DNA of 10,895 bases from a virus, in the UHGV virus genome UHGV-1779514. The stretch is one strand, 5' to 3'. The notes below the pieces were generated by a model. The model searched no databases and was not told the origin of the DNA. It was given only the letters and a program-made list of their open reading frames with translations. How positions within the stretch are numbered: the first letter of the stretch is position 1; every line of letters starts with the position of its first letter. Below are positions 1 through 10,895 of the stretch, in pieces. The translations under genes and the position numbers were made by a program.

Positions 1-92
1 TCTTCTGCTGGCAGTACAACGTTGCTACCAGGTCCGTATGTTTCGCGCCACTGCTTGATTGTCAGTAGTCGCTCTTTGGTTATAGTGGTCAT
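1..92 (-). CDS. hypothetical phage protein, 3' end cut by window edge (begins MTTITKERLLTIKQWRETYGPGSNVVLPAEE)
   Basis: ATG at 92..90 overlaps the TGA stop (91..89) of the upstream gene (ATGA coupling). Frame stays open to position 1. Absent from ORF track because no stop lies in the window. Confidence 0.4.
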   Translation of the reverse strand, partial: MTTITKERLLTIKQWRETYGPGSNVVLPAE

Positions 93-298
93 TTGTTAAC
101 CCTCAAAACTTTATGCCCGGGCGCAAAAGCACGCGTTTTGTCTTTGCTTATTCGCCAGCCATCCTTGCGCGCCTCTTTTGCACAGCCAGCCCATGACGTA
201 CCTATATACTCACCGAAGTCTGGCACTGGATATACACCTTCCGTGCACTGACGGCAGTCACAATAGAGATGCATTGTGTAACTTGCGGCAATAGCCAT
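89..298 (-). CDS. small Cys-rich phage protein, 69 aa (CxCxxC plus a distal Cys; possible metal binding)
   Basis: ORF track entry. ATG at 298..296 sits immediately after the stop region of the 300..734 gene; its own stop overlaps the next ATG. Confidence 0.5.
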   Translation of the reverse strand: MAIAASYTMHLYCDCRQCTEGVYPVPDFGEYIGTSWAGCAKEARKDGWRISKDKTRAFAPGHKVLRVNK

Positions 299-299
299 A

Positions 300-734
300 T
301 CACCCTCCTTTACCCTGAAGCATGGCGTCGCTCCGCTCTATACCATCCAGCGCGATTCGCAGTGCCTGAATTGTGGTAGTGCTATCGTTTGGGGCTATTC
401 CATATCGCTCGAATACAGCTAAATGGTTGCGCATAATCTCAGGCGTAAGCTCTTTGTAAGCATAAGCAAGAGGCTCTGATGCATTATCCGGCACAACCGA
501 CGCAGGCGCGGCAGCATAAACAGGAATAACGTCCGCTTGCTCTTTATTGCTTTCATCCGTTAAAGCCCAGAATAATTTCCCGGCCGGATGTTTGAAAATA
601 TAAGCAATTGGTTCTGCTTCCAGCGATGCCAGAGCAATTTCATACGACCGTCGCTCAATATTGTCTCGCACGTCCAGGCTGCTGATACGCTCTTTGATTT
701 CTTTAATCAGTTCTTTGTCGGTTAAAGTAGTCAT
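300..734 (-). CDS. hypothetical phage protein, 144 aa
   Basis: ORF track entry. ATG at 734..732 preceded by AGAGGA with ~7 nt spacing. Upstream gene stop (740..738) lies 3 nt away. Confidence 0.55.
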   Translation of the reverse strand: MTTLTDKELIKEIKERISSLDVRDNIERRSYEIALASLEAEPIAYIFKHPAGKLFWALTDESNKEQADVIPVYAAAPASVVPDNASEPLAYAYKELTPEIMRNHLAVFERYGIAPNDSTTTIQALRIALDGIERSDAMLQGKGG

Positions 735-737
735 GTG

Positions 738-887
738 TTAGTCCTCTGTAGCAGGTGATACGCCGTAGTTGCATTCTTCATAGAATATGTCTCTGCCTAT
801 TTCTTCGGCATCCTCTGGCGTGTCTGCTTCAAACTCAACAACCTTGCAATCATTAAATCCTTCGATAGTCACGATGTACTTAGCCAT
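738..887 (-). CDS. small strongly acidic protein, 49 aa (MAKYIVTIEGFNDCKVVEFEADTPEDAEEIGRDIFYEECNYGVSPATED)
   Basis: Internal ATG of track ORF 738..959. Minus-sense reads AAAGGAGAGTGAT-ATG: a strong Shine-Dalgarno, with the upstream ORF's TGA stop 1 nt before the ATG. The longer track start would lack an RBS and overlap the upstream ORF. Confidence 0.55.
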   Translation of the reverse strand: MAKYIVTIEGFNDCKVVEFEADTPEDAEEIGRDIFYEECNYGVSPATED

Positions 888-888
888 A

Positions 889-1077
889 TCACTCTCCTTT
901 AGTGCGCAAGTGGTTTTTCCAGCGGTTTTGCGCCGCGCTGGGCTTTTTGCAAAAACCACAATCCATCATCCCGTAATATTTCATCAACCCCATCCGTCGG
1001 TTGCTGAGTCTCACCCACTGCCAGACGCCAGGAGCGTTTCTACGAACTAACAGAATCTTTGCTTTACGGTTTTTCAT
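889..1077 (-). CDS. small basic protein, 62 aa (MKNRKAKILLVRRNAPGVWQ...)
   Basis: ORF track entry. ATG at 1077..1075 overlaps the TGA stop of the upstream 58-codon ORF (ATGA). Stop is 1 nt before the ATG at 887. Confidence 0.4.
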   Translation of the reverse strand: MKNRKAKILLVRRNAPGVWQWVRLSNRRMGLMKYYGMMDCGFCKKPSAAQNRWKNHLRTKGE

Positions 1078-1250
1078 CTTACAGCGTACCCTTTCTTCCG
1101 CCTGTTCTGTGACGCAGTAGGCTTACGCTTTGCGGCAAAAGCCACCTGACCAAATGGATGGAGTACCGCTATCTTATGGTTGCTAATAACCAGCTCCACC
1201 ACACGCACAGGTCGCTGTAAAAAAAGTCGTTTTGCCTTACGGTTTTTCAT
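1074..1250 (-). CDS. small basic protein, 58 aa (MKNRKAKRLFLQRPVRVVELVISNHKIAVLHPFGQVAFAAKRKPTASQNRRKKGYAVR); shares its first 7 codons with the 889..1077 ORF
   Basis: Hand-translated; below the ORF-track size cutoff. ATG at 1250..1248, TGA at 1076..1074. The ~20-nt start region is repeated at 1057..1077 and 1231..1250. Confidence 0.35.
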   Translation of the reverse strand: MKNRKAKRLFLQRPVRVVELVISNHKIAVLHPFGQVAFAAKRKPTASQNRRKKGYAVR

Positions 1251-1342
1251 CGCTTTGCTCTCCTGCGTCTCTTTGCTGCTCGTCGTGCCGCTGCAATACC
1301 GGTATGGCGGCGCTTTGGTGCCGGGATGATGTTGTCAGCCAT
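1247..1342 (-). CDS. possible 31-aa Lys/Arg-rich micro-ORF (MADNIIPAPKRRHTGIAAARRAAKRRRRAKR)
   Basis: Hand-translated. ATG at 1342..1340; TGA stop overlaps the ATG of the 1074..1250 ORF (ATGA). No clear Shine-Dalgarno, so weak. Confidence 0.2.
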   Translation of the reverse strand: MADNIIPAPKRRHTGIAAARRAAKRRRRAKR

Positions 1343-1422
1343 CAGGACATGTGGCTTTGCAATTAGCGCAGAAGCCCAAAAACGAGTCGGGTACGGCAAC
1401 AAGCCGATACATGCCACACGCA

Positions 1423-1911
1423 CTACTCACCTCCGTTGATGCGAATGCCTGTTGCAATGCTGTTTATGATGCTGTCAGTGCATGGGGTAGAAAGCTGGGC
1501 ATCTCCAGCAATTTTCATGACATCAACATCTGCATATCGAATACCGAGGTGTATCAGACCGGCTATACCTGACTTAAGCCGAGCATTTTCCATAAACAGA
1601 TCCTTTGCCCGCTGTTTTTCTGCCTCAAGCTCAACGCGCAACTTCCCTACCGTTAGCGCAATATCCTCGTTCTCCTGGTCGCGTGATTTGATGTATTGCT
1701 GGTTCCTTTCCCGTTCATCCAGTAGTGCCAGCACGGTTTCTGGTCCGGCCAGAAATTTGAAGGCGTTGAGCGCATCAATATCCACACCGTAATCTTTAAG
1801 TTCCTGTTCACTTAACAAATCATCATCAGCTGGCAACATTAACAGGCGTTCCATTGCTGGAATTGCACGTTCCGCCGCCTCACGCAGTGCCTGGTAATTA
1901 ATTTCGCTCAC
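1423..1911 (-). CDS. Ead/Ea22-like phage protein, 162 aa
   Basis: ORF track entry. N-terminus MSEINYQALREAAERAIP is paralogous to the upstream gene's MTIDYQVLREAAEKATP; also a shared ...LALLDE / ...LELLGE segment. GTG start at 1911..1909 overlaps the upstream TGA (GTGA). Family assignment from memory. Confidence 0.6.
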   Translation of the reverse strand: MSEINYQALREAAERAIPAMERLLMLPADDDLLSEQELKDYGVDIDALNAFKFLAGPETVLALLDERERNQQYIKSRDQENEDIALTVGKLRVELEAEKQRAKDLFMENARLKSGIAGLIHLGIRYADVDVMKIAGDAQLSTPCTDSIINSIATGIRINGGE

Positions 1912-2675
1912 TGGTTGCCTCCTTTGCGAAGCTGGGCAGCAAAGTCAACTAACCACTCAGTCATTTCAACCTTCCCTACCAGATCTGAACCAGGGTGCAT
2001 ACAGCAATCACTCTGCGCCGCTTTGAAAGCCTTATACTCATATTCTTGGGCCACCAGATTTTTTGCAGCTTCTATAGCAGCATCCAATCCCTGCGCCCGC
2101 ACTTCAGCCAGGCATTTGCGAAACTCGGAAACGTACTGTTCGACGCTCATTCCCCAGCTAAGTGGACATTCATTGAATGTTTCGCCTTCGTGCTCTTCAT
2201 CAGGTAGCTCTTTGGTAAAGAACTCACGCTCAATGGCGTGGAGTGTGTCAGCAAAACGACGTAAGTTACTCAAACCTACCGTAATGGAGAATTCAGGAGC
2301 ATCACATCCGACGCCCATCTGCTGATAAACGGCGGTTTTGAAGGCCTTAAGCCCCGCATTTTCCGCCACCAGCGCCGCGAGATTAGTCTCAAGCTCTGCA
2401 ATTCGACACATAGCATCAATATTTGTGTCCTCCAGGCACTTAATTTCACCAAGCAGCTCCAGTGCAACCTTTGGGTTGAACGCGGCAACATGACGAGCGT
2501 TGTTCTCTGCATTTTTCTGTCCATCAAAGCCGGTCCATTTGATAACGTCTTCACATCGTTCATCACCGGGCGTGTGCACCGCATAAGTACCAGTATCCGT
2601 CGAAATAAATGCGACCCATTCGTCTGGTGTTGCCTTTTCTGCCGCCTCACGCAGTACCTGATAGTCAATTGTCAT
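1908..2675 (-). CDS. Ead/Ea22-like phage protein, ~255 aa
   Basis: Track ORF 1908..2684. I prefer the ATG at 2675..2673: it overlaps the upstream gene's TGA (ATGA), has GAAGG 9 nt upstream, and gives an N-terminus (MTIDYQVLREAAEKA) that aligns with the downstream paralog. Confidence 0.6.
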   Translation of the reverse strand: MTIDYQVLREAAEKATPDEWVAFISTDTGTYAVHTPGDERCEDVIKWTGFDGQKNAENNARHVAAFNPKVALELLGEIKCLEDTNIDAMCRIAELETNLAALVAENAGLKAFKTAVYQQMGVGCDAPEFSITVGLSNLRRFADTLHAIEREFFTKELPDEEHEGETFNECPLSWGMSVEQYVSEFRKCLAEVRAQGLDAAIEAAKNLVAQEYEYKAFKAAQSDCCMHPGSDLVGKVEMTEWLVDFAAQLRKGGNQ

Positions 2676-3298
2676 TCTCGCCATCCTTCACAGTTGTAAT
2701 CACTACAGCCTTCAAAATCATATGGGCTGTACTGCCAGGTTATTTTTCCGCAATGCGGACAATTCCAACGCACCTTCCCGCTTCGCGACTTCTTTCTTCT
2801 GTTTTGCTTTTTCAACCAGTCAGGCATGACCAAACCTGCGCCCTGAACCATTGTTCTGCGGTTAAAATTATTGATATTGAACGTCCGCCGCTTTGCTGCA
2901 TCGGCAATGGAAAATGGCAACCAAACTATTCCTGGTTCGTTTTTGTTGGCGACGCTAAAGATGGTTGCTTTACTGAAGTCATCGGTTGGCAATCCACCGT
3001 GTTGAAGCCAGTAAACATCGTTGCCGTTCCAGCTACCTTTTTTGTAGGCCACATACGCAGTGCAATCTGACTCAATCAGGCTTTCTGTAGGGATGTACTG
3101 GCAATCAACGTGCCACACAGCCATTGCATCCACACTATCGGCACAAACAGGCTGATCGATATCTCGCCCACAATTCCAGGCTTTTTGGGCTTCTTCCAGC
3201 GTGTAAACATGAGCGCGATCGATATCAGAACTGTAACCATTGCCGTTATGGCAATGGAATGAGGCGTTATTACCCACAGTTTCACGCAAACACATCAT
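2672..3298 (-). CDS. hypothetical Cys/His-rich phage protein, ~208 aa, with C-terminal CPHC...C..C zinc-ribbon-like motif
   Basis: Track ORF 2672..3352 begins with GTG and would overlap the upstream gene by 40 nt. ATG-ATG at 3298..3293 lies 14 nt after the upstream stop and is the more likely start. No family recognised. Confidence 0.5.
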   Translation of the reverse strand: MMCLRETVGNNASFHCHNGNGYSSDIDRAHVYTLEEAQKAWNCGRDIDQPVCADSVDAMAVWHVDCQYIPTESLIESDCTAYVAYKKGSWNGNDVYWLQHGGLPTDDFSKATIFSVANKNEPGIVWLPFSIADAAKRRTFNINNFNRRTMVQGAGLVMPDWLKKQNRRKKSRSGKVRWNCPHCGKITWQYSPYDFEGCSDYNCEGWRE

Positions 3299-3312
3299 GT
3301 AAAAACGGTTGC

Positions 3313-3552
3313 TCACTGGATGCCTCCTTGGTGGAGTTGCGCTGCGATGCACGAAAAAAAAGACTCCCGAGTATGACTGTTAAGAGCTGGTGCGAACGCC
3401 TCGTTAAGAACGGCGGCATCACAGCCGTCATCAATATAGAGCGCAATTTTTTTCTCCAGGCGCGCTTTGGCTTCCTGCAACTGCATACCCCGGCACGCAC
3501 GCGGGATATAATCAGCAATTTGAGCGATAGCTTTTTCGTTCTGTTTAAACAT
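3313..3552 (-). CDS. hypothetical phage protein, 79 aa
   Basis: ORF track entry. ATG at 3552..3550 preceded by GAGGTG (4-nt spacer). Overlaps the upstream ORF's 3' end by 8 nt. Confidence 0.5.
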   Translation of the reverse strand: MFKQNEKAIAQIADYIPRACRGMQLQEAKARLEKKIALYIDDGCDAAVLNEAFAPALNSHTRESFFSCIAAQLHQGGIQ

Positions 3553-3748
3553 GCTTCACCTCGATAGGCTTGATGGTGTCTAACAGCAGTCGGCGGCGCG
3601 TATTTTCTGCAAAATGGCGGCGTCCAGTTTCTTTGTGGTAAAACTCGTTTTTGCCAACGACCCACATCCGCTCTGTTTGGTGCAGTTTTTTTACCTTCGG
3701 GCCATCTTTGGTGATCACGGTACCGGTATGGGTTTTTACGATTGTCAT
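3545..3748 (-). CDS. hypothetical basic phage protein, 67 aa
   Basis: ORF track entry. ATG at 3748..3746 with a weak AGGT-type Shine-Dalgarno. First gene after an 83-nt gap downstream of the ASCH-like gene. Confidence 0.5.
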   Translation of the reverse strand: MTIVKTHTGTVITKDGPKVKKLHQTERMWVVGKNEFYHKETGRRHFAENTRRRLLLDTIKPIEVKHV

Positions 3749-3831
3749 GCCACTACCTATTCGAACAGATGAACGAGACAGGCCGATGCTCGTCCACCTG
3801 AAAAACTGACGATTTGATGCATACTCACGGT

Positions 3832-4560
3832 TTATTCCTGAATGCGCTTAAACTCGATTACCCACACCCAGGGATTAGCGTTCCAGCTTTCTTCACCATA
3901 GATGGATTCCCACAGGCGCTGGAACGCAACCTTGGCCATTGCGAAATCCCCCTTGGGAGTAAGGAATGTTCCCGGGTGATCAGGAAGCAAACTTCCAGCA
4001 GGCGGAACGCCCTCATCCCTTGCATCGCATTCGCTGATATTGTTCAACCGCTCAACGCGCACGTTGGTAATTTCCAACAGGATGCGTGATGCCCAGCGCG
4101 GCATGTGAATTGATGGACGCCACCCACCATCAAACTTTTCATTCACAGTGTGAGGTTTCCAGTCGGCATCATCGGGTATCGACCATAAACCGTAATCACC
4201 AGGCTTTTGCTCACAACTGGCCCGATAAATCCTTGCTGCGTTCTTCTCATCGCCACGACAAAGGTTGTCGTTCCAGTCCACACTGCAACCATCTTCATTG
4301 CCTAATATCGCCCATGTTTCACGAACCCAAATTCGATCGCCGACGATACCAAAGGGGCAATTGAAAACACTGCTTACACCATCAGCCCCGTACCACTGAA
4401 AACCTGCACCAATTTCCCTAACCATCACTGGTGCTTCTGGACCAACTTCCGCAGGCTGATTTTTCATTATCCGCCGCGTCTGCGTTTTCCTTCCTTCGAG
4501 GATGGCTCGGACCATCTCATCGTTGAAAATCATGCCGCGCTCTTTCACTTCGCCTTTCAT
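3832..4560 (-). CDS. ASCH-domain-like (PUA-fold) protein, 242 aa
   Basis: ORF track entry. N-terminal MIFNDEMVRAILEGRKTQTRR matches the G-x-K-T-x-x-R opening motif I associate with ASCH domains; C-terminal WVWVIEFKRI is also typical. True start may be the second ATG (Met10). GGGGGA lies 3 nt before the first ATG. Confidence 0.5.
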   Translation of the reverse strand: MKGEVKERGMIFNDEMVRAILEGRKTQTRRIMKNQPAEVGPEAPVMVREIGAGFQWYGADGVSSVFNCPFGIVGDRIWVRETWAILGNEDGCSVDWNDNLCRGDEKNAARIYRASCEQKPGDYGLWSIPDDADWKPHTVNEKFDGGWRPSIHMPRWASRILLEITNVRVERLNNISECDARDEGVPPAGSLLPDHPGTFLTPKGDFAMAKVAFQRLWESIYGEESWNANPWVWVIEFKRIQE

Positions 4561-4569
4561 GCATCCCCC

Positions 4570-4656
4570 TTACCCATGCGCGACGATGCCGCAAAAAGTG
4601 ATAGAGAACAGCCAGAAATAGATCGCGGCCATAATGATTTTGAATGCCGTGTTCAT
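4570..4656 (-). CDS. 28-codon hydrophobic micro-ORF (MNTAFKIIMAAIYFWLFSITFCGIVAHG), probable single transmembrane helix
   Basis: Hand-translated; below track cutoff. Minus-sense reads CAGGAGCTGAAAAT-ATG (AGGAG, 8-nt spacer). TAA stop at 4572..4570 is 9 nt before the ASCH-like ATG. Confidence 0.35.
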   Translation of the reverse strand: MNTAFKIIMAAIYFWLFSITFCGIVAHG

Positions 4657-4684
4657 ATTTTCAGCTCCTGTGATTGATTGGATA

Positions 4685-4714
4685 CATGCCGCGCCTTACG
4701 GCATGTTTTTATTT
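4685..4714 (+). terminator. intrinsic-terminator-like hairpin on + strand (CATGCCG-cgcctta-CGGCATG followed by TTTTTATTTT)
   Basis: 7-8 bp GC-rich stem then a T-rich run on the + strand only. No + strand gene ends here; minus-sense flank is not U-rich. Confidence 0.4.
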
Positions 4715-4726
4715 TCACTTTCTCTG

Positions 4727-4757
4727 GTTTAAAAATCAAGATTTATTAGAGCAATTA
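4727..4757. repeat. downstream copy of ~30-bp imperfect direct repeat (GTTTAAAAAT-N7-TTATTAGAGCAAT) at the cassette boundary
   Basis: 13-mer TTATTAGAGCAAT at 4743..4755 is identical to 6884..6896; the flanking TTTAAAAAT is also shared. About 26 of 33 positions match. Overlaps the HAD gene stop codon. Confidence 0.6.
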
Positions 4758-5261
4758 TTGTTGATGGAGAAGCGCGTTTTCATACTCCCTGACCATTAAC
4801 GTAAGTACGCCGTGACTCCTGAAAACACGCGCCACTTCAATCTTATCTTCCAGCGCGAACGCAATTTTACTTAGACCAATTTTCTTCAGGAGATCAATCT
4901 TTGCTGGACCGTCATTTCTGTCATCGGTGGCAGGACGCATAGATAGCAAAGGCTCCGCCCCATTTGTTACGTGCTTACGCAACCAGGCTCGTGTTTTATC
5001 CCTTGCTATCTCACAGCGCCCGGTTACAAACCAGAGGGTGTAAATGCCGGACAACTGGCGCACCATATCAATAACTGGAGTGATGGGAGCATCAGTGTCA
5101 CAGGCAAGGTTAAACTCGTTCCAGTGCTCTGTTAATGCACCTTTGCCAGGTGGTGGAAGTAAATGCAGTCTGTCTTCCGTTGCCTCTGATATCGTCCCAT
5201 CAATATCTACTATGACGATGTACGGACGTTCCTGGTGTGCGTGTTTATTGAAAATACTCAA
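4755..5261 (-). CDS. HAD-superfamily phosphatase, 168 aa (possibly polynucleotide 3'-phosphatase or nucleotidase type)
   Basis: ORF track entry. Motif I VDIDGT (DxDGT) near the N-terminus, later TGR and ALEDK acidic motif. TTG start at 5261..5259 with AGGAGG 4 nt upstream and an in-frame TGA just before it. Subfamily is a guess. Confidence 0.6.
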   Translation of the reverse strand: MSIFNKHAHQERPYIVIVDIDGTISEATEDRLHLLPPPGKGALTEHWNEFNLACDTDAPITPVIDMVRQLSGIYTLWFVTGRCEIARDKTRAWLRKHVTNGAEPLLSMRPATDDRNDGPAKIDLLKKIGLSKIAFALEDKIEVARVFRSHGVLTLMVREYENALLHQQ

Positions 5262-5278
5262 ATGCCCTCCTCATTGGA

Positions 5279-5314
5279 CGAAAAAAATGCTGGTGGGAGC
5301 ACTCCACCAGCATT
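5279..5314 (-). terminator. strong rho-independent terminator (minus sense) between the 420-aa gene and the HAD gene
   Basis: Perfect 10-11 bp GC-rich stem (5286..5296 pairs with 5304..5314, loop 5297..5303). Minus-sense RNA then carries a run of 7 U. + strand flank is not U-rich, so it is unidirectional. Confidence 0.65.
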
Positions 5315-5333
5315 AAAAGTGACACTGTAACTA

Positions 5334-6596
5334 TCAGCGAACGTAAATAGTGCCGCCGTTCTCTTTTTCCCATGCATCGCTACGTGCATAGCAAACATCG
5401 AGAAGTCTTCTTGCCGCAGTTTCCTCTAAACCCAATTCGACAACCAACTGCTCATGACGGCGGGTAACCACATCAAACAGGGTATGCAACCCTTTAGTTG
5501 CCAGATCATCAATGAATTCCGGTTCGAACGGCAGCTCTGTATCTGCCAACATAACCTCTTGCGCCCACTCAACTCGACGGACCAATTCCGGGCGGCGGCT
5601 TTCCATCTCTTTACAGATCAATTCATGGAAGAACTCTACCCAACCTTCCGGCTGGAACTCGCGGAAAATTGCCAACGGCTGGAAGTTTGGCATCAACCAT
5701 TCGTTGATTCGGATATCAATGGCATAGCCCATGTCGCAGCAGAACTGATAAGCAAAGTCCAGCTTAGAAACGATATAAGGACGCTCGTTATTGAACTCTT
5801 TAGGCGATGAGATCCCATAAGCCAGGAGGCGCGGGAAGAAGGAGATTTGCCCTAACGTCGGATGAAGTTTGCTTGCAGGGAAACGGCGCTCAGTAATGCC
5901 ATACATTTCCTTCTTGAGCGTCGCAAATTTGGCATTCTCATTAACCAGCGCGGTAACCTCTGCTTTTTTATTAGCAAATGCCACGCGCGCCTCGCTTGCA
6001 TCTTTAATAGTTTTTTTGAGCTGTTGGTTAAGGTCGGCGACCTGCTTACGCAGTTCCTGTCGCTCGCTTTTAGCTTTGTTATAGCGTTTCTCAAGGTTAA
6101 AAGGATCAAGTTTCATGATCTCTTTATATTGAGATTTTAGCGTTGAAATCTGTGAGTTCCGCAGTTCAACCATCGCGGTCATTTCATTGAGTTTTGTTTC
6201 CAGCTCAATGCTTATACGTTCGGCATTATCAGCACGCTGGTTGGCGTCATGCGTCGCATCGTCGATCGCGTCCTGTTGCTGGCGTTTCAAATGTTCAATT
6301 TCCAGCTGAAGCTCTTCAATTTCTTTACCCTTCAGACCGAGATCCAACTGCATATTTTCAGCTGCATCTACCAGGGAGTTATGGCTATCAGCTTCTGCGT
6401 TATAAACATCAATAAGCTGTGCGTGAAGCATCTCCGCTGACTGAACCGCATTATCAAAAAAACGCGCTGTGAGGTCATCACAACTAACGCGGCGTTGCGC
6501 GGCCCGGATGTTCTGGATAATGGCCGGGATACCGGCATTCAGGACATCAGGGATACATACATTTTCGATTGATTGGTTTTGTGCTGAAGTGCTCAT
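5334..6596 (-). CDS. coiled-coil protein of unknown function, 420 aa (coiled coil ~aa 85-230, globular C-terminal domain ~190 aa)
   Basis: ORF track entry. ATG at 6596..6594 lies 1 nt after the TGA of the upstream 72-aa ORF. Heptad-rich E/K/Q/L region. No Walker A, ligase KxDG or nuclease motif recognised. Confidence 0.65.
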   Translation of the reverse strand: MSTSAQNQSIENVCIPDVLNAGIPAIIQNIRAAQRRVSCDDLTARFFDNAVQSAEMLHAQLIDVYNAEADSHNSLVDAAENMQLDLGLKGKEIEELQLEIEHLKRQQQDAIDDATHDANQRADNAERISIELETKLNEMTAMVELRNSQISTLKSQYKEIMKLDPFNLEKRYNKAKSERQELRKQVADLNQQLKKTIKDASEARVAFANKKAEVTALVNENAKFATLKKEMYGITERRFPASKLHPTLGQISFFPRLLAYGISSPKEFNNERPYIVSKLDFAYQFCCDMGYAIDIRINEWLMPNFQPLAIFREFQPEGWVEFFHELICKEMESRRPELVRRVEWAQEVMLADTELPFEPEFIDDLATKGLHTLFDVVTRRHEQLVVELGLEETAARRLLDVCYARSDAWEKENGGTIYVR

Positions 6597-6597
6597 T

Positions 6598-6816
6598 TCA
6601 AAGTTCCGTATTAGCTTGTGCTTCGGTCATTTTTCCTAAGTATGAAGGAGGAAGGACTACGCAATTTGTATCCAGTCCCTCACCTATGGCAGCCTGTAAA
6701 ATTCTGGCTAAGGTGAGTCTCTTGTTGCGATACCTGGTGATGACATGCCTGATACCGCCGGTCGGCGTAACAAAGGCGATCAGCCAGTAGTGATATTTCC
6801 GTCGGAATGGCCACAT
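6598..6816 (-). CDS. small basic protein, 72 aa, first gene of the cassette
   Basis: ORF track entry. ATG at 6816..6814 preceded by AAGGTG (4-nt spacer). Stop tightly coupled to the 420-aa gene. No family recognised. Confidence 0.45.
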   Translation of the reverse strand: MWPFRRKYHYWLIAFVTPTGGIRHVITRYRNKRLTLARILQAAIGEGLDTNCVVLPPSYLGKMTEAQANTEL

Positions 6817-6830
6817 AGTGCACCTTGTAG

Positions 6831-6843
6831 ATTGCTCTAATAA
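6831..6843. repeat. inverted copy (ATTGCTCTAATAA) of the boundary 13-mer; forms a 13-bp palindrome with 6884..6896 around the terminator hairpin
   Basis: Exact reverse complement of TTATTAGAGCAAT at 6884..6896, 40 nt apart. Confidence 0.6.
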
Positions 6844-6876
6844 AAAACGTGATGAGTGTACATCACGTTTTAAAAA
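6838..6876 (-). terminator. hairpin terminator after the GT8-like gene (stem AAAACGTGATG / CATCACGTTTT, loop 6855..6860); A-run upstream and T-run downstream, so potentially bidirectional
   Basis: 11-bp inverted repeat at 6844..6854 and 6861..6871. Minus-sense RNA has UUUUUUAUUA after the stem. Stem is moderately AT-rich, so strength is uncertain. Confidence 0.45.
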
Positions 6877-6898
6877 TATGGAATTATTAGAGCAATAT
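6868..6898. repeat. upstream copy of the ~30-bp imperfect direct repeat (TTTTAAAAAT-N7-TTATTAGAGCAAT) at the cassette boundary
   Basis: See 4727..4757. This copy ends 2 nt before the GT8-like gene's TAA stop (6898..6900). Confidence 0.6.
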
Positions 6899-7599
6899 TA
6901 TTCTGATTCTCGCTCAAAAAATGAGCTGATAAGGGGAAGCCAATCCTCTGACACTTCGCGAGGTCGCGGTTTGCCGTGGAAAAAGATTATTCGGCAGTCT
7001 TTTGGTAATGCCCCATTCCCCCTGGAGTAACGCGCGCTCGCATATTTTGAACCAGGTTCCACAACATCGGCCTTGTAACTTACAAACCATCCTGGATACA
7101 GATCCTGAAATGCTGGTGTATCATCGCCCATAACCTTTCGTAAGAACCCCTGGTCACCCCAACACTCAGTAGTGACACAACGAGAAATCCAACCTTCCGG
7201 ATCTTGCCAGAATGCACTCCAGATATGCGCTTTAACACTATTTGGTATCCACAGGGCACCGCTGCCACGATATTGTGGATGGTAAAAATCCCTAAGCATG
7301 GTGAAGCTGGTTGGTGGATGCTCTAGGATTGGGCGTATATCACCGGCAATAACCGTGTCCAAATCCAGATAGAACAGATCATCGGTTATATCCGGTCGGA
7401 ACAACTCGATTTTCGCCCACCAGCCACGGCACTTTTGCCACTGGTTGATCAATGGGACAACTTTGACGCCAGGTACATGTAAACGCTTCAGGTCTGTCAG
7501 GCAAATAATTTCATAGCCTTTTGGCAGTTGATTAACCAGCCACTGCACATCGGAAGCGTTATAGTCACCACCAGAGCGAAAAACTAAAGCAATCTTCAT
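6898..7599 (-). CDS. GT8-family-like (glycogenin / LPS alpha-glycosyltransferase-like) putative retaining glycosyltransferase, 233 aa
   Basis: ORF track entry. Ordered motifs resemble GT8 as I recall it: N-terminal ALVF..GGDY, DxD-type LDLDT near aa 80, GDQG near aa 150, FFHGKPRP near the C-terminus. ATG at 7599..7597 overlaps the phosphatase TGA (ATGA); AGGTGA 9 nt upstream. Confidence 0.5.
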
Positions 7600-8273
7600 G
7601 CTGCACCATCACCTTTCACTTTCATCAATGTCAGGTTTCCGCAAAATACGGCACCAGTGTCGATATACTGCTGATTCCAGAATGTCTTCGGGCTTTTCAC
7701 CGGAGTGTGACCAAAGATAAAACGATCTGCGCCCGAAATTTCGCCACCAATATCATCCATCGAATCACTGATACGCTCGCGCGCCCAGACAACGTTGAAA
7801 AGCGGCACCTCCTTACCGAATTGGTATTCATTATCCGGATAGTCGGCATGGGCTATAACGATAGTTTCTTGCCCGGTGTTCAACTCAATGATATAGGGCA
7901 GACGCTTTACCAGCTCCACCAGCGCCCAGGCTAATATTTCCTGATCAGTGTCCAGCATGAAGAACCATTGTCCGCCATTCATTAGCCAGTTATTCACGTT
8001 GCCATCTGGACTTAACGCATCAATCATCAGCCGCTCATGGTTCCCCATCACTGCCCTGAACCAGGGCATCTGCAATAGTTCCAGACATTCGACATTTTCA
8101 GTACCGCGATCGATAAGGTCGCCGACCGATATCAGTAAATCCTGCGCCGGGTCAAAATCCACACGATGGAGTTCGGACATCAGTCTGGTGTAGCAACCAT
8201 GCAGATCACCAACAACCCAGACATTCCTGTATTTGGTACCGTCGATACGGTGATAAATTGTGGGTGCCATCAT
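7596..8273 (-). CDS. lambda-type (PPP family) Ser/Thr protein phosphatase / metallophosphoesterase, ~225 aa
   Basis: Canonical GDLHG, GDLIDRG and GNHE motifs, with the overall sequence closely resembling lambda PPase and E. coli PrpA/PrpB as I recall them. Track ORF starts at 8288; the ATG at 8273..8271 overlaps the upstream TGA (ATGA) and matches the lambda PPase N-terminal length, so I prefer it. Confidence 0.85.
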
Positions 8274-8896
8274 GTATTCTTCAGCCATTCTTTAAGAGTC
8301 ATCTGCGGAATACCTCCCATTTTCCCGCATGAAACAACGTCAATCTGTTCACGCGCAGACTGGAATAACAAAGGCAGGTGACTTAGATTTTTTGGCGTGC
8401 CGCCGGAGTGAACGCGTAGTTCTTGCGTAGCGTCAACGCCCACCAGAGCTACATGTTTGAATCCGATATGGAAAGCCAGGTTCAGAGCACCATATGCACT
8501 ATTGCCGCTGGCAATTTCATTCTCATCTTCGCAAAGGCCGAAATGTGCGGACCAGCGCCACGCCCACCACTCGGGAGAATTCGTATTTTTTGGCTCCATG
8601 CCGCGTTCAGCCACACGACGGAAGCACAGAACGCCATCTCTGACTTCACGTTCTTTAACATCGGGTAGTGCCATGCAATAACAAACACCACGGCGACGGC
8701 GGCCACGACCAACGCGCCGCATATTGTCTGGGGATGGATCAAGGGTGAAAAAATAAGAAGCGCGGTTAAGCCAGTCGATGGCCCCATTGACCGCTATAAT
8801 CGGCACTCCGCGCGGCGCAACAAAGTTTGCGGCGCTTGGGCCACTGCCGACGATAATAACGCGATCACTGCCTCTAAATTTATTCTTGGGAAACAT
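8270..8896 (-). CDS. GT42/DUF115-like (Cst-II / Maf-like) putative nonulosonate-type glycosyltransferase, paralog B, 208 aa
   Basis: ORF track entry. N-terminal VIIVGSGPS...IIAVN, then [25 protein letters not shown] and a following HSGG. Paralogous to 8794..9456. ATG at 8896..8894 with AGGAG ~12 nt upstream. Family call from memory. Confidence 0.45.
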
Positions 8897-9456
8897 TGAA
8901 TTGCACTGCTCCTACTTGCATTCAAAATATGTAAATCTGCGTGTTTTTTGCGGGTATCCAGGAACTGCTGTTGCCATTTTGAAATAGACACCTGCGTTGG
9001 ATTCCGTAGTGCTTGAGGGTGCGCGCCATGCCAATGAAGGCCGTTTTGCAGAGAACAGTCATAGCCGACTAATACCACTACTTCAGCCCCTGATTCAGCA
9101 GCCAGACTGATAGCCTGCGCGCCGCTATTTACCCCTTCCGCCGGTCCACAATATCGCCTGTACTCCAACGAAAATGATTTCGCCGCCGCCAGGTTGGCTG
9201 TCACTTTGCGGAATCTCCCTCCCGGTATGGTGGATCCGTATTGCTTCCACCATGACAAATCACCGGCGTATAAGGCATAAATGTCATCGAACATCTGCCA
9301 GGAATTGTTAACCGCGATGATTGAACAGCCAGTTTTTTCTATAGCAGCACAGTCCTCACGAGTGAGTGACGGACCGCTACCGACACAAAAAACAGTCCTA
9401 GTCGCCCTGGGTGGTATGTTCATTCTCAGCTGCAAATTCAGCCTCCAGGCGAGCAT
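8794..9456 (-). CDS. GT42/DUF115-like (Cst-II / Maf-like) putative glycosyltransferase, paralog A, 220 aa
   Basis: ORF track entry. VFCVGSGPS...IIAVN, then NSGAQAISLAAESGAEVVVLVGYD and HWHGAH. Start could be the ATG at 9456 or at 9423; neither has a strong Shine-Dalgarno. 3' end overlaps paralog B by 103 nt in another frame. Confidence 0.45.
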   Translation of the reverse strand: MLAWRLNLQLRMNIPPRATRTVFCVGSGPSLTREDCAAIEKTGCSIIAVNNSWQMFDDIYALYAGDLSWWKQYGSTIPGGRFRKVTANLAAAKSFSLEYRRYCGPAEGVNSGAQAISLAAESGAEVVVLVGYDCSLQNGLHWHGAHPQALRNPTQVSISKWQQQFLDTRKKHADLHILNASRSSAIQCFPRINLEAVIALLSSAVAQAPQTLLRRAECRL

Positions 9457-9514
9457 TCATTTCAGCGATTACAGGGTCCACTACAGCATCTGTTTCCTGT
9501 TCATTACGCGGCAT
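9398..9514 (-). CDS. possible small acidic ORF, 38 aa from the internal ATG (MPRNEQETDAVVDPVIAEMNARLEAEFAAENEHTTQGD)
   Basis: Track ORF 9398..9586 starts at GTG with no Shine-Dalgarno; the ATG at 9514 also lacks one. Overlaps the start of paralog A. Weak call. Confidence 0.2.
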   Translation of the reverse strand: MPRNEQETDAVVDPVIAEMNARLEAEFAAENEHTTQGD

Positions 9515-9619
9515 GACCGATGCCAGCGACTCATAATTAACCTTGGATGACACGATTATTCTCCCGATGTTAAAGTGCACTACCACAAAGAGCGCACATG
9601 CACTAATTAATTTATTATT

Positions 9620-9952
9620 TTAAGCGGCATGCAACCACTTATCGCCGTTCAATACATGCTCAATAGCCTCACCCTTTTTAAGACTTATGTATTCCAGGAT
9701 GGCGGTAATCGCTTGTTCTGCACCATACGCAAGAACAACGTAGTAGCCTTCCTCTCTAAGCCTGCGCATCCAGGCGATCTGCTCTTTCGTCGGGGCTTTA
9801 CCATTTGGTTCTTTAAGCTCAATTCGCATGCCGTGATAAATACCGCATGCTTTATCGAGACTCATGTCCGGATAACCTTTTTTCTGCCCTTCAGCCTTCA
9901 TTTTCCCGGCGGTTGCTTTTGAACGCTTCCCTCCGTTAGGCGTTGCATGCAA
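9620..9952 (-). CDS. VRR-NUC domain (PD-(D/E)xK) nuclease, C-terminal portion; gene appears frame-disrupted at its 5' end
   Basis: Track ORF starts at TTG. GYPDMSL ... IELKEP ... KEQIAWMRRLREEGYYVV matches the VRR-NUC pattern (G.PD, ExK, Q..W...L...G). The same frame stays open upstream to ~10132 with no start codon, encoding CEHFEQVFIFDYFERKHPDIYEL. Confidence 0.6.
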   Translation of the reverse strand: MHATPNGGKRSKATAGKMKAEGQKKGYPDMSLDKACGIYHGMRIELKEPNGKAPTKEQIAWMRRLREEGYYVVLAYGAEQAITAILEYISLKKGEAIEHVLNGDKWLHAA

Positions 9953-10187
9953 CAGCTCATAGATGTCAGGGTGCTTGCGTTCGAAGTAATCAAAAATGAA
10001 AACCTGCTCGAAGTGCTCGCAATTTCCGTCGCGCAGGTCTGGGTTCTTTGCCAGTGCTGCAAGTGCCTTCGCATGTGGAGAAACTTCTTTTACCGGCGCA
10101 AGCGATTTTTGGTTTTTGGCCTGGACCGCCCCTTATTTCGACGCTCACTAAAAGCCTGAAACTCTTCCTCAGTAAAGCGCAACATAA

Positions 10188-10433
10188 TCAGTCAAATCCT
10201 GCCGGTCGCATGCCATATTTACGCTGTTTTGCGGCCTGCTCTTCCCTGTGCCATTGCGCACATTCAGCGTCACAATAAATGCCTGATTCAATCGATTCAT
10301 TGCAGTAACGACACTTCCCTGTAAATACCTGGCTCACGACCTGTGCCTGCTTTCTGATGTTATCGATGGCCATGTCTTTGAGAGCTTCTAACTGATTCAT
10401 GCTCAGCTCTGCATCATCAACACGTTCTGCCAA
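10188..10433 (-). CDS. TraR/DksA-family-like C4 zinc-finger protein, 81 aa
   Basis: ORF track entry. IDNIRKQ ... CRYCNESIESGIYCDAEC ... KQRK resembles TraR as I recall it (INRIRQKI ... CEAC ... CVEC ... RQRK). TTG start with GAGGAA ~6 nt upstream. My base count near 10380 disagrees by 1 nt with the track frame, so the start is +/-1. Confidence 0.5.
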   Translation of the reverse strand: MAERVDDAELSMNQLEALKDMAIDNIRKQAQVVSQVFTGKCRYCNESIESGIYCDAECAQWHREEQAAKQRKYGMRPAGFD

Positions 10434-10579
10434 TTTTGTTTCCTCGTGAAGAACCTACTTAAGGGCAGAATGATACATTTCACAATCAAAATTGCACTAA
10501 TAATTTTCTTTTATTGAGTTAAATATTCAACAAATGACTAGCAGTAGAATCACCATCATCTATTTCTGGCAGGCTGACT
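10434..10579. promoter_or_regulatory. AT-rich divergent intergenic region, likely carrying the promoter(s) of the leftward operon and of the + strand gene
   Basis: ~150 nt non-coding and AT-rich between oppositely oriented gene starts. I found no convincing -35/-10 pair by eye. Confidence 0.3.
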
Positions 10580-10696
10580 ATGGCTACATCAATCACTACA
10601 ACCCAAAGCACCCGGCAATATCCTCTGTCGCGGTATGACGACCGCAACATAGCCGATCCAATACTCAGGGCAGAGCTACGCAAAGAGGTGATGCTT

Positions 10697-10895
10697 ATGT
10701 GTGAATCGAACGACAAGAATCTGACGATTTATTACGTTCTTCCCGATGAGCAATATCGCCCGGATTTGCTGGCTTACCGTATGTGGGGCATAGCAGAGCT
10801 ACGCTGGGTTGTGACGCTCGCCGCCGGGCTTGAGGATGAGTCTCAGGGTATGACTGTTGGCAAAAAATTAAAACTCCCACCTGCCACATGGATCC
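10697..10895 (+). CDS. partial CDS, 3' end beyond window; LysM-like / phage tail protein X-like N-terminus (MCESNDKNLTIYYVLPDEQYRPDLLAYRMWGIAELRWVVTLAAGLEDESQGMTVGKKLKLPP)
   Basis: AAAGAGGTG lies 6 nt before the ATG at 10697. Frame is open to the window end with E. coli-like codon choice. An in-frame ATG at 10580 has no Shine-Dalgarno and rarer codons. Resemblance to P2 gpX is from memory and weak. Confidence 0.3.
   Translation, partial: MCESNDKNLTIYYVLPDEQYRPDLLAYRMWGIAELRWVVTLAAGLEDESQGMTVGKKLKLPPATWI

What the first reader, a model, noticed from the sequence alone, without database searches (positions are those of the whole stretch)
4570..4656. Unannotated 28-codon hydrophobic micro-ORF with a strong Shine-Dalgarno, coupled to the ASCH-like gene
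MNTAFKIIMAAIYFWLFSITFCGIVAHG is essentially one transmembrane helix. It has AGGAG at ideal spacing and its stop sits 9 nt before the next gene. Small membrane peptides in phage accessory regions can act as toxins, modulators of host membrane proteins, or leader peptides. It is below the ORF-track cutoff and easily missed.
Basis: seen in the sequence. Interest (0 to 1): 0.5.

Follow-up and report, generated by a model that had tools for sequence, protein, structure and literature searches.

The report
Small membrane-peptide gene in phage P1
The 28-codon reading frame is a real, conserved gene for a tiny one-helix membrane peptide that opens a repressor-controlled early operon of P1-like phage-plasmids; it is missing from the reference P1 annotation and its function is unknown.

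Summary
On the minus strand, 4656..4570 encodes MNTAFKIIMAAIYFWLFSITFCGIVAHG. AGGAG lies 8 nt before the ATG, and the TAA lies 9 nt before the next gene.

The window is a P1-like phage-plasmid. The ORF sits between pap and pmgT, downstream of the C1 operator Op88/OpmgT, and is not annotated in the reference P1 record.

Within the near-identical P1 clade, conservation is uninformative. Diverged P1-like elements from Salmonella, Cronobacter phage JK004 and metagenome assemblies settle the question. At the same position they carry 46-53 aa homologues with the same start and the same N-terminal helix. Synonymous sites are near saturation while non-synonymous change is low (P1 vs L099: pS 0.80, pN 0.19, P = 2.6e-5).

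The same layout recurs in every lineage: operator and promoter, a 5' hairpin of differing sequence, a CAATCA spacer, GGAG and ATG. The stop overlaps the next start or lies at most 9 nt before it. The downstream cargo is interchangeable.

P1 carries the tail-less form. An exhaustive profile search found no relatives outside this small family, and no known family matches.

The function is inferred only: a membrane-inserted helix made on derepression, whose translation probably also feeds the next cistron. Type I toxin and leader-peptide readings are not supported.

The parts
4739..4755 (-). C1 repressor operator (P1 OpmgT, formerly Op88), ATTGCTCTAATAAATCT. It overlaps the pap stop codon and the -35 hexamer.
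   Evidence: Annotated as a protein_bind feature in NC_005856 at the homologous position. The core is conserved in all diverged lineages.
4711..4739 (-). Predicted sigma-70 promoter (P1pmgT): -35 TTGATT at 4739-4734, a 17-nt spacer, and -10 GAAAAT at 4716-4711.
   Evidence: Predicted promoter in the P1 record. The same TTG(A/T)TT, 17 nt, xAxAAT arrangement is seen in the Salmonella, JK004, L092-94, L099 and L101 loci. No transcription start has been mapped experimentally.
4684..4706 (-). Leader hairpin ACATGCCG-TAAGGCG-CGGCATGT, beginning 5 nt after the -10. It probably forms the 5'-terminal stem-loop of the mRNA. Read on the + strand, followed by TTTTTATTTTC, it also scores as an intrinsic terminator.
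   Evidence: Terminator scan and folding. The stem is essentially invariant across 83 P1-clade loci, with two singleton changes, while the loop varies. Other lineages have a hairpin of unrelated sequence at the same place, including compensatory changes.
4671..4680 (-). CAATCAATCA spacer between the hairpin and the SD, conserved in all lineages. Its role is unknown.
   Evidence: Alignment of the leaders.
4665..4669 (-). Shine-Dalgarno AGGAG, 8 nt before the ATG.
   Evidence: Invariant in 83 P1-clade loci, and GGAG in the other lineages. Mostly unpaired in the predicted fold.
4570..4656 (-). The 28-codon small membrane-peptide gene, including its stop codon. This window carries Cys at codon 22, where the clade consensus has Gly.
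4558..4569 (-). RBS (GGGGGA) and ATG of the next gene (pmgT, ASCH-like, 4560..3832), starting 9 nt after the TAA. This is the proposed translational-coupling junction and the left edge of the swap zone.
   Evidence: Recombination junctions fall 4 nt after the TAA in hsd-type loci and about 50 nt into the next gene in P7.

Best explanation
The ORF is a genuine protein-coding gene. It is the tail-less, 28-aa P1-clade member of a small orphan family (28-53 aa) found only in P1-like phage-plasmids of Enterobacteriaceae.

Shown: the gene is the first cistron after the C1 operator Op88/OpmgT and its overlapping promoter. One layout is conserved in every lineage: operator/promoter, hairpin, CAATCA spacer, open GGAG, ATG. 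The first ~24 codons, a hydrophobic helix with M1, K6, A11 and W15 invariant, are under purifying selection. The C-terminal tail is variable or absent. The stop codon overlaps the next start or lies at most 9 nt before it, whatever the next gene is.

Inferred: in a lysogen C1 keeps the promoter off. On induction or infection, the transcript starts at or near the hairpin, which would act as a 5' stem-loop stabilising the mRNA. The peptide is translated efficiently and inserts into the inner membrane with its N-terminus inside (K6 in; acidic tails of the long forms out). Terminating ribosomes then re-initiate on the next cistron, so this constant cistron also sets translation for whichever cargo gene sits in the variable region.

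The peptide's own activity most likely depends on helix-helix contact with a membrane protein, or on a direct effect on the membrane early in lytic growth. Which of these applies is not known.
For: Identity of the locus: the 501-nt region is 97-99% identical to phage P1 between pap and pmgT, and matches 889 of 5426 complete E. coli genomes, mostly on plasmids.

Homologues sit at the same position:
- Cronobacter phage JK004, 53 aa.
- Salmonella P1-like plasmids, 46 aa, which lack pap.
- Metagenome-assembled elements, 48 and 53 aa.

The alignment has M1, K6, A11 and W15 invariant.

Codon evidence over the first 25 codons:
- P1 vs L099: pS 0.80, pN 0.19 (Fisher P = 2.6e-5). Differences by codon position are 7:3:14.
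- P1 vs Salmonella: pS 0.84, pN 0.26 (P = 6e-5).
- Salmonella vs L093: pS ~1.0, pN 0.32 (P = 3e-7).

Leader conservation: the operator, the -35/17 nt/-10 arrangement, the hairpin and the SD are present in all lineages. The hairpins have unrelated stem sequences. Compensatory pairs occur between sister lineages: A-U to G-C in L092 vs L093, and G-C to A-U in JK004 vs L101.

Stop/start junctions are ATGA (JK004 clade), TGATG (L099), TAA+5 nt (Salmonella) and TAA+9 nt (P1).

The gene is retained when its neighbours change: pmgT, P7 upf86.8, convergent hsdR (25 loci), or humD-phd-doc directly.

Helix: the AlphaFold model gives residues 2-23 at pLDDT 86-89.

Chance: an ORF with both an SD and this hydrophobicity arose in 0 of 20,000 shuffles.
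Against: - There is no direct evidence of transcription start, translation or membrane location. No paper in the searchable library mentions this ORF.
- Within the P1 clade alone the data do not show constraint. There are 17 substitution events with N:S about 10:7 (P = 0.19 against neutrality). Variable sites split 5:5:6 over the three codon positions. Intactness by chance has P = 0.37.
- The P1 form lacks the tail present in all other lineages, so it could be a decaying remnant.
- In 2 of 85 loci foreign DNA is joined at codon 20.
- Several C-terminal chimeras exist in the protein database.
- The coupling and the 5' stem-loop role are inferred from geometry only.
Confidence: 0.7

Rival explanations
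1. The P1-clade ORF is a decaying, truncated remnant of the longer 46-53 aa gene. It is kept only because it lies in a young, recombining flank of a hotspot, and the peptide no longer functions.
For: P1 alone lacks the hydrophilic tail. The within-clade N:S ratio is not distinguishable from neutral, and variable sites are spread evenly over codon positions. Non-synonymous variants are commoner in hsd-context loci (7 N vs 4 S sites). Chimeric and variable C-termini occur.
Against: The helix core, SD and ATG are intact in 83 of 85 loci. Most of the ~870 plasmid matches are 90-100% identical at peptide level. In operon-context loci the three non-synonymous variants are all singletons, whereas the synonymous ones are common. 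In the long forms the tail is the least constrained part (Salmonella tail Nd 8 vs Sd 1), so losing it need not abolish function.
Confidence: 0.13
2. It is a pure translational 'starter' or leader ORF. Only the act of translating it matters, loading ribosomes or opening the RBS of the next gene. The peptide sequence is irrelevant.
For: Stop/start overlap or a gap of at most 9 nt is seen in every lineage. In the predicted P1 fold the pmgT RBS pairs with the last codons of the ORF.
Against: Amino-acid sequence is conserved while synonymous sites are saturated, and second codon positions change least. The ORF is kept in 25 loci where the next gene is a convergent hsdR with nothing to couple to. 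No terminator or alternative structure lies between the ORF and the next gene. The overall fold is not unusual (z = -1.06).
Confidence: 0.1
3. It is a type I toxin. The hydrophobic peptide would kill or arrest the cell. An antisense RNA ending at the + strand terminator (4684-4716) over the 5' UTR would act as antitoxin.
For: It has the size and hydrophobicity of TisB/ShoB/DinQ-type toxins (own knowledge). A canonical intrinsic terminator lies on the opposite strand, just upstream of the SD.
Against: The scan found no promoter-like site on the + strand within or downstream of the ORF. The T-run that makes the hairpin a terminator is absent in the Salmonella, JK004 and L092 lineages, while the hairpin itself is kept. 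The SD is open rather than sequestered. The sense promoter is already controlled by a protein repressor. There is no hit to any toxin family in Pfam, NCBIfam or PADLOC.
Confidence: 0.05
4. It is a chance ORF in a 5' UTR, or in the 3' flank of hsdR, and is not a gene.
For: An ORF of at least 28 codons arises in 32% of shuffles. The segment is also found downstream of hsdR in R124/EcoDXXI-type loci.
Against: An ORF with both an SD and this hydrophobicity arose in 0 of 20,000 shuffles. The frame is conserved with pS much greater than pN across lineages. The copies in IncF plasmids next to hsdR are relics cut by IS1 at codon 3.
Confidence: 0.03

Closest known systems
44-aa 'membrane protein' YP_009293555.1 of Salmonella phage SJ46, and the PGAP hypothetical proteins WP_001312275.1 and WP_029399105.1
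   Same: They are the same ORF in the same frame. The C-terminal 28 residues are identical apart from G22C.
   Different: Those models start at an ATG inside the leader hairpin, with no SD. Between that ATG and the real start there is a TAA in this window and 12 other loci, a 2-nt insertion in 7 loci and a 4-nt deletion in 2. The 44-aa start is therefore not conserved and is blocked here.
The 46-53 aa homologues in Salmonella P1-like plasmids (e.g. pCFSAN058588), Cronobacter phage JK004 and metagenome-assembled P1-like elements
   Same: They share the position after pmgS(-pap), the operator/promoter/hairpin/SD layout, the start codon and the N-terminal helix (F/I-K-x4-A-x-Y/F-x-W). All are closely coupled to the next gene.
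   Different: They carry a 20-25 residue polar, mostly acidic tail that P1 lacks. Their next gene is a ~104-aa wHTH-like protein rather than pmgT. JK004_94 is annotated from an internal start as 38 aa.
Type I toxins of Enterobacteria (TisB, ShoB, DinQ, ZorO, Hok)
   Same: A very small, single-helix hydrophobic peptide on a mobile element, whose expression is kept off in the carrier state.
   Different: There is no antisense RNA promoter, no sequestered SD and no sequence family match. Control is by the C1 protein repressor.
Small single-pass membrane regulators (MgrB, AcrZ, MgtS-type; own knowledge)
   Same: Similar size, one helix, predicted N-in/C-out orientation, and conservation concentrated in the helix.
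   Different: There is no sequence relation. It is phage-encoded, and no partner protein is known or testable here.

Membership tests
Orphan small-peptide family of P1-like phage-plasmids (defined here, alignment A1) | N-terminal helix with M1, K6, A11 and W15 and an aromatic residue at position 13 | tested here: met
   The window peptide has all of these residues. The profile search recovers the P1 forms at E = 5e-10 to 8e-9.
Orphan small-peptide family of P1-like phage-plasmids (defined here, alignment A1) | First cistron after the C1 operator/promoter, hairpin and GGAG, downstream of pmgS(-pap) | tested here: met
Orphan small-peptide family of P1-like phage-plasmids (defined here, alignment A1) | Polar C-terminal tail of 20-25 residues | tested here: not met
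   The P1 clade stops after residue 28. It is filed as the tail-less variant.
Type I toxin-antitoxin toxin | Antisense or divergent small RNA antitoxin with its own promoter | tested here: not met
   There is no + strand promoter-like site in 4300-5000. The + strand T-run is not conserved outside the P1 clade. No Rfam family matches. RNA data would still be needed for certainty.
Type I toxin-antitoxin toxin | Toxin mRNA folded so that the SD is hidden until processing | tested here: not met
   The SD and AUG are unpaired or weakly paired in all lineages.
Type I toxin-antitoxin toxin | Growth arrest or membrane damage on expression | not testable with these tools
   Needs inducible expression.
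Type I toxin-antitoxin toxin | Sequence match to a known toxin family | tested here: not met
   Pfam, NCBIfam, PADLOC and PHROGs give no significant hit.
Attenuator or leader peptide | Terminator/antiterminator or RBS-masking alternative structures between the leader ORF and the regulated gene | tested here: not met
   There is no sense-strand terminator after the ORF. The gap to the next start is 9 nt or less. The fold z-score is -1.06.
Attenuator or leader peptide | Peptide sequence free to vary apart from regulatory codons | tested here: not met
   pN is much lower than pS over the helix.
Translationally coupled upstream cistron | Stop codon overlapping the next start codon or within about 10 nt of it | tested here: met
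   ATGA, TGATG, +5 nt and +9 nt in the different lineages. It is absent in hsd-context loci.
Translationally coupled upstream cistron | Downstream translation depends on upstream translation | not testable with these tools
   Needs start-codon or stop mutants with a reporter.
Holin / pinholin | Located in a lysis cassette next to an endolysin, under late control | tested here: not met
   The neighbours are pap and pmgT, and control is by the early C1 operator.

The most novel reading that the evidence does not exclude
The peptide is an active early effector of P1-like phage-plasmids. It would be a conserved 'gate' gene at the left edge of their main cargo hotspot, acting on a host inner-membrane target at derepression, for example by blocking a transporter, sensor or defence component, excluding superinfection or depolarising the membrane. 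At the same time it would serve as the fixed translational entry point for whatever cargo is swapped in behind it.
Probability: 0.2. Interest if true: 0.6.

Novelty: new member of a known kind. Interest (0 to 1): 0.4.

Why it matters
P1 is one of the most used and best annotated model phages, and P1-like phage-plasmids are common carriers of resistance genes in E. coli and Salmonella. The reference P1 map lacks this gene, and where other records annotate it, most use an unsupported start.

The gene marks the constant left border of the pmgT-humD variable region, 'region 8' of PMC9603915. Type I restriction systems and other cargo are exchanged there.

A conserved, repressor-controlled membrane peptide at that border is a concrete, cheap target for experiments on early P1 functions. 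It is also a way into how cargo genes in the hotspot are expressed. It is not a new kind of system.

Tried and rejected
The 44-aa form found only near-identical E. coli copies.
- Rfam gave only noise, with E > 1.
- Pfam, NCBIfam, PHROGs and PADLOC gave nothing significant for the peptide or its homologues.
- Using Pap as an anchor in genome contigs found only two close relatives. In IMG/VR it found only relatives of at least 93% identity. These served for within-clade statistics, which proved uninformative.
- Pap homologues below 40% identity belong to unrelated T1-like phages and were not pursued.
- A single-structure covariation count on the leader alignment was not run. MAFFT did not place the unrelated stems in register, so each leader was folded separately instead.
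- Literature searches for pmgT, Op88, P1 ribosome profiling and the P1 transcriptome found no mention of this ORF.
- The antisense ORF 4576..4677 (+) was considered and rejected. Its third positions coincide with the sense first positions, which are not the most variable, and it is not open in relatives.
- The IncF copies next to hsdR were considered as independent evidence and rejected. They are IS1-truncated relics that lack the start codon and promoter.

Full report
**1. The observation**

The minus strand of the window reads CACAGGAGCTGAAAAT-ATG...TAA-GGGGGATGC-ATG.
- The ORF 4656..4570 translates to MNTAFKIIMAAIYFWLFSITFCGIVAHG.
- AGGAG (4669-4665) lies 8 nt before the ATG.
- The TAA (4572-4570) lies 9 nt before the ATG of a 242-aa ORF (4560..3832).
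- The peptide is strongly hydrophobic (GRAVY 1.41; best 19-residue window 2.25). It is the most hydrophobic of the 33 ATG-ORFs of 25-35 aa in the window.
- In 20,000 dinucleotide shuffles of the 194-nt intergenic stretch, an ORF of this length arose in 32%. One with an SD arose in 0.4%, one this hydrophobic in 0.07%, and one with both in none.

The description is accurate and the combination exceeds chance.

**2. Where it is**

The 501 nt around the ORF are 97-99% identical to phage P1, P7, SJ46 and other Punavirus records. They match 889 of 5426 complete E. coli genomes, almost always on plasmids. The window is therefore a P1-like phage-plasmid with its genes on the minus strand.
- The upstream ORF (4755..5261) is pap, a HAD/PNKP phosphatase.
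- The downstream ORF is pmgT, which PGAP names 'ASCH domain-containing protein'.

The reference P1 record annotates several features in this intergenic region:
- the C1 repressor operator OpmgT (former Op88), equivalent to window 4739-4755;
- two predicted sigma-70 promoters, including P1pmgT with -35 at 4739-4734 and -10 at 4716-4711.

It annotates no CDS between these and pmgT. SJ46 and some PGAP records annotate a 44-aa protein in the same frame, starting from an ATG inside the leader hairpin. Between that ATG and the SD-preceded ATG there is a TAA in this window and 12 other loci, a 2-nt insertion in 7 loci and a 4-nt deletion in 2. The 28-codon start is the conserved one.

**3. Close relatives are uninformative**

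I collected 85 P1-clade loci anchored on pap.
- The 28-codon ORF is intact in 83.
- In two loci (L060, L080) unrelated DNA is joined at codon 20.
- There are 16 variable sites, spread 5:5:6 over codon positions. They amount to about 10 non-synonymous and 7 synonymous events, counting a TAA-to-TAG change.
- Against neutral expectation this gives P = 0.19. The chance that 17 neutral events spare the start codon and create no stop is 0.37.
- By contrast, the adjacent pap 3' end varies mostly at third positions.

On this clade alone one could not call the ORF a gene.

**4. Distant relatives decide it**

Pap at 72% identity led to Cronobacter phage JK004. At the same place, after the same operator, JK004 has a 53-aa ORF starting MHLIFKLAITAFYAWMLTVV... 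Searching with that peptide and with a Salmonella form found further members:
- a 46-aa form in 85-93 kb Salmonella P1-like plasmids, which lack pap;
- 53-aa forms in three more lineages (L092; L093/L094; L101);
- a 48-aa form (L099) close to P1: MNTAFKLAMAAFYFWIFCIAFNGLVKAAPT...

All lie in the synteny ppp-pmgQ-pmgR-pmgS-(pap)-small ORF-cargo. The alignment has M1, K6, A11 and W15 invariant, with a hydrophobic run to about residue 24.

Over the first 25 codons:

| Comparison | pS | pN | Fisher P |
|---|---|---|---|
| P1 vs L099 | 0.80 | 0.19 | 2.6e-5 |
| P1 vs Salmonella | 0.84 | 0.26 | 6e-5 |
| Salmonella vs L093 | ~1.0 | 0.32 | 3e-7 |

For P1 vs L099, differences by codon position are 7:3:14. 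Synonymous sites are near saturation while the protein is kept, which is the signature of a translated gene.

The tails differ.
- Within the Salmonella clade the helix shows 0 non-synonymous and 1-2 synonymous changes. The tail shows 4-8 non-synonymous and 1-3.5 synonymous changes.
- An AlphaFold model of the 53-aa form gives a confident helix at residues 2-23 (pLDDT 86-89) and a low-confidence tail.

P1 carries just the helix.

**5. The conserved layout**

Every lineage has the following elements in order:
- the operator core ATTG(C/T)TCTAATAAAT overlapping TTG(A/T)TT;
- 17 nt, then an xAxAAT -10;
- a hairpin starting 4-8 nt after the -10;
- a CAATCA-rich spacer, then GGAG and ATG.

The hairpin stems are unrelated in sequence: ACATGCCG (P1), AGGCCAC (Salmonella), GGCCGC (JK004) and TTGGCAGTCAC (L092). 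All fold, leaving the SD and AUG open. Sister lineages show compensatory changes: A-U to G-C in L092 vs L093, and G-C to A-U in JK004 vs L101. In the P1 clade the stem is essentially invariant (two singleton changes) while the loop varies.

Because the hairpin begins where transcription should start, I infer that it is a 5'-terminal stem-loop of the mRNA. Such structures are known to protect E. coli mRNAs from 5'-end-dependent decay (established knowledge, for example the ompA leader). No start site has been mapped.

On the + strand the P1 hairpin is followed by TTTTTATTTTC and scores as an intrinsic terminator. That T-run is simply the complement of the A-rich -10 region, and it is absent in the other lineages. 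Termination of antisense transcripts is therefore at most a P1-clade extra.

**6. Relation to the next gene**

The stop/start junctions differ by lineage:

| Lineage | Junction |
|---|---|
| JK004 clade and L101 | ATGA |
| L099 | TGATG |
| Salmonella | TAA + 5 nt |
| P1 | TAA + 9 nt |

This is the standard geometry for translational coupling. In the P1 fold, the pmgT RBS pairs with the last codons of the ORF, but the fold as a whole is not exceptional (z = -1.06).

The partner gene is not fixed:
- pmgT in P1;
- upf86.8 in P7, where the homology break lies about 50 nt into the gene;
- a wHTH-like 104-aa gene in the other lineages;
- humD-phd-doc directly in L100;
- in 25 of 85 loci, a convergent type I hsdR joined 4 nt after the TAA.

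The literature already lists pmgT-humD as 'variable region 8' of P1-like phage-plasmids (PMC9603915). CRISPRi finds pap, pmgT, pmgU and pmgV non-essential (PMC10695390). The small ORF itself was not targeted. The small gene is thus the last constant element before a cargo hotspot.

**7. What it is not**

- Type I toxin. There is no + strand promoter-like site. The antisense terminator is not conserved, the SD is open and control is by a protein repressor. No family match exists.
- Leader or attenuator peptide. There is no terminator or alternative structure after the ORF. The peptide sequence is itself constrained.
- Holin. The genomic context and the timing of expression are both wrong for one.
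- IncF copies next to hsdR. These are relics cut by IS1 at codon 3.
- Member of a wider family. A profile of the family, searched exhaustively against 1.84 billion representative proteins, returned 11 sequences, all of this family. It is an orphan family confined to P1-like elements.

**8. Most likely mechanism and remaining doubt**

- Shown: a conserved, selected coding frame for a one-helix peptide. It is the first cistron of a C1-operator-controlled unit, with a conserved leader and tight junctions to the next gene.
- Inferred: expression only on derepression; N-in membrane insertion (K6 inside, acidic tails outside); mRNA stabilisation by the 5' hairpin; ribosome hand-over to the cargo gene; and a helix-mediated action on a membrane target.

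The main rival is that the tail-less P1 form is a decaying remnant (section 3). The invariance of the SD, ATG and helix across hundreds of plasmids argues against this, as does the weak constraint on the tail in the long forms.

**9. Verdict**

This is a real small gene missing from the reference P1 annotation, and a new member of a familiar kind: phage-encoded small membrane proteins. Its function is unknown. Interest is moderate.

Noticed in passing
window 4684-4716 (+ strand); L006 2473->2451: The leader hairpin plus T-run is a canonical intrinsic terminator on the strand opposite to all nearby genes. In relatives with a convergent type I hsdR after the small ORF, it is the only canonical terminator the scan finds downstream of hsdR. 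There, the Op88 promoter would fire head-on into hsdR on induction.
   Followed up: partly
window 4566-4569 (junction 4 nt after the TAA); L004-L006: This is a recombination junction. In 25 of 85 loci a type IC-like hsd cassette replaces pmgT exactly 4 nt after the stop. Many IncF plasmids carry the same hsdR flank with the small ORF cut at codon 3 by IS1 (about 324 plasmid records in the 90-95% identity band). This explains the old 'downstream of EcoDXXI/R124 hsdR' similarity notes in the P1 record.
   Followed up: partly
window ~4508-4560: P7 upf86.8 and P1 pmgT are different genes that share their first ~17 codons. The homology break at about window 4508 suggests that cargo swapping uses the 5' end of the first cargo gene as a crossover site.
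   Followed up: no
window 4671-4680; all related loci: A CAATCAATCA motif between the hairpin and the SD is conserved in all lineages, although the flanking leader sequence diverges. It could be a translational enhancer or a binding site. It is unexplained.
   Followed up: no
L089 3087-3248 (Cronobacter phage JK004); L003 1697-1831 (SJ46): These look like mis-annotated starts. JK004_94 is annotated as 38 aa from an internal ATG, whereas the conserved SD-preceded start gives 53 aa. The SJ46 and PGAP models of 44 aa start inside the hairpin.
   Followed up: yes
L090/L091/L096 2073-2141 (tail of the Salmonella 46-aa form): The periplasm-facing tail changes faster at non-synonymous than at synonymous sites between close Salmonella plasmids (Nd 4-8 vs Sd 1-3.5), while the helix has none. 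This could reflect relaxed or diversifying selection. The counts are small.
   Followed up: partly
L060 3663-6504; L080: Unrelated AT-rich DNA with almost no long ORFs is joined at codon 20 of the small ORF in two IMG/VR contigs. The nature of the insert was not identified.
   Followed up: no
window 3832-4560 vs P1 84488-85417: pmgT is a 242-aa ORF here, but is annotated as 309 aa in the reference P1, where it overlaps pmgU by ~196 nt. This may be a frameshift or an annotation difference. Pfam does not detect an ASCH domain at E<=1, although PGAP uses that name.
   Followed up: no
window 1423-1911 and 1908-2684 (- strand): Two adjacent Ead/Ea22-like paralogues (Pfam PF13935, E = 8e-33 and 4e-19) lie in the cargo region downstream of pmgT. 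This gene content differs from reference P1 (pmgU, pmgV, upfM-O).
   Followed up: no
L100 2501-2614: This P1-clade element has the whole pmgT-lxr variable region deleted. The small ORF, with a new 9-residue tail (37 aa), is followed directly by humD-phd-doc.
   Followed up: partly

Follow-up and report, generated by a model that had tools for sequence, protein, structure and literature searches.

How is the pap gene of P1-like phage-plasmids transcribed if a hairpin with the appearance of an intrinsic terminator stands directly in front of it? The question is raised by a stretch of 10,895 nucleotides from the UHGV virus genome UHGV-1779514 (referred to as the window), which derives from a P1-like phage-plasmid and has all of its genes on the minus strand. 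The junction under study is pmgS-pap of phage P1: the upstream 420-aa gene is pmgS and the downstream 168-aa gene is pap. The surrounding 2.1 kb share 97–99% DNA identity with P1, P7, SJ46, RCS47, and other Punavirus records, and across the 2.1-kb pmgS-pap query the identity to the E. coli plasmid pMTY13773_p0111 reaches 100%. This region was found in approximately 1,000 E. coli records, nearly all of which are plasmids. Coordinates of the features are listed in Table 1.

The GenBank records of P1 (AF234172) and P7 (AF503408), as annotated by Lobocka et al. (2004), were used as the reference annotations. In AF234172, the operators Op86a and Op86b are placed with the promoter PpmgR before pmgR, with a record note that refers to the control of pmgR and pmgS expression. 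They are followed by pmgS, by pap with the identical TTG start, and then by the C1 operator Op88 and the promoters of the next operon, which begin at the pap stop codon. The window has the same genes, the TTG-initiated 168-aa pap coding sequence, and the C1 operators Op86a/b and Op88, while its genes downstream of pap are P7-like, unlike P1 pmgT. The C1 operator consensus was matched four times in the window, compared with 0.04 matches expected by chance. Op86a overlaps PpmgR, the sigma-70 promoter predicted for the pmgR-pmgS(-pap) unit. Op88 overlaps the pap stop codon, likewise in the lineages L085 and L090, and an overlap of the pap stop with the next C1 operator was seen in all pap-bearing lineages. 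In a survey of P1-like phage-plasmids, pmgR and pmgS were among the most conserved genes and the hypervariable region began at pmgT (PMC9603915), which places the pmgS-pap junction at the boundary between a conserved and a variable block. No terminator is annotated at this junction in AF234172, but the silence of the record is uninformative because no terminators are annotated across the ~60 kb of it that were examined. Literature searches, which covered sources other than the P1 genome paper, returned no mention of a pmgS-pap terminator.

Table 1 Features of the pmgR-pmgS-pap region in the window.
Feature	Position	Strand	Description and evidence
C1 operator Op86a (OpmgRa)	6880..6896	-	ATTGCTCTAATAATTCC, consensus match; homologous site annotated in AF234172
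C1 operator Op86b (OpmgRb)	6831..6847	+	Operator consensus match; AF234172 annotation
ORF	6598..6816	-	ORF call; PHROG 3177 (4e-47); P1 annotation; essentiality according to PMC9024508
pmgS	5334..6596	-	420 aa, coiled-coil, "putative morphogenetic function"; 98–99% DNA identity to P1 and relatives; PHROG 1660 (6e-195); annotation
Conserved 13-nt motif	5319..5331	-	GTTACAGTGTCAC, just past the pmgS stop; one copy per locus in 84 loci
Terminator hairpin (predicted)	5286..5314	-	11-bp stem, 7-nt loop; -18.1 kcal/mol, z = -5.0; covariation
Terminator U7 tract	5281..5287	-	7 T; 6–8 T among P1-group variants; ~83761–83767 in AF234172
Shine-Dalgarno of pap	5266..5271	-	AGGAGG; GGAGG core conserved in L085, L094, and L096
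pap	4755..5261	-	168 aa, TTG start; Pfam, PHROG; same CDS in P1, P7, and RefSeq
C1 operator Op88 (OpmgT) and promoters of the next operon	4739..4755	-	ATTGCTCTAATAAATCT, 1 mismatch to consensus; annotation

The hairpin lies on the same strand as pmgS and its stem begins 19 nt past the pmgS stop codon (TGA at 5336–5334). The arms AATGCTGGTGG (5314–5304) and CCACCAGCATT (5296–5286) form 11 pairs, 6 of them G-C, and enclose the loop AGTGCTC (5303–5297); a conserved core of 9 bp is made up of UGCUGGUGG and CCACCAGCA. The first two T of the U7 run double as the last two bases of the stem. On the opposite strand the sequence after the stem reads TTAAAAG, and the U run is thus present on the sense strand only. 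The end of the U run is 9 nt from the Shine-Dalgarno sequence and 19 nt from the TTG. In the initial annotation, a GC-rich hairpin of 10–11 bp with a U7 tract had been noticed between the 420-aa gene and the HAD gene, in agreement with the 11 bp and seven U seen here, while its distance of 14 nt to the HAD gene is corrected to 19 nt. Folding of the 45-nt segment yielded -18.1 kcal/mol as compared to -6.7 ± 2.3 kcal/mol for shuffled sequences (z = -5.0), and none of the 200 shuffles was as stable. The hairpin was the top-ranked terminator-like site of the window and the most stable combination of a hairpin and a T run in the ~71 kb scanned, which consisted of the 10.9-kb window and ~60 kb of the P1 record, including an L001 segment that is homologous to the window. 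The features expected of an intrinsic terminator, namely a G+C-rich stem-loop, an adjoining U tract, placement after a stop codon, and a stem kept in relatives, are all present, and the former description of the site as an intrinsic terminator appears sound in view of its fold stability, rank, and stem conservation.

Conservation of the stem was examined in a closely related sample of 84 P1-group loci and in divergent lineages that were collected by a PmgS protein search and contig look-ups; a genome-contig search with Pap recovered only two near-identical loci. Among the 84 P1-group loci, substitutions and indels were located in the loop (T/G, +T, +C), in the length of the T run (6–8), and in the flanks. 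Only two substitutions occurred in the stem, both changing G-C to G·U. Three divergent lineages (Cronobacter L085, Salmonella L094/L095, and L096), whose PmgS proteins are ~70% identical to that of the window and 86–89% identical to each other, have retained the hairpin, the T7 run, the GGAGG core, and the TTG. One stem pair is G-C in P1, G·U in L094, and A-U in L085 and L096, and a second pair has changed from U-A to U·G in L096. The 9-bp core is paired in all 13 distinct variants, with four of the nine pairs varying and none broken; three of the variable core pairs change to wobble pairs only. When the stem register was shifted, pairing fell to 29–69%. Support from the shuffle control for covariation was modest (18 of 500 shuffles attained the observed score) because there are few independent covariation events.

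A perfect 11-bp inverted repeat may also be, in the main, a palindrome bound by a protein at the DNA level, or a 3'-end or processing hairpin that stabilizes the pmgS mRNA. Terminator hairpins also serve as 3' stabilizers, and the roles are not exclusive. As the principal function of the repeat, however, either role is very improbable. All four one-sided stem changes result in G·U on the sense RNA and in A·C if the other strand is read, and they break the DNA palindrome, which points to an RNA structure in the direction of the gene. In addition, the position of the U7 run is invariant, and the loop holds most of the variation, as would an RNA stem-loop. The pattern of substitutions argues for a true RNA structure.

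Neither a sigma-70 nor a P1 late promoter for pap was found in the 260 nt upstream of the gene. A relaxed scan of 5240–5520 detected no sigma-70-like site with at least 8 of 12 matches, and a sigma-70 promoter within or before the hairpin was rejected on this ground. A profile of the late promoters annotated for P1 (eight sites; consensus AAGTGACTT-N4-TAnnAT) gave a best score of 2.8 at pmgS-pap, compared with 13.7–21.6 for these sites themselves. The palindrome AGTGTCACT followed by TTTAAT, located upstream of the hairpin, was considered as a P1 late promoter and rejected with a profile score of 2.8 at most. The profile recovered the LP26/LPpmgL pair at 10522–10550 of the window. These two late promoters are arranged back to back with a common -22 box and are intact, as is a C1 operator at 10491–10507. 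The minus-strand block from ~10.5 kb to the terminator would therefore also be readable from a late promoter.

Scans based on a consensus overlook weak or activator-dependent promoters, and pap RNA is only moderately below pmgS RNA in a rough RNA-seq comparison (see below). Both points would agree with a weak or unconventional promoter of pap itself, in the 3' end of pmgS or overlapping the hairpin, in which case read-through would not be needed. Such a promoter is nevertheless unlikely: besides the negative scans, the junction contains no C1 operator, unlike the other early units in the window, the U tract and the Shine-Dalgarno sequence leave only 9 nt between them, and transcripts begun before the hairpin would run into the terminator anyway. 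Since no recognizable promoter of pap is present, its transcription would have to cross the terminator. The initial annotation had called for either read-through or an embedded promoter; the first of the two is retained, and the second is unlikely, as neither type of promoter was found.

Expression data were taken from Table S1 of a P1vir RNA-seq preprint (bioRxiv 10.64898/2025.12.28.696737), which gives log2 fold changes relative to a no-phage sample in the wild-type host. The values at 10 min are 7.96 (pmgR), 8.21 (pmgS), 5.52 (pap), and 8.93 (pmgT), and those at 20 min are 9.36, 10.04, 8.08, and 10.84, respectively (bioRxiv 10.64898/2025.12.28.696737). Thus, pap is significantly induced at both times and less so than either of its neighbors. 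These values are gene-level, start from a near-zero baseline, and are neither length-normalized nor strand-resolved at the nucleotide level, so the efficiency of termination is not derivable from the fold changes. A crude length correction places pap RNA at ~0.4–0.6 of pmgS RNA, a ratio that would imply a fairly leaky terminator. In the host lacking hfq, pap moves with pmgS and against pmgT; at 10 min pmgS is ~2.4-fold and pap ~3.8-fold over-induced, while pmgR and pmgT are under-induced (bioRxiv 10.64898/2025.12.28.696737). The latter data hint that parts of the pmgR-pmgS-pap transcript differ in processing or stability, and because pmgR behaves opposite to pmgS despite their being in one operon, transcript processing complicates a simple reading. 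Overall the RNA-seq pattern agrees with partial termination of a common transcript. An older P1vir RNA-seq paper contains no values for the absolute expression of these genes.

The hairpin is probably an ordinary Rho-independent terminator of the C1-repressed pmgR-pmgS unit that acts as a constitutive partial stop, with pap being expressed by read-through. According to this model, lifting of the repressor would allow RNA polymerase to initiate either at PpmgR (Op86) or at LPpmgL, a late promoter lying further upstream, and to transcribe pmgR and pmgS, and the hairpin with its U7 tract would release most of the polymerase. The pap message would come from the remainder that passes this point. 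It would be translated from the TTG by means of the AGGAGG 9 nt beyond the U tract, and the read-through transcripts would extend past Op88, which overlaps the pap stop, into the following C1-controlled operon. The terminator would be an unregulated partial stop that functions without a phage antiterminator, leaving pap RNA less abundant than pmgS RNA. We infer that termination occurs at this site, that it is partial, and that read-through supplies the pap mRNA, which suggests a reduced synthesis of Pap. The low or conditional expression formerly proposed for the gene survives in part: an attenuated expression of pap is plausible, while its dependence on antitermination is unsupported, as no alternative fold upstream of the hairpin, no Rfam element in the window, and no antiterminator domain in ten window proteins was found.

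The latter result comes from several searches. In the 300 nt upstream no antiterminator pairing was identified, and 5240–5620 contains no repeat or complement of either arm. The hairpin was intact in both the minimum free energy and the centroid folds of the 241-nt context. An alternative antiterminator fold was rejected as a regulator since neither arm has a competing partner, and a known RNA family at the site was likewise discarded, as no Rfam element was detected in the window at E ≤ 1. A Pfam scan of ten window proteins recovered no antiterminator domain, and the searchable literature contains nothing on antitermination in P1.

These negative results bear on the possibility that read-through is regulated, with an efficient terminator to which the polymerase is made resistant by a phage or host factor or by a cis-acting RNA element, so that pap would be expressed conditionally. 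Several observations could be read in this way: two clades whose PmgS proteins differ by ~30% have both kept the arrangement of terminator, Shine-Dalgarno sequence, TTG, and pap, which is missing from lineages that lack pap; the hairpin is closely preceded by a conserved 13-nt motif; and the ratio of the pap and pmgS fold changes is somewhat higher at 20 min than at 10 min, and is also raised at 10 min in the hfq deletion. Against them stand the lack of an alternative pairing, Rfam element, antiterminator domain, or report of P1 antitermination within the scopes given above, and the timing of pap RNA, which is already increased at 10 min together with pmgR and pmgS, as partial read-through predicts. 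We regard regulated read-through as improbable, and the antitermination-dependent expression proposed initially is not borne out by this timing.

The 13-nt motif has the general form GTTACNNTGTCAC, in which two GTNAC pentamers are 3 nt apart, and lies 2–5 nt after the pmgS stop. It was present as a single copy in 84 of the 98 loci examined, always at the same position, and was absent from positions 1–48000 of P1. Its places in the other lineages are 4266–4278 in both L085 and L087, 3766–3778 in both L094 and L096, and 2333–2345 in L097, in the last case on the opposite strand. The region of the motif contributes the 5' arm to a small hairpin in L087 and L088. The motif is kept at ~70% PmgS identity with or without a terminator and pap downstream. 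Its occurrence in lineages that lack pap or the terminator, and its inversion in L097, are unlike an RNA site of the nut or put type, and the motif is possibly unrelated to the terminator.

The arrangement of the junction differs among P1-like lineages. In the P1 clade and in the clade of L085, L094, and L096, pap is the gene directly after pmgS; it begins with TTG and is preceded by the terminator. In the most distant clade (L088 and L090, PmgS ~53%), pap has an ATG start that overlaps the stop codon of a preceding 101-aa gene (TAATG), no terminator precedes it, and L090 carries an extra exonuclease gene in the interval between pmgS and Op88. In L087, L097, and L098, pap is missing and pmgS is not followed by a canonical terminator. 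The interval from pmgS to Op88 (4360–5153 in L088 and 4262–5616 in L090) is a variable slot among P1-like elements, which contains pap, orf101 and pap, an Rv2179c-like exonuclease with orf101 and pap, or, as in L087, L097, and L098, nothing. Because the pap-less lineages have no terminator, it is not a universal end of the pmgRS unit but accompanies a directly abutting pap, and this leaves room for a role specific to pap. The loss of the terminator together with pap is compatible with one deletion of both and with an arrangement selected to lower pap expression. In an extended form of the latter, which is improbable, terminator, Shine-Dalgarno sequence, and TTG would constitute a selected expression cassette for Pap, preserved as a whole throughout the divergence of the two P1 clades, whose read-through might be modulated, for example by Hfq or by a factor recognizing GTNAC-N3-GTNAC. 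If this were true, a nucleic-acid 3'-phosphatase would be held at a low or timed dose in lytic growth.

The sequence after the U tract consists of CGTCCAATG, AGGAGG (5271–5266), GCAT, and TTG (5261–5259). The 4-nt spacer between the Shine-Dalgarno sequence and the TTG is short yet usable. An upstream extension of pap is ruled out by an in-frame TGA at 5273–5271, three codons before the TTG and overlapping the Shine-Dalgarno sequence, and no in-frame ATG or GTG is present in the window pap ahead of the DIDGT nucleophile motif. Downstream, an alternative start is available as ATG in L085 and L094 and only as CTG in L096, and the codon distance from the TTG to PYIV-DIDGT is equal in these three lineages. 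The same 507-nt coding sequence with the TTG start is given for P1 and P7 in GenBank and by RefSeq/PGAP. The comparative evidence indicates that the TTG behind AGGAGG is the real start of pap, in agreement with the initial annotation, which had also taken the in-frame TGA as an argument against an ATG-initiated extension. Its view that the TTG signals deliberately low expression is weakened, since TTG is the start codon of 4 of 65 curated P1 genes (pmgL, pap, lxc, and prt, which encodes the portal) and the full Shine-Dalgarno sequence compensates. Automatic calls for pap disagree among the relatives: the call is 4208–4840 in L085, 3864–4340 in L094, and 3837–4340 in L095. One of them adds 43 codons through the terminator into pmgS, which is possible because no in-frame stop lies between, one uses an internal ATG, and one uses the TTG. 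The conserved Shine-Dalgarno sequence and TTG favor the TTG among these discordant calls, and the start of pap is thereby settled where gene callers place the starts of relatives inconsistently.

Pap matched the Pfam family HAD_PNKP (PF25109) with 44.1 bits, above the gathering score of 27.6 (E = 3e-11), as well as PHROG 415 (6e-56) and, in the T4-Pnkp-like PHROG 505, the phosphatase half (4e-16; positions 156–292 of 295). It is ~40% identical to proteins of ~160 aa from T1-like phages that are designated "polynucleotide kinase/phosphatase". A search of solved structures returned only a marginal match, to Pnkp1 (E = 0.036). The motifs D19-I-D21-G-T23, T80 (VTGR), K121, and E138-D139, of which HAD motifs II–IV were assigned by inspection, are all retained in L085, L094, L096, L088, and L090. 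Pap shares the HAD family PF25109 and the DxDGT nucleophile motif with the phosphatase domain of T4 Pnkp/PseT and with the stand-alone proteins of T1-like phages and, unlike T4 Pnkp/PseT, has no kinase domain. From family membership, Pap is a stand-alone PNKP-type HAD phosphatase with a predicted 3'-phosphatase role, for which the literature searches returned no assay; its old name, acid phosphatase, was given by homology only. The HAD enzyme acting on nucleic-acid or nucleotide phosphates that had been proposed initially fits this family, which is consistent with a nucleic-acid 3'-phosphate substrate. Across lineages, the identity of Pap is similar to that of PmgS (73% versus 71% for the lineages with ~70% PmgS identity, and 59% versus 53%), and its being conserved as well as PmgS indicates a functional gene. 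A CRISPRi survey and the deletion study cited in it describe pap as non-essential for plaque formation (PMC10695390).

The proposed partial stop can be compared with known systems. Internal partial terminators are known from the E. coli rpsU-dnaG-rpoD operon, where one separates rpsU from dnaG, and from T7, where T-phi follows gene 10. In such systems, as proposed here, the terminator follows a more highly expressed gene, a promoterless next gene is expressed via read-through, and a low-abundance enzyme is encoded behind the terminator. Those two terminators have been measured experimentally, whereas that of pmgS-pap is predicted from sequence, and T-phi acts on T7 RNA polymerase. The lambdoid N/Q systems (tR1, tL1, tR') also have terminators inside phage units before genes that are needed after induction, but they require nut/qut sites and the N and Q proteins, and no such element, fold, or window protein was found here. 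P1 late control operates by promoter activation through Lpa, which is consistent with the annotated late promoters. While pmgS, pap, and the TTG start of pap are already on record, the predicted intrinsic terminator between pmgR-pmgS and pap, with its comparative support, is an unannotated element. Its reach is mainly that of annotation and it opens no new mechanism; it may be of use in engineering P1 phagemids and interpreting P1 transcriptomes.

Further small elements were noted next to the C1 operators. At 6842–6869 (minus strand), a second terminator-like hairpin (AACGTGATG-TACACT-CATCACGTT, T6 run, -11.1 kcal/mol) is placed between the inverted Op86a and Op86b, around the predicted start of PpmgR. 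It could be a damper on read-through from pmgQ to pmgR or a mere by-product of the operator layout. At 4684–4706 (plus strand), a stable hairpin is located in the leader of the operon that follows Op88, with equivalents at ~4891–4917 in L085 and 5642–5673 in L090. In the window and in P1 its T run is on the antisense strand, and it would halt transcription approaching pap from downstream. Other lineages have a hairpin at the same place after Op88, followed by repeats of the AATCAATCA type. Directly behind Op88, a 28-codon ORF at 4570–4656 (minus strand) with a Shine-Dalgarno sequence encodes the hydrophobic peptide MNTAFKIIMAAIYFWLFSITFCGIVAHG. A similar hydrophobic peptide ORF is present in L087, and a "membrane protein" is annotated at this place in SJ46; the ORF looks like a C1-controlled small membrane peptide.

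Follow-up and report, generated by a model that had tools for sequence, protein, structure and literature searches.

PmgS, a coiled-coil protein with a two-domain C terminus, is encoded by a C1-controlled operon of P1-like phage-plasmids and is not a virion component

The 420-residue open reading frame (ORF) described here is pmgS, the larger gene of the two-gene operon pmgR–pmgS of P1-like phage-plasmids, and our best guess for its product is an early, DNA-associated factor with an accessory or counter-defence role. P1 is a standard tool of E. coli genetics, resistance genes are spread by P1-like phage-plasmids, and, to our knowledge, about half of the P1 genes are still without a function. 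New in this analysis are the two-domain C terminus of PmgS, a predicted 68-residue hairpin arm, the early-operon context of its family and the invariant pairing of pmgR with pmgS in P1-type lineages. Three points of the existing picture are thereby corrected: pmgS and pmgR do not encode virion components, the pmgS product combines a new fold with a Rad51-like module, and the gene is one member of a broader family found in early operons.

The window, a stretch of 10,895 nt from virus genome UHGV-1779514, derives from a P1-like phage-plasmid. ORF calling placed 420 codons plus a stop, with an ATG start, on the minus strand exactly where an earlier sequence-only reading had put them, and what that reading had taken for an unrecognised cassette is the annotated P1 operon pmgR–pmgS (Table 1). 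The PHROG 1660 profile matches PmgS over its full length (residues 1–420, E = 5.6e-195), and the protein is identical to P1 PmgS (AAQ14063) at 416 of 420 residues (99.05%). There are 11 nucleotide differences, four of them amino-acid-changing, and the only substitutions are I2S, S14C, Q99E and A353T. DNA identity to the counterparts annotated pmgS in P1, P7 and JL22 is 98–99% (in P7, pmgS is named shtB and pmgR is named shtA), and PmgR of the window is 100% identical to P1 PmgR. The gene order pmgQ–pmgR–pmgS–pap with the C1 operators Op86a/b upstream is the same in the window and in P1, and the neighbours, C1 operators and terminator of P1 PmgS and P7 ShtB are identical in kind to those found here. 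The gene is therefore an already known one, present in the P1 annotation since 2004. Its 99% identity to P1, its relatives in 795 plasmid records and the 99 cluster representatives of its family show that pmgS is a real gene under selection.

The basic 72-aa ORF (10 K/R versus 4 D/E) that had been described as tightly coupled to the large one is pmgR, whose TGA stop is separated from the pmgS ATG by one base (...TTTGAAATGAGC...). Downstream of pmgS, an 11-bp-stem hairpin is followed by a T-run, and both its fold energy and its z-score against shuffles support the strong terminator that had been proposed there. A second terminator-like hairpin upstream of pmgR ends the preceding pmgN–pmgQ unit; since its left arm overlaps the −10 element of PpmgR, this hairpin is not expected in the pmgR mRNA. 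The repeats that were thought to bound a cassette are real and comprise a 28-nt direct repeat (D1; 4728–4755 and 6869–6896) with an inverted copy (I2; 6831–6844), but they are operators of the C1 repressor and not the ends of a mobile element. The C1-operator consensus ATTGCTCTAATAAATTT has four matches versus 0.04 expected, and the matches are Op86a/b and Op88 in the P1 annotation, whose operators and promoter were carried over by an offset of +501 (window versus L001). Because the bounding repeats are C1 operators, pmgR–pmgS can be read from the sequence as an insulated operon with a terminator at each side that is shut off in lysogens. A tightly coupled unit of a small and a large ORF, as first suggested, is thus what the terminators delimit, and the pairing is kept in all nine P1-type lineages sampled. 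An Rfam scan of the window returned no RNA families.

Table 1. Features of the pmgR–pmgS region, in window coordinates.
Feature	Position	Strand	Basis
pmgS CDS, 420 aa + stop (P7 shtB; PHROG 1660)	5334..6596	−	ORF, PHROG profile, identity to P1/P7/JL22
pmgR CDS, 72 aa, basic (P7 shtA; PHROG 3177), translationally coupled to pmgS	6598..6816	−	ORF, PHROG, P1 annotation
PmgS aa 1–40, N-terminal helix, motif AQRRVxCDDLxxRF kept in P1-type members	6477..6596	−	invariant columns of P1-type alignment; AF2 helix 15–35
PmgS aa 41–153, predicted coiled-coil arm 1, family motif D-E/S-Y/H-N (N73)	6138..6476	−	AF2 helix 41–153; family conservation of N73, L75, E80
PmgS aa 154–165, conserved apex KEIMKLDP	6102..6137	−	AF2 helix break at 154–165, low pLDDT
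PmgS aa 166–232, predicted coiled-coil arm 2	5901..6101	−	AF2 helix 166–232
PmgS aa 233–352, family-specific alpha/beta domain	5541..5900	−	predicted structure
PmgS aa 355–412, (HhH)2 domain, type Rad51/RadA N-terminal, NusA-AR, RpoA alpha-CTD	5361..5534	−	
Intrinsic terminator of the pmgR–pmgS unit (hairpin 5314–5286)	5286..5314	−	fold −18.1 kcal/mol, z = −4.6
Terminator-like hairpin, 11-bp stem then U-run, between Op86a and Op86b	6844..6871	−	fold −13.4 kcal/mol, z = −5.4
C1 operator Op86a (OpmgRa), overlaps −35 of predicted sigma-70 promoter PpmgR	6880..6896	−	operator match, P1 annotation
C1 operator Op86b (OpmgRb), inverted partner of Op86a	6831..6847	+	operator match, P1 annotation, inverted repeat I2
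C1 operator Op88 (OpmgT), start of next C1-controlled unit, other bounding-repeat copy	4739..4755	−	operator match, direct repeat D1
Predicted sigma-70 promoter PpmgR	−35 at 6890–6895, −10 at 6867–6872	−	P1 annotation

The heptad-rich central segment reported in the sequence-only reading is indeed helical and coiled-coil-like, with two long AF2 helices (41–153 and 166–232) that are parted by a conserved proline turn. The coiled coil is predicted to be an antiparallel hairpin with a second arm of fixed length, a topology deduced from the secondary structure that AF2 gives and from the statistics of arm lengths. Measured from the apex proline up to G233, arm 2 spans exactly 68 residues, and the same length recurs in 31 of the 43 family members that could be anchored. 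Arm 1, counted from N73 up to this proline, spans 92 residues in PmgS of the window, versus 70 in the commonest family class, whose 70/68-residue arms fit a hairpin. The family apex follows the pattern L-K/R-x-L-x(3,4)-P-x-x-L-K, and P165 is kept in 82% of members. In the P1-type proteins, arm 1 exceeds arm 2 by 22 residues, a difference not accounted for by a hairpin that is simple and symmetric.

The C-terminal region of about 190 residues had been taken for a single globular domain with no assignable enzyme motif. The second part of this description stands, as nothing scored above threshold in Pfam, NCBIfam or PADLOC that would represent a P-loop, nuclease or ligase signature, but the region consists of two domains. 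One is an alpha/beta domain of three to four strands and three helices that carries the motifs LDF/W-x-[YH], (I/V)NEW-x-P and HP/RP-x-L-V-x-R-x-E-W-A; its model is confident and has no known structural relative. The other is a five-helix (HhH)2 domain with two helix–hairpin–helix motifs, an assignment in line with matches of Pfam HHH_5 to 15 and of RNA_pol_A_CTD to 11 of 55 family members, and with RadA and RuvA N-terminal or domain-II matches in the family. The G-phi-G hairpin, the consensus through which such domains touch the DNA backbone, is kept in 46 of 82 family members. None of the six P1-type sequences retains it (they have ELGLEE, NYDLTPE and similar), and their (HhH)2 domain carries a net charge of −4 to −6 and a degenerate second hairpin (ELGLEE); their alpha/beta domain is likewise net negative. 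Acidity and hairpin loss together fit protein binding better than DNA binding.

Relatives of the (HhH)2 domain include the N-terminal domains of Rad51/RadA and of RAD51C/D, the acidic repeats of NusA, the alpha-CTD of RNA polymerase and domain II of RuvA. In contrast to these proteins, PmgS has no attached recombinase, NusA or polymerase core; its (HhH)2 domain comes at the end of the chain, after a coiled coil and the new alpha/beta domain, and in the P1 type it is acidic and has lost the second G-phi-G hairpin. SMC/Rad50/MukB-type proteins, including JetC and LmuB, share with the predicted PmgS architecture a folded-back long coiled coil with a conserved apex, a DNA-related head and a conserved arm length. 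PmgS differs from them in having no ABC ATPase head, Walker motifs or P-loop, in an apex that is a proline turn without a CxxC/zinc hook or hinge domain, and in an arm of only about 68 residues. The sole sequence matches of the central segment are weak ones to SMC/Rad50/LmuB/JetC arms: SMC/Rad50 profiles scored 16–22 bits against cut-offs of 567–1000, the PADLOC defence profiles gave just LmuB and JetC in the arm region (E = 1e-2 to 1e-5), and there was no Pfam or NCBIfam match outside the coiled coil.

Word-indexed homology searches, with either a single sequence or a 55-sequence profile, recovered almost solely P1-like copies, and it was an exhaustive HMM search that revealed the family (99 representatives of 50%-identity clusters). 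Genomic contexts were taken from the encoding contigs and from tblastn searches against records of phages and plasmids. In lineages that are not of the P1 type, the family gene lies without PmgR in an early, pL-like operon between repressor and integrase genes. Its neighbours include RecT and exonuclease VIII as well as RdgC and an Rv2179c-like exonuclease, and its locations are early, recombination or methylase regions and not structural modules. DNA methyltransferases are found within two genes of it in five of seven lineages, and the P1-type locus L018 has an SSB gene three genes downstream. The islands around family genes also contain a DarB-like methylase-helicase, methyltransferases, a NUDIX protein and a giant ADP-ribosyltransferase, with the pap 3'-phosphatase and the ppp phosphatase likewise in the surroundings of pmgS. 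This methyltransferase and recombination neighbourhood may simply be the usual location of early accessory genes. The non-P1 family genes occupy the same kind of position as accessory genes in the pL operon of lambda, such as gam, kil, ral and ea22: downstream of the repressor gene and among recombination, methylase and integrase genes. Those lambda genes are, like pmgS, dispensable for plaques; the likeness is positional only, with no sequence or fold relationship to PmgS.

In P1-type phages the pairing with pmgR is invariant, even though PmgS identity falls to about 20–27% across the nine lineages sampled. PmgR homologues are encoded directly upstream of PmgS homologues in L003, L008, L012/13, L017, L018, L019 and L020, and the two genes overlap or lie −4 to +16 nt apart, the window having 1 nt between them. 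A small upstream partner is translationally coupled to the larger gene. No PmgR homologue was found beside the PmgS homologues of six non-P1 phage and plasmid lineages (L004, L005, L006/L015, L007, L009 and L011/L016), which rules out a pair that always travels together in the manner of a toxin and its antidote. The small ORFs upstream of the homologues in L005, L007 and L009 were checked, and none of the three encodes a PmgR homologue. PmgR itself gave no match to PDB sequences. Its deletion is lethal by itself, is complemented in trans and leads to free tails and incomplete heads, the same picture as in the packaging mutant pacA (PMC9024508). A role of the small protein as a generic sensor or antidote does not agree with a pmgR deletion that is lethal alone or with a large protein that also lives without PmgR.

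We tentatively favor a reading, possible although far from secure, in which PmgS is a non-structural accessory protein that acts on replicating or recombining phage DNA and not in particle assembly. When C1 is absent, upon infection or induction, PmgS would be made with PmgR from their own insulated two-gene operon. The protein is predicted to consist of a short N-terminal helix, a hairpin stalk with a proline-containing apex, whose second arm of 68 residues would be about 100 Å long, and a head formed by the alpha/beta and (HhH)2 domains. The head could dock through (HhH)2 on DNA or on a DNA-bound protein, and the rigid stalk would then set the distance to the apex, which could contact a second PmgS copy or a partner. 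As one example of such action, PmgS might keep or protect the substrate that is later packaged, and in P1-type phages it would work with PmgR or be tuned by it. The free tails and incomplete heads of the pmgR deletion are what a defect in the DNA substrate or in packaging predicts for an early non-virion protein, and dispensability in laboratory E. coli K-12 would fit either redundancy or a need in some hosts only. A bolder generalization, which we consider quite unlikely as a whole, would make the family a new early phage/plasmid protein class in which a 68-residue coiled-coil ruler connects the apex to a novel alpha/beta plus (HhH)2 head; its target would be DNA or a host machine of the SMC, RecBCD or RNAP type, and it would safeguard the phage genome either after replication and before packaging or while the plasmid becomes established. 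In P1-type phages pmgR, labelled an "essential head-completion gene", would on this view be its partner or antagonist and not a virion part.

A somewhat less probable alternative, and on balance an unlikely one, is that PmgS is a counter-defence or host-takeover effector that binds a host protein and not DNA, either through the acidic (HhH)2 domain, in the manner of the acidic repeats of NusA and the alpha-CTD of RNA polymerase, or through its coiled coil on an SMC-type complex, and neutralizes a defence or housekeeping machine that K-12 lacks or does not need. The acidic P1-type domain with its degenerate DNA-binding hairpin and the abundance of counter-defence-type genes in the islands listed above are consistent with this, as is the dispensability in K-12 of a gene that is among the 21 intact in all 77 P1-like phage-plasmids surveyed (PMC9603915). 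However, the in-frame pmgS deletion, which is viable with normal plaques, shows normal EcoA, EcoB and EcoK restriction (PMC9024508, Table S3), no similarity to known anti-defence proteins was detected, the PADLOC and NCBIfam matches being coiled-coil noise far below cut-offs, and most family members keep the canonical DNA-type hairpin. We regard it as decidedly improbable that the two proteins are antagonists, with PmgS harming late development unless PmgR restrains it, so that PmgR would be "essential" only because PmgS is there. Such a toxin–antidote-like arrangement would account for the lethality of a complementable pmgR deletion beside a viable pmgS deletion (PMC9024508), for the near-contiguity of the two genes in P1-type lineages, and for the efficiency of plating (EOP) of 0.94 with a dCas12a roadblock in pmgR (PMC10695390); since the roadblock is polar on downstream genes, this value implies that joint lowering of pmgR and pmgS is tolerated. 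A weak roadblock is nevertheless the simpler reading, because the authors count pmgR, along with four further genes, among the essential ones that CRISPRi did not detect (PMC10695390), and six other lineages have a PmgS homologue but no PmgR. The idea that a C-terminal -AA tail, present in 28 of 82 members, is a degron that limits the protein in place of PmgR is unsupported: P0056 (L019) has both, and the counts of 1/8 versus 27/74 are too few to tell.

That PmgS is a virion morphogenesis factor, whether a scaffold, a chaperone or a sheath-associated protein, is what its database names say (Pmg for putative morphogenetic, "sheath contraction" for P7 ShtB, "head morphogenesis" for the PHROG). 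Coiled-coil proteins are frequent scaffolds, which would speak for this reading. So would the requirement for the operon partner PmgR in obtaining joined heads and tails (PMC9024508). It is nonetheless largely refuted and highly improbable. The deletion forms normal plaques, and CRISPRi scores pmgS as non-essential with an EOP of 1.2 (PMC10695390). PmgS is missing from the LC-MS/MS virion list, with zero mentions in the main text or tables (PMC9024508), and from the protein inventory of the near-complete P1 cryo-EM structure, in which the connector is complete as Prt–PmgC–gp7–gp24 (PMC12810830). Presence in the particle and need for infectivity, as judged from this literature, are thus lacking for PmgS, and its non-P1 homologues lie outside structural or late modules. 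Its promoter is moreover a C1-controlled one of the sigma-70 type, and the upstream terminator-like hairpin should stop transcripts of the late operon. Because the deletion plaques normally and the protein is absent from both the virion proteome and the cryo-EM structure, the labels are nominal only. The main suggestion of the sequence-only reading, a defence or exclusion pair that the prophage would express in lysogens, has in its favor the arrangement of two genes with a small basic partner and the accessory-region location, and we now give it scarcely any credence. The promoter carries two C1 operators, by which the operon should be repressed in lysogens, and in other prophages the gene is part of a repressed pL-like operon; no PADLOC family matches, and PmgR has a lytic-cycle phenotype of its own (PMC9024508). 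That reading had named the absence of a phenotype and of expression in lysogens as evidence against itself, and this is essentially what normal plating of the deletion, the CRISPRi result and C1 repression amount to.

Conservation in every P1-like element surveyed, yet dispensability in the laboratory, is a pattern that often marks genes needed against particular hosts or defences. The gain from the present analysis is modest unless a PmgS phenotype is found, although the database labels "head morphogenesis" and "sheath contraction" are misleading and are corrected by the non-virion status of the protein. Farther downstream of pmgS, starting near position 3865, the window diverges from P1 and follows P7-type phage-plasmids. 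Ea22-like coiled-coil genes are present elsewhere in the window.

Database comparison confirmed an accurate sequence-only description of the ORF, its small basic neighbour and the hairpin that follows, on a minus strand that carries all plausible genes of the window. A single base separates the pmgR TGA stop from the pmgS ATG. A megablast search with nucleotides 4500-7700 matched 19 phage records at 97.8-99.1% identity, all of them P1, P7 or P1-like phage-plasmids that annotate pmgS/shtB and pmgR/shtA. The window protein and P1 PmgS are identical except for 4 of 420 residues (11 nucleotide changes, four non-synonymous), and PHROG 1660 ("PmgS-like head morphogenesis") matches with E 5.6e-195; pmgS has thus been on record since P1 was annotated in 2004. 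The gene is real and was correctly described, but it was already annotated and already deleted experimentally. What is added here is threefold, namely a domain dissection, a putative fixed-length hairpin, and a picture of family and context that shifts pmgS away from morphogenesis.

Features of the pmgR-pmgS region, the PmgS protein and the neighbourhoods of its relatives (x, intervening gene)
Feature	Location	Strand	Details
pmgS (P7 shtB)	5334-6596	minus	420 aa; ORF call and P1 homology
pmgR (P7 shtA)	6598-6816	minus	72 aa, basic; directly upstream of pmgS
Terminator downstream of pmgS	5314-5286		11-bp-stem hairpin and T-run; -18.1 kcal/mol, z -4.6 against shuffles
Second strong hairpin, then U-run	6844-6871		between Op86a and Op86b; -13.4 kcal/mol, z -5.4
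28-nt direct repeat	4728-4755 and 6869-6896		repeat search
Inverted copy of repeat	6831-6844		repeat search
pap	4755-5261	minus	
pmgQ, pmgP, pmgO	6898-9456	minus	
pmgM	9620-10198	minus	
67-aa ORF	3545-3748	minus	MTIVKTHTGTVITKDG...GRR...RLLLDTIKPIE
Helix	PmgS aa 15-35		AF2
Two very long helices (arms 1 and 2)	PmgS aa 41-153 and 166-232		AF2
Low-confidence break (apex)	PmgS aa 154-165		AF2
Alpha/beta region	PmgS aa 252-347		AF2
Four short helices	PmgS aa 359-412		AF2
Family motif	start of arm 1		D-E-Y-N
Family motif	apex		L-K/R-x-L-x(3,4)-P-x-x-L-K
Family motif	end of arm 2		D-G
Family motifs	alpha/beta domain		LDWH; (V/I)-x-E-W-x-P; H-P-x-L-V-x-R-x-E-W-A
Family motif	second HhH		K-G-phi-G-x-x-T-A
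Gene order	Photobacterium prophage (L006); Vibrio phage 1F273_PE002 (L015)		repressor - YfdP - YfdQ - homologue - methyltransferase - ... - integrase
Gene order	Aeromonas phage phiARM81mr		CI - ... - exonuclease VIII - RecT - int - small ORF - homologue - x - Dam-like methylase - exonuclease
Gene order	Vibrio phage douglas 12A4		homologue - methyltransferase
Gene order	metagenomic phage-plasmid (L007)		C5-methylase - small ORF - homologue
Gene order	Aeromonas phage ST4; locus L011		ADP-ribosyltransferase - x - NUDIX - x - DUF4942 protein - homologue
Gene order	Vibrio plasmid-like contig (L009)		int / small ORFs - homologue - x - Rv2179c-like exonuclease; RdgC, TrfA nearby

P1 with an in-frame deletion of pmgS is viable, and its restriction on EcoA, EcoB and EcoK is normal (Gonzales et al. 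2022, PMC9024508, Table S3), and the main text and tables of that study, virion proteome included, do not mention pmgS. CRISPRi also scored the gene as non-essential (EOP 1.2; Piya et al. 2023, PMC10695390), and both PmgR and PmgS are absent from the P1 cryo-EM protein inventory (PMC12810830). There is therefore no experimental basis for labelling PmgS "putative morphogenetic", "head morphogenesis" or "sheath contraction". Deletion of pmgR abolishes infectious particles and leaves only free tails and incomplete heads, the same picture as in the packaging mutant pacA, and is rescued by complementation in trans (PMC9024508); PmgR is needed for joined particles, yet not as a resolved part of the virion. 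Both genes are among the 21 that are full-length in all 77 P1-like phage-plasmids surveyed (PMC9603915). Two preprints touch on pmgS: it is among the P1 regions richest in small guide RNAs of the short Argonaute system SPARDA, together with hdf, kilA, parA and lpa (10.1101/2023.06.08.544223), and in a host deleted for hfq it is over-induced at both 10 and 20 min.

The repeats seen in the sequence-only reading exist and contain operators of the C1 repressor (consensus ATTGCTCTAATAAATTT; four matches in the window against 0.04 expected). The P1 annotation states that Op86a/b "controls expression of pmgR and pmgS" and starts the pmgT unit at Op88. Transcripts arriving from pmgQ should be stopped by the hairpin between Op86a and Op86b, the left arm of which overlaps the -10 element of the predicted promoter PpmgR, so that it should be absent from pmgR mRNA. 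The operators and hairpins thus define pmgR-pmgS as an insulated, C1-repressed two-gene operon that should be silent in lysogens and active after infection or induction. The earlier reading as a defence pair in a repeat-bounded cassette was mostly mistaken. The pap gene is flanked by the pmgS terminator on one side and the next C1 operator on the other, and no promoter was annotated or found in front of it (5262-5333 precedes it). Its sole Pfam match is to the HAD phosphatase domain of polynucleotide kinase-phosphatase (PF25109, 3e-11), with no kinase domain found.

The tight coupling of the two genes was rightly recognized. Every P1-type lineage sampled, identified by neighbouring DarB-like, Lpa or C1 genes, has a PmgR homologue directly before that of PmgS, with a gap of -4 to +16 nt or an overlap (P1/P7, L003, L008, L012/13, L017, L018 and L020, with a weaker case in L019; identities of 29-43%, E 1e-4 to 1e-17). 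No such homologue was found in six non-P1 lineages, so that the pair is an ancient feature of the P1 supergroup and not a family-wide property.

Searches of Pfam, NCBIfam and PADLOC with P1-type PmgS gave nothing above threshold, the sole matches being weak coiled-coil ones to the arms of SMC, Rad50, LmuB and JetC. The full-length AF2 model (9-sequence alignment, pLDDT 72.5) predicts the anatomy listed in the table, and sequence matches of relatives agree with it: P0029, the most distant word-search match (27% identical), hits HHH_5 at 1.4e-7 in the aligned region, HHH_5 and RNA_pol_A_CTD are found in 15 and 11 of 55 family members, respectively, and some members match RadA and RuvA profiles. 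Residues 226-356, between coil and (HhH)2, were modeled separately with a 55-sequence alignment (pLDDT 88.8, pTM 0.79). Foldseek returned no relative of this model below E 0.1 in BFVD, and a profile search of PDB sequences returned designed helical repeats only. The C-terminal domain, to which no motif had been assigned, is accordingly divided between an (HhH)2 part with recognizable matches and a confidently predicted alpha/beta part with no relative in these searches. The residues conserved family-wide in the latter (G233, G290, W300, P303, P316, P336, L338, R341, W344 and A345) look structural, and do not resemble a catalytic acid/base set.

A word-indexed search found only 29 relatives, nearly all P1-like. 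Exhaustive HMM searching of 1.84 billion cluster representatives with the C-terminal 190 residues yielded 99 proteins at E<=1e-3 (47 at E<=1e-10), mostly of 340-470 aa with the match at the C-terminus, so the architecture is common to most of them. Arm lengths were compared in the 43 members with all three anchors intact. Arm 2, measured from the apex proline as far as the D-G glycine, has exactly 68 residues in 31 of them, which share only 15-25% pairwise identity; arm 1, counted from the DEYN asparagine up to that proline, has 70 in the commonest class, 92 in P1-type members and 99-172 in a few others. A 70/68 pair of arms is what would be expected of an intramolecular antiparallel hairpin, and the constancy of arm 2 suggests that the stalk is constrained in length, at about 100 A (at 1.5 A per residue). 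The P1-type branch is atypical in its (HhH)2 domain: the second G-phi-G, kept in 46 of 82 members, is lost in all six P1-type sequences, and their net (HhH)2 charge is -4 to -6 against a family median of 0. A C-terminal -AA (e.g., ...KAA, ...EAA, ...VAA) ends 28 of 82 members (relatives outside the window, P0040-P0112), far above chance, and resembles the ssrA-type tag recognized by ClpXP; P1-type proteins end in ...YVR and another subgroup in ...WTREQRGLN. In the proteins called from some E. coli records (P0002, P0016, P0005), PmgS is joined to part of a C5-methyltransferase (480 aa, PF00145) or to a metallophosphoesterase (463 aa, PF00149), probably because of deletions, insertions or miscalled genes near pmgQ/pmgR in P1-like elements.

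Relatives occur on 795 PLSDB plasmids, mostly P1-like, and tblastn of phage records located them in Pseudomonas phage 15b, Cronobacter phage JK004, Vibrio phages douglas 12A4 and 1F273_PE002, and Aeromonas phages phiARM81mr and ST4. In non-P1 elements the homologue lies in an early, pL-like operon. A bona fide DNA methyltransferase is encoded within two genes of it in five of seven independent non-P1 contexts, a raw count and hence a lead, not a result. Temperate phages of Vibrionaceae share an early module YfdP - YfdQ(DUF2303) - PmgS-like - DNA methyltransferase (L006 7687-10736; L015 3682-6762). In E. coli CPS-53, overexpression of the cluster that follows yfdQ (yfdQRST) is reported to inhibit replication initiation, and YfdR to bind DnaA (PMC4776307).

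PmgS is thus a non-virion protein, dispensable for plaques and expressed from a repressor-controlled insulated operon, that combines a long two-helix coil with a new alpha/beta domain and an (HhH)2 domain, and its relatives are sited among early DNA-metabolism genes. A mechanism is tentatively proposed, as plausible rather than probable, where the coil would serve as a hairpin ruler and the head would dock through the (HhH)2 module on DNA or a DNA-bound protein, the target being replicating or recombining phage DNA rather than particles. The empty-looking heads and free tails of the pmgR deletion, as in pacA, fit such a DNA-acting role, as a packaging-substrate defect would give this picture for an early, non-virion protein. 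The acidic P1-type (HhH)2 domain with its degenerate hairpin, the counter-defence-type genes that keep PmgS company and its pattern of being core in nature but dispensable in K-12 could instead reflect a host-directed counter-defence or takeover protein; this is possible but rather unlikely, given the normal type I restriction behaviour of the deletion and the lack of any known relative.

It is also conceivable, though distinctly unlikely, that PmgR is required only because PmgS is present, since deletion of pmgR is lethal whereas a polar CRISPRi roadblock in pmgR is harmless; a leaky roadblock is the simpler explanation given by the CRISPRi authors. A morphogenetic function, as the gene names imply, is highly improbable in view of the viable pmgS deletion and the virion data, and defence of the lysogen by pmgR-pmgS is the least credible of all, as the C1-repressed operon would be off there.

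Elsewhere in the window, P1 PmgM (192 aa) aligns with pmgM as two segments that do not share a frame (10185-10108 for aa 1-26 and 10105-9623 for aa 32-192), and the gene therefore looks frameshifted or truncated relative to P1; its syntenic counterpart in L003, upstream of a pmgO homologue, is PHROG-annotated as a Holliday-junction resolvase. The pmgQ, pmgP and pmgO genes, "putative morphogenetic" by name, are glycosyltransferase-like: window pmgQ matches PHROG 1962 (glycosyltransferase), and the syntenic L003 genes match PHROG 4603 (alpha-2,3-sialyltransferase), 2111 and 1962. Their order is retained with pmgR-pmgS in the distant P1-type loci L003, L008, L018 and L020. By eye, the 67-aa ORF resembles a 62-aa ORF (L007 2911-3099) directly upstream of the L007 PmgS homologue, and the two would be a candidate small family. 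The window diverges from P1 to the left of about 3865, with pmgT truncated at aa 232 and the pmgU/V, upf and hot genes missing; this part follows P7/RCS47-type phage-plasmids, carries Ead/Ea22-like coiled-coil genes at 1423-2684, and corresponds to region H, already known to vary among P1-like plasmids (PMC9603915).

Follow-up and report, generated by a model that had tools for sequence, protein, structure and literature searches.

A private 13-nt deletion splits pmgM, a VRR-NUC nuclease gene of P1-type phage-plasmids, into two reading frames in the virus genome UHGV-1779514: a probable recent pseudogene

The window analysed here, a stretch of 10,895 nucleotides from the virus genome UHGV-1779514, carries a gene for a predicted VRR-NUC nuclease whose coding potential is divided between two reading frames of the minus strand, and the locus raises the question of what the split represents. 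A first-pass annotation, made from the letters and their open reading frames (ORFs), had described the gene as frame-disrupted, with its conserved N-terminal part in the adjacent frame, and had offered three causes, i.e. a frameshift pseudogene, a homopolymer sequencing error and translational recoding. We have compared the locus with its relatives in plasmids, phages and metagenomes, and conclude, with a probability of about 0.8, that it is a genuine pseudogene, produced by a private 13-nt frameshift deletion in the known and dispensable P1 gene pmgM. The coordinates of the features are collected in Table 1.

The layout of the two frames is as the first-pass annotation had given it. An ATG at 10185, two bases after the stop of the zinc-finger gene, starts a 31-codon ORF (MLRFTEEEFQAFSERRNKGRSRPKTKNRLRR) that ends with the TAA at 10092-10090. 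The VRR-NUC frame, which is the -1 frame relative to this ORF, is open from about 10132 down to its stop at 9620-9622, and the two overlap by 43 nt (10132-10090). It holds neither ATG nor GTG ahead of the TTG at 9952, the first ATG, GTG or TTG in this frame; the codons CTG (10054, 10036 and 9955), ATT (9997) and ATC (9964) are all that precede it, and the nearest ATG past the stop of the 31-codon ORF, at 10074, is in the wrong frame. The two homopolymers that had been pointed out are also present, as T5 on the plus strand at 10106-10110 and 10113-10117 and hence as A5 on the coding strand, the first of which reads CC-A AAA A-CC in the frame of the 31-codon ORF. With no ATG or GTG available, and with the first TTG lying past the helix that bears Glu61, an expressible ORF spanning the whole VRR-NUC domain is absent from the window. 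The two pieces belong to a single protein of 192 aa, WP_000943607.1, whose residues 1-26 and 32-192 tblastn places at 10185-10108 and 10105-9623, respectively, each with 100% identity. Since both are identical to one protein, a chance arrangement of ORFs does not account for the split.

Table 1. Features of the pmgM locus in the window (positions are those of the whole stretch)
Feature	Position	Strand	Description
pmgL, 81 aa, DksA-like zinc finger	10188..10433	-	Intact; upstream of pmgM in the same operon; PHROG 54, E=1.6e-12
5' remnant of pmgM	10090..10185	-	ATG, authentic codons 1-26, 5 out-of-frame codons (NRLRR), TAA; from translation and tblastn
Two A5 runs, CCAAAAACCAAAAA	10106..10117	-	Directly 5' of the deletion junction; lengths as in intact genes
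Deletion junction	10105..10106	-	GGATCCATTCTTA, equivalently AGGATCCATTCTT, missing between these bases; from pairwise alignment and blastn difference list
3' remnant of pmgM	9620..10105	-	Codons 32-192 and stop; whole VRR-NUC core; without usable start codon
Glu61 codon	10016..10018	-	First acidic residue of the E-PD-ExK site; helix alpha1; upstream of TTG 9952
TTG, Leu83 codon of the intact gene	9950..9952	-	First residue of beta1; upstream sequence ACCCTGACATCTATGAGCTG
Rest of the active site	9779..9871	-	Pro110-Asp111 at 9866-9871; Glu127-Leu-Lys129 at 9812-9820; Gln140 at 9779-9781

The disrupted gene is pmgM of a P1-type (IncY / pO111-type) phage-plasmid. When the 691 nt around the split were used as a megablast query, 575 E. 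coli records matched at 90-98% identity, nearly all of them plasmids of ~90-100 kb, which annotate the gene as a VRR-NUC / PDDEXK nuclease. The phages P1, P7, SJ46, RCS47 and others match the region as well, and there the gene is named pmgM and the zinc-finger gene pmgL. A single continuous ORF, which the first-pass annotation had proposed to look for in orthologues, was found: intact pmgM forms one ORF of 579 nt / 192 aa both in P1 and on plasmids of E. coli, and it is intact as one 192-codon ORF in about 900 records from E. coli, Salmonella and Klebsiella. In IMG/VR, 55 of 56 pmgM copies are intact at 192 aa and the remaining one has a nonsense codon, the cluster of the intact protein counts 1663 members, and the intact protein is on record on at least 1000 contigs.

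Comparison with these intact genes locates the lesion to the nucleotide. The full-length matches of the 691-nt query are all 704 nt long, except for one phage record with 703 nt, and the alignment of the window with plasmid p886Rt_IncY contains, in 704 columns, one mismatch and a single 13-nt gap. The lost block is pmgM nt 81-93, GGATCCATTCTTA, in the context ...CCAAAAACCAAAAA(GGATCCATTCTTA)TCGCTTG..., where the brackets enclose the bases that are missing from the window, and it comprises the last base of codon 27 together with codons 28-31. The frame shifts after codon 26, codons 32-192 fall into the -1 frame, and a premature stop follows after 31 codons. The deleted block lies directly 3' of the second A5 run, and both runs are A5 in the window as well as in the intact genes. 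Thus, of the earlier description, the disruption of the VRR-NUC gene and the displacement of its N-terminal part to the adjacent frame stand, whereas the suspected homopolymer lesion does not, its place being taken by the 13-nt deletion; an error in homopolymer length can be dismissed, since both runs are unchanged and the 13-nt block is the sole lesion. The opposite polarity, an insertion in the relatives, was ruled out too: in orthologues at 70-77% identity, D-[PA]-F-L is still encoded where the window has the deletion, and since these diverged genes retain the residues, the 13 nt are ancestral and the window is derived. There is only 1 nt of microhomology at the junction and no flanking direct repeat, so repeat slippage leaves the deletion unexplained. 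Among the three causes originally offered, it is the frameshift pseudogene that this deletion and the continuous orthologues support.

The deletion is private to the window among the collections searched. When an 81-nt query across the junction was used, all the 455 matching E. coli records aligned over 94 nt at 86.2% identity (81/94), and the deleted junction was absent from them; likewise, all the 456 matching PLSDB plasmids aligned over 94 nt at 86.2%, with none in a higher identity band, and none of 18 phage records had the deleted junction. Exact searches for a 35-mer spanning the junction found nothing in the GTDB representative genomes, in IMG/VR or in JGI metagenomes, while the matching 48-mer of the intact gene was found in 93 contigs of IMG/VR. 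When the 31-aa product and the 110-aa product, the latter being the ORF from TTG 9952, were looked up as exact sequences, neither was on record. As both halves of the gene are still 100% identical to the intact protein, the lesion is evolutionarily very young, or else it is not biological.

All the genes tested around pmgM are undamaged. Against its closest relative, plasmid pMTY13773_p0111, the window aligns over 8553 nt with 11 mismatches (99.7% identity), and the 13-nt gap is the sole indel. Searches with the proteins of the relatives (tblastn) showed that pmgL, N, O, P, ppp, Q, R, S and pap are intact and 100% identical; for pmgL, the gene so named in the P1 annotation, this identity is to the orthologue in pMTY13773_p0111. 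The window comprises the P1 accessory region 26'-pmgL-pmgM-pmgN-pmgO-pmgP-ppp-pmgQ-pmgR-pmgS-pap and, beyond it, a patchwork of accessory genes of lambdoid type. The P1 record labels pmgL with 'putative morphogenetic function' only; its product matches the DksA-like family PHROG 54 and, weakly, a treble-clef family of Pfam. The 220-aa product of pmgO (8794-9456, minus strand) is 100% identical to P1 PmgO, and the gene overlaps the 3' end of pmgN (9398-9586) as in P1; the RefSeq annotations of the closest plasmids have no CDS for pmgO in this interval. From position 1 to about 3850, downstream of pap on the minus strand, the window is not P1-like and is made up of lambdoid-prophage accessory genes, including Ead/Ea22-like, DUF551-type and small hypothetical genes that are common to P7/pO111-type plasmids and Stx prophages. 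One of the proteins encoded in the window, of 214 aa (2672-3316), occurs in 1352 collection blocks, mostly in chromosomal lambdoid prophages.

To judge what the deletion would do to the product, we have examined the fold of the intact orthologue, for which an AlphaFold model was obtained with a pLDDT of 79.8 (core above 88). In the model, a short helix at the N-terminus is followed by a basic, disordered linker (residues 18-36) and a confident core at about residues 41-180, with helix alpha1 at 60-75 and strand beta1 at 83-85, and the deletion falls inside the linker. The best six Foldseek matches are all chains of PDB entry 4QBL (psNUC), with a probability of 1.00 and target-normalised TM-scores of 0.72-0.75; the first of them scores 0.74 at 30% identity. 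The same entry is matched by sequence with E=3.5e-17 over PmgM residues 77-180, and the PHROG families matched by PmgM include one annotated as 'Holliday junction resolvase'. The Pfam family VRR_NUC (PF08774) is matched by the intact protein with 21.3 bits and by the 3' remnant with 21.6, in both cases below the gathering cut-off of 23.8 and over profile positions 55-115 of 116; many homologues carry a precomputed PF08774 match, and among the NCBIfam profiles no match for PmgM was found. When 22 homologues with identities as low as 36% were aligned, Q65, H84, T86-G90, P110, D111, E127, K129 and Q140 proved invariant and E61 and H62 nearly so. It has been reported that psNUC has an E-PD-ExK site with a conserved Gln and acts as a dimeric Holliday-junction resolvase (PMC4103454). 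By homology, PmgM is predicted to be a dimeric, Mg2+-dependent, junction-specific nuclease, in which the dimeric state and the junction- or structure-specific activity are extrapolated from psNUC, stNUC and saNUC (PMC4103454).

On this basis the allele of the window would be inactivated as follows. The deletion of nt 81-93 within the linker would shift the frame after codon 26, and ribosomes starting at the ATG at 10185 would terminate at the TAA at 10092-10090 after 31 codons. The complete catalytic core would lie downstream in the -1 frame, where there is no ATG or GTG and the sole TTG is at beta1, past the Glu61 helix. Because translation is expected to stop so early and the frame of the core offers no better start, the pmgM of the window is most likely a null allele. 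A lesion of this kind would be tolerated, since pmgM is not needed for P1 lytic growth: in a CRISPRi knock-down of P1 pmgM the efficiency of plating (EOP) was 0.38 and the gene was scored as non-essential (PMC10695390), and a deletion survey, as cited there (ref. 73 in PMC10695390), likewise has pmgM as non-essential.

Other broken alleles of pmgM point in the same direction. Gene callers have annotated C-terminal PmgM pieces of 93 aa and 81 aa on 62 and 67 contigs, respectively, and eight public E. coli contigs that we fetched, with pmgM at about 1204-1782 of each, contain eight different inactivating lesions. Three are nonsense changes (nt 130, 217 and 278), four delete a single nucleotide (nt 60, 80, 200 and 273) and one inserts GA at nt 293. 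The deletion at nt 80 (SRR27214109) is a slip from A5 to A4 that adjoins the position of the junction in the window. Further irregular forms were observed as well. The truncated allele P0015/P0104 is another broken pmgM; in phage vB_EcoM-673R5 (ON470615.2) the gene is apparently disrupted, with a 703-nt match, a split annotation and an 81-aa product; and in phage phi456 (OR339795.1) an insertion sequence (InsB) stands next to a partial PmgM, so that the gene appears to be disrupted there too. Some relatives in Logan assemblies lack the pmgM stop and encode a 266-aa PmgM-PmgN read-through fusion (the region corresponding to 9398-9622 of the window). Taken together, pmgM is maintained overall but is sporadically and recurrently lost.

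Two readings would rescue a functional product from the split gene. One is translational recoding, which the first-pass annotation had raised; here it would be a -1 ribosomal frameshift within the 43-nt overlap, yielding a functional fusion of the 31-codon ORF with the VRR-NUC frame. The geometry would suit such an event: the VRR-NUC frame is the -1 frame, tRNA-Lys re-pairs perfectly after a -1 slip at CC-A AAA A-CC (10117-10113), and the only change from PmgM in the 188-aa slip product would be in the linker, which is disordered and poorly conserved, so that a -1 P-site slip at this run could give traces of a near-normal protein. However, the 31-codon ORF contains no X XXY YYZ heptamer, as had been noted before; the 83 nt downstream form no stable structure (MFE -19.6 kcal/mol against a shuffle mean of -18.9, z = -0.24); and Rfam has no matching family at E<=1. 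Moreover, the two-frame arrangement occurs in none of the about 900 relatives, all of which have one continuous ORF, so the split cannot be an evolved feature. Slippage above the background level is thus unsupported, and we set recoding aside as very improbable. Even more doubtful is that a truncated nuclease of 110 aa started at TTG 9952, or a product of one of the non-canonical CTG codons upstream of it, still works. It is true that the 110-aa ORF retains D111, E127-x-K129 and Q140 and scores 22.4 bits against Pfam VRR_NUC (gathering cut-off 23.8), and that C-terminal pieces of similar kind are annotated in other broken alleles, yet the product would lack alpha1 with E61, H62 and Q65, and E61 belongs to the E-PD-ExK site that binds the metal (PMC4103454). 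No Shine-Dalgarno sequence is evident in the ACCCTGACATCTATGAGCTG upstream of the TTG, and the ATG closest to the stop of the stub is out of frame. The homologues argue against it as well: none was found that starts at the TTG, where the first-pass annotation had considered that orthologues with the same short N-terminus might begin, and the shortest (118-124 aa) begin ~20 residues upstream, at alpha1. The short form was rejected on this alignment together with the AlphaFold model.

The other two readings concern the origin of the deletion, and both turn on BamHI sites. The relatives carry GGATCC at three places in the stretch corresponding to the window. The window ends exactly at one of these sites (10890-10895), through which the relatives read; the deletion begins at the first G of the second, so that a BamHI site was lost with the segment; and the third, at 9232-9237, is intact in the window. 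This coincidence may be due to chance, to a scar of cutting and rejoining, or to BamHI-based cloning. It is unlikely, though worth weighing, that the deletion arose in cloning, sequencing or assembly, for instance from a BamHI clone rejoined imprecisely or from a mis-assembled or trimmed junction, and that the real gene is intact. That the left edge of the deletion and the last six bases of the window both fall on GGATCC hints at handling in vitro, and it would fit that the deleted allele is found nowhere else in the collections searched and that the two halves of the gene show no further decay. On the other hand, a loss of 13 nt beside intact homopolymers is atypical of base-calling errors, and the other 8.5 kb are without an indel against a relative that is 99.7% identical; the site at 9232 is untouched, and no site lies at the opposite end of the window. 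Had two BamHI subclones been joined, GGATCC would have been retained rather than removed, and in public assemblies genuine pmgM lesions of independent origin are frequent. A still less probable origin is a double-strand cut at GGATCC that was end-joined with 1 nt of microhomology and left the deletion as its scar; if it were true, and if a GGATCC-specific restriction system were present in the cell, a phage-plasmid would have lost a restriction target by cutting and rejoining at the cost of a dispensable gene. The coincidence with BamHI sites makes it advisable to check where the sequence came from. We hold to a genuine pseudogene as the preferred reading, under which the deletion read in the database record would be present in the source DNA as well.

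Under the pseudogene reading, the appropriate annotation of the locus is a pmgM pseudogene (13-nt deletion), and neither a short VRR-NUC protein nor a candidate for recoding. It would add one more natural null allele in support of the dispensability of pmgM for the maintenance and propagation of P1-type phage-plasmids, and, as the private deletion removes a BamHI site, it could serve as a lineage marker that can be scored by PCR and BamHI digestion. As an ordinary recent pseudogene, the locus would be of little significance beyond correct annotation.

Several known systems place the locus in perspective. The programmed -1 site of E. coli dnaX consists of the slippery sequence A AAA AAG with an upstream Shine-Dalgarno-like element and a downstream hairpin. 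The window shares with sites of this type two overlapping frames in a -1 relation and an A-run in the overlap; unlike them, it has no heptamer, stimulatory structure or conservation, its overlap having been created by a one-off deletion. With psNUC, the stand-alone VRR-NUC protein of Psychrobacter (PDB 4QBL; Pennell et al. 2014, PMC4103454), the coding potential of pmgM has in common the E-PD-ExK residues and the Gln. In contrast to psNUC, PmgM has an extra N-terminal region of about 55 residues, comprising helices and the disordered basic linker, and from the allele in the window PmgM would most likely not be made. The other broken alleles in public assemblies carry inactivating lesions that arose independently in this dispensable gene, and none of them has the 13-nt deletion of the window, which is larger and removes a BamHI site. 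Finally, pmgM of phage P1 itself (AAQ14056.1, 192 aa) is about 97% identical to the window in DNA sequence, and P1 and the P1-type plasmids of E. coli have the same operon order, pmgL-pmgM-pmgN-pmgO-pmgP-ppp, as the window; but where P1 pmgM and WP_000943607.1 are continuous, the loss of nt 81-93 has left the window with a 31-codon stub and a start-less remainder of 161 codons.
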